A stretch of DNA of 64,000 nucleotides from Octopus sinensis (GCF_006345805.1 NW_021832531.1:372001-436000), one strand, 5' to 3'; shown: positions 1 through 64,000, counted from the first letter of the stretch. Translations and numbers: made by a program. The notes: generated from the sequence alone by a model not told the origin.

Positions 1-3000
1 TGCTTTGACTTTATTATTAAAATAGGTGGAGTTCCCAGTCTCTTTTTCTTATTTTGGGAATGGCAGAATCTTCTTTGATTCAGAGTCGTATTGTTAATAT
101 TGTTGGGACTATTGCCACTTCCACTGATTTGACAAGGTTTAGAAATCCTAAATTGGTATTTCAGAACTTATCAAATGTCTCTTCGCTGTGTTGAAATTTG
201 CATATTAAACCGGCATTTGCAAGAAGAATTTCTGACTGCTCTCCACGCTATTTATGATTCGTCATCTAATCATGTTTACTCGCGTTATTATGTAAACTGG
301 CCAATGGTATTATTTCCATTTATTCCCTGTTTTATGAACGTTTAAACAAGGAGTCGGTGCTAGTCTTTATAGCAACAATGGTTTCTCGTCGGTGCATGCT
401 TGTCCAGGCAGTTCTCTCCATATTTCTAAGATTACTTCCTGCGGTTCCTCTTAACGGTTTTTTTTACTTTTATATTCTAAGTGAAACGACTTAAAAAGGG
501 ATATGAGATTGAGGCCTTCCGAACGGTGATAAATGTTTTTACGACCCTTTTTCACTGTTCTTCGTTGGATAAAAATTATATATCTTTGAATAAGCCCTAT
601 AACTCTTTGGGTGCACTTTATGACAGAATGTACACTCACTACGCACATAAAACGGTTCCATGGTGTGTGTTGTCCGGGTTTTATTATCGTATTTTTGGAA
701 TTATTGGTTATAAGACATTTAATTAAGTATATAGTTAAGATGGCGTATATTATGACATTGGACGTGTCTTTGATAAATCCAGATATAAATTCTGGGTATT
801 CTATTGGTTTGTTGATTTATCATAGAAAATTGCCTCACAGTAAAGTCATTTTTGACGAAATTTGGTTTTGGATGTGCCTGGTTATATCTCAGCCGTGGGT
901 TAAGAAAGCATTTTTGACAGATTTTTCTCCAAATGAGTTCAGATCTATTTGTCAAAAACCCGAATCATTTTCACCGGAACAGTCAATTGATATTCTACGT
1001 TTATTTTTATTTCCGGAATTGCCTCGATTTTATCCTTTGGATTCTGCATATATAACAAGGATGAATTATATTGAAGATATTTTCAATTACCTGTCCGTTT
1101 GGAATATTCCAAGGAAAACTATTTTGTTTTGTGAAATCATTGCTTCAAAGGTTAATTCCTTTCTTATGTTTTAGACTATTTCCAATGCTGACATTGTCAG
1201 TGTTTTGTTGAAGTTTATTCTAATGTCCCACGGTAGCTCCGTCGATGATGATATCTCAGAAGATGAGGAATTATGTTTTCTGAGTCTTCCTCGAAATTCA
1301 AAGTGGCTAATCCCAATTTTAATTGAAACTATTCCCGAATTGCAGGAATTAGTCATACACCAATCAAACAAATTGCTCAGCAATGAGAATTTTTGTGTTC
1401 CAGATCACTCTAGGTCTTTTGTTTTGCTAAGTTGTATAGTGATAAACCAATTCCGATGGCAGCATTCATCAATTTGATTGTATCCTGTTTACAGGCTAAT
1501 CAAATACTCCGCGAATCATTTTTGTCTGGGCTTTTGTCTCAATTTGTTAGAATAGCTGATAACTCGATGATTGTTATATTGATGCAAGTTATATCTAGAT
1601 TTGCAAATCACAGCGTAAAGAATATAAAAAGCGAGTGATGGATCCATTTCATATTAGAATGGAACTGGTATAGTCTTCTTTTATATCTGTAGCTGACCAA
1701 ATTATTTGATTACGTGATTGCCGAACAGAGTGTGGCTTGGATGGTAGTTTTGGCTCAGATTATTCTTCGTGAAATTGTTACATGTGACTTTGAAAGGTTT
1801 TGTATTTTTATTTGACTGTATACAGAGATTTATTTTTGATTGTTTATGACATGTTGGTATCTCTTGCTATTGTCGTCAGTGGTGAAGATTTGTCTTCAAT
1901 TACTGAGTTCATGAAAAAGATTTGGGTCGTCATTTTTTTTTATTTTTTAGAAAGAAATGAATAATTCTTCCGATGAGTGTAATCAACTTATAAGTCAACT
2001 TTTACCACCGGACGATCTCATGCACGATGAAATGATAATGTGCAGTTCTACCAGACATTCACTGGATTTAAAAGGAAAGAAAATTCCTTCATCTACTACT
2101 GATTTGTCGGAGGTTTTATATTTTTGTTATTTCTCAGGGATTGCATGTGTCAAATAGAATTCTTTTAAATCCTTGGGAGATAATTGAGGGTTACAAGGGC
2201 TCATTTCTGTGTGGATCACATGTGTCGCTTTTAGTCGTTGATGACTACGAGATGAAATATTTCCTTGATAATCGGTAAATATGTTTTTTCCCATTTTAGC
2301 TTACTTGGATTGCATACCCATCTCAAATATTATTCTCAGAATTTTTATAACAAAGAACTTGAGTTGGGAAAAAACGAAACTCCCTCCTCAGATAATTTTT
2401 GTCCCCAAGTTCTTATACCTTTATAATGTTAGTTGTCCAATAATTTTGTAAAATCGGGCTTTGAGTCTCCTCCGTTACGTCTTCATTCCCCCCAATCGCG
2501 TAGACGTTTTACGTGTTCATCTACAGATCTCATTGATCGTTGGAATTTGTTTAATTTTACATTTTAGAACCTGGTTTGCCTGGTATTAAGATCGCGCATC
2601 CTCGATTATCGTCGGGACATCCACAATGTGATATTGGGTATATGACCCCAGAAAACTCTCATAAAAGAGTTCGATATGACCATGAGAAGTTTCGGTCTTT
2701 CAATCAACGGTTTAAAGCTTTTTATAATTATTAGAACTCCCAATAATTATATTCCTCGGAATCCCTACTGCCCTGGACAATATAATAACCAATTTCGTTA
2801 TCCGCCAGTTTATATCCCCCCTAACCAATCAATGCTCTCTGAATTACCTCCTGACTTATACAGTACAAGTATATTTTTTATTGTTTTTGTAGATTTCGAG
2901 AATCCCCAGCAAATTTGTTCGAAGCAACGTCCATTCCGTTTTTCTCATGCTCACCCAAATTCTCAAACTCATTATTTGAACGTTCCTTCTAATCTTCCGC

Positions 3001-3262
3001 AGATGAATATGTATAACAATCCCGGTGAAGCGTCTGTGATGGATTGGGACATCCAATCCGACAATTATCCAAACAGGAGAGGATATCCTCAAGATTCATA
3101 GTTGATTGCCAAATTATCTAATAATGTTTATTTTAGTCGGGGTCAGAGAAATGATATGATTATGCCTCGTTTTATGCATCACATTCCACGTAGACCTCTT
3201 AATTCCCCGGATAACATTTCCATGGGTGTTCCGAACAAAAATAAATATCGTCGCAGTTTATA
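1..3262 (+). CDS. Uncharacterised multi-exon gene(s), 5' end outside the window: helical N-terminal part and Pro/Asn/Tyr-rich disordered C-terminus
   Basis: Successive + strand ORFs (611-1174, 1205-1477, 1432-1638, 1957-2157, 2676-3101) are separated by short GT..AG AT-rich gaps. The last exon reads ...RRPLNSPDNISMGVPNKNKYRRSL* at about 3262. No diagnostic motif; this could be more than one gene. Confidence 0.5.
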
Positions 3263-3344
3263 ATTTTTTTAATTTTATTTGTTTTGTAAATAAACATCAA
3301 TTTCATTTGTATCGTTCCTAATTTTTTGAACTCGACACTTTAAA

Positions 3345-5255
3345 TTTATTTCCAACAGTTTAGCCAATGTGTTTGATCAATTTTACTGGCAAAAATCTCC
3401 GAGAGCACCATAGAAAAGCCATAGAGTATCAATAAGAGGATCAGATACTACTCTATGCAGACATTACGCCCTCAATCAGCTGACGTAAACCTTAAAAAAT
3501 GTACATAATTAAATTGTACATCCTACCTAAAAACATAATAAATGAACTTTGACATGATAATTCCTTTTTTCAGTTCCAAATCAATTACGGAAATTTTTAG
3601 CGCTCAATCAATACGAACTCAAGAGCTTTTTCGTATAGACCTATAAGGGTTTCGGTTGAGCCATACTAACAGCATCCTTCGCACTATTTTTTCCCACCTT
3701 ACTTTATTTTTGGCTTTCATCCAAACATCATCCCCTGTGACCAATTTGCAGCCAGTTCGTCCCTAGTCATCTTTTAAGTATAGTTGGAAGTGTGTTTTTT
3801 GGTCTGGCTCGGAATCCTTTATTTCCGGCTCTGTAGAAACATTCTTTTATTATTCTGTGTTATGGCGTGTTTGAGTCCGTTCTAAGAATATGTCTAAATA
3901 ATTGCCACCTTGATTGAATAACATTAGCGCTGATTGTTTTAGATTTAACTATCGAATATTTTTCGGATTCCGGTTAACATGCGGAATTGGTTTCTTTGTG
4001 AAGTGTCTAGTTTCTCTAGATCGTTTTAAAACATGCTCATGTTCTGGAATTATATACAAATATTGGCTTGACAAACATGTCGTATAGTCGACACAAAATT
4101 TCAGTGATACATGTTTTTTTATTAGGCAAATTTGGTACATTTTTTAAATAAATGGTAGCCAGCATTTTCCTTAGACAAATAAAGATGTTATTGAATAAAA
4201 TAGAAATCGGATTTTTTTTGAATCTTCTAATACACTATTCATTTCATATAAAATTTTTAGTTACATAAAAAGTTCCTGTCTTTTAACAATAGACAATTTT
4301 TTTTTATTTTTTAAATCTAATAACGATATCTAAAAGTAAAAAGATAGCCAAGCTAATTAAAGGCCTCACGAGACACCCGGCCAGCCTCGCGAATGGCGAA
4401 GCCGTTCCCTCGGATCACAGCAATCGACAGACGTTCCAGGAGCCAAGAATACTCTCTTGGATCGTGGCTAGTCCTAGAAATCCGTCGACCGAGCGAGCGA
4501 AGGAAGCGGAGTGTCTTGAAGCGGAGTGACAATTTTTTAAGTCTGTAAATCTTGGCTCTTGACTTTTATATCTCCTTCCAATTTGAAAAATATCAATGTT
4601 CCAAAAAACTCTGGATAATTAAATCAATCATTATAAAAAAAACAAATCTCCTGGCGCTCAAACAAATTCATCAAACCATCTATCACCTATGCATAATTTA
4701 ACTTGAAAAAATAACTGATTTTCTCTGACGCCTAGTAGGAGAAACTGTCAAAAATATTAAGATTTAAAAACCTTTTCCATAAAATTCTCAACGATCTAAT
4801 GAAAGGAAAATGCACGTGATTCCTCAATAAACACATTAATAAGACTTTCCAACTGCTTTCCAAAAACTACGTTTTTCTAGCCTTTTTAATCTCAAATTTC
4901 AACGGTTTGGTCTAAAACTATGTTAGCTCCCTAGTCATCGCTAAAAGTGGAAAATTTTGAGAAAACTGACTCTTTTGTCCTAACCTCGTTGCAGAATGCA
5001 TCTGGCTGATAAGATTTTCTTTGACATGTTTAAAAAGCATTATGGAAATCTTCTAGAAACCCCAAAATGTTGCTAAAATTCGTGCAATGATTGACAATAA
5101 GTTTCATCTTTAAACAATTCTAAAATTAGCTTTTAGGAAAGCAAACTTAATCTCTGACGGGAAACATTAAACAAGTTGGATGTCCTTTTCAAAGCCACAT
5201 AAGCAAAGCATTACTTCTAACTACAACCACCGACGTTTTTCTGAAATAATGCAAT
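3345..5255 (-). CDS. Uncharacterised minus-strand multi-exon gene or genes
   Basis: Coding-like segments such as CLHRVVSDPLIDTLWLFYGALGDFCQ, GCKLVTGDDVWMKAKNK and the ORF at 3949-4140. Exon structure not resolved. Confidence 0.3.
4303..4527 (-). mobile_element. CRE-like RLE non-LTR retrotransposon, 225-bp 5'-truncated copy with A-rich tail and 11-bp TSD
   Basis: Minus translation KTLRFLRSLGRRISRTSHDPREYSWLLERLSIAVIRGNGFAIREAG matches the C-termini of the longer copies at 17671, 50116 and 59219. The direct repeat GACAATTTTTT lies at 4292-4302 and 4528-4538. Not in the ORF track. Confidence 0.85.
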
Positions 5256-5384
5256 GTTTTAAATTTCCGTTTACAATTCTTTTAATTCGAACCTGCAAAA
5301 TTGACCATTATTACTTATTATTATGTTATTAATATATTAAATATTTAATTAGTAAAAATTTTGTCTTAAAAATAATTTAATTAA

Positions 5385-6760
5385 ATGTCATTAGTGTGTT
5401 CAATGTTTGTTTTTTTTGATATTACAAAAAAATAGTTGTGAAGAAAATATTTCAAAATATACTTGCCCGAGGTGCAACATACACTACTGCGGTTCAGAAT
5501 GTTATAAATCAAAGGAACATAGCACTTGTTCTGAACAGTTTTACCAACAATGTGTTTACGATGAATTAAACTACCGTAAAAAATGGTAAATATTCGAAAT
5601 TTTTTGCAAAAATAAATTCATTTCTTTTGCAAAAATTTAAATTAGTGCAAACCCTGACTTGAGAGCGAAAACATATGATTTACTGCAAAGATTTAAGCAA
5701 GAAACATCTGAAGGTAAGATACGTTAAATTTAATAAAATTCCAGAAGAAATACCTTTTATTGACACAAATGACCTTCACGAGCGTATCGAAGGAGTTGAT
5801 CTCGGTTTATACTTTTTATAATCAATTTAGACGATGTTGAGGCCGTGTTGTCTAAGCTGACTCCAAATGAAATTAAAGAATTTGAAGATTTAATTGAAAG
5901 GGGAATTTCTTCTATCAAGTTATACACTCCATGGTGGACAAAAACTGTATTTTAATGTTTTTTTATCGAAATTAGCAATTAGTTCAAGAAACAAATTCTC
6001 CCGAGATGCCCTCAATTCTGTCCTCTATTGAGCCATTTGAGAAAATTTGCAAAGTCAAATTTTAGAATAATTTTAGAATCCTCCGTCATATGGGATTGCT
6101 TCTCAAATAGTGGCTGTCCTAACTGGGTACGTCATTTGTATTCGCCTTCATAATGGAGAACAGTCAACCTTCTCATTAGAATGTTCGAAGGTGATTTTAA
6201 TTTAGAAATGTTTTTATAGATTGTTTTTGATGGTTGTAGTCGTTTTTTGCAGCCTTTCCGGGTTGTGGAGGAAAGTGCCATTGAGTCATTTTATACGGCG
6301 TTGAATGGAATTTGTAGTTCCAATAATGACATTCATTTTTTGAAATTTCAAAAAATTGGGATAGGAAGAGACGTTCTGTCTCTGTTGGCTTTTAAGAAAA
6401 ACGTTGATTATTGTCTCAGAGCACTTTCTGATGTTTACCGGTTTGTTCAAGATGGGATTCAACAGTCAACTGGACGTGAAAAACGACATTTTTTGTCGCT
6501 TCACCGAAGAATTTATTTTTTGTTGTGCTGGACGTTGTCGTTTGGTAGAGAACAGTTAGAGAATATCAGGATTCTAGTTCAGACTGAAATAGGTTTGACA
6601 AGTTCATTTGTTTTATTTTTATTCAGATAATTTGGTTGCGGATAGTGACGAGTTCGAAAAAGAAAAAAAATATGTAGAAGAATCTTTGTGTGGAAATGGG
6701 GATCGCCGAGATAAGAAAATCAGAGATTTGTTGGGTGGATTTTTTAAAGGACGATCCTGA
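5385..6760 (+). CDS. ZNHIT2: Zinc finger HIT domain protein 2 (R2TP/U5 snRNP assembly factor)
   Basis: ATG at 5385 and a 31-nt intron give MSLVCSICEENISKYTCPRCNIHYCGSECYKSKEHSTCSEQFYQQCVYDEL (HIT Zn finger followed by the ZNHIT2-type C.E.FY...V..EL). Downstream exons end ...GGFFKGRS* at 6760. Confidence 0.8.
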
Positions 6761-6849
6761 TTAATTTTTAGTAAAATAAAACGTGCATTTCATTTTTGTT
6801 GAGCTGGTGTGAATCTTATAGTTACTTTTTCTGTTTACTTGTGTGCTAT

Positions 6850-9200
6850 AGTTAATTCAGACATACATTTAAAATAGTGAGTATAAATCCACATATTTTT
6901 GAGTCGAAATGCAATTTAGAAAAATTTTAATTTTAATATGTAAACGATTTAATACTTAGTCGTCTTCTGATAAAAATATTGTTATAAAAGAGAAAATCTC
7001 CAAAGATATTTAAATAGTATAGAAATTAAATAGATTTTTTTGAATAAAAAAATAGTTTCATGTTTTTTATTTATCTTTCTCACAAGAATGAGCTGTATTA
7101 TCTTCACTAATACATTTTTGCTAAAAGATCAAATGGTATGTATCACCTAAACGTATAATTATCAAATAAAAAGTATTTTATTTTTTTGAGATTTGTTGGT
7201 TTGTAAAAAGTCAATAACTCGCTTCTTTGAACAAAATTATTATGTATTCGAACATTCTCCTTTTTGTTCTTTTTCCATAAGGTCCATAATTTGGAAATAC
7301 ATGAAAGAGGTGTTCTAAACAAAATCCAGAAATCCCGGTATTTTTCCAGGTTATAACAGAGCTTCCGCTTACTTTGCTAAACAACGTCTCACCTTAGCGC
7401 CGTCATTCAATTTATCGTTGATTGTTTCAACAAATCGAATCTGACAGAAACCACAGTCGTTGATACAAATAATTTGTCTAATCATAAATCTAATTTTCAA
7501 ATATTGCCGATCATTGAACTTTATCTTTGACAGACCTGGTCAGACCGAAATCTATCAATAGTATTTTTGGCACCTCCAAACTGTGTTTTCAATGTTCAGT
7601 TCTATTCTTATCTGTGTAACATTACCTCAGATTTTTGATCTGTGCTTTCGTTATAATCTAGAAAAAAACAAAATGAAAGTAAATTCTTTACGAGGATTGT
7701 CAAAGTACTTCTATGGAAATTCCAAAAAATCTCATTCTAGTTTATAAACAATTCGTCAAGACTATCTTCAACAAATTCTGTCCAAGTCAGTTTATTTACT
7801 AAATAATAAAAATCCAGAAATTGCAAAACATGGATCTTCGAATAATTATCGGTCTTTTCTGTCAACCCCCACCGACCATTTTTATAGAGTTAACATTGTC
7901 CAAACACTTGAAATAAAATATTTTTTTTCTTTAAATTTAAAGAACATTCGAATACTTCCCGAAGTTAATGAGTTCTGAAAACAAAAAAAAACAACATCTC
8001 GACGTATAACAAACTTGTATAAAAATATCAAATATTATTCCCATCTACTCGTGCGATCACACTTCTTGCCCTAAAAAACTTTTTCTGATTTAAAGTAGAG
8101 CTGTATTTTTTAAAATCTTTAAGAAATTTGGACATAAACATAATAAAATAATAACGAAGTAACACTTATTGCTCGCTTTTAAGTCAGTCGAATGACCAAT
8201 AAAGCCTCAGAACTACAAAAAACATGATTTTTAACAATCTGAGAAACCACTAATTAGATAAGCGAAGTTTAATTTGACTAAAAAGTGCAGTATTGCAATT
8301 AATACTAAAAATTTTAAAACTCCTAGGTTACATAACTGACGAAAAAAACGTAACAATGGTTGTTAATATTATTTATTTCAGAACTTTTTAATTTCCCTAA
8401 CAGTCTATAAACATGCGTCCTCCATGCTTACTCAGATTTCAAAATCCTTGAGGTTCTGGTAAACAAAAACTCCTAACTATTATAGACCAGGTACTAGTAC
8501 CTGAAAATTCCGCAATCTTATTCATGATTTTCTGTTTTATCCCAATCTAATCTACTTGAGCTCAAGTTTGTTTTAAAAAGTCTAAATAAAGCTTGATAGT
8601 CAAAAGAACTCATTTATTGAGACTTGGTAAAGCTGTGGAAACCAAACTGCTTCAAGTAATGCTTTTGAAGCCTCCTCAGATTTTTCGATGGCACATTTTC
8701 TCTAAATCTGTGCTATGTGAACTCCCTATAAAACATTTCAGAATTCCATCAAAACAATATTGGCAGAGGTCTCGTTTTAAATCATTAGCTTTAATAATTT
8801 ATAAATTTAATAATTTATAATTTATGGTGCCTTAATACTTGCTGAAAGTGTGTAAAGTACCACTCCTCGATTTTTATACGCGCGTGCATCATCTCAGTTC
8901 GCCTTTTCTCTATGACCATAGACGATGTTGTTTTTGATTCCATTTTGTTTTTTGTAAATTTCAAGTTCATGAATCAAAACAGCCATTTTTCTTTGGTTGT
9001 ATTGTATTTTTTTAAACCTGGTTTTTTCAGCTGCTTGAAGAATTTTTTGGAATTTTTTACTTAATGAAATCTTTAAAAAAACAGTTTTTTTGTAAATAAT
9101 AAATAGTATGAAAGATTTAATAGTTTTTTATTTGATTCACTAATTCAAATATTTGTTCAATTTTGTAGATGTCTATTTCTTATAGAAAGAAATGGAAATA
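6850..9200 (-). CDS. Uncharacterised minus-strand multi-exon gene, head-to-head with RPL3
   Basis: Exon-like segments KCAIEKSEEASKALLEAVWFPQLYQ, NKLTWTEFVEDSLDELFIN and IITKAQIKNLSLEVPKILLIDFGLT, bounded by short GT..AG introns. Product not recognised. Confidence 0.4.
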
Positions 9201-9400
9201 TTTATTACAAATATTAAAATGAAAAAATATTTTCGTGGAGTTTTATCAAGATTTTTTAAGAACCCCAAAAATGATTAAAATTAAAAAACGAAAGACAATT
9301 CCTATTTTTATAATAATTATAATAATAATAATAGTTTTTTTATTATTAATTAATATATATAATTTAATATACCACGACATAACGTGCTCATAATTTTTTG

Positions 9401-10813
9401 ATGGTTGGTGTGTTTCTATCTTAAATATAACTTTCCGTTCCAACTTATTAAACAGTCTCATCGTAAATTCCACATACCAAGACACGGATCTCTTGCTTTT
9501 CTTCCCAGAAAGCGATGTTCAAGAACTGTAGGGAAAGTAAAAGCCTTTCCAAAGGACGACAAGACAAAGCCTGTTCATCCAACTGCATTCAGGGCTTTCA
9601 AAGCTGGAATGACTCATGTTGTCCGCCACGTAGTCAGGCCTGGATCAAGTATATATAACTCTGGACAAATATTTTTCAGAGGCTAATGACAAAGACATAG
9701 TAGAGGCTGTAACTGTCCTCGAAGCCCCACCAATGGTTGTTGTTGGAGTTGTTGGGTATATTAAAACACCGAGAGGCCTCAGACATTGTACAACAATATT
9801 TGCACATTTCTTATCGGATGAATTCCGTAGAAGATTCTACAAAAACTGGTATTTGCCAAATTGTGACTTTTTAGGTATGCGTCAAAGAAACGTGCTTTTG
9901 TGCGCTATGCTAATAAATGGAGTACTCCTGTTGGTGTGGCTAGCATTAAGAGACAATTTGAAAAAATTAAAAAGTATGCTTCAGTTGTCAGAATCATTGC
10001 ACATACGCAGGTAATATTTTATTTTAAAGTGTCTCCTGTTAGATGAGTAAGTTGAAATTGGGACAGAAAAAGTCTCATGTGATGGAGATTCAGTTAAATG
10101 GGGGAACTATTGAGGATAAAGTTGCCTGGGCTACAGAACACTTTGAAAAGGAATTGAAGATAAGTGAATTGTTTGCAGAGGGAGAAATGATTGATGTTAT
10201 TGGAGTTACCAAAGGGAAGGGGTTTCAAGGATGTATCAAGAGATGGAGGCCAAAGAAGATGCCTAGGAAGAGCAGGAAAGGTCTTAGGAAAGTTGCTTGT
10301 ATTGGAGCTTGGCATCCTGCACGAGTTTCGTATTCCGTAAGTCGTGCTGGACAAATGGGCTTCCACCACCGGACTGAGATTAATAAAAAAATATACAGGA
10401 TTGGGGATGCTATTGGCGATGATGAAAACGGAAGAGTTGCTCCGAAACAATTGACGGCCTATGATTTAACTGAAAAACATATTACTCCAATGGGAGGCTT
10501 TGTTCGTTACGGTGAAGTGAAGAATGACTATATCATGATCAAAGGATGCTGCATGGGACCACGGAAACGTACCATCACGCTTAGAAAAGTCTGATTTTAA
10601 TATATTTATAATTTAGTCTCTATTGACGCAAACCAGTAGAAGATCAAGGGAGGATGTCGATCTTAAGTTTATTGACACTTCGAGCAAATTTGGTCACGGA
10701 CGGTTCCAGACAAGTGACGAGAAGCTTAAATTTATGGTTTTTTATTACCGTTATTTTTTAAGGGTCCTCTGAAAAAACACTTGAATTCTGCTGAACCCAT
10801 TAAAACGGAATAA
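9401..10813 (+). CDS. RPL3: 60S ribosomal protein L3 (uL3)
   Basis: A single-codon ATG exon is followed by [76 protein letters not shown]-type motif and [15 protein letters not shown]. Stop at 10811-10813. Confidence 0.98.
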
Positions 10814-11427
10814 TTTTTTCTCTTATGATTGGTTTAGTTTTCTTTTGGTTTTATTTATCTTTTTGATTTTGTAAATTATTTGATACTTAATCTGAGAGCA
10901 CTTTTACGAGTAAAAAAATTTTTGTTATCTATCAATCTTAAATTAAAATAGCTTGGGTATACAACTCATATATAGTTTTGACTCAATAAAAAATTAGAAA
11001 AAATAAATATTATATTCATTAGCAAACATTCCTATACAATTATAAATTGAATCCTTTTTATTGCCAAAAAATCAAAACTAAAAAAGAAAGGAAAATCATT
11101 AACAGGGAGATAAAAAAGGCTCTTTCAGTGCTACCCAAACTATGATGATGAAACACACGTTTTCTTTAGGACCATCTGCGAGTCTTCTAGCCTTCCGTCA
11201 AGTTGTAATCCGTAAGCCAATTTTAACGCAAACGTCTTGTTTTTCCAACTATCCGATCAAGTAGTCACTCGCCTTCGTACCGAACTAACCCTCTTAATCA
11301 TATATGAGAACTGGCTGTACACAAATTCTGTACACGTAGATGTACCTCTGGACAAAATAGTTGCCTACATCAACCGTTCTACCGTGGTGGCTCATTCTAT
11401 GTCTGCTCCAGGAAAGGTTTTCAAACT

Positions 11428-12320
11428 GTGGGGAGGCGCACGGCCTCCACAACGGAGGCAGGAGAGGGGATGTAATCCGAACTCGTCTACAGTTCCCCCA
11501 CAGCGACATTTATGAGCCTGACAGATTTCAAGTCCGACACGTAAGGAGATAGCGATTTTTAGGCACTCGGAGTCAAAGAGGTTCCCAATTGAAAGAAGGG
11601 GGAAGGTATTAATCCATGCACCGCTGCCTGGGTGACAGCCTGCACGAAGGCAAGCGAGCATGTGTTGATTAAGTTTCGGAGTGAGTTCTTTGTACAAAGA
11701 ACAACATACAATCTCATCTCACTGGCGCTGGAAGTGCTCGGACTCAGCCCGCCTCGAGTCAAACCGGGCCTTCCATAAGAGACCTGCCGCGACAAAATCT
11801 GCAGACACTTTCCGTTCGGGAAGGTTTCGAAGAACGATGTCTGAGAGAGTGCGGGAGGCAGAATGAGAGGAAAGGTAAGCCGGAAGAGCCAAATCGAAAC
11901 AGGATCTGAAAATCAGATAGGAGGTCACTTCTGTGGAAACAGGGTGCACATCTTAGCGTATAAAGAACCTTAGGGGCGGAAAAGTGATTTCGTAAAAGGA
12001 AAAATGCGACATGAGGCTCGACTTTTTTAAGCCTCTTGATCATTTTAGAGAGATTCTAAATTTTTTCTGAAAATGAAGCTTCTAGAGCGGAAAGACCCAA
12101 GGGAGCCCCAAGATTGGATAGATTAGGCTTTTCGGCAATACGAACGTCTAGAAGAATATTGCGGCAAATGGAAGAGGCAGCAGAGAATAAACTTTGATGA
12201 AGGTGGATATTCACTATTTTGGATTTATTTGCATTAATGGATAGGCCAATGGCCGAGAGGGATGGAAGGATAGTCCGGAAGTCATTAAAAACCACTTCGA
12301 GAGGACCTTTGGTCATCAAA
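11428..12320 (-). mobile_element. CRE-like RLE non-LTR retrotransposon fragment (end of RT through CCHC finger), frameshifted
   Basis: EPHVAFFLLRNHFSAPK, LRAGCHPGSGAWINTFP, CRCGGTVDEFGLHPLSC. Close relative of 31920-33085. Truncated at both ends. Confidence 0.9.
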
Positions 12321-12458
12321 AACCTCTTTAATAACTTCTAATTGTAATTGAAAATTTCAAATTTACAATTTTGGAATTCAAGTTTGCATTTTATCAAAAT
12401 ATTGCATATACTAATTGTAATCATATTATGGGCAACAAGAAAAATATTATTTGTTAAA

Positions 12459-13500
12459 TTAACAATCATAAAGGTCCTCACCATGAGTAACTCGGGGATA
12501 ATATTTTTCAACCCGGCTAACAAATCCCATCAGTTTTTCTGGTGTTAAAACAGTTTTTGCGTCTCCTGCAATTTCTTTTAATATTCTTAGCCTATATTCA
12601 GAAATTGAAGAACCATCCGGAGTTTTGTTATAATTGAGAATTATTTGCATCTTTTCTCTTAGGATTTTTTACTTCTGATTTAAAAGTACTCCAGGCTAAT
12701 TCAATCGGGTTTAATAAGTAGGAATATGGAACCAGTTGTAAAGGTTTAATATTTTCTTCTTGCTCCACAACTGATTCCAATTGATTGTGAACATGAGCAT
12801 TGTCATTTATAAAAGTAGGGTCTACGAACAAAGACCTACATTCATTAATTCTTTTATCCATTCTTTATAATCTTCTTCTCTGTAAGAACCTCTTTTGCAT
12901 TGAAAATTAAGCAATGTTGAAACAGACATTGCACTTACACAATGTAAGTTAGAGCCTCTCAAATTTGGAGTCAAGACAAAAGAACGAGATTCTATTTTTG
13001 ATCGTCCTTCTTTTCTCTTACAATATAAATTAAAATTGGATTCATCGATCCAAATTAAAGTTCTTCCAGCAGACCTTGCTTTAAACAAGCAATCCAAATA
13101 ATGTATTCTTTTTTCTTTATTTTCAGATGAATTTACATTGGCTACTATTGGTCGAAAGGTTTTGAGAGAAATTAATTCCCCATCAAGCCAATTTTTTACT
13201 GTTGTAACAGACACAGAGATTGAATAATTATTTCGTATTTTTTCCACACATTCTTTCAAAGTGATCTGAGAATCAGCTCCAATCCAAATAATTAATTCAT
13301 TTATATTTATTTAATTTTTTGAATTTCTTTATTTCTTTTACCTCCTCTTGGATGTCTTTCTTTATCTTTATTTTCAATCCAATGATAAGCTGTTCTCATA
13401 TTCACTCCAAGAGAAGAACATAGAGACTGCCAATAGAACAATTAGCAATTTAACGGTTGATATAGATTTCTAAAAAGCCATTATTCTTAAGATACAACAT
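12459..13500 (-). mobile_element. IS630/Tc1-superfamily DDE transposase pseudogene
   Basis: N-terminal HTH-like GVNMRTAYHWIENKDKERHPRGG, then LIWIDESNFNL, DNAHVH...PYSYLLNPIELAWS (33 residues between the second D and E in this decayed copy). The C-terminus FVSRVEKYYPRVTHGEDL is in other frames. TIRs not found. Confidence 0.85.
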
Positions 13501-13734
13501 TTTGCTAAGGAATTTCTCTCGCAAGCATTATGATTTAATTAAATGGTAGAATTCCGGTCATTCTTATTGCATTTATATTTTTTGAAATTATCTAAATTAT
13601 TTAAAATCAATGAATCGTAGCGGCAATTAATTTGTATTGATCTCTTCTTTTATTATTCAAAAGAATAGATTTTAAACCACTTCATGTTAGCACTAGGTAT
13701 TAATCATGTTTTAATGCATTTTTGATTATGCGAA

Positions 13735-14247
13735 CTGTATGAGTTATGGTAAGATTAGTCGTTACCTACCTGACCTATCATTATTTCAGTTTTATTTTTA
13801 TAATTGCAGTTATACAAAGATTCGGAAAAAAATAAAATGGTTTCAATGTTTCCAAATTTGTTAATATCTAAAAATTCCTTTAATTGTTCAAAATGTGATC
13901 ACATTGAAACATTAAAATTGAATAAAACTTCAAAATAGTTTTTACCTTTACCTACATAATAAGCACGTATTCTAAGCATTTGATGAAAACTAATCCGAAT
14001 CAGTTTTCAAAAGTATTTGATTCAAGTACTCCACTCAATCAAAAAATTAAAATTGCGATCAAAAAAACGACTCAAAGTTATAATTTCAATAATATATAAA
14101 GACTGTATTTTAGTAAAATATTGTTTTCAAGACCCATTCAGTTCTCCTCCTGATGATTTTATCGATCAAATTACGCAACTTTGTATCCTTGAAAAACAAA
14201 CAAAAAATATAGAGATTAAGAAAAAATACAAATCAAAAAAGAAATAA
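13735..14247 (+). CDS. Small uncharacterised multi-exon gene
   Basis: Exon-like frames LYKDSEKNKMVSMFPNLL, YSKHLMKTNPNQFSK and the last exon PFSSPPDDFIDQITQLCILEKQTKNIEIKKKYKSKKK* (stop 14247). Start uncertain. Confidence 0.4.
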
Positions 14248-14914
14248 ATATAAGTTTACTAGCTCGGCAGCTCGCTTCGCTCACCGCGACCTAGCTCCTG
14301 CGGAGGGCCTGTTTCATCAAACAACTATAAGTTTATGTAGATGTATAAAACTACCTGGTTTAATGTAACCCTATTCTATCGCCTGTTGATAAACGATGTT
14401 TGTCGTCCGTCCTTCCTGGCATATATGAATAAATTTTCTCTTCTGCCTACCCTCGAGCATCCCACATACAGCTGTCCATGTGAAAAGCACTCACTCTCTA
14501 AAAATAACCCAACTACCTTTAATGACTGTCCCTGGGCCTTGTTTATTGTCATTGCAAACTTTTTTTTCATTTTTTGTGGTTTATTTTTTTTATATTTAAT
14601 TTTTTCATTTTTCCTTTGTAATTCCTTTTTTTTCTTTTTTTTTTTTTTACTGGCGGAAATGGGGCAGGGGGAGATACGGCAGGCGGAAATGCGGCAGGCA
14701 AGAAAGCGACACACAAAAAAGATTTAATTAATTACCTTATTAAGCTGACCGTTTTTTCTTCAGCTTCGTTTTTCCTCCTTCGGTTATCTATTTAAAAAAT
14801 TATTTTTGAATAATAAAAAAGTTTAGGAAAAGAGGCATACCGAAAATAAATTCTATCTTTACGAAAAACTCAAGTAAATAGTTAATATTTTTACGCAATT
14901 CTTCTGATTGCGCT

Positions 14915-15120
14915 GTCAATTGGTGGTAAATTGTGTTAACGGTTGTGCTAATGTGGTTTCAACTATCAAAGTGTTTTTCAAAATCTGTTAATTGCACACT
15001 CTATTCAAGGTCGTGCGTCAATTGGTGGTAAATTGTGTTAATGATTGTGCTAATGTGGTTTCAACTATCAAAGTGGTTTTTCTAAATCTGTTACTTGCAC
15101 ACTCTATTCAAAGTCGTGCA
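14915..15120. repeat. Two direct repeats of about 102 bp inside the Helitron
   Basis: GTCAATTGGTGGTAAATTGTGTTAA...CACACTCTATTCAA.GTCGTGC occurs twice in tandem. It is also present in copy 2. Confidence 0.85.
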
Positions 15121-15344
15121 ATCTGTGATTGCACATTCTGTCAAAGTCAAATATGATATAGCTTTAATTTTGATTCATGGTCGATAATGATATATGCATT
15201 TAATTTTAAAGAGAAAAACATAGGATGAATTGAATTTCTTTATCGCGAATAATTGGGAGTTCATCATTGTTAATATTCTCGCTGTCGTTTTCATCAAGGA
15301 TATTCTTAATACGTGAGATTTTTGCCTTGAAGTTTTAATGGACC

Positions 15345-16885
15345 TCATCATGAATGTCGAGGACATTCGCGTTGTTCATTTTAATCAAAATGCAGAAAAT
15401 AATTTTTTGATTTTTTGGGGGAAGGTTTTAAGGACTTCATCATGTAAGTCGAGGACATTGTAGTTGTTCATTTTAACCAAAATGCAGAAAATTTTTTTTT
15501 AATTTTTTTGGGGGGAAGGTTTTAAGGACTTCATCATGTAAGTTGAGGACATTGTAGTTGTTCATTTTAACCAAAATGCAGAAAATTTTTTTTTAATTTT
15601 TTTTGGGGGGAAGGTTTTAAGGACTTCATCATGTAAGTCGAGGACATTGTAGTTGTTCATTTTAACCAAAATGCAGAAAATTTTTTTTTAATTATTTTTT
15701 TGGGGGGGAAGGTTTTAAGGACTTCATCATGTAAGTCGAGGACATTGTAGTTGTTCATTTTAACCAAAATGCAGAAAATTTTTTTTTAATTTTTTTTGGG
15801 GGGGAAGGTTTAAGGACTTCATCATGTAAGTCGAGGACATTGTAGTTGTTCATTTTAACCAAAATGCAGAAAATTTTTTTTTAATTTTTTTTGGGGGGAA
15901 GGTTTTAAGGACTTCATCATGTAAGTCGAGGACATTGTAGTTGTTCATTTTAACCAAAATGCAGAAAATTTTTTTTTAATTTTTTTGGGGGGAAGGTTTT
16001 AAGGACTTCATCATGTAAGTCGAGGACATTGTAGTTGTTCATTTTAACCAAAATGCAGAAAATTTTTTTTTAATTTTTTTTGGGGGGGAAGGTTTTAAGG
16101 ACTTCATCATGTAAGTCGAGGACATTGTAGTTGTTCATTTTAACCAAAATGCAGAAAATTTTTTTTTAATTTTTTTTGGGGGGAAGGTTTTAAGGACTTC
16201 ATCATGTAAGTCGAGGACATTGTAGTTGTTCATTCTAACCAAAATGCAGAAAATTTTTTTTTAATTTTTTTGGGGGGGAAGGTTTTAAGGACTTCATCAT
16301 GTAAGTCGAGGACATTGTAGTTGTTCATTTTAACCAAAATGCAGAAAATTTTTTTTTAATTTTTTTGGGGGGGAAGGTTTTAAGGACTTCATCATGTAAG
16401 TCGAGGACATTGTAGTTGTTCATTTTAACCAAAATGCAGAAAATTTTTTTTTAATTTTTTTTGGAAGGAAGGTTTTAAGGACTTCATCATGTAAGTCGAG
16501 GACATTGTAGTTGTTCATTTTAACCAAAATGCAGAAAATTTTTTTTTATTTTTTTTGGGGGGAAGGTTTTAAGGACTTCATCATGTAAGTCGAGGACATT
16601 GTAGTTGTTCATTCTAACCAAAATGCAGAAAATTTTTTTTTAATTTTTTTTGGGGGGGAAGGTTTTAAGGACTTCATCATGTAAGTCGAGGACATTGTAG
16701 TTGTTCATTTTAACCAAAATGCAGAAAATTTTTTTTTAATTTTTTTGGGGGGAAGGTTTTAAGGACTTCATCATGTAAGTCGAGGACATTGTAGTTGTTC
16801 ATTTTAACCAAAATGCAGAAAATTTTTTTTTAATTTTTTTGGGGGGGAAGGTTTTAAGGACCTCATCATGTAAGTCGAGGACATC
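15345..16885. repeat. Tandem array of a ~94-bp unit, about 16 units
   Basis: The anchor GAGGACAT recurs 17 times at a spacing of about 94-99 bp. Units differ mainly in T-run and G-run length. Confidence 0.97.
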
Positions 16886-16971
16886 GTATTGCCAATTTGA
16901 AGTTGGTGTGCACACACAGACAGACAGACAGACACACACCATACCATTTTATTATTAAGATAAAGTTTTAT

Positions 16972-17583
16972 TATGTCGCGAGCGCAGCGCGCGACCGAGC
17001 GCTAGACGCGACTTTGACAGCTAACAAGCCTGTCATCAACAAATATATTTATTAAATTATTTAAAATTTTAACATGATTTAAAATTAAAATTGAAATAAC
17101 TTAAGTTTTCCATTGAATCCCATAAAATAATTTATAAGTAGACCTTAATAGAAAAAGTAAAATCAATGAATACTGAACGCTAATTTGGTTTAGGTTGTGA
17201 GGGGGGTAATAATTTGACAGATCTCATTGCTATTTTTTCGTTTTAATCTCTAAAATTAGGTCTTCTAATCAAAAATAAACTGTGCAGACAGGCTTGCTCC
17301 TTCAGAAGATTCTTGTTTTGACATTTTAATAAATTATGAAGCATTTAGATTTTTTCTCATTATTCTAAAATATCAATTATAAATTGTAAAATATTATTTT
17401 TATTTATGAAATCGGTTTTAAAGCTCATTCTGCTTTGGCATCGATTTTAATTTTTGTGATCGAATATATTTAAACCCAAATACCAGCCCGTGTATTTGTC
17501 AATTTATAGATTTGTTGATTGATCGGATCTAGAAATTGAGTGGTCGCTCGCTGCGCTCGGTCGCTCGCTGCGCTCGCGACATA
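16972..17583. mobile_element. Unclassified 612-bp non-coding element with 31-bp GC-rich terminal inverted repeats (MITE-like)
   Basis: 16972-17002 TATGTCGCGAGCGCAGCGCGCGACCGAGCGC matches the reverse complement of 17553-17583 at 30/31 positions. The interior is AT-rich with no ORF. Confidence 0.7.
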
Positions 17584-17670
17584 TTATACACTAATATAAT
17601 GTTTTTATTTACATTAAAATATTTCAAATGTTTCATTAGTGTAGATCTTTAAAAAAATTTTTTAATTTTT

Positions 17671-18440
17671 TTATTGTATATCTGCATTTGTAAAAAGTTT
17701 TAATAGATTAAGCGAACGGAGGGCCAGCGGCCTGACTGATCGCCAAACTGTTCCCCGGATAACGGCGATCAAGAACCGCTGGAAAAGCCAGTCCACCTCC
17801 CGAGGATCGTGAGTGCGCATGGAGATTTTGGCCCCGAGCTTGCGAAGGAATTTTTCCGCCTTTGAATCAAGAGCACCCGACGTCTTCACCGCTATCGGCA
17901 TCACGTAAAACTCTTCCGAAAGGGCGGAATATTTGGATATCTTTAAATCTTCAGCCTTCTTAGCGGCAGATTTAGCCTCCAGAGTACACGAAGTTAGGTG
18001 TGAAGCAGAAAAAGTATTCCAGCAGGTTTCGTCCTATACGAGACTTTTCCTGCTCTCAAAAGGGAAAAGGGTATCCCGTCAGGATGTTTCCCGTCACCGT
18101 GGTCAAGACCCGATGGTTCGAGGACCGAAGGAATTCCCGCCGAGTCGAGGGCCCTCCGTATGATGTCGTTTATAGCCGAGTACCTCAAAAAACGTCCGGC
18201 ACTCCTCCTGCACGATAAAGGATGCAGACCGAAAGAGTCAACAGTGCAGCCACAACGACACACGTGCGGGACAAATTGCCTTAGCCCAAGGCGCAGGGAG
18301 ATTCCGATCCTTACCGATTCATCATCGAGAAGAGTGACAGATGAGGCGTTAGGGAATGCTCAAACCCAGGATCCACTGGCCGGGGATGCTGCCAAAAGTA
18401 GGCAAGCGCGGCTGTTTTGGTTTATGACTCGAGCAGCCTT
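17671..18440 (-). mobile_element. CRE-like RLE retrotransposon 3' fragment, decayed
   Basis: CRCGCTVDSFGLHPLSCRRSAGRFLRYSAINDII, GDGKHPDG, HDPREVDWLFQRFLIAVIRG, followed by an A-rich tail on the minus strand. Confidence 0.9.
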
Positions 18441-18569
18441 AATTTTCAAACCCCGATCTAAACTGTCATTTTTTAAAATAAATGATTCTATTTAATTTTT
18501 TAACATTAAGAAAATTAAAAAAATCAATATTTGCTTAAAAGGAAAATTATTAAATTTTTCACTAAAAAA

Positions 18570-21500
18570 TCATTGATTTATATGAGTTTTTTGAAGAACT
18601 TTAAAACGAATATTATCGATTTTTGTTGGTTTAAAAAATCTTTTTAAACTTCTATAAATTACTAATAATTTTAAAACTTTTGTGTATGGTATCCAATCGA
18701 AATAATCAAAAGAATTGGTATCAACGAAATCCAAAAAAGCGATGATGAGTACACAGCATATGCCGTACCATCAGAAAAAATAAATGTAAATAGAATATAT
18801 ACTGAAATGCTCATTATAATTACTAATAAATGTATGACTGTCCACTGGGAAAACATGAAAGATACCTATAATTATTGAATATAGCAACATATACTCTCAA
18901 TGTAACTGTAGCAAAATGATAAGCCATGATAAAATGATAAAAGCTTTGTAAATCATTCAAATCGTGGCCAGTGCTGGAGGTTTGCCCCCATGTTGCCAGT
19001 AGAGTAACAAAAAACACGACAAACGAATTCCAAAAGGATTCAAGAATACATATGGCGAACACTCTTTTGTTGAAATAACGACTCCGAAGAGAATCTTTGT
19101 ATAGTTTTGGACAATTGAATGATTCCTCGGCAGATACATCCTGTTATTTACAATGATATAAAAAAACTTGATCTAATATTCCAAGGACAAAAGGTGGAAG
19201 GGAAGTATAAAACAAATTATAAAATGATATATATTCCATTGTAACTATTTTCTAATGCATTATTCAATAAAATAAATACTTGGGCACTAAAGCCAGTAAA
19301 AAAAATAAACCAAATGTTGAGAGAAGCGAATGAGATATTTTTGAAAAAAAAGTAGTATAAAAATTTTGCAATTCTAACGTAACACCATCGACCATGAACA
19401 AAAAGTAAATTCTGGAGATGTTTAAATTCTGGAATTGAGAAGTCTGAATTCAATGCGGCTTGATTTCCTTCTCTCCCGGAAATTCCTATACCAATATTAG
19501 CGGCTTTTAAGATGAATATATATGATAACCTTTAATCATACTGACATCATTACCTCCATCCCCAATAGCCAATGTAGTTGTATGTGGATAGTGTTTATTA
19601 ATAAATTCGACAATTTCTGCTTTGAGAAGTGGCATCATTCGACAACAGATCACATTTTGGCAAAAAATTGATAATTCGTAAAAATCTTCTGGGCATTCGT
19701 TAAGACAAAATGTCTGAAATACTAACTAAACTGGAATACCGCACTCTCGCCAGTCAAAATAAGTCCAAATAAGCTAATGTTCTCGGGATGTTTGGAAGGG
19801 TGGTCTAGGAGCATTTTTTTATATTCATCATAATCATAATTGTTTTCTGTTATTATTTCTTTTATTTTGTCAAGACAATTTTTTATGCTTTCTTTTATAT
19901 TTTCTGACAATTTAAACACTTCAACAAGAGTATCATTAAACAATCCACAAGAATAACCAATGTTAACAGCGGTCTCTAAAAATTGAAATTAAATTCATTT
20001 CACGAACTAACCCAATTTGTCACCAGTTAACATCCAAACTTTTATATTGATGCTAGCTAATTTGGCCAATGTTTCACAGACGCCGTCTTGAAGTCGGTCT
20101 TCTATCCCAGTAATTCCCAGAAAATTCATATCACGTTCGATTTCGCTGTATATAATTTCTAATCGTTCTGACTTTTTTCCGTCAATAATTTTACTAATAT
20201 AAATTCTGGATTTTAACGGGAAACCATGCATTTGTGTATTTTTCATACCAGTCATCAAATTCTTTCTTAAACAACTGTTTATAAGACATGCAGAGAATTC
20301 TAAGGCCTTCTGACGAAATAAACTGAAAAGTGATGATAAAGTCAACCACCTCAAGATTTTGTTTAATTTTCATTCTTTCCAAGTCTTGTAACTCACAGGT
20401 TGTACAAATAACATCATCTGCACCTTTGCTAAGCAAATAAATATTTCCGTTATTTTCGACAATAATACTCATCCGTTTTCTAGCGTTAGTAAACTCAAGA
20501 GTGCAATAGATTTTGAATATTTCGATCTTCCCATGTATTTCCAGTTTTATTGAATCAACTGTCCTTTCCTTAAAAAATGTTGAGAAATCATATTACTTTT
20601 AAAATGATTCCATGTTTTTTGGCATAATAAATAAGACACTCTTCATCTGCTGACTGTGCCTGGTATTCAATCTGGGCTAAAGATAATAAACAGCTGGAAA
20701 CTATCTGTTTTCACGATTACAGAATGGCAAAGAGCCAAGACTTTAAAAAACAACGTTTCTAATTCTGAGCCTTCTAAAAGACGAGATTGTAAGTCGTCAT
20801 TCTTTTTTTCATCCTTTAAAAATATTATTTCAAAAAATAACCTCCAAGTAAAATTTTTCTCCAATTAAACAAAGTCTAAATTTAAAGAAGTTCTAATTAA
20901 CAATCATAATATAAAATAACCGTACAATTGTAAGGGTTCCGGTTTTATCAGTCAATATATGTTCTATTTGGCCAAGATCTTCAGCCAAAGCTGTAGTTCT
21001 ACACTTTCCTCTGACGTTATTATTAGTACTGATCATATTTTTATCCCAGTTAATAAACAAACTTTGTCCAATTTTGACTAATTCAATGCTAAAAGTCATA
21101 TAAAATTTAGTCACTTACCTAACATAAAGAGATATAGGTACACAATTGCTGTATAAAATAAAATATGAAAGAATCGTGATCAATGAAATAATAGTAGCTT
21201 GGATATCTGAATTCAGTTTTTCTAGAAAGGTAGGAGTAGGTAAATATATTTCAAAGAAGCGACCCACATAATATGACCATAATCCGGAACCCAGAGCGGA
21301 AAGAAGATCAAAAATAAACATTCCAATAATAACCTAAACTATAATATCAGTTTTTAACCTTTAGACATAGCATATTTAATGATTTTTCTATCCCTGTTAC
21401 CTTATAATGCATTTTTCCAGAATTAAGCATAACTTTCGTGTCGTGACCCGTGTATACGACTAATCCAATACACCAATCGGTATTTTTTAGGCTACTTCCT

Positions 21501-22397
21501 CTCAGTAAAAGATTATCAATATTTGCTGACACTGCATTTTGATCTCGACCATTTCTTCCTTCAAAGCTTTTCAAATCTTTGCTGGGTTTTTCACACACAA
21601 ACGTTTCTAGTATAAAAATTATTTTTAATAAACCTTCGAATTGGGATAAAAGACCAAATTCAGATCTTAAATAGTTAAATTCTTGACAGCATATTTTGTA
21701 TTTTAGATCAATTTCTCTATTAAAAAATATTAAATTTTTTTAAATACCCATCAAGATGCTCAGTATTTACGTAGCAATAACCTGTCTCACTTGAAGAACA
21801 AAGTGTAAGAATATCAGCCTTAGTAAATAAAAAATCAGTTTGTTATATCTCACGGGTATTATGTCGTTTTCTTTAATTAAAATAATGTCTCCGACTCGTA
21901 TATTTTTCCATTTATCTTTTTCAAATACTTTATTCCGTTTGTTAAAGATTGAAGCTGTTCGTTCATTGGCAATGCGGTCATCTTTGTGTTTTTTCTATTG
22001 AAATATGAATATTTTTTTAAATACATAATCATCATAGCCATCTTTGATAGCAGTGACTGCTAAAATGAACACCAAAGGAATTATGGTCGAAATATATTCA
22101 ACAGATGAAATATATGGCAATAGCTTTTAATGATCATTATAAATGCACAACCTGTAATATCAAAAGAATAAGAAAAAAAATATTTGGAATTCGATGAAAC
22201 TGCTCGTAGAGGTTAACAAATAAAAAATTATATATTGTGTATTTTGAAGTGATTACAGTATTATCCTGTGAAAATTGAAGAAAAATTACTTTGTATAATT
22301 TTCGTTGTTCACAACCAAACGGCGTAAGAGTAATTATCCTTTCACCGAAATCATTTTCATGATAAGAACGAAATCTCCGCCTTAAACTTGTATTCAT
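18570..22397 (-). CDS. P4-type ATPase (phospholipid flippase, ATP8-like)
   Basis: DNTVITSKYTIYNFL, NLLLRGSSLKNTDWCIGLVVYTGHDTK, VPISLYV, EHILTDKTGTLT (phosphorylation site), LLSKGAD, GITGIEDRLQDGV, VWMLTGDK, TLAIGDGGNDVSMIK, GRWCYVRIAKF. Many short introns. Confidence 0.95.
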
Positions 22398-23084
22398 TAA
22401 AGACTAGTATAATTTCTGCTAATAGTGCGGTAAAAAGTAATTAAAAGAAAATTGTGGTTTGATACGCTATGTCGAACGAACTTTTTATAATTTATATTTT
22501 AAGCAATTTTATTGAACTTTTTATTTGTACTAGTAAAATCCAATTATTTATTATTGTCAATATTGATTATGAATTTATTGAGTTCACTAGCAATGAAAAT
22601 AAAGGCATAAAGACAGTTATGATAAATATCTGAAATAATTTTCAATTATTTCTTTTGGAAAATGGAATTTCTTATGAGGATTAAATTTAATTATTTTTTT
22701 AATTTTAAATCTCCTTTCAAATCACACGGAACTTTAAAAAGCAGACAAGTTATGAAAACATACAATTTTTGACAATAGGGAACTAGAAATATATAACTTA
22801 CAAAAATAGTATAATTTTCTTTTCCCAATAGTATACTGATTTTAACACCCTTGGGTTTATTTATGAAATTTTTAAGATAGTTTCTTTATACAAATTCTCT
22901 TCCTAGTCTTTAAGGTTAAGTATATTGTATGCGAAGAACAATAATTATGCGTCATTGCTAATTGTTTCTATGTACTCTTTTGATTCCTTCCTAATTTTTA
23001 TATCAAATATGACCAAAAAATCGAAAAATTATTTTATTCATTGTATATTTAAGAACTATTTCGATTTATTCGGGTTACTTCTAC

Positions 23085-23671
23085 TCATTTTTTAAATAAA
23101 TGTTGTTTTAATTTTTTAAAATCATTTAGAGATGTTAATTCAAATATTTTTTATTCTATTTACTTTTACCAATTGATTTTTTAACTTTTTGAATTTTTTG
23201 AAGACGATTTTTATTCAATTTATTTTTTCTGGGTGATCCTGGTCTCTGGCTTAGATTAGCTAATAAAATTCAAATTTATTAAAAATACTCATAAACTCTG
23301 TATTTGATTGAATTCCTTTTAATAGGGGAATGTACGGCTGCTTTTCATTTTCTTCAATAAATAAGTGAAAAACAAAAACCATCTATTTTTAGTAAAATAT
23401 AATCTTCACGGTTAGAAAATACGTTGATTCCTGATTCGGCGAGGTCATATTTTGGTAAATTACGCACGAACCCGTTTTCGTCCGCCACGTCTATTTGGTC
23501 TATAATACATTTTAAAAATATGATTTTAACCATCATCATTACAATTACAACGCTTTTTAATGTTTTCTATGATTAAATCTAATCGACAGTTTGGATTAAA
23601 GAAATCGGATTGATTATCTAATAGCTAAAATCCCAATTAAAATAACCTCCGTGTCTCAAAATAAAGTACAT
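23085..23671 (-). CDS. Small protein resembling the CXorf65/C22orf15 family
   Basis: Spliced MYFILRHG-DNQSDFFNPNCRLDLIIENIKKRC...IDVADENGFVRNL...SNREDYILLKID. This resembles the remembered CXorf65 N-terminus MFIFIKHGDNQQFLVNTNC. Confidence 0.55.
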
Positions 23672-24088
23672 ACTTCTTCGCTATTTAGAAAAAACTATGA
23701 AAATGAAACTTGTTGTCAAGGGTGATTTTTAAATAAATTTATTATGTTGTTTAATTATTTTAAATAATTTAATAATTAATTTATCTTGATTTTTCGACTT
23801 TTCATAAAATAGGATCATTTAAAAATATATTTAACAAAAAAATTAAATTGAAATATAAATTATTCACGCTTCAGAGATTGATAGTCACCAATGACTTAGT
23901 CGGATAGATAAAAGTCAATTATTCACGAACACGTAAACAGCGTTGACATTAATTAACTTCTTTTTATTCGGTTTATTAATTATTTAAAAAAACTTTTCGA
24001 TTAAACATGAATTAGTTTATTTAAAAAATTAATTGAGCTATATTTGACAAAATTTAAAGACACAAAACCATTTTTTAATAAGAGTGTA

Positions 24089-25550
24089 CACCCCTCGACA
24101 TTAAAATCCGGACAGTTAATAAATCGTCATTTTTATTAGCAATTTTATTAAATTAAAAACTTAAGCATGCTAATATCATCTATTTTTTTAATTTTATAAT
24201 ATTTATTTATAAATCTTTTTAAAATATTGAGAATAAAGCAAAAACCGATTTTTTTAAGACAAAAAATTCCGGACAAATTTCAAAAAATAAAATATCAATA
24301 AGGAATATGCTTTCCTCTTGATTTATATAACTCTAAACTCCGAGTTTTCATCGAATTTATTAATTTTCGAATAAAATCAATTGGAACTTTATTCCAAATT
24401 TCTAATATTTTCTCCTTTTGTTGATGTTTATTTTTGGTCGATTTTCTGTATCATCCCTCGATAATTCATATTTAATTTTGACCAATATGTTCAATGGGAT
24501 TCATATCGGGGGATTGAGCCGGCCAATCGAGTAAATTAATTTTGTTTGCAGAAAAATACTCCTTTGTTGCTTTCGAAGTATGACATGGGGCATTATCTTG
24601 CTGGAATATGAAGCTGTTTAATCCCATTTTAATGGCTGATTTTTCCAGATTGTTAGCAAGAATGTTTATATATTGTCCTGAGTTTATTTTTTCATCAATG
24701 AAACATAACGAACCCATTCCAAAATATGAAAAGCATCCCCAGACCATAATTTTGCCACCACCACACTTAACAGTTGGCTGATAATTTGAATTTTTGAATT
24801 CATTTCCCCTTTTTCGGTATATAATTTTTTCTTTTACGTGCATAATAAACTTCAAAAGTACACTCGTCTGAAAAAATGACTGATCTCCATCCTTCATCAC
24901 ACATACCAACGAATATTTTCGATATTTCATATCTTTTGAGTATGTTTTTTTTACTCAACAATGGTTTTTTCTTTGCTACTCTTCCAAATAAACCGTTCTT
25001 ATTCAAATTGCGGGTAATTGTTCGCGGGGAAATTACTTTTTGAGTGATGGTTTTCATTTCTAGAGCGAGGTCTTTAGCAGATTTTTCACTATTGGCTTCA
25101 GAAAGTTCCACTAATATTTTGATTTCGTTTGTATTGAGTAATGTTGGTCTTCCAGACCCACTTTTTCTATAAATGGTTCCTGAGTTTATGTATTTTCGAA
25201 TAACATCGAAAACGGTCGATTTCGGAACTCCGAGGATATCAGAAATTCTCCTATAAGAAAAATTTTGCTGGTAATAAGAAATAATTTGTCCTTTACAAAA
25301 AGAATCCATTAATTTGTTCTAAAATATTAAAAAAATTAGCTCTTTTAACTATAATAGCAAAAGTGTCCGGAATTTTACGCCACTGAAAACACGTTTTATG
25401 CTTTTAAATATCGTTTTATAAAACTTTTGTAAATATATTTTTTTTAATATAAAAATATAGAAAAAAATATTATGCTCAAAGGTTTTTTTTCTAAATTTGA
25501 TAATAAAAATGACGATTTATTAACTGTCCGGATTTTAATGTCGAGGGGTG
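24089..25550 (-). mobile_element. Full-length Tc1 (DD34E) transposon with TIRs and TA TSD; transposase frameshifted
   Basis: A 50-bp perfect TIR (CACCCCTCGACATTAAAATCCGGACAG...) is flanked by TA at 24087-88 and 25551-52. Paired-type HTH with GRPTL, VIFSDE, QQDNAPCH...WPAQSPDMNPIE (34-residue spacing). At least two frameshifts. Confidence 0.97.
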
Positions 25551-25775
25551 TATAATGTTTAATATTTATTAAGGGATCTGTCATTTTAATTGATTGAGAA
25601 TAACTTTAAATATTTAATAATTTTTTTGATTTTTAAATATATGTATTTTTTAATAATATTATATATGTATTTTAATTAATAAATATTCGTTCGTGTTGTT
25701 TGTAAATAATTTAATGCATTTTCATATACTTTAATTTTAAATTTATTAATAGGGAGATTATTATTGTCAATTAAC

Positions 25776-27973
25776 ATGGATGAAAACATGAACGAAGATG
25801 AGTTGGAAATAGTTTAATTTTACTTACTTATTAACAGTTCGAATCTGTTAATTATTCGAACCATCACAACGACATGGAGTTTAATTTTCGTGAAGAATCT
25901 GACATTCATTCTGTCCAAACACACGAAGATCTATCTCCATTTCAGATTTCTTCAAAAATTGAGGAATCCTTAACAACTGAAAATTCCGGCTTTGTCGCAT
26001 CACCGAAAGAATGCAGCGTAGATACACCAAGTGCTCCAACACGAAGACAACGTCCGGGAAGACCTAGATCTTTGTTAGATAAGAAATGCAAAGTAAAAAG
26101 AACGGATTTATCTAATTTTTTAAAAAGTAATCACATTTTGATTTTAAAATAAAGCAGGGAAGGACTTTAATCCAGAAAATAATCAAGATCATCCAACTTT
26201 TACATTCGAAAATATAGTATTTTTTTATTTTTTATTTCGTTGGATCTTAAATTGGAAAATGGGTTTTCCAAAGGAATGTCTTTGGAGGCGGTCGACCCTT
26301 TTAATCCAAATTTGTACTGCGTCGTGAATGTGGCGGTCGTGGCAGGAACGAGAATAAGACTAAATTTTGATGGATATAATTCCTGCTATGACTTTTGGCT
26401 TGAAATTGATTCCTTATTCATGTTTCCGGTAGGTTGGTGCTCAAAAAATGGAAAAATCCTCGAGCCTCCAATGGGTTTTATTATAATATAAAATATATTA
26501 GGATATTCTGAGTTTGAATGGTCTTCTTATCTTGAAAATGATAAGAGATTTGCTGCTCCTGCTGAGTTATTTAAAGTGGAGAGTTATGACGTATTTTCAT
26601 GTTTATATTTGATTAGAAATGTTGTTGCTTATTTCAAATTGGAATGAAATTGGTGGCAATTGAGTCTGATCAACTTCCAGCATACTTTGTTAATAGAATA
26701 GCTACAGTGACTGATATATTGGGAGATTTTCTACTTTTAAAATTTGATGGAATGAAGAATTTTTGTGGTTTTTGGGCGAAAGTTGATTCTCCTTTTATAA
26801 AGCCTCTCGACGACTTTGATGATGATTTGGAAGTTCCTGATGGTTCTTTATTTTGGTAAATATTCAGATGTTTCTGGAAAATTTTCAAAAGATAAATATT
26901 TATGTGGAATGAACATTGCCCCAAAAAATTTATTTCATCCCGTTTGTAGTAATTTTGAGTATTTTTAGAGAAATCCTGTGGGATATTTTCAGGGGTTGAG
27001 AATAGAAACAGTGGACAACTACAATCATGAAATAATTCGTCAGGCGACCATTGCTTTGGTGAAAGGACACCGAATCAAGATACATTTGTTTGGATGGCCT
27101 AAACCATACGATTACTGGTTGGATGACGACAGTCCATTAGTCTATCCACCGGGGCATTGCTCTAAATATGGGCTAGAAATTACCATTTGTTTTCCGCCAT
27201 CTAAAAACAAAAACATTTCTTGTTCGACTACTATTTGCCGAGGAATAGGCCATATCAATGGACAACCTGACGCTACACACGAAATGTTTTCTTTTTTCTA
27301 ATTTGTCTAGATTGGCTCACTGTCCTTATAAAAATCATAAACCCGTTCAATTGAGAACGAGGTTGGTCAAGGATGAACCTCAGCAATGTCAAGACGTTGA
27401 TAAAAGTATCGGATCTGTTAAAAGAAATCGTTCTTTTGTTGCGAATGTCCTCGAGACAAGCACTGATGTTTCCCGTTCATCTACCGAAGTGATTCGACCT
27501 AGGAAACGACCACATCACTGGCGTAGTCGTAATGGAACAGATGAATTTAAGTCGTCTAATGAATCAAGTATATTATATTCTTCATAAGTGAGACGAAATG
27601 CGAAGCTTTGGAAATAATTATCAGTTGGAGGATTTATTTGACCCCCCAAAGTTCTCTCGTCTGAGAGAGGCAGTTAATATTCTAAAACCACATCATCTTC
27701 CAAAGAAGAGTGAAGTGCAACGCTGGAGCTGTGCTGATGTTGCTGACTTTATTAGTCATATTAATCGATGTGGACACGTAGTTGCCAGTCTTTTTAGATA
27801 CAATGTAAAATTGATCTTAATTGTTTCAGAAAATTAATGGCAAGGCGTTTCTTTTGATGCAACAGAGTGACTTGACAGATATTCTTAATATAAAATTGGG
27901 CCCTGCTTTGAAAATATACTATCACATTCTTATCTTCAACGAATCCCATTTATCTGGAGCTATTTGTGAATAA
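25776..27973 (+). CDS. L3MBTL: L(3)mbt-like Polycomb-type protein: three MBT repeats, C2HC zinc finger, SAM domain
   Basis: MBT repeats GMSLEAVDP...DFWL...FPVGWC, GMKLVAI...FDG..FW and GLRIETVD...GW..YDYW; finger CSTTICRGIGHING...H...CPY; SAM domain WSCADVADFI...INGKAFLLM...LNIKLGPALKI. Confidence 0.9.
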
Positions 27974-29371
27974 GACCGTCATATCTTTAATTAGTTTACC
28001 CGACTTTCTGTTATTTTTCATTTAAATTTATAATTTTGTTTTATGTCTAACTTTTGTCAAAGCGACCAGCTGTAAATTTTAACCTCATCAAGATGAGCTC
28101 ACTTGTTTTCTCTAAATAGCATGCCAGCATTTCCATTAGATTCATCAGTTACTTTATTTAGTCTAGATTGACTACAATTAACATACATCCAGATATATAA
28201 AAGTTACTGAAATTTATATGACAAGTCATTTGTTTAAAAGAATTTTCTATCATAGCAGATAGAAAAATTAAAACGCTGGCTCTTATTGAGAAAAGAATCC
28301 TCCAAGAAAACAGTCTTGCTCCTTCTCTTTTTGTTCTAAATTTGTATCAAAAAGATATCATAAATTCCATATTTAAAATCTTATCGTTTTGACTAATCAT
28401 TTTCTTTTTATTTCTTTAAGAAATCGTAATGTAGATCACCCCTACCTAACTACAAGGTTTAGTCAACCTCATGGTAATTAGAGATTTTAAATTATTGAGG
28501 ATGTTAATTTGCATTTTAATGGCGCTCGTTAAGAAAAAAAACTTTGCAAAATTTGATATTTCGCCTCTGCTATTATAGAAACTATAAAATTGAAGGTTTT
28601 CAAAGGATGTAACTATTTGAAAATAAATGAAATATTCTTTAATTAAGTGAATCAAAGGATCGGAAACTTAGATCATAATAAAATTGTACAGTTACTATTT
28701 TCAAGGCTATAAACAAAAACGCGCTCTCCATATAAAAATACTTTTATTTAGCAGAATTAATTGACATATTGATACGATAAAAATTGGCTAAACTTTGTTT
28801 AAATCTGGTTTTTACCTAAGTTAAAGAATAAAGGTGACGTGTCTCTTTTAGTTGTGTCTCAAAAATTTTATCGTTCTATTCGATCAGAGCCATCTACTAT
28901 CACCTCATTTAAAGTTAAGGACTATCAGCAAATTTGAAACGGAACACCCTATGCGAGAATCTAGATCGTTATGGAGTGGATCTGTGCTGTTTTCAAAAGA
29001 CAAAATTCGTGGGAAGATACGATGCCGTCTACAGAAAATACCACCTACTGTAACTATCGTCGGAATGCCGACAATACGAGAACATGCCACAAGTGAAACC
29101 ATAAACACTGTTTATTGATAACGCGAACTTGCATTAACTAACTTAAATAAGGAAATGAATCATAACTAGGGCAACATAAGTCATAAAATCAATTTCAATT
29201 CAGAGTTAAAGTTTAGTATAAAAATAATGATTAATCAAAAAATGAAGATACTAGTCGATTTATGAGAAATTCTGATCGGAGCTCAAAGTTATATTTTTTA
29301 ACAAACTTTGCAGTTAGGGGCTGATAATCATGAAGTGAAAGGTGGCAGAGAAATAAAGCCAATTAGTTTGT

Positions 29372-29410
29372 TTCCCATTGTTTCTAAGATTCTAAACGAG
29401 CGATATATTA
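29372..29410 (+). mobile_element. Tiny LINE reverse-transcriptase relic
   Basis: KPISLFPIVSKILNE resembles the RPISLLPxxSKILE motif of APE-type LINE RTs. Too short for certainty. Confidence 0.3.
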
Positions 29411-29802
29411 AAGATTAGTCAATTAATTCAATTGATTTTGAAACGAACTCATACTGAGCATCTTTAGAATTTCAGAAAAAATTGCTGATGTGAAGATTGT
29501 ATCGGGATCTAACTGATTAATTAATGAATCTTAAAAATCTAAAAATGTCAGAAATATAAATAAAAAATATCCAATTGAAAAGAAGTATAAAAAGTTTCAG
29601 TTTTAATCGCGTTTAAAAAATTTAACTTATCCGATCTCATATGACTTCTTTTAAAAATAATTGTAGTCAAAATACATTATTGGTTAAATTAAATTGTATT
29701 TCTAAAATATAGTCTTTAGGAGTTAACCAATTTTTACCAATAAATAAATACATTTTATTATCAGGCATTTCACATATTTGCGGCTTTGAGATAATAAAAT
29801 AA

Positions 29803-31586
29803 ATGGATTTATTAGGAATTACAGCAACCATCTTTTTTATTACCATAATATCTGGATATGGAATATTCGTTTCCTTTAGTAAAAATGTAAAAAGCAGTGC
29901 ATCAGCAGAATGTCATATGGTTGGCAAAAGAGATATTGGCTTGATAGTTGGAATTTTTACTATGACTGGTTACTCATATCCTAATATTATTAGCAACCTG
30001 GGTGGGCGGAGGTTACCTTAGTGGAACTGCAGAACAAATTTTTAGTAAAAATGCCGGACTCATTTGGGTTCAAGCACCCGTCGGTTACACATCAAGTCTT
30101 GTTATAGGTTTTAAATATGGCAATATTATTTGCACATAGCGGGATTGTTTTTTGCAAAGAAATTTCGGAAATTAAAATTTATAACGATGATGGATCCATT
30201 TCAAATTATTTATGGAAACGCAATTAGTGCCCTCTTAACCTTACCGGCGTTAGTAGGAGAAATATTTTGGAGTTCTTCTGTGCTTCTAGTTTTAGGTAAA
30301 TAATTTCTATGTTTGAATTTTTAGCTTCTTCGGTGAAAATAATAACTGGAATGAACCAGGAAATTTGCGTGGCAGTTTCTGCTATTTCTACAGTCGTTTA
30401 TACTATTACTGGAGGAATCTATGCCGTTTCGTATACAGTGTCAATGCAGTTAATAATTATAACAATTGGACTGGTAAATACATATTCAATTATAGAACGA
30501 TTGGGTAAAATCATATTTTATTAGATTATCGTTGCTCCATTCACTGTCAACAACGCGTACAAATTTCCTGCAGCACAAATTGACCAGATCGACTACATTG
30601 GATTTGTTAAAAAAGAGGATACAATTAAGTTTGTAGACTTATACATTACTTACATATTTGGTGGATTACCCTGGCAGGTCGTTAAGTTAGGTTTGAAACT
30701 TAGGCCTTGTTTCAAAAAGTACTTTCGAGCAAATCTCCTAAGGTTGCGAGCTATATCTCCTCTATATCAGGATTTGCTTGCGTTTTGTTGTCGATACCTG
30801 TCGTTTTTATAGGAATCGCGGCTAGGCAAACTGGTATTAGTATGTTTGACTATAAATAGACTGGGAGTCCCTAAATATTACATTTAATGCAAGCAAAAAA
30901 CTGCCTCATCTCAAACTTATGCATGAAACTGACATCCTTCCTCTGTCTATTGCATATCTCACACCTCCAGCAGTCAAATTTATAGGAATTGGAGCTATTG
31001 TTGCATCGACAATTTCCTCCATCTCTTCTTCTATACTGGCTGCTGCTTCACTCATCACACAAAATATATATACTGGTGTCATTCGCCCACAGGTATTAAA
31101 TATAAATTCTCCCTTCAGCCTTCTAAAAAAGAGCGTCGAATTGTTCAAATAATAAGCACAATATTAGTCGTCACAATCATTGCTACTTTGGCTCTCTTCA
31201 CTTCATCAGTCTACACTCTTTTTGGTCTTTGTTCAGATTTTATTTTTATTCTACTCTTCCCTCAACTAATTCTCATTGTTTATACGGACTTCGTCAATTC
31301 ATATGGAGTCCTATGTGGATACTTTTTTACACTACTTTTCAGGCTCGCTTGTGATACTGACATAGTACATTTCTTTAGTTCCAACCACATCTACCCTGCG
31401 TTCCCCTTTAAAACTGTTAGCATGCTTCTTGGAATGATTGTTACTATTTCTACATCTCTCCTAACCAAATATATCATCAAAAATAAATATCCACAACTCG
31501 ATTTCATGAAATTTTACCAAGAAGGAAAACCTCAATCGTTTAGTCAACTCAAAATTAATCAAACGGATACATCTGATAATTTATAA
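29803..31586 (+). CDS. SLC5A7: High-affinity choline transporter (CHT1)
   Basis: Spliced [106 protein letters not shown]. Confidence 0.95.
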
Positions 31587-31677
31587 TTCTTTTTCGATAA
31601 TTCAAATTTACTCTGAATTTAATTTTAACTAAATTAATAAAAGTTCAAATAGAACATTTTTAATGTGTTAAAAATAT

Positions 31678-31730
31678 TACATAAATTGACCACAATTAAT
31701 ACATAAATTGACCACGTGATCATTGACCAC
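31678..31730. repeat. Short TTGACCAC-containing direct repeats
   Basis: TACATAAATTGACCAC occurs twice (31678 and 31700), plus TTGACCAC at 31723. Confidence 0.6.
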
Positions 31731-31919
31731 AGCATGGTTTTGGTTTCATTTAATTTGATTTCCATTTAATTTAAATTTCTTTCTTAATTTGAGAAATCCT
31801 ACGCGGTGCAGCTGTTCTTGCTAAATTATGAATTATTAAGATCAGTAAAGCTTGTTTACTTTTTTTTCTTTACATAAATTATTAAAAAACAGTTAGAAAA
31901 GGGAGAAGGATTGTTTAAG

Positions 31920-33085
31920 ACTACGCAGGTTAGGGCGCCTTCCCAGATTGGAAGCAAAGTCTGGGTCGACGGCAGACCCGGCTAGGTTCCCGTTGGAGAA
32001 TGTGTCACAGCAGGTAGAATCTCATATAAGGGATCTTCCCTGCTCAAAGGGGAATGTAGTTAAGCCGTCAGGGCGTTTGCCGTCACCTCTGTCCAAACCG
32101 ACCGGTTCGAGGACGGACGGCACCCCGGCGGCTTCGAGGGAACTCTTCACAATGTCATTCAGTTCACTGTGGCGAGGCGCACGGCCTCCACTACAGAGGC
32201 AGGAGAGGGGATGTAACCCGAACTCGTCCACAGATCCGCCACAGCGACATTTGTGGGCCTGACAGATTTTGAGCCCGACACGTAAGGAGATGGCGATTCT
32301 TAGGCACTCGAAGTCCAGGAGGTTCCCAATTGAAGGGGGGAAGGCATCAATCAAAGCACTGCTGCTTGGGTGACAGCCTGCACGAAGGTAGGCGAGCCTG
32401 TGTTGGTTAAGTTTTGGAGTGAGTTCTTTGTACAAAGACCGACATACAATCTCGTCCTACTGGCGCTGGTTATCCTTGGACTCAGGCCGCCTCGAGTCAA
32501 ATCGGGCCTTCCATAAGAGACCTACCGCGACGAAATCTGCAGACACTTTCCGTTCGGGAAAGTTTTAAAGAACGATGTCTGAGAGAGGGCGGGAGGCAGA
32601 ATGAGAGGACAGATAAGCTGGAAGAGCCAAATCGGAACAGGATCTCAGACCAAGGCCACCCCAGCGCACAGGTAAGGTCGCCTGAGATTAGCCAGAATCG
32701 TCGAAAGCAAGATTGCATAGAGAGCTCATACCAAGCTTAAGGATGTAATCGAAATCAAATAGGAGGTCGCTTCTGTGGATACAGGGTGCACATCTTAGCA
32801 TATAAAGGGTCCTTGGGGGCAGAAAAGTGATTTCGCAGGAGGAAAAATGCGACGTGAGGCTCGATGTTTTCAAGCCTCTCGATTATTTTAGCGAGATTCG
32901 AAATTTTTTCAAAAAATAAAGCTTCAAGGGCGGAAGGACCCATGGGAGCCCCAAAAATTGATAGATTGAAGTTTTCGGTGATACGAACGTCTGGAAGAAT
33001 ATTGCAGCAAAAAGAAAAGGTTGCAGAGAATAAACTATGTTGAAGGCCGATGTTCACGATTTCAGATTTTTTTGCGTTGGCAGCT
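31920..33085 (-). mobile_element. CRE-like RLE retrotransposon fragment, frameshifted
   Basis: [68 protein letters not shown]. Same subfamily as 11428-12320. Confidence 0.92.
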
Positions 33086-33418
33086 TGTTTACTGAAATGC
33101 GCTGTATCATTAAAATCAGATAAAAGTTTTTGAAAAAAATTTATATTTTTTCCTTAATATTTTCATAGTGTTGCAAATGTCAGCACGTTTAAAATTTAAC
33201 TTCAATTTGTATTTTCAATCATTATCCGGTGATCAAAAGTAACTTTTTTACAGAAAAATAATCAAAATCAAATATTACTGCTGCAACCACCTAATTGTGT
33301 CTATTACTTTAATATATAGATTAGAAAGTTTTCATTTTTAGTAAAAAGAAAACTAAATTCTTCAGTGTCTTAAACAAGAAGAGAAAAACGTTCAGCGTGA
33401 TGCTAAATTTACTTCCAA

Positions 33419-36400
33419 CCTTTAGTTACTAATAACTAACTAATCTATATAATTCTCCTTCTTTTTGGACCGTTGCACTGGATCTGCGTATTCTTCTCCT
33501 CTAACACTTCATATGACACATGAGACACATCTTACGGCACATCTGGTGGATCTGTTGTTTCTCTAGCCAATTTTAGGAGGTGGTTGGTGGCCCTCGAAAC
33601 TTGTTCCTCATGTTTTTCAATTTTCACTCCATGTTTATGTTCAACAAGCATGGCCTCCAATGTCTTCTTAATCGTCAGCGATTGTATATAAGATCTAGTG
33701 GAAGCATCCAACTTCAGTCTTCTTAATAATAAAATGGTATGGTGTGTGTCTGTCTGTCTGTCTGTGTGTGCACACCAACTTCAAATTGGCAATACGATGT
33801 CCTCGACTTACATGATGAGGTCCTTAAAATCTTCCCCCCCAAAAAAAATTAAAAAAAAATTTTCTGCATTTTGGTTAAAATGAACAACTACAATGTCCTC
33901 GACTTACATGATGAACTTAAAATCTTCCCCCCCAAAAAAAATTAAAAAAAAATTTTCTGCATTTTGGTTAAAATGAACAACTACAATGTCCTCGACTTAC
34001 ATGATGAAGTCCTTAAAACCTTCCCCCAAAAAATCAAAAAATTATTTTCTGCATTTTGATTAAAATGAACAACGCGAATGTCCTCGACATTCATGATGAG
34101 GTCCATTAAAACCTTCAAGGCAAAAATCTCACGTATTAAGAATATCCTTGATGAAAACGACAGCGAGAATATTAACAATGATGAACTCCCAATTATTCGC
34201 GATAAAGAAATTCAATTCATCCTATGTTTTTCTCTTTAAAATTAAATGCATATATCATTATCGACCATGAATCAAAATTAAAGCTATTATCATATTTGAC
34301 TTTGACAGAATGTGCAATCACAGATTGCACGACTTTGAATAGAGTGTGCAATTAACAGATTTTGAAAAACCACTTTGATAGTTGAAACCACATTAGCACA
34401 ATCATTAACACAATTTACCACCAATTGACGCACTACCTTGAATAGAGTGTGCAATTAACAGATTTTGAAAAACACTTTGATAGTGATTTTGAAAAACATT
34501 TATTAGTTTGTTGACTTTACTTAGTAGTTTGACCCTACTTTGATAGTTGAAACCACATTAGCACAACCATTAACACAATTTACCACCAATTGACAGCGCA
34601 ATCAGAAGAATTTGCGTAAAAATATTAACTATTTACTTGAGTTTTTCGTAAAGATAGAATTTATTTTCGGTATGCCTCTTTTCCTAAACTTTTTTATTAT
34701 TCAAAAATAATTTTTTAAATAGATAACCGAAGGAGGAAAAACGAAGCTGAAGAAAAAACGGTCAGCTTAATAAGGTAATTAATTAAATCTTTTTTGTGTG
34801 TCGCTTTCTTGCCTGCCGCATCTCCCCCTGCCCCATTTCCGCCAGTAAAAAACAAAAAAATAAAAAAGAAAAAAAAGGAAATTACAAGGAAAAATGAAAA
34901 AATTAAATATAAAAAAATAGACCACAAAAAATGAAAAAAAAAGTTTGCAATGACAATAAACAAGGCCAGGGACAGTCATTAAAGGTAGTTGGGTTATTTT
35001 TAAAGAGTGAGTGCTTTTCACATGGACAGCTGTATGTGGGATGCTCGAGGTAGGCAGAAGAGAAAATTTATTCATATATGCCAAGGAAGGACGGACGACA
35101 AACATCGTTTATCAACAGGCGATAGAATAGGGTTACATTAAACCAGGTAGTTTTATACATCTACATAAACTTATAGTTGTTTGATGAAACAGGCCCTCCG
35201 CAGGAGCTAGGTCGCGGTGAGCGAAGCGAGCTGCCGAGCTAGTTCCATATAAGACTTATAGAATTTAGAAACTATCCCGTCCCATATGAGGACAATGGGG
35301 ATTATCGTTACCTTCGCACCGTGGATTTGAGATAATTCTCCAGCAAGAAGATCATATTTATGCAGTTTTTCTACTTCCACTTGCTTTAACATGGCGTGGG
35401 AAGTAATTCCGACTTCAATTAGAGTGATTTCGTTTTATCAAGGACAAAGATATCTGGTCTATTGTTTTTTACATGAACATCTGACTGCAAGGTGGTGTCC
35501 ACTCTTATCTCCACTTTATGATTTGAGCTAACTGACTGGACTGTGTGTGACTTTAACCTTTTGGTTTTCCTGATTCCATATTGGCGGCAGAGATGCAAAT
35601 GGATGCATCTTATAACTTCATTATGTCTTCTGGTATAATCACTGTTCAGCATTCTGCTACATCTTGTAGCCATGTGATCAACAGATTTTTTAGCTTGATT
35701 ACAATGATTGCACATTCCTCCGTTATCGTTGAAAAATATATTTCGATCTTGAATAATACAATACATTGCTTCTGATCTCGGACTGTTGTTTCCATTCACT
35801 AGCCATTCCGTAGACATATTGATGTCAACATTCTGATCCTCACAACATTTGAAAAGTACGGAATGCAACATCTTCGATTTAATAATCTTCATTAGACTCT
35901 TTTGTTGATTCTCCTTAATTATGTTTATATTCAATTCTGAAGGATCTTCAATATTGTATTTGAAGGTAAGAAATCTTGCGATGGTGGCCATATGTGTTTT
36001 ATTTATTTTCAAGACCCGCAAGATTCCAGCCTTTCTGAGACACATTGCAGACTTTCTTTCAAGATCAGTCAAAAATTGATATAACATGCATTCACTTTTA
36101 TGGACAATTGAATTAAGTCCTCTTCCAAAGTTAGATCTGCTTATATATATAATCTTTCTTTATTTGCAGGTTTCAGATGAACATGTAATTTAGATAGAAT
36201 CCTTCGAACTTCGGTATCAATGGCTTGAAACTCGTGTGGCTCAATGTCTTATTAGTCCAATATAGTAATTGTAAAGTGATAGAGAATATTCATTAATCGT
36301 CTTGAATAGATTCACTGCATTTAGCTTCGTGTTCACTAAACTTTCAATTCTCTTCTTTACATTTTCTGCAATTTTTTTCATAACTTCATGCTTCAATACA

Positions 36401-37625
36401 TTGCTTCCTTTATCCTCCAGAACTCCCAGATATCGATATCCATCATATCTGTCAAGACTTCTAGTTTCTTTAACATAATTCAAATTAATTGCAGATTTCT
36501 CAGAATTCCTCCTGAGACCAACAACACTGAAGTATTCATCAATACTTTCCATCATCCTCAAGATCGTATCTTCTTTCTCAGCAAGTATTTTCAAATCATC
36601 AATAAATAGCAGATGATTAGTTGAGTATGTTATTTGAGACGGGTCATTATGGTCAATATAGATTTTAGGAAACTTGTGATTTAGTATCCTGCTCAACGGA
36701 TCCATTGCCAGCGTAAAAAGTTGGGGAGATAGTGAATCTCCTTGAAGAATTCCTCTTTCTAATTTCACTGTTCCAATTCTATTTACATTGAGATTCAGAA
36801 TCACTTTCCATTTACTTATCAAACTTTTAATAAACTTCACAATCCACTCAGGGAGTCCAGAATAATCCAATACCAGCGATAAAAATTCATGGTTAACAGA
36901 ATCAAATGCTTTGTTTATATCAATCCATGTCGCAAATAAGTTATTTCCATAGTGATTGTTAATGCACTGGTTTATTAAAGCCTGTTCTTTTGCACCCTGG
37001 CAATGTCTTCTAGCTCCCAGTTGGTTATCCGAAACAAGACCAAAAGCTTCAATGTAGTCTGTAAGTTTAGTGTTGACACATTTTGTAACAAGTTTGTATA
37101 GTATAGGCATGCATGTAATCGGACGCAAGTCATTAGGTGATTCACAACAAGCTTTTTTTGGGATGAGAAATGTAACCCCAGTGTAAAACCACTGACCAGG
37201 ACAGTAATCTCCATTAATAATCTTCAAAATTTCATCACATAAATAATTATGGAGGGATTCAAACTTCTTAATAAAAAAGCAGTATACTCCATCGCATCCA
37301 GAAGTCTTCCAGTTTGGCGCGTAGTTAATAATACTTTTGATAAATTCTGGTTTGATGTCAACTGGGGATTGTTCTACGCCAGTTATGCGTTTTCCAACAA
37401 CATCAGTAGCAATATGATTCTCATCTTTTTTCCATATCTTCTCCCAAAATGACAAACATTCACCTTCCGACAACGTATATTTATTATCTTCTCCAGCATT
37501 CAGGTTTCGGTAAAACCTCTTTCTGTTGAGTTCAAAACAAAAATTGTCTCTTCTAAATGATTTTCGTGACTCATAAATCGAAATCCTTTTTTCCATGATT
37601 TTTATTCTATCTTCAATTAACGTAC
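33419..37625 (-). mobile_element. R4/Dong-like RLE non-LTR retrotransposon, 5'-truncated, 12-bp TSD, interrupted by a Helitron
   Basis: RT motifs NDLRPITCMP, WIDINKAFDSV, GILQGDSLSP, LLFIDDLK; finger CNHC...HMATRC, YTRRHNEV, NNRPDIFVLD, IEVGIT. The direct repeat ATTTACTTCCAA is at 33407-33418 and 37626-37637. Confidence 0.92.
33721..35242 (+). mobile_element. Non-autonomous Helitron (copy 2), 3 tandem units
   Basis: Same TCTTAATAAT/(GTCT)n 5' end, hairpin+CTAG 3' end and helicase tail as 14259-16960. Its removal restores the R4-like reading frame. Confidence 0.95.
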
Positions 37626-37804
37626 ATTTACTTCCAAATAAAATAATTAATTTAATATCTTTGCATATTTAAATTGTTATATTATTCGATTTAAATTTCT
37701 CCAGGTTTTACCCAAGGCCCAATTTGTAATTAGTTTAGTTTATAACACTGTATACAGATTTATGTAAAATTAATGAAATTTATGAAAGGTATAGTTTAAT
37801 GCTT

Positions 37805-39842
37805 ATGAAAGAAAAAATATTTAAGAAATTTAAAAAAATTTTGAATGTATGGGAATTGATTACTTACAAATTGTTTTTTCTGATTCTTCTTATGAGTATT
37901 ATTGTTCATTACTTTTAAAGTTTATTTTAATGTAACAAATACTCAATCATTTTACTTCTCCAGAACTATAGAATCAATTTTTATTTATGGAAAGGGAGAG
38001 AAATCAAACCTCAATTATAAATCTATAAAGAAGTTATCAGATATTTTTGAAGTTTGTAATTCAACATAAATTAAAGTATTTGGAAAATAGTTTTATCGAT
38101 CATTTATATTCAAAGAAACAGTTTTCACTAAATGAAAAAACCTCCCTAATTTTGAAAAACAATATATTGGTAGGAATTCCCAGGCTTCGTCAAATAAGAG
38201 TTAAAAACGGATCTTGTAAAATATATGACGAATTTCGCTATTTAATCAAAGAGTGTTATGCTCCTTATAGTATAAATAACGAAGAAACTCAAAGTTTTTG
38301 TCCGCGAAAAATGTTAATAACAATTAATTCTGATAAAAACTGTCAAAATTACAGCAATAGTCTACAAACTGGAAGCTTCTCACACTGGGGTTATTTTGCT
38401 ACATATGGAGGAGGTGGATACGTTCAAGATCTGTCAAAAAATTTGAACGAATCATTAAAAATTATCAAAAATCTTAAAAAAGATCTTTGGATTGACAAGT
38501 CTAGTCGTGCAGTTTTTATAGATATGGCTATTTTAAATCCCAACCTGAATAAATTTGCAATCATAAGGTTTTGTTAAATGTTTTAATTTTGACTTTCAAT
38601 CGAAATACCTGCATCTGGAGGTGTATACCCTTTTTGGAACATCAAGATTGGAGACTTAACTAAGTTTAGTGGTGCGAATAGTAAAATATGGTGGTTTCTA
38701 ATCTCGGGGTATGCAATTGTTTTGTTACTAACGATATTTAATGAATCCACTAAAGTAACATTTTAAAAATGATTTTAAGATACTTCACGAAAGGATTAAT
38801 TATTTAAAAAATCCTTGGAGAATTATTGACCTAATAATTTACACTGGGTCCCTTTCCTTCATTGGATATGAAATCTACTCGTCTTTCTATAACATATGGA
38901 TGCTTAATTTGTTGAAACAGAATGAGAATCAGCATCTCAATTTTGAAAAAGTAGCTGTCATAGGAGATCACTTTAATGAAATATTGGCATTAGTCATTTT
39001 CTGTTTGTGGATTAAAGTAATTGTTTTGTTAATTGAAGTTGTTTCAATATCTCAAAAACTTGCACTCTTTTAGACATTTGAGTCATCTTTTGAAGAGGTC
39101 TATTGTGGGAATCGGGCAGTTTTCCACTATCTTTATAATTATTTTTGTTGCTTATGCCCAACTTGGATTTTTCATATTTGGAACACAGCTTAAAGATTTT
39201 AGTACATTGGAAAATGCATTGTACATTTATTTTATAACATCATAAAGTTTTACTCAATTCAGGATTATTCTAGGAGATTTTAATTTTTACAACCTCGAGA
39301 TTGTAAACAGAGTTTTAGGACCGTTATATTTTATGGGATTTGTTTTTTTCGTGTTTTTCATTCTTTTGAACATGTTTCTGGCTATATTAAACGACACGTA
39401 TTCGGAGATTAAACTTGAAGGCTCAGAAAATAAAAATAAATTTAACCTTCTTCCAACTGTTGTTAAAGTTGAGATATTTATGTGTATTTCCAAGATTTTG
39501 AAAAAAACCGCAAATATTTTTAAAAAGATTAAAAGAAAATTTTCCCCAATAAAATTAAAACATTTAGATCATCATCATTTCATTGAGCTGTATTATTGTT
39601 ATTATTTTTCTAGTGAAGAAAAATTAAGTTATGAATCAGATGAAGATGTATATATTATAAATTATGTATTTAAGGAATCTATGGAAAACGATGAAGCTGA
39701 AATAAGTTGTAAAATAGTCGGCAAAAAAGAATTTGAAATTTTACTGAAACAAATCGATTCTTTAGAGAAACGAATTGATGAAATTGTTAAACGAACTGAT
39801 TTGTTCCTCAAAATAATTGACCAAGTTCATAAAAAAAATTAG
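37805..39842 (+). CDS. PKD2: Polycystin-2 / TRPP cation channel (PKD2 or PKD2L)
   Basis: [55 protein letters not shown]-like S2-S3 segment, [51 protein letters not shown]. Start codon uncertain. Confidence 0.9.
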
Positions 39843-40845
39843 AGCTATTAACAATTTATTAACATTAATTCTTATTTTTCATTTAATTTAATGCCTACTC
39901 AGTCAATCCTTTTAGCATTTATTCTTCTTTTTACATAAAATTTTTGATTCTGAAAGAATTTTACTGGAAATATAGCGAATTTTACTGATTTTTTACGATA
40001 AGTGTTATTGGAAGAATACGGCGGATATCTGACTTGGGCAAAAATCTTTGTATGCAAGAATTTCTAAAATTTAAATAAAAATAAATATTTAAATCATTTT
40101 GAACAAAAGCGTTCATTAAGATTTTGTTGAATTTCTAATTAAATTTGTTTATCTAGTCAAGTTTTTAAAACCCAAAAAATTAATTGAAATTCCGGCTGTA
40201 CAACAAGTTCCGTCATTTGACATAAGTATTTGAAGTATTTTATTCGTGTATGATCTTGTCTCCTATACAATTTGACAGTTTTATGAATATATTCCGATTA
40301 ACGATAAATTTCAATCATTTATAAAATCTTGTTAATTAACTTAGTTGGCGTCAAATTAATTTTCAAGAGTTTTTAATTTTTAGATAATTAAAATAAATTG
40401 TATTTATAATATTTTATTTTTTGATGTTTTAATAATTTTATTACTAAAATTAAAATGACATTCGCATCCTCTCAGTTAACATCAAGTTTCAAACTAAATT
40501 ACTTGCAGGTGTTCATTTAATTCAACAACCAGATAGTTTTTGTGTGCAAAGAATAATATTGACAGGCTAAACGACGTACTACTTAAATTTACGAAGAAAT
40601 CCAAATAGAATAACTTGAGAACAAGTTAATAACACTTAATCAATGAATAAAAGGGATCGTTAGGATGTTGGACAGGTCCTCGAGTATATCAATTTTTGAT
40701 AATTACTTGACATAGAAACAATATACTAGCAAATAGGATTTCTTGCGTGTTATTATTCGTATATCGAGTTCGTTAAATACTCTCGTAATAATCGTTTTTC
40801 GTCAATTATTTAACTTGAAACCGCTCAAGATTTCATCTTGAAAAT

Positions 40846-41708
40846 ATGGAGAGGTCCGCTCATGTCTCGCCTCGCAATGAGATTCATTCAACTACAAGTA
40901 ATAATATTCTTAAGTACGCACTTTATTAGCTGCTTTTATCCACAATTTATACTTAGACTCACTTGAAATCTTCCAACATAATGATATCTATTCATATCCA
41001 ACAGGACCCGGTGGTGATACGTCTCTCGTTGAAAGTTTTCCTACAAGTCCAAGAAAAAAGAAAAAGAAACGTGTTCTCTTTACAAAAAACCAAACTTATG
41101 AACTTGAAAAAAGATTCAGTCTTCAGCAATATCTTTCGCCTTCGGAAAGGGATCAAATAGCCAGTCAGTTGCATTTGACGCCAAATCAAATAAAAATTTG
41201 GTTTCAAAATCATCGGTACAAATTGAAAAAAACAAGAATGCAGCAGAATTATTATATTCCACCAAATTCATACTATCAAAATCCCTCGAATCAAATTTCA
41301 AATGCACTCTTCACTCCTTACAGCCAACTTGAACAAAATTTAGGATTGGGAATGCAATTCAATCAATCTTATAATCAAGGAATGGATTTTTTTTCTCAGG
41401 CACATCATGTGAATGAAGACATGAAACCTTCTAACATTGCCTATCAAGCAAACATGACTAATATTTATGATCCCAGGAATTTTCTAAATCACACTACAGA
41501 GGATATTAAAGGAGTCTATAATTTTGCTGTTAATAACCAAGATCAGCACAATATGAAGGAAAGACAATATTTTCCCCAAACAATTCTTTTTCTTACAATC
41601 TGCGCTATTGGAATTAACATTTTTAACTCTTTAAATATTATTAGAAATTTTATTTTAGTTTATTTTAGACAGAGTAATGTTAATAATATGATCAAAATAA
41701 AATTATGA
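40846..41708 (+). CDS. NKX2-2: NK2-class homeobox protein, NKX2-2/vnd-like
   Basis: Homeodomain [58 protein letters not shown] (about 41058-41237), with the NK2-diagnostic HRYK and the TYELE typical of NKX2-2. First exon and 3' end approximate. Confidence 0.82.
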
Positions 41709-42012
41709 AATTAAATCCCTATCGGAAAAATTAATTAAATTGTTTACAGACAACTAATAGACATTTTTTTCCATTTCTGTTGAAATTCTTCTAATATTGA
41801 AAAACGAGGTTTACAGAGTTTCCTCTTTCTTTTTGTTACCAACAGAATTATGTATTCAAAATAATTTAAAAATGTTTTATATAAAAAATCACCGATATTT
41901 AATAGGTTTTTTACCAAAATATTGACAATTAACTAATTTTTCTATTTAATACAATTTTCTTAAAAATTTTTCCACTTTTAATTGATTTTCTTATTTATTC
42001 TTCAATTTTTTA

Positions 42013-43250
42013 ATGTCTGTTAAAAGTTCCTATAGTGGTTTGAATGTTTGTGTTCTTAAATAAAATTATTTATTTTTTTAGATCTCTTCCCGAATATATG
42101 ATACAAACAAATTGACATCCTTTACAAGAGGTTTGTAATTGTTCCAAAACAAAAACTTTCGTTAAATATATTTTGACATCATTGTGAATTTATTAGATTT
42201 TAGGGACATATCCAAGCATTAAGTAAACATGAATTGACAGATGATTTTCACTGTTTTTCTCATCTTGAAAAAGTCAATAGTTTGATTAGATTTTTCTTTA
42301 TTTGATGAAAAAAGCGGGCTTCTTCTCGATACTTGAAAAATACGACTGCAGAATCAGTAATTCATTTAAAACCATTTTAGAAAACTCAAGAGGCTGTAAG
42401 TAATCACATGAAAATTTTAATTTTTTTGCCGCATTTAAAGAATGGTCAACTTGTTTTATTTCTTAATAAGTTTTGCTAGTCGGATAGCTCTAGGGGTAAT
42501 AAAGATAAAATATCTAAAAAAGAAACTTTGCCAGCAATCTCTAATCAAGTACCGACGGTTGAGCTGGATCGATAAAAAAGCACTTCTAATTCTGATCGAA
42601 GGCATAAGATTGCTCATTGACGGCAACTTGCAACTAGATGCGATATTTAGGAAATTGAAAATGACAGGGGTTATCATATTTGGTAATCTTAGGAAGCTCC
42701 TTGATTCCTCAAAGGGAATAAGCCAATTTGCTTTTATCCAATATTTTCCAAGATTTTAGAACTAATGATGCACTAGAGATTCGTTGTGACTTATTTCTGA
42801 AAAAATTATTTCAGAGCATCAGTACAGTTTCAGAGAAAATCATTCTTGTGGGTAGTGACTAGAAATGCTGAACCAATCAATAAAAAATACATGAACATAG
42901 GGAGTGCAATGTTGTATATAGACCCCTCGAATATATAGACCGTTCTAAAGCCCTTCGAATCATGTCAATGACGGTTTCAGGTGTACATGCTCTCAGACGT
43001 TGTTTGAGAATCTCACGGTCAAAAAGATGCAAAATCCCATGACTCACTTAAGATGTACATACCTGGTAATTAAGTGATAAGATCCAAAAGTACGTAAATG
43101 AATTGATAACAGTCCGTAGACGTGCCATCCGGTAGGCTCACAGCCTAAACTTTAGAGGGCGTCTAATTCATGCCCAAGAACTATCAATTAAAGATGTCTC
43201 AGGTCTCGAGCGAAGAGTTATTTTTTTAAGTACCGAAGGTTTAAAAATAA
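42013..43250 (+). CDS. Uncharacterised multi-exon gene convergent with PAK
   Basis: ATG at 42013 is followed by short GT..AG introns and exon-like frames (RGHIQALSKHELTDDFHCFSHLEK; NFRGRLIHAQELSIKDVSGLERR). Confidence 0.35.
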
Positions 43251-43306
43251 CATGTTTTTTAAATAATAAATATCGAATTTAAATGAATACAAATTAATTT
43301 ATGATT

Positions 43307-45068
<1,762 letters not shown>

Positions 45069-45199
45069 TTTTACTATGTTATATAACTTGAAAAGGAATC
45101 GACAAATATCGGATTTTTAGTTATATATTAATAAATTACGCGATTAAATTAAGATAAGATATCATGATCCAAAATTATTTGAATGTTTCAATATCTGAA

Positions 45200-46270
45200 C
45201 TAATGTCAACATGTAAGAGAATTAAATTTTAAAATCTTCAATTAAGTGATTACTGAGTTAGTTTAATTCATTGGGTTTGTAGAGCGTGGAAAATATCTCA
45301 TTTAATGGAACGTAGCATTTGTGGAATTTGTACCTAGAGATTTCTTAAAAATAAGTTTCTGATGTTGATACTTATTAACACGTTGAATTTAGTGAATACA
45401 ATAACGACAGCATACATTTACATATAAATTTATTATCAATACATTGAAAAAAATGTTCTTAGATATATAAAATTTCCAATTTTTCGATATAGTTTGTTAC
45501 AATATTCGCGGTTTTGTGGACATTATTCATAAGATAAAGTTAGCATATCTAGAATTTATAAATACAGCTTTTATATTTTTAACATATAAAAAAATTTATA
45601 TGAAAGAAATCATCATTGAAAACAAGTGTTTTTCCAAGATAAAATCAACTTGCTTTTGGAACTATTTGACGCCATAAAAATACATTTTAAATGCAATTCT
45701 AGATAAAAGTTAAATTCTTTTAGGTATCAGTTTAGAAAATCCAAAGAAAGATTCGTCTGTAAAAATTAAGAAAAACTTTTTTTCAAACTCTACATTATTT
45801 TTTAACGATATTAAATGCATAAATATTACCGACACACTATATATGTTTTAAAATAAGAAATAATAGCATCATTGCAAAAATTTTTGAATGAATGCACCAG
45901 TCCAAAGTCCATTTGGTTCCTTTGCGATGACATGAAACATGTTGGTAATGATATACCGCAAGGATTTCAACTGTCCTTGGGGTTCAACTGTTCTTAGAAG
46001 AACTCTAAAATTATCTCATTTGATGGTTGCCAATCGCTCCATTCATGAAATTCAGTCCCAAAAGGCCAGGAATTTCACCCTTGTGGAGAATTTCAGAGTC
46101 AAAAAAAGACTCTGGAGGTATGTGGATAACCGTCCTTCTAGAATTTTAGTTTTAAATTGTATTTGATTAGTTTCAGGTTGTATATGACTAAGATAAAAAG
46201 TATTTTAGAAGTAAAATTCTGGCAGCATCAAATGGACATTGAGGCTAAAAAGTTTAACCCCATGATGGAG
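45200..46270 (-). CDS. Uncharacterised minus-strand gene, head-to-head with PAXBP1
   Basis: Clean exon-like frames RVLLRTVEPQGQLKSLRYIITNMFHVIAKEPNGLWTGAFIQKFL and VEFEKKFFLIFTDESFFGFSKLIPKEF. Not in the ORF track. Confidence 0.35.
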
Positions 46271-46384
46271 TATTTTCTTTTAATTACTGAAAAAATAAAT
46301 TATATATAAATAATAACTAATTTGATATTCAATATTTAATTATAATCAAAAACAAAGTTTCGTTGTGGGTTTCTTTAACTATCA

Positions 46385-48036
46385 ATGGTTAACAGAAAAA
46401 GAAACATTCGCAAATCAGTGGTCTACGAACCTGATGACGACCCTGAACCACAAATAGAGACTAAAGAATTTAAATCCCCTGCAATAACCTCACTAAGCTT
46501 TAATCACGAAGGTTCATATACATTCAAATATTTGGTAGAAAATAATTTTGAAATTGTAAAAAATGACAAAAAACTAAAAAATCCAACTCAAAATTTTCCT
46601 GTCATTGACTCTATGGATTGCTTTGAATTAAAGTCACAAGAAATGGAAGTGGAAATAATAGAAAGCGATCATGAACTCGACGAATGGGAAGAACAACAAA
46701 TGAGAAAAGGAGTCCCTAGAACAATCGATAAAGAAAGTGAAGATAAATTCATTTCTGAGGGGAAATCATTGGATGATATAAAGAAGATGATTACTGAGAG
46801 ATTGACAATTATAAAGGAAAGAAGTTTTGGAGGGGTAGAAGACCTGGAAAAGACCATTTCCGAGGCGGAAAAAAGGGAACGTTATTTAAAAGGAAGAAGG
46901 GCTCATTTGGAGGAAAAATATTTGTTATATCAGCAAATGAGGGACTACTCTTCAACTGTTATTGACTGCATTAACGACAAAATGCCCGCAATAGAACAAG
47001 CAGTAGGGAAAGTCAATTCTATCACGTCTGTATGCTTTTAATATTGTAGACAAACAGTAGAGGATATATTCCACGATGCTGATGAGGATTATTACTCAAT
47101 AAATGCCATTTGCCGTACATTTCAACGATGGAAAGAACTTGATAGAGATACCTATGATCAGGCACACATTGAACTCTGTCTTTGCAAATTGTTAAAGCCT
47201 CTTGTGGGTCTCCAAATGGTCGGATGGTCTCCACTTAGTGATGTTTCTTTGAATCAAATTCCTTGGATTGAAACTCTGAAACTATACTCTGAGGATATGA
47301 ATAATTCTATCATTTTGCCTTGGTTGATAGAGAGAACAGTCTTACCCAGGATTTGTGGTATTTTTATTATTTTATCGGAGATTCTATCACCCAGGGATGG
47401 GATTTGGGAGATAAAAACGTGACTTTGAACCTCTGCGAATCATTGGCTAATCTTACTCAATTTGGCGTTGATACTAATTCCGTCGAATTAGAGAAACTTT
47501 TTGAATCAATTAAGAAAAAAGTCGACGATTTTCTTGAAAAGCATGTTTCGACTCACCCATTTCACTCCAAGTTTATTTTTGGTTTATTATTTTTTAAGTG
47601 AGCTGGAAGATCTCGAGTCACCAGCTGCAAGTTTGTTTTTTGAGTCTTTGTGGAATACAGTTACACTATTAAAAAATATTTGTTATCTACGGATGATCAT
47701 GTCTGCGGATATCTTGAGAAACTGGGTCGATAAATTGCTCAATTATTGCATCCTCCCTGCCCTTATAAAAGTGAGGATTAGTCGTAGTGTTGTTTGCCTG
47801 TGTTCGGAATTAGCCACTGATTTATGTAAGATGGATCTTGATTCGTGTGTATTGTCACAATTTTGTAATTATTGTTATCAATTGGTTATATTTGCCAATT
47901 CAATTAAAATGGATGAATACAGGTAGATGAGGGCGATAATTATCGTAGGGATATACATAGTCGTTTTTTTCTGATTCTTCGAGAGCTTGGCACACCTGAT
48001 TTGGCTGATATGTTGAATGATATTGTCTATGATTAA
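46385..48036 (+). CDS. PAXBP1: PAXBP1/GCFC2 family intron-lariat spliceosome factor
   Basis: WEEQQMRKG, YQQMRDY...DCINDKMP, IFHDADEDYYSINAI..FQRWK..D.Y..AHIELCL.KLLKPLV...W.PL. Confidence 0.85.
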
Positions 48037-48236
48037 TATTTTTTTTATTTTCTGTTTTGTTATTTTAAAATAATCCTAATGACATTAGTTTTTTTAACCT
48101 ACATTAATAAGTTTGATTTAAAATTTAGTTTTAAAACACGAATAAATCATTTAACAAAGTGAAATTCCTTTATTAAAAAAGAAACTAATTAACTTAAAAC
48201 AAGTCATTAATGAAAGAAAATTACCAAGTCCCAAAT

Positions 48237-48517
48237 TTCTAAAAATAAAATAATATAGAACATAGATTAATCCCGACTGATAGCAATAAAAAGACGGTCC
48301 CAAACCCAATTGAAAAAGAAGCCAAAACAGCCAAAGTGATCTCCTTTAAAAGGCTTCTCGAGGAAATCGAGCTTGATCTATAGCACGGATAATAATTTAA
48401 ATCAAACACTTTGAAAACTATTAATGACAGAATTCCTATCACTAGAAATGTAGCAGCAAAATAAGGAAATAATTCCGTATCCACAGGACCATAATATGGA
48501 ACACCAACAGAATCCAT
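48237..48517 (-). CDS. TMEM258: Oligosaccharyltransferase subunit TMEM258/OST5
   Basis: Y.GPVDTELFPYFAATFLVIG...KEITLAVLASFSIGFGTVFLLLSVGI parallels the TMEM258 pattern PVNPAVFPHL...[28 protein letters not shown]. Confidence 0.88.
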
Positions 48518-48771
48518 TATAAGCACAACAAAAGGCTGAAACGTAACAATTTAAATGTTTTGTTTAATAGATAAATTTATATTTATTAATATGATAAACA
48601 TAATTAAGCTATTCTAACTGTTTTTAATCCTTCAATGTTATAAGGGTGTTAAGTCTGTGAATAACCTACACGTCAAAGTGCAAAAATTCTTAAAAATGTT
48701 AAATTTTTTATTCTACAAAAAATTTCTTATTAATGTTATTTTTTTAATTTTAATATACTTACGTATGTGGT

Positions 48772-49223
48772 AATGATTTCACTTCAGCCTTCACTTAAAT
48801 TCTTTTGCTGCCAGTTGCAAAAATGTATAAAAAATGATAAAAATTCAAATTGGATATATACATTCGGTACAAAAAACTATAACTTTTCGTTAGTCTGGGT
48901 TCAGGGAATACTTATTGAAGTATTATGTAATAATAAAAAATAGTTCAGTGAGTGTGGAGGAACTGTCGATGATGGAACCGGTCTTATTTCATATGAAAAT
49001 AACTCAAAATTACATAATTTTGAAGATTTCGCGCTAGGTTTTGGACTTTATATTTAAATTAGGAATATATTGTTCATTGGTGGGACAATTGGCTGAGAAG
49101 GATGGACGGCCCCTGATCCGTCTTCTTAAATTGCAAAATATTTCTTTTGATCTAATTGAGGCCTGCTGGCAGTTGGAAGTTATTCATTTTTGGCAAAATG
49201 CCTATAAAATTTTAACTTGTTAA
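48772..49223 (+). CDS. Possible exons of a CUB-like extracellular protein (or pseudogene)
   Basis: Splicing across two short GT..AG gaps gives FSECGGTVDDGTGLISY...GIYCSL...LIRLLKLQNISFDLIEAC, resembling the CUB start CGG...G.I.S. The rest of the gene was not found. Confidence 0.3.
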
Positions 49224-50099
49224 AATTTTGTTTTATTTTGTATTAAAGAATTTATCTCAGTACCCAAAATTATGACTAGGACAAATTAGTGGCAGAAATA
49301 TGAAATGACTGATTTTTCTATATTTGTACTTGACACAGTCAACCTATAAAGAAATTATCTAAAAATCTAGGCAAGAGAGTAGGTGAAAAAAACGCCGCAA
49401 AAATAGCCATGAAAAAGGCCACGGTTGACTGGGAACATTAATAATGAGAGAAATGCTCTTCTTTGGTGGGTACTTTACTGAAGACAGTTAAGATTTTTAT
49501 CGGCATCAACTGGCCGAAAAAATCAAGAAATCCACCATATATCATATTTGCAACAATAGCCGTCACTGTGGACATTACCGAAGTTCGTTAGGGCCTATTC
49601 AGACACAAACTAAAACTCGACGTAGATTCTTATGCTAACTGAGGAATGTAATTATTAAAAAACAAAAAATCGGTGTTCCAAAGATGTCCACGAACAAAAC
49701 TATCTTATCGCAATAGACCTTCAAAGCATTAAAAAAGCTAAAAAATGAGGACTCTTAGAAGTATAGAACGCATCCTGGATAAACATGATAAAGACAGTAG
49801 TAACCTATGTGGAAACTTAATTAGTTTTTTTTACATTATGTTCCTATGATAGTTCGATAATAAGCTGCTATTTGGGAGAATCAAAAACAATTAAAAGCAA
49901 ATGCTGTTCCAGTGCGATTTACAGTACTTGTTAATTAAACTAAAATGTTTAGCAAACCGTATAAAATACAACTGAGGACCGCATCTGGCGTTGTTTGGCC
50001 ACACCTGTATTATTGAAAATAGAAATAGAATATTTTCCGACTGGAAATTATGTATAGTTTTTTGTCTTTTTTTTTTAGCAAATAATTAAAGTTATATGT

Positions 50100-52610
50100 A
50101 ATTAACAGATAGTTATTAACTAACCAAATTTCCGGCCTCGTAAATGGAAACACAGTTTCCACGTACTATGGCCAAGGAAATCCTTTCGAAAAGCCACTTG
50201 GACTCGCGTGGGTCTCCCCGTTTATGGGAGATCATGCGGCCAAGCTTTTTTAGAAAGGAAAGAGACTTTTCGCCGATGACGCCGGAAGTCTCGACGGCGA
50301 TGGGAGTGAACAGATACCGTTCAGAGAGCTCCTTGTACTTTCCAATCTTCATCTTCTCGGTTTGCGAGAGACTGAGCCAGGCTCGACAGCTGAAGAAGGA
50401 AGGTTGAGCTCCGAGAAAGTGTGTCTGAACACGTCGCATCCCATAACAGAGACTTGCCGAACTCAAACGGGAAAGTCGATAGGCCGTCGGGTCTTTTTCC
50501 GTCTCCCCTCGCAAGCCCGACGGGTTCGAGGATTGATGGAATCCAGCGGCCGTGAGCCCCCTCTGAATAACGTCGTTAAGTGCTGCATGGCGTGGTGCGC
50601 GCCCTGCACTGCGACGACAGGAAAGGGGATGTAGACCAAAACGGTCAATGACAGCACCACAACGACATTTGTGTATTTCGCAGATTTCCAATCCAAGACG
50701 CAATGATAAACCAATTCGTAGGCAATCTTTGTCTAGTAGGTTACCGGTGGAAGGGACAGGGAGAGCATCCAGCCAGGCCCCACTCCCTGTGCAGCAGCCT
50801 GCGCGGAGACATGCAAGTCTGTGCTGATCGAAATTTTTGCGTAGATGTACGTCAAGAGCTTCACAAGAAATGGCATCCCATTGAGCTTGGATACACGGGT
50901 CACTGGGTCTTTTGTTGTACAATGAATCCCACAGGTCCAAAGCGGCCACGTGATCAACTGACATTTTTCGTTCGGGTAGGTTTCTGAGAACAATGTCAGT
51001 GAGGACACGGGATGATGCCGTTGACGAAAGGAAAGCAGGAAGAGCGATAGACACGGGAGAACGGAGTCCAATCCCACCGCGGCTTACAGGCAGGGTGGAT
51101 TGAATCCAACCAAGAGGGTCGAAACGTACGTTGCATAGCGACTCTGCTCGGACTTCAGAATATTTTCAATAACGGAAAGGAGATTTTGTTCGTGAAAACA
51201 CGGAGAGCTTCTTAATGTATATAGGAGCTTCGGAGTTGAAAAGTAATTACGGAGAAGAAAGAACCCGACATGAGCGTCGATGAGAGAGAGTCTTTGAATA
51301 ATGCATGACAGAACAGCTGCCTTGTCAATAAGAGTTTGAGACAAAGCCTCGCGACCAATTGGGGAGCCAAGGATGAGGAGGTTTTTTTTATCAGTGATCC
51401 GCACGCCTTTTAAAATATCTTCCAGAACGGCCATAGTTTCGACAAAAATTCCGTGTGGGATATTGAGATTTATAACTTCGGATTTGGCAGAGTTTATCTC
51501 AAGACCAATAGATGAAAGGGCAGGGATAATTACGCGAAGGTCCTCTAGGACAGAGCATGGTGGTCCACATATTGTGGCGTCATCAAGATACCAGATGTTT
51601 ATAGGGGAAAGGACAGAGTGGGCAATGGAGTTGACGCAGATTGCAAACAACAGAGGACCAAGAGGATCTCCCTGTTGTACACCGGTCGAAGATACGATAA
51701 CGGAATCACCGAACAAGAGGAGACTTGGTTGAGAGTAAGATAGATGGACCAGACGATAAGCCGAGGGGGCAAGAGCATAGCAGGACTCCAACAGGAAATC
51801 TCTTCTGACTGAATTAAATGCGTTGGAGATGTCCAGTTTAACCAAAATAAATTCTTCTGGAGTCTCCATTAGTTCCCTTACAGCATGGGCGGCCGACTCA
51901 CAACCTCCGCTGATTCCAACTCCCAATTGCGCGGGCAGAAATTTTTGGGCCAGCTCGGGGACTACTGCGTGGCAGACAAGCTTTCCGGCCAATCTGCGAA
52001 AAATATTGCCGACGGCGATCGGTCTAACACCATTATCTTTCTTCCCCAGGGCGGTGAGATTAGCAGAAAAGAAAATCGTCCGTGCAAAGTCAGGTAAATC
52101 ACCCCCGATAAGGCGGTTGCATAGATCCGTAATAGAAGACAATAGTTGGCGACCAGCCTCAGCAGTTAGGGGAGAAATCAGATCTTTAATGTGTCCTGGT
52201 TTCAAACCATCGATGCCCCCACTGCTGCTTGGGGAGAAACTTTTGAGTGCCTTCACAACTTGTTCCGCAGAAACTAGTAGTTGTGGAAATGCAATCGAAT
52301 CAATAGCAGGTGGTGTGCGGTAATTAACGGGATGCGGAGGGTGTTTAGACCTCAGATTAGACAAACCGATGGAGAGGGAGATAACAGTCGGTTCGAAGAG
52401 GCAACAAGTCTGACCGCTCCACGGACATCACCATCCATTAATTTACTAGTTACCCTGCGGCGAAAGTAGTCGTTGTCAGGGGAAGTTTCACTGTCCACGG
52501 GAGAAGGGGCATCACTTTTGTGAGAGTCAGAACGGGAGGAGTCTGAGCGAAGAGAGTCAAACTGGGAAGAGAACAATGTTTTTCGTCTTTCTTGAGGGTC
52601 TTATTTATTT
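50100..52610 (-). mobile_element. Longest CRE-like RLE non-LTR retrotransposon copy (RT + CCHC + RLE), frameshifted
   Basis: DGDVRGAVRL, SSGGIDGL, GVRPIAVG, QLGVG, KLDISNAFNSV, GVQQGDPLGP, WYLDD, CRCG..IDRFGLHPLSC, FTPIAVETSG, FERISLAIVRGN. Split into three frames (52352-52576, 51084-52364, 50116-51054). Confidence 0.95.
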
Positions 52611-52789
52611 TATTTAAGCCAATAGCCCCATTAACGTTAAAATTTCCAAATTAATTTCAAAAATCTTTAATTATTTGTAAAGCTTGATAGTATGTTATTT
52701 TCTTGCTTTACTTTTCAGTTATTAATATCGCAAAAATAGATTTTTTTTATAAGATGCCGTTTACAGTATCATTGATTTTTTGACAGGTT

Positions 52790-53190
52790 CTATTGATGTC
52801 TCGTGGTGGCTACTTCCTTCATTCAGTCACTCATTGATTGACCCAATATCAATTAAATACTTGTTGAGTGATTCGCCACCGTAGCTGAGAGTTTGCATGC
52901 TCTCTAATGTCTTTTTAATCAAGATATTCTGGACATAGGCACGAGTTAAATCCTCGAATTTTAAAGAGTTTTGGTGATGTTTGTAAAATTTAGATACTAT
53001 TCCGTCTTATTTGAGAATCAGTTGTACGACTTTCACATTTGCTTTGTGGATTAACTTCAATTCGCTTCCCAAAAAATCGTATTTATGTAATTTCTCGACT
53101 TCCACATTCTTCATAGATTGTTGAGAAGTAATCCCAGGTTCGATGAGCGTAATGATCTTCCGAACTTTGTTTCCAAAAGTTTTCATTTAG
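52790..53190 (-). mobile_element. R4-like RLE 3' fragment
   Basis: TLIEPGITSQQSMKNVEVEKLHKYDFLGSEL...*DGIVSKFYKHHQNSLKFEDLTRAYVQNILIKKTLE aligns with the C-terminus of the 33419-37625 element. Not in the ORF track. Confidence 0.85.
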
Positions 53191-53446
53191 TTTTAATTAC
53201 ACAACTAGGGTACTGTAATTAAATACGCTTCATTATGCGTCATAATTTCGTTACAAAATTTGTTCAATTCCGAATGGAAAATTTATTATTGGAATACGGC
53301 TGATACATAAAAGAGAAAATCTGAAATATTTGATAAGACGCTTCTAAAATTATTTTAAAAAATATTTTAAATATATCTTAATAATTAAAATATAGTTACA
53401 ATGGAAACAAACAATATTTCCCTATAGTGGTTGTAATAAGTCGAGC

Positions 53447-55633
53447 ATGTCAATTAATGTGCAAAAACAATTAAAACACGAAAGGAAAAATATATCCAAA
53501 ATTGAAGGATATGAAAAGCACTCGGATCTAGAATCGGTAATTTATAAAATAAGTTATTTAAGTTATCGCTGGCTTTTAATAGAATCGTAGTTATTGAAAA
53601 TTTAAGTTTTCTACGGCAACTAAAGTTCCTTAACCTGTCCAGTAACTCAATTACAACCATTTCTGGTGATCATGAATTTTCTAATTAGTTTAGGATTAAA
53701 CAACCTCACTAGTCTTGAATGGTTGGATTTGTCTGACAATAGCATTCAAGTTAAACGTATTTTAAATCATTTTAGGACGTCACAGAACTCAATTCGAATA
53801 GACAGCTATCATGTTTAAAGCTGGCAGATAACGCACTGGATTCACTCCCAAACCTCGTTCTTCTAGACAACCTTAAAGTACAAGAATAGTGTACTTAGCT
53901 GTAGGAACTATATTTATGTGGAAATTTAATTTTTTCTCTTGCCCCTGCTCAAGATCGCTTACCGGTCTCAATAAAAACTTTATCACTAGCCAATAATGAG
54001 ATTGATGATGTTAACAATGTATAAATATTTAATTTAAATTCAGTTTTCTCATTTATTGTTTTTGAAATCTCTTTCTGTTCTACAAATTGAAGGCAATCCA
54101 TGTACATTCGGCCAAAAGTAGTTTTTAGAAACTAATATATTTTAACCAACGAAAAATTCACATTTTTAGTTTTACATGGGACGACATAAAATGCAATGTT
54201 GGTGGACAAGAGAAGTTAGCAGACGAATGTGAATATGATTCAGGTAATACATTTATACTCTATATGTAAGATACGAGCAGAGTTAGTGGTATTCCTCTTC
54301 AGAGAACTGGCAATAAAGTATTTTTAACATTTATTGGAATAGGCTGACGTATTAGTATTAGAAAGCAGTGTTGAAAATGACATATCTTCGTCATTTAATT
54401 TTAATTCGCTTAATGAATGTAATTTGGACTATTTTAATTTGGATAGATATGGAAGACGACCGAGCTAGTGTGAACACGATTACTTCACAGGATGGTCAGA
54501 AAAATATGTCGGAAGATAATAAATCAACTTTTTCAAGTTTTGAAGCCCGCGAAAATCGTCCAATAAGATCCCTCGATCCATACCAAATTGAACGAGAAAT
54601 TGTAGAAAATTCTGAAATGCCAGATAAAGGCATATCTCCAGACGTAAAACAATCCAAAAGCGTTTCGAAGCCAACCGAAAAACGAATTTCTGAACATAGT
54701 GGAATCCCTTTAATGGCTTGTTTTAAAAAACCTCGCCAAATTCGTTCTCAACAAACCTCTATAAATGTCTCGTCAGAGAAACCTCGTGCAATAAACAGTG
54801 CTACTCCCCGAAATGGAAAACAAGTGAAAAAACCAATTCCAAAGATCCAGACCAATGTAAAAAAAGAAATGATGTCAGAAAAACAGGCGATTATTATTCA
54901 ATCTGCTTGTCGGGCTTTACTGGGTCGTAGACGCGGATTGATTTTGAAGTCAGAAGTGACTGTAAAATATCCGAATGGTATGGGAGATAAACAAATGATT
55001 GATCTACAGACTCAGGCAATTCGTAGACTTTGGACTGAGGTTATCTGCTCATATTATTGTAGATTGAAAGTTTAAAGAAATGGCGTGAATCGATAGATAA
55101 AGTAACTACTGGAGAGAACGGTACAGATGCTGGGTTTGCAAATTGCATTTTGTCTTCAAAAATGACAGATTGTGGATATGGACAGTTAAAAATTTTTCCA
55201 ATTAAAGATTCTCTTGTATCATCTTCTCTTCAAATAAGTATTATTGTTATTTGACATGATTAGATAATGAAAATTTACTATTTCCGGGGATCCCTACTTC
55301 TCCTCATGATTTGAGATATATTGTGGATTCTCAAGTTGTCATTCTAAGTTGGATGCCTTCAAATGTTTTTGACGAAAATAACATTCCGTGTCCTTCCCGA
55401 TTTTTACTAGGTTTCAATATTTTATGAAGCTTTTAGGATATCGTATATACATCGATGGGGTTCCTCGTGGATCTGTATTTTGGACAGTTAACGCCGTCAA
55501 AATTGTTGGTTTAACCATCGGGGTTGAACACAGGTATGCCAATCATAATTTAACTCTTAGCATTAATGTTTGTTCCTTTTCCACTTTGGGAGAGTCAGAA
55601 CATTCAAAATACACACTTATTACTGTTATTTAA
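53447..55633 (+). CDS. CEP97: CEP97-like centriolar LRR/IQ protein with C-terminal fibronectin type III domain
   Basis: LRR run ending LPVSIKTLSLANNEIDDVNNFSHLLFLKSLSVLQIEGNPC, similar to remembered CEP97 [24 protein letters not shown]...NNPC. IQ motif IIIQSACRALLGRR. FN3: PTSPHDL...ILSWMP...GYRIYIDG...GES. Confidence 0.72.
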
Positions 55634-55749
55634 TCATTAATTTCTGATTTGGTATTTTTCTATTTTTCCAATTTGCTTATTCACACACGCCACAAAATAA
55701 GCCTATCCTGCCTGATACAAATAAATAAATCAAGTTTTAATTCAAAAAA

Positions 55750-56780
55750 TTAAAATGTCAAATTCTTATCGCGGTAGTACATTCTGTTGGTATTATTCCC
55801 CGAAACTCCTAATTTTTGAAAAAATTTCTGTCTGACACGCGTTGCTTGTTTCATAGCACGAACTCTACTACGTACATCTGCTGATAAACATCAGTCAGAT
55901 CTAAATACCAGGCTTAACATTTTTTTCCATTGTCTTGAATGTATTTGCTCTGACTACACTCCCCTCTCTTTGCCTAAAAATACGACGAAGCAGTCGATGA
56001 GTTAGCTTGGTTCCTAAAATAAGCAATAATTAATAACCATTGGGAAGGACGAGTTGGAGATACTCATTTACTCTGATAGGCTCGATATCTCCAATCTCGT
56101 CACCTGAATGTGTCTCGTGGTCTGGATAACTTGTACTAAAATTATAAAGGATGTAAAATATAAACGAATAGTCGTAGAAATCAATATAAAATTCGACTGT
56201 ATCGTCTTCAAACCTCATCCTACAGTGCTGTTTGACTTGCATGTGAAGCTGAACTGCTGCCGTTGAGCCAAACACTCTTCCACACCAAATACAGCAGTTG
56301 TCAAAATCAATGGTCTCACCTGAACTGATAAATTATTACAAACCAATTAGATTTAAGAGTCCGTTCATGTTACATACATATGCAGCGTCTGGAATAAAGA
56401 AGCTATGAGTCACAGACATATGTTCCAGATTTTCTTTTATATTTTGAGATAAAAATCCACAAAAACAGCATTTATTAACATCATATTGGTATTCCTCGTA
56501 TTTAAGAATAACTAAGACTAGTAATAATTGTAAACTACTTTCTTCGGGAGTTTCGCTGATTAAATTATTCTCCATTTCCTTTTCTTCAAAAGACATTGAA
56601 TCTTTCTAAGTCATTTAGATAGTCTAGTTTAACCCTCAAATTAAAGTCTTCGAGAGTTATGGGGGATATTCCAAGAGATTTAGCAGACAAGTTGTACTTG
56701 TGCCATTCGGATTTGTAGTGGCTTCTTTGAAGATCTGGAATATCAAATTCCACCAAGCATGTTCTACAAGTCAACGTCAT
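55750..56780 (-). CDS. ZNF622: Pre-60S maturation factor ZNF622/Rei1
   Basis: TCRTCLVEF...QRSHYKSEWHKYNL, CCFCG...NLEHMSVTHSFFIPD, CIWCGRVF.S.AAVQLHMQVKQHCRM, FYDYS, LVLPNG..LG. Confidence 0.93.
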
Positions 56781-57829
56781 TGAAAATAATATATCATGCA
56801 ATTATTATTGTTTGAATTAAAAAAATTATATCACTTAAAAATTATTAACAAGGATTTTATGGAAAATCATTCCATATTTATTTATAACTGATAAAACAGA
56901 AATGCTACGACTTTTTGCAGCTACTATTATAACATAAAGTAATGTCCCTCCTTTAGATCGATCTTTTTCTATTTTTACTTCCAAAAATTTCTAATTCGAG
57001 TTCTACACATTTAAGACTATAATTTTTGTGCGTTTTTTACTTCCACAGATTTTAAATTTTTAATCACGTAATCTTCACTTGAACAAACCATATCATGTTT
57101 TTTTATTGAAATGGAAAATATTGGTCATGTTATACTGAATTTCCAACTCAGCGAAGATTTTATATTCACTTGTACTCCCGCAAAATTGTTAGACATAATA
57201 TTCTATAAATAAAAAGTTTTAAGTTATTTAGAGCTATTCATTTTAGACCTCTGGTATAAATTCATACAGAAACATTTCAGAATCTCATTATGTATTCCGG
57301 TAAAGTCTAAATTTAGCATTATATTGCATCTAGTTGCAATTCAATCCACTGCTTTATTTGAAAATTTGCAAAGGAGAGCTCTGAATTAATAAATTTGTGT
57401 TTTGAAATAAAAATATTGGATCAGATCGAAGCGATATTTCTTTCATAATCCATTATTAAGGTTGCAGAGATATCAAAATAATTTCGAATTTAGGGATTTT
57501 TGGTATTTGACAAAAACTGTTTATCAGCAATTAAAAAAATTTTTAATATCCCCTGATATGTAAAGTTTATATTTATAGGCCAAAAATAAAGTTATTCAGG
57601 TCATATAGTAAAAAAATTGTCCTCAGTCAAATTTGATATATTTAGAATGATAAAATAAAATTAGATATATTGACCTAAATGATGAATAAAAATTAATTAA
57701 ATATGACACTAGTAAACTGAATTTAGAAACAAAATATAAAAATAGCAAAAATATCTTCGTAATTAATAAAAATTAATTAATTATCTCAATATATAAGGGA
57801 ATAGAAACCGAACTGATAAATGAAGTTAT

Positions 57830-58195
57830 ATGGTAATGTTCACCAAAGTGAGAAATATAGTGATTATTGGAGTCCTTTTTACATGCCAACTTGCTAACTG
57901 TCTGGATAAACAAAAATGTACCGAAGCAATAAATCAACTGAAATGCATAAACGACAGTATTAATATGGCAGAAAAAGCAATACTAAATCAACTAAAACTA
58001 TCGGAATTTGTTGAAATATATGAGAGATGCCTAAGCGAAGGAGCTAGTTGTGTATATGATTTTAATTTTAAAGGTAAACGAGACGGTTTCGACTATTTCG
58101 GGAATCTGAGATTGGGGAAAAAACAAATAAACGTTTTTTTACTTTATCACATTATAGGGAAATTGAGAAACGTTAATTTAATACTAACAGACTAA
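57830..58195 (+). CDS. Candidate secreted neuropeptide precursor (amidated LRLamide)
   Basis: N-terminal signal-peptide-like segment, then ...YDFNFK-GKR-DGFDYFGNLRL-GKK, i.e. Gly + dibasic amidation/cleavage sites. Confidence 0.6.
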   Translation: MVMFTKVRNIVIIGVLFTCQLANCLDKQKCTEAINQLKCINDSINMAEKAILNQLKLSEFVEIYERCLSEGASCVYDFNFKGKRDGFDYFGNLRLGKKQINVFLLYHIIGKLRNVNLILTD

Positions 58196-58428
58196 CTTCA
58201 AATTATTAATTTCTCATATTACTAATTTGCTAATACAACTAATAAAATAATTTTTACTATTTCTTTATTATTAAAAAGATTTCATCTGTCGATTTTGGCA
58301 TAATTAGTAGGCCAACTACAAGTCAATAAGGTCAGCTCAACAAAAAATTATTATTCTGTTATAAAAATACTATAAATACATTTCTAGTTTGAAAAGCGTT
58401 CGAAAAGAGGAATTCATATTGATTCAAA

Positions 58429-59984
58429 TCCGAGGTAAACATTTGGTACCTCGATGATGTTACTCTCGGCGGGGCTTTGGAGACCGTCAGGAAGGATATG
58501 GAAAAAATTATTTCTGGTTTTGCGTCTATTGGGCTCGCTTTGAATGGATCCAAATCCGAGCTGATATGCTTGTCTGCGAGCCCTTCGGAATTCAAATTAA
58601 TTTTTTCGACCTTATCTCGCCATATTGAAGGCCTGGGCATCACCCAGCTTGATGACCTCATCATTCTGGGTTCCCCAATCAATAGCAAGGCTACTAAGAA
58701 GGCTTTATATGGCAGGCTCGAAGAATTGGAAACTTTAATCTCCCGCATTTCCAACTCGAATCCCATTTAGGCCTTTTTTTGCTAAAGAACTATCTCTTCA
58801 TACCGAGGCTAACTTATCTCTTGCGCTCATCGCCGTGCTTTCTCGAACAAAATCACTTATTTCGTCTCGACAACATGGTCTCCGAAGCTCTTGAACTCCT
58901 CGTAAATATCAAATTCAAACCTTCAGACATGCGACGGGTTAATTTACCTATTCGTTACGGGGGCATCGGCATTCGTTCTTGTGTTGATTTATCCTTCCAT
59001 GTTACCTTTCCTCGTTGTCTGCCTCTGCTACTTCCTTCAACTCTGTTCTCTTCCCCTTCCCTGAACAGCCCGAGTTGTTGGAATATGCGGCGGGTGTCAA
59101 CATGTGGATTTCTCGTGGGCTTAAAATCCCGGACGTCCCCTCAGTTCAAAAGAACTGGGATGATATACATTGTTTGCATACACTCGAAGATATCCGCCTA
59201 CGTGCTGACCAGTTTTAGTTGGCAAGCATCAATTGTGCCTGTCAACCCCACTCGGCCGATTGGCTTGACGCTTTGCCGATTTCCTCTGCTGGAATGTTGC
59301 TGGACGACGAATCTGTCCGCATCGGAATCTGTTTACGGCTTGGCATAGAGATTTGCCTGCCACATCAGTGCAGATGCGGAAAGGTCATTGACAGGAGAGG
59401 GCTACACTCCCTCTCTTGTCGCCTCAGTACCGGCCGTATACCCAGACATGCCGCCTTGAATGATATTGTCAAGCGCGCGCTCAACGCCGCTGGATTCCCT
59501 TCGGTCCTAGAGCCGGTTGGTTTAGACCGTGGCGACGGAAAACGTCCCGACGGGTCCACGCTATTCCCGTTCAAGGGGGGACTCGCTCTCGTTTGGGACG
59601 TGACCTGTGTCGACTCGTTTTCCTCGTCATCTCTCATGGACTCTGCCTCCCGCCCTGGCTCAGCCTCCGCACATGCCGAAACAAAAAAAATAACAAAGTA
59701 TGCCTCATTGGAGAACACCTGCCTTTTCGTCCCCCTGGCTTTCGAAACGAGCGGGATAATCGGCCCAAAAGCTCTTGAGTTCCTTTCGGAAATCGGCTTG
59801 ATGATCTCAAGGAAGAGTCACGAGAGACGTGAGTCTAGTTGGCTTTTTCAGCGCATTTCGCTCGCGATATTGCGCGGAAACTGCCTATCTATTCGCGCGT
59901 CCTCTCAATCAAAGAATTAACATCATAAATTTACTTAATTAAAAAAAAAAATTTTTTTTGAAAAAAAAAAAAAAAAAAAAAAAA
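58429..59984 (+). mobile_element. CRE-like RLE retrotransposon, 5'-truncated at the RT YLDD motif, poly(A) tail, 11-bp TSD
   Basis: [50 protein letters not shown]. Long A-runs at 59941-59985. ATTGATTCAAA is at 58418-58428 and 59985-59995. Internal stops. Confidence 0.95.
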
Positions 59985-60689
59985 ATTGATTCAAAAAGCG
60001 AAAGAATAAATAAAAATATGAAGGATTTGTTAATGATTTTAAAAAGATATGGAAGCAATATTCTCTACGTGTTTTTAGTGATATTGACGTCAATAACTCT
60101 TTAACCCTGAAAACTTACAATACTCGATTTAAAGAATAATATGTAAAATAAACGAATATATCGAAAAACGAATGAATTCGAATGAAATGTTAAAAATTTT
60201 TAATTGAGGTGAAAATTTTTTGCTTTCGGAAAAGTTGTGACTTACTTCAATGACAGGCCATGTTTAGTAGAGCGTTCGTTTTCAATTCCACATAAAATTT
60301 TGGAAAAAACAAAATTTTAAAGGGAAAAACATCTTTATAATTAAAGTCTAAAAAATTATTGCTTCGTTTTAATTCAGACATTTTAGTCATCTTTTGTTTT
60401 TTAAATCAATTCAGTTAACTTCTATGAGGTCAATTTTTGATTTTTTAGATCAACTTTGCGGTTGCTCTTTCATTAATAATGAACTATGCTATTCCAACTT
60501 CAAAAAGATAATAGTTGAGCTACGTGTGAATAGTGAGTAAATTTTTAGAAATTGTCATTTTATCTTTATATGACTGAATGGAAACATTCCGTTTGTACAA
60601 TAAAATTTGATCACACTTATTTTGTTGCTTGATATTTTAGTTGAGATTCAGCAAAAGATTCTTTGTAATTTTGTCATTCCATGAGGTCT

Positions 60690-61292
60690 TTTGGTTTCCA
60701 GGCGGCCGAGCCTAACTGGTTTAAATATTTAAAGTAATCAGACCACCAACTTCCACTGGAAATCAAAAATTCGGTCGATTCTCACCTTGAAATGCCCAAA
60801 CTTCATTTCCTCCAAGTCATCAGAGGTACCTCACACGCCATCCATTATATCCCTCACTCTACCAACCGAAAACACGTTTTCACCACACACACCGACCAAG
60901 TGAGACCACACTCTAAAATCCCGATAAAAGATGATGATCCTCCAAACTCCAAACAAATACACGACTTTATTGCTTCAAGAGCTATCAGATCTCTGAAAAA
61001 CAACATTCTTCTTGACTCACTCTCTCCTCCTGTCAATCCATCAGAATCGACATTTCCTAAAGAACTTCAAATCCACTTATCCAGACTCAGCTTTGGACAC
61101 CATCCTCTCGTCCACAAACATATGGACACAACTTTTCTACCCATAACGAACCGCTTTACACAGTTGAGGAACTCTTCTCATGCCCTGGCCTCCCCATTCC
61201 ATTTTTCCTGCTTGTAACTGGGGATCGATAGGAACGCGCGCTTTCTCGTCGCTGCCGGCTTCCTACAAGTGAAGTCAGGGCTAAATAACTAA
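60690..61292 (+). mobile_element. 3' fragment of an APE-type LINE (I/Jockey-group-like), decayed
   Basis: DSHLEM...SHAIH, NNILLDSLSPPVNPSESTFPKELQIHLSRLSFGH and a terminal ARFLVAAGFL resemble LINE C-termini (PPxINPSExxLPR...LAQLRSGH). C-rich sense strand. Confidence 0.5.
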
Positions 61293-61319
61293 GTTTTCAA
61301 AAACAAAACAATCTATATC

Positions 61320-61830
61320 ATTTCTGGTTTAAAATAGGTTCTTATTAAAAGCAAAGTAATTCTTATTAAAATCAAAGTGGTTCTTAGTAAAACCAAAATG
61401 GTATTTAGCAAAAGCAAAGTGGTACTTACAAAAAACAAAGTAAAACAAAATTTTTTTTTCAAAAGTGTCGAGATAAATTGCAAACGTGACTAAACAAAAA
61501 CCTAAATACTTGCACGTTTTAGCAAATATTTTATTTTTTCATTCGTAGAATTGCACAAATAAAAGTCCAAGGCTGCAATTAAGAAAAATCTTATTATCGG
61601 GACCTATGAGGGAGATGGTGACTGGAGGGAACTTTCAAAATCTCTCAAAGTTCTGAAAACTACTACTTATCGTTGGTTAAAAAACAAGGACAAACCTGAT
61701 CAGCGAGGGGGATTAAAAGCAAACAAATTTCTTGATCAACATAAAAATTATTGTGATGAACAGCTCGAAATAACCCTAGGATTGCTCTTGAGACCTTGAG
61801 AATTATTTTGAATTCTAATTTCAATGTCGA
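61320..61830 (+). mobile_element. 5' fragment of an IS630/Tc1-type element (HTH only)
   Basis: GDWRELSKSLKVLKTTTYRWLKNKDKPDQRGG parallels the N-terminus of the 12459-13500 transposase (TAYHWIENKDKERHPRGG). Confidence 0.6.
61337..61441. repeat. 5 x 21-bp degenerate tandem repeat
   Basis: GGTTCTTATTAAAAGCAAAGT-type unit at 61337, 61358, 61379, 61400 and 61421. Confidence 0.85.
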
Positions 61831-61934
61831 ACGAAACCATTCAAGTCTACTTAGTTAGAAAATTAAAAATTATTTTGATTTGAATTTATCAATTATTTGA
61901 AATTTTTATCAGAGAGGTCTTTAAAAATTAGTTT

Positions 61935-62276
61935 TTCATTTCAATCAACTGGCTGGTTGCCGTGATGAATTCTTTTTGAGGCATATGAATGCCGTGTCTA
62001 TACTTCATTATCGTGTTTTCTAATGTCTTCTTTATCACAAGTACCAAAATGTATGTTCTTGTCGGGCTTTGAACGGAAATTTTTAATATAGACTTTATAA
62101 TACGTTGAAACCACCCCGTCTCATGTCAGCACAATTGTAGTAATCCGTAAGTATCTTTAGTTCTCCAGACAGGAGATCGTATTTATGTACTTTTTTTACT
62201 TCGGTTTGACTGACTTTCTCCCGCGATGTAATTCCCATTTCAATCATGGTAATCTCACTTTTAAATTTGTCGTCTA
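61935..62276 (-). mobile_element. R4-like RLE 3' fragment, decayed
   Basis: ITMIEMGITSREKVSQTEVKKVHKYDLLSGEL...DGVVSTYYK...IKKTLE. Confidence 0.8.
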
Positions 62277-62720
62277 TACTTCCCTGTTAATATTTCCGTT
62301 TCTATTACTTCAGCCATCAAATTTTTGACAACTAACCTCGTTCCGTTGCATAATTTAGGTGGCGCAAGATTTCGTAATAAAAACACTGAAACGCCTATTT
62401 TTAACTTTAAAATATGATTCAGCATTCCAGAGGGATATAGAGAATTTTAAAATTCAAAATAAATTACATGCTTACGAAAAACTTGAATTATACTTCCTTG
62501 GAAGGTGTTAATGGACCTTATTATAAAAGTCAAGACATGTTTGTTTCGTTTTAACCAAAATGTAAAAAATATATTTTAATTTTCTTAGCGGGAAGGTTTT
62601 AATGACCTCATCATTGTTGACTTCTTTCCCATTATTGGCTAGTTATGAGGGGAAGGATTTTCACAATTTATCTATATTTTGCTGATTTGAAATTGGTTAA
62701 GTGTGTACATGTGTGCAAAT
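62277..62720 (-). mobile_element. Older Helitron relic: helicase fragment plus diverged monomer of the ~94-bp unit
   Basis: SLYPSGMLNHILKLKIGVSVFLLRNLAPPKLCNGTRLVVKNLMAEVIETEILTGK (RepHel/PIF1 motif) at about 62277-62450. 62498-62615 resembles one unit of the 15345-16885 array. Confidence 0.78.
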
Positions 62721-62921
62721 GCTGTTTGATAATTTGAGTAAAAATAATTTTTCAGAATTAAACATTGAGTAGCTTTACTATTAATATATTTAAAAATTGT
62801 AATAATAATAAACAATTATTAATCAACTATATAGTTATTAACGTGTCTGGTGTGGTTATGCTATTTTATTACTTTAATGAATTTAATATATTATACATCT
62901 TAACGCATAAAAATAGAAAAT

Positions 62922-64000
62922 ATGAGTTCCAATAAAAATCTACCTACTGAATCAATCGTCATACAACGCTTGTCCCCTTCAGTCACAGAGAAAGAGATTT
63001 ATGAAAGATTGTCATTGTTTGGCCCAATCTGGTTATATTTTACTCAATTAAATTAACTAGTTGCGTCGAAAATGTTCCCAAGCAATTAAAAGCATTCGTT
63101 ATTTTTGGAGTATTGATATTATTGTACTATTCGTAGGACCAGGAATCGGCCACGAGATGCATCAAAACCTGCCAAGTTGATTCAAAATTTTGAATTTATA
63201 GACGGAATCTCTCAGTTTTGGAGGCCACATTGTTTCTGTCGATTATTCAGACCGTTATGTGTATGAACTGTTACTTAAAAAACTAGTTCTCGCAATTCAA
63301 GAACGTCTGTCATTTCTATGTTAGTAGAAAATGTGAAATATGACATCACAGCTGTTATAATTCCTCTTGTTGACGATTTAGGGTACAATTCTCCAGATTT
63401 GTAAAGACTTTGGTGAAATTGTTAGACTATCAATTCACCCAAAGGAGACTGTTCGAGTTTTTATCGAGTTTTGAGTGTTGTTTATATTTTGTAAAGGTTC
63501 AAGTCTCCACTGATGCAGAAATGGCGTTGAAGAATTTGGACAATGTGGATATATATGAAGGCTGTTGTTCCCTGACAGTAAAAATGTCCAAATCTAAGCA
63601 CGTTTCGGTTTTTAGAGCTGATATGTACAACTACACTAACGTAGAACTAGGTATTTGTTGATTATATTACAAAATGTTTGCATTTTTATGTTAAGTCGAT
63701 AAGATTTAAATTGTTTTATTAAATTTGTAGGAGATCCTATACCAGGTTGGTAATTTGGTGGTGAAATATCAGAAACTGTTTCTTTGCAGGGTCCTCCAGC
63801 TAAAATGTCCCGATTCGACGAAGGGCATAGGAATAACTCTCGATTTAGTTATGGTATGTTAAGTAAATAAATTATTAGCTGATAATGGGTCTTGTTATCC
63901 TCAGTCACATGATGGTTATCCCCCACCTGCCCACAATGTAGTGTGTAGTAATTAATGGGATGTAGCCATATCCCCAGACTAAGAAAATGTCTTGGAGTGG
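62922..64000 (+). CDS. HNRNPL: hnRNP L-like RRM protein, 3' end outside the window
   Basis: RRM1 IVIQRLSPSVTEKEI...AFVIF. RRM2 AEMALKNLDNVDIYEGCCSLTVKMSK matches hnRNP L (GADIYSGCCTL) better than PTB (NIYNACCTL). Confidence 0.8.

Follow-up and report, generated by a model that had tools for sequence, protein, structure and literature searches.

Metazoan preprohormones of amidated peptides are small proteins that begin with a signal peptide and carry dibasic sites on both sides of the peptide, with a Gly before each. The peptides of the CCK/sulfakinin family share the C-terminal core Y-G-(H/W)-M-(R/D)-F-amide, and placozoans use secretory peptides for peptidergic signalling without neurons. 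Dicyemids are spiralians of about 30-40 cells and, to our knowledge, represent the most extreme body-plan reduction among bilaterians. The myomodulins of molluscs and annelids are defined by -(M/L)-L-R-L-amide or -M-R-L-amide ends in multiple tandem copies, and their precursors contain several tandem 7-8-mers with the end -M-L-R-L-amide, e.g. GMPMLRLamide, GLQMLRLamide, and AMPMLRLamide (PMC4200219). In Chlamydomonas an amidated peptide is released from cilia (PMC6919629). Adult dicyemids have no recognised neurons (PMC6543705), and antibodies against neuropeptides and transmitters stain the apical cells of their infusoriform larvae (PMC6854800). Here, an open reading frame (ORF) from a 64,000-nucleotide stretch of DNA, referred to as the window, is compared with these systems.

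The window corresponds to VCDQ01002911.1:372001-436000, part of a 500,255-bp contig in the Octopus sinensis assembly GCA_006345805.1; positions 1-20594 were checked and are 100% identical. It is compact, has a GC content of 33%, and contains several LINE fragments. The RPL3 gene of the window (9401-10813, plus strand) encodes the full 405-aa protein only when six introns of 52, 31, 26, 32, 28, and 26 nt are removed. The best match of this protein, at 98% identity, is a record named [quoted passage not shown], whereas the RPL3 proteins of other animals, molluscs included, are only 62-68% identical over the aligned matches. Among animals, introns this short are reported only for dicyemids and myxobolid myxozoans (PMC13644364), with a median of 27 bp in dicyemids (PMC6543705). 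Dicyema japonicum was collected from the host Octopus sinensis; the parasite's genome has been characterised as compact and LINE-rich, with 36.7% GC, 49% repeats, and mini-introns (PMC6736024). The 26-32-nt introns, the divergent RPL3, and the compact, LINE-rich layout thus identify the contig as dicyemid and not octopus; judged by these sequence characters, it is parasite DNA that was co-assembled into the octopus genome. A myxozoan source of the mini-introns is unlikely in view of the octopus host, the LINE-rich contig, and the lack of cnidarian affinity of RPL3, the matches listed for which are mostly bilaterian. The earlier note on this DNA, made from the sequence before its origin was traced, had spoken of a strongly simplified animal and was right in this respect. 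A 500-kb parasite contig filed and partly annotated as octopus is a solid by-product of the analysis. It was also observed that positions 1-20597 of the window, with RPL3 and a P-type ATPase gene, recur 33.4 kb upstream on this contig (337954-359147 of the record) over at least 20.6 kb with 98.9% identity; this second copy represents either a haplotype that was left uncollapsed and joined in tandem, or a segmental duplication of recent origin.

The ORF listing of the window contains one ATG-initiated frame of 121 aa (MVMFTKVRNIVIIGVLFTCQLANCLDKQKCTEAINQLKCINDSINMAEKAILNQLKLSEFVEIYERCLSEGASCVYDFNFKGKRDGFDYFGNLRLGKKQINVFLLYHIIGKLRNVNLILTD) that ends with a TAA stop at 58193-58195. The features assigned to it and to its surroundings are collected in Table 1. 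Its first 24 codons can be divided into an n-region MVMFTKVRN with the basic residues K6 and R8, an h-region IVIIGVLFTC, and a c-region QLANC, and signal cleavage is predicted after A-N-C. Four cysteine residues, an even count, are left past the predicted cleavage site. These are C30, C39, C67, and C74, all in the pro-region, with the spacing C-x8-C followed by C-x6-C. A single-sequence AlphaFold2 model placed helices at residues 34-54 and 57-73 at low confidence (mean pLDDT 45) and gave no confident fold. The pro-region leads into the first putative convertase site (FNFK-G-K-R), and the 11-mer lies between this site and a second one that is again preceded by Gly (K-R DGFDYFGNLRL-G-K-K). For the amidated 11-mer, a monoisotopic mass of 1314.636 and an [M+H]+ of 1315.643 were computed. 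All elements that the earlier note had described, namely K6/R8, the stretch IVIIGVLFT, ANC, the Cys region, GKR, DGFDYFGNLRL, and GKK, are found at the positions it gave. The last 23 residues of the ORF, which follow GKK, are hydrophobic and encoded by AT-rich DNA, and if unspliced this tail resembles translated non-coding DNA. Upstream and downstream of the ORF, a TATA-like box and an AATAAA motif are present; TATA-like motifs are frequent at 17-18% GC, and from base frequencies the chance occurrence of AATAAA within 100 nt of such AT-rich DNA is estimated at roughly 0.3. An upstream ATG at 57820 opens an out-of-frame reading frame of 25 codons (57820-57897, plus strand), which runs into the beginning of the candidate ORF, and it is relevant only with a transcription start 5' of 57820.

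Table 1. Features of the candidate locus and of its surroundings, in window positions
Feature	Position	Strand	Basis or remark
Candidate pre-pro-peptide ORF	57830..58195	+	ORF length versus chance; first-codon-position G; no paralogue by blastn/tblastn in the window
Signal-peptide-like segment, codons 1-24	57830..57901	+	Sequence reading and heuristic rule
Pro-region, codons 25-81, 57 residues	57902..58072	+	ORF translation; C-terminal end ...VYDFNFK
Gly-Lys-Arg, predicted amidation donor and dibasic site 1	58073..58081	+	Sequence reading; follows FNFK
Predicted peptide DGFDYFGNLRL, 11-mer	58082..58114	+	Sequence reading
Gly-Lys-Lys, predicted amidation donor and dibasic site 2	58115..58123	+	Sequence reading
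Alternative 37-nt GT..AG intron, frame-shifting and peptide-removing, feared in the earlier note	58074..58110	+	Judged unlikely
Candidate 25-nt mini-intron GTTTTTTTACTTTATCACATTATAG	58133..58157	+	Splice-model score 12.5, training median 12.1
TATA-like box TATATAAG	57790..57797	+	33-40 nt 5' of ATG; possible core promoter, by inference only
AATAAA, possible poly(A) signal	58241..58246	+	46 nt past TAA stop; weak
ZNF622/REI1-like C2H2 gene with mini-introns	56030..56801	-	Pfam zf-C2H2_2; ZNF622 homologues at E = 1e-26 to 1e-31
5'-truncated LINE fragment	58429..59920	+	Starts inside the reverse-transcriptase domain; about 230 nt 3' of the ORF and separate from it
GC-rich LINE fragments (45-55%), AT-rich reverse-transcriptase ORF, Tc1/mariner-type remnants	50116-52364 (-), 58429-59920 (+), 32022-32435 (-), about 11300-12000, 36241-37596 (-), 24472-25309 (-), 12822-13259 (-)		

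The likelihood that such a frame arises by chance was assessed by several measures. Over both strands of 64 kb, simulations that follow the local base composition predict 0.03-0.26 ATG ORFs with a length of 121 aa or more. An excess of G at the first position of codons, which is a universal coding signature, amounts to 0.116 in the ORF compared with 0.013 +/- 0.04 in the stop-free null (P = 0.005-0.007), and this value lies inside the range of the real exons of the window, the median of which is about 0.07. In 100-bp bins, the GC content is 0.29-0.35 across most of the ORF and 0.28 in the last bin, compared with 0.17-0.18 in the flanking bins. A heuristic signal-peptide rule, demanding a basic n-region, at least eight hydrophobic residues, and A-x-C ahead of the cleavage site, was passed by the candidate alone among the window's 87 ATG ORFs with 60 aa or more, and by 0.7-1.2% of simulated stop-free ORFs. 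Paired G[KR][KR] motifs 5-30 aa apart occur at three loci in the 40,223 residues that make up all of the window's open frames with 40 aa or more, and twin Gly-dibasic sites appear in 0-0.27% of simulated stop-free ORFs. Because both rules were set post hoc, after the ORF had been seen, a joint probability of the features is optimistic. The codon-usage likelihood ratio of the ORF is -0.07 (z = 1.06), with a null of -0.13 +/- 0.06 and real exons between -0.135 and +0.04; this test, trained on about 2,000 codons, is uninformative since real exons and null overlap. These sequence statistics speak against an origin of the ORF by chance alone, also after a hundredfold concession, and the ORF is probably a real protein-coding gene. 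The precursor layout proposed in the earlier note, a signal-peptide-like start and a Cys pro-region followed by two Gly-dibasic sites that bracket the 11-mer, is thus statistically unusual and bears a coding signature.

Since the donor-like sequence AAAG/GTAAAC, with its GT at 58074-58075, had been named in the earlier note as a point where splicing might remove the peptide, candidate introns were scored with donor, acceptor, and length models. These models were derived from 68 putative introns of the window, which are GT..AG, 20-40 nt long, at most 33% GC, and link long open frames; the size range seen is 21-40 nt. The 37-nt candidate that starts at this donor scored 4.3, which is below the 5th percentile of the training introns, and has 46% GC compared with at most 33% in the training set. 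The donor therefore makes a poor intron, and the peptide codons are most likely exonic according to the splice model. A much better candidate is the 25-nt mini-intron listed in Table 1, the score of which is reached by only 123 of the 6239 GT..AG pairs in the window. It sits past GKK, so the peptide stays intact if it is spliced; the product would then be shortened to 103 aa with the end ...LRLGKKQINGN and a TGA stop at 58164-58166, and the hydrophobic tail would be lost. A further, in-frame candidate of 27 nt at 58047-58073 scored 11.5, and its removal would also leave KR-DGFDYFGNLRL-GKK intact.

Relatives of the ORF were searched for in several databases. A word-indexed search of 5.8 billion proteins gave no homologue at E <= 10, and an exhaustive phmmer search of 1.84 billion representatives (E <= 1e-3) gave as sole match a 532-aa tandem-repeat translation, which aligns to the hydrophobic N terminus eight times and was rejected as spurious. 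Pfam yielded only a sub-threshold match to Importin_rep_6, the PDB sequences nothing better than E > 0.6, Rfam no match, and a back-translation scan of metagenomes 251 pattern matches, none of which was confirmed. No second copy was detected by blastn and tblastn in the window or in two further loci of the same genome. Conservation of the precursor or of the peptide in relatives was not found in databases that appear to hold no second dicyemid, and the RPL3 search likewise returned no second dicyemid-like match. The lack of homologues thus reflects missing data and not a shown absence. The exact 121-aa product is absent from protein records, and the description of the locus as unannotated is borne out. 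This carries no weight in itself because an annotated protein is likewise absent from the databases for the conserved ZNF622-like gene next to it, and the annotation of the contig is sparse.

With the generic metazoan preprohormone of amidated peptides, the ORF shares the signal-peptide-like start, the dibasic sites on both sides of the peptide with a Gly before each, the small size (103-121 aa), and an even number of cysteine residues in the pro-region. It differs in having no sequence relative, in its single peptide copy, and in coming from an organism without recognised neurons. The suggested relation to myomodulins is supported in one part only. The LRL-Gly end, and with it a predicted C-terminal -LRL-amide, is present and is shared with the spiralian peptides of molluscs and annelids by motif alone, whereas family membership is not supported, with a single xNLRL-G and no detectable homology. 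In the one 11-mer of the ORF, Asn stands where myomodulins have Met, and the pro-region contains cysteine residues; the ORF has no second -LRL-G site, no other copy was found by tblastn in the window, and neither the word-indexed search (E <= 10) nor the exhaustive search (E <= 1e-3) revealed homology to spiralian myomodulin precursors. The resemblance to CCK/sulfakinin, also proposed earlier, does not hold since the defining C-terminal core is absent and there is no homology. In the ORF the corresponding stretch is D-Y-F-G-N-L-R-L-G, with no Met, no terminal Phe, and a spacing that is off by one, so the resemblance amounts to three scattered residues. What is shared is Asp88-Tyr89 near the predicted amidated end, which could in principle be a sulfation site.

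Vasopressin/oxytocin-neurophysin precursors were included in the comparison because of the immunostaining reported in PMC6854800. They were rejected, as the ORF has no C-x4-C nonapeptide after the signal, no neurophysin domain in Pfam, and four cysteine residues in the mature part compared with 14. For the C-x6-C loop, which the earlier note had considered as a second, disulfide-looped peptide, we know of no defining motif of allatostatin-C/somatostatin-type or vasopressin-type peptides that is present. With Chlamydomonas and placozoans there is a likeness of setting only, namely signalling by amidated peptides where ciliated cells or organisms have no neurons, as a dicyemid peptide would also have to do, and no sequence relation, the dicyemid peptide being a predicted one. 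Family-level assignments therefore fail, and the generic class of amidated-peptide precursors stands as a hypothesis for which the ORF is a well-formed orphan candidate.

If the ORF is a peptide precursor, processing could proceed as follows. The 24 N-terminal residues would direct the chain to the ER and be cut off after Ala-Asn-Cys, and the pro-region would form two disulfides. A subtilisin-type proprotein convertase would cut past Lys83-Arg84 and Lys97-Lys98, a carboxypeptidase would trim the basic residues, and PAM (peptidylglycine alpha-amidating monooxygenase) would form the C-terminal amides from Gly82 and Gly96. This would release DGFDYFGNLRL-NH2 together with an N-terminal fragment that contains cysteine residues and ends ...FNFK-NH2, an example of which is CLSEGASCVYDFNFK-NH2 with one disulfide and 1678.71 Da. 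Transcription, secretion, cleavage, amidation, and a receptor of the predicted peptide are all steps that we infer from the sequence. Adult dicyemids lack neurons, so the term neuropeptide is a misnomer, and a paracrine, hormone-like, or larval role is proposed instead. The signal might be received by one of few rhodopsin- or secretin-type GPCRs; in Dicyema sp., four GPCRs of the secretin family have been reported along with two rhodopsin-family matches, the nearest relatives of which are neuropeptide receptors (PMC6543705). Together with the immunoreactivity of the larval apical cells (PMC6854800), these receptors make such a ligand biologically plausible. A possible site of action would be the infusoriform apical cells, where the peptide may steer host-finding or the release of germinal cells. 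It is doubtful, though conceivable, that dicyemids keep a working amidated-peptide signalling of this kind, with DGFDYFGNLRL-NH2 as a lineage-specific ligand sensed by one of their few GPCRs.

The preferred reading sees in the ORF a genuine dicyemid gene, restricted to this lineage and not annotated to date, for a processed amidated peptide; it is given a probability of about 0.4 from the features described. Points against it are the missing homologues, a codon-usage value that does not stand out from its null, the post hoc signal-peptide rule, the lack of a confident fold, the AT-rich tail, and searchable literature in which the processing enzymes were not found for dicyemids. In addition, many short amidated neuropeptides derive from multi-copy precursors and the ORF has one copy, and the signalling repertoire of dicyemids is drastically reduced. 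The same gene-level evidence (ORF length, signal-peptide rule, first-position G) would equally be accounted for if a real dicyemid gene encoded a small secreted protein with disulfide bonds that is not processed to an amidated peptide, for instance a developmental signal, or a host-interaction or adhesion factor that is released into the renal sac of the octopus. The Gly-dibasic triplets would then occur by coincidence in a protein rich in Lys, or serve at most for furin-type trimming. Parasites often secrete lineage-specific proteins containing cysteine residues, and the 57-residue, four-Cys pro-region with its predicted helices resembles a small folded domain rather than a spacer. The single copy of the peptide also fits this explanation, as does the literature, since no mention of PAM, prohormone convertases, or carboxypeptidase E in dicyemids, and no other sign of a regulated secretory or amidating pathway, was found in the searchable papers and supplements. 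The placement of two G[KR][KR] motifs exactly on both sides of a C-terminal 11-mer, an arrangement as rare as three loci in 40,223 residues and less than 0.3% of simulated ORFs, argues against it, and a secreted protein without amidation is considered a substantial, if tentative, possibility.

A non-functional origin, with the ORF as a fortuitous or decaying frame in the AT-rich DNA between the ZNF622-like gene and the truncated LINE, is unlikely. The missing homologues and database records and the codon-usage value inside the null would be compatible with it, and by extrapolation chance alone should yield tens to hundreds of ORFs this long in a genome of about 67 Mb. Moreover, the feature rules are post hoc, and TATA and AATAAA motifs are uninformative at such a base composition. 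However, the joint occurrence of length, first-position G, GC rise, signal-like start, and twin Gly-dibasic sites should arise in far fewer than one instance per genome if the sequence were random, an estimate that already grants about a hundredfold for flexible definitions. It is very improbable that the gene is real but the peptide stretch is intronic or altered by splicing, either through 58074/58110, which would yield the end ...FNFKDWGKNK before a stop, or through loss of 58074-58157. Measured against eukaryotes in general, AAAG/GTAAAC makes a good donor, and roughly one in three dicyemid introns is longer than 30 bp (PMC6543705), but the low score and high GC content of the 37-nt candidate are accompanied by a purine-rich acceptor, and an intron of 84 nt would be far beyond the range of the window. 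Hardly credible, finally, is an octopus host gene, for which the simplified-animal context would be wrong. The deposition of the contig and the name of the RPL3 record would speak for it, but the RPL3 introns, of a size reported among animals only for dicyemids and myxobolid myxozoans (PMC13644364), the distance of RPL3 from that of any other animal, and a LINE-rich, compact contig of about 33% GC that matches the description of D. japonicum (PMC6736024) all oppose it.

If the amidated-peptide reading is true, the phylum would have in this ORF its first described precursor of a peptide hormone, and with it a case in which peptidergic signalling outlasts the loss of a nervous system. A genuine precursor would provide a concrete molecule for how cells communicate after neuron loss, a ligand for orphan receptors, and a marker for cells presumed to be sensory in the dispersal larva, the neuropeptide staining of whose apical cells has so far been without a known endogenous ligand (PMC6854800). 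Genomes with mini-introns are badly served by standard annotation, and small genes are therefore missed systematically.

In the immediate neighbourhood of the ORF, the ZNF622-like gene is oriented divergently, with a spacer of about 1 kb and 17-29% GC. On the other side, the LINE fragment aligns by BLASTP with the reverse-transcriptase ORF at 51087-52364 (minus strand) from residue 253 of 426 onward. The ORF was rejected as part of a repeat or transposon, given its single copy, the presence of only short AT-rich repeats around it, and the start of the LINE at about 58429. Several of the GC-rich LINE fragments have a common C-terminal Cys-rich motif CRCG...HPLSC, and the window also contains a separate AT-rich reverse-transcriptase ORF and Tc1/mariner-type transposase remnants. 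Together, these elements account for most GC peaks of the window's composition profile. A 95-bp satellite is present at 15332-16888 in 16.4 copies with 96% identity, and a shorter inverted array of the 95-bp unit is found 17 kb away at 33793-34116. An NK-type homeobox exon lies at 41169-41708 on the plus strand; few homeobox genes are expected in a dicyemid, 16 being reported for D. japonicum (PMC6736024).
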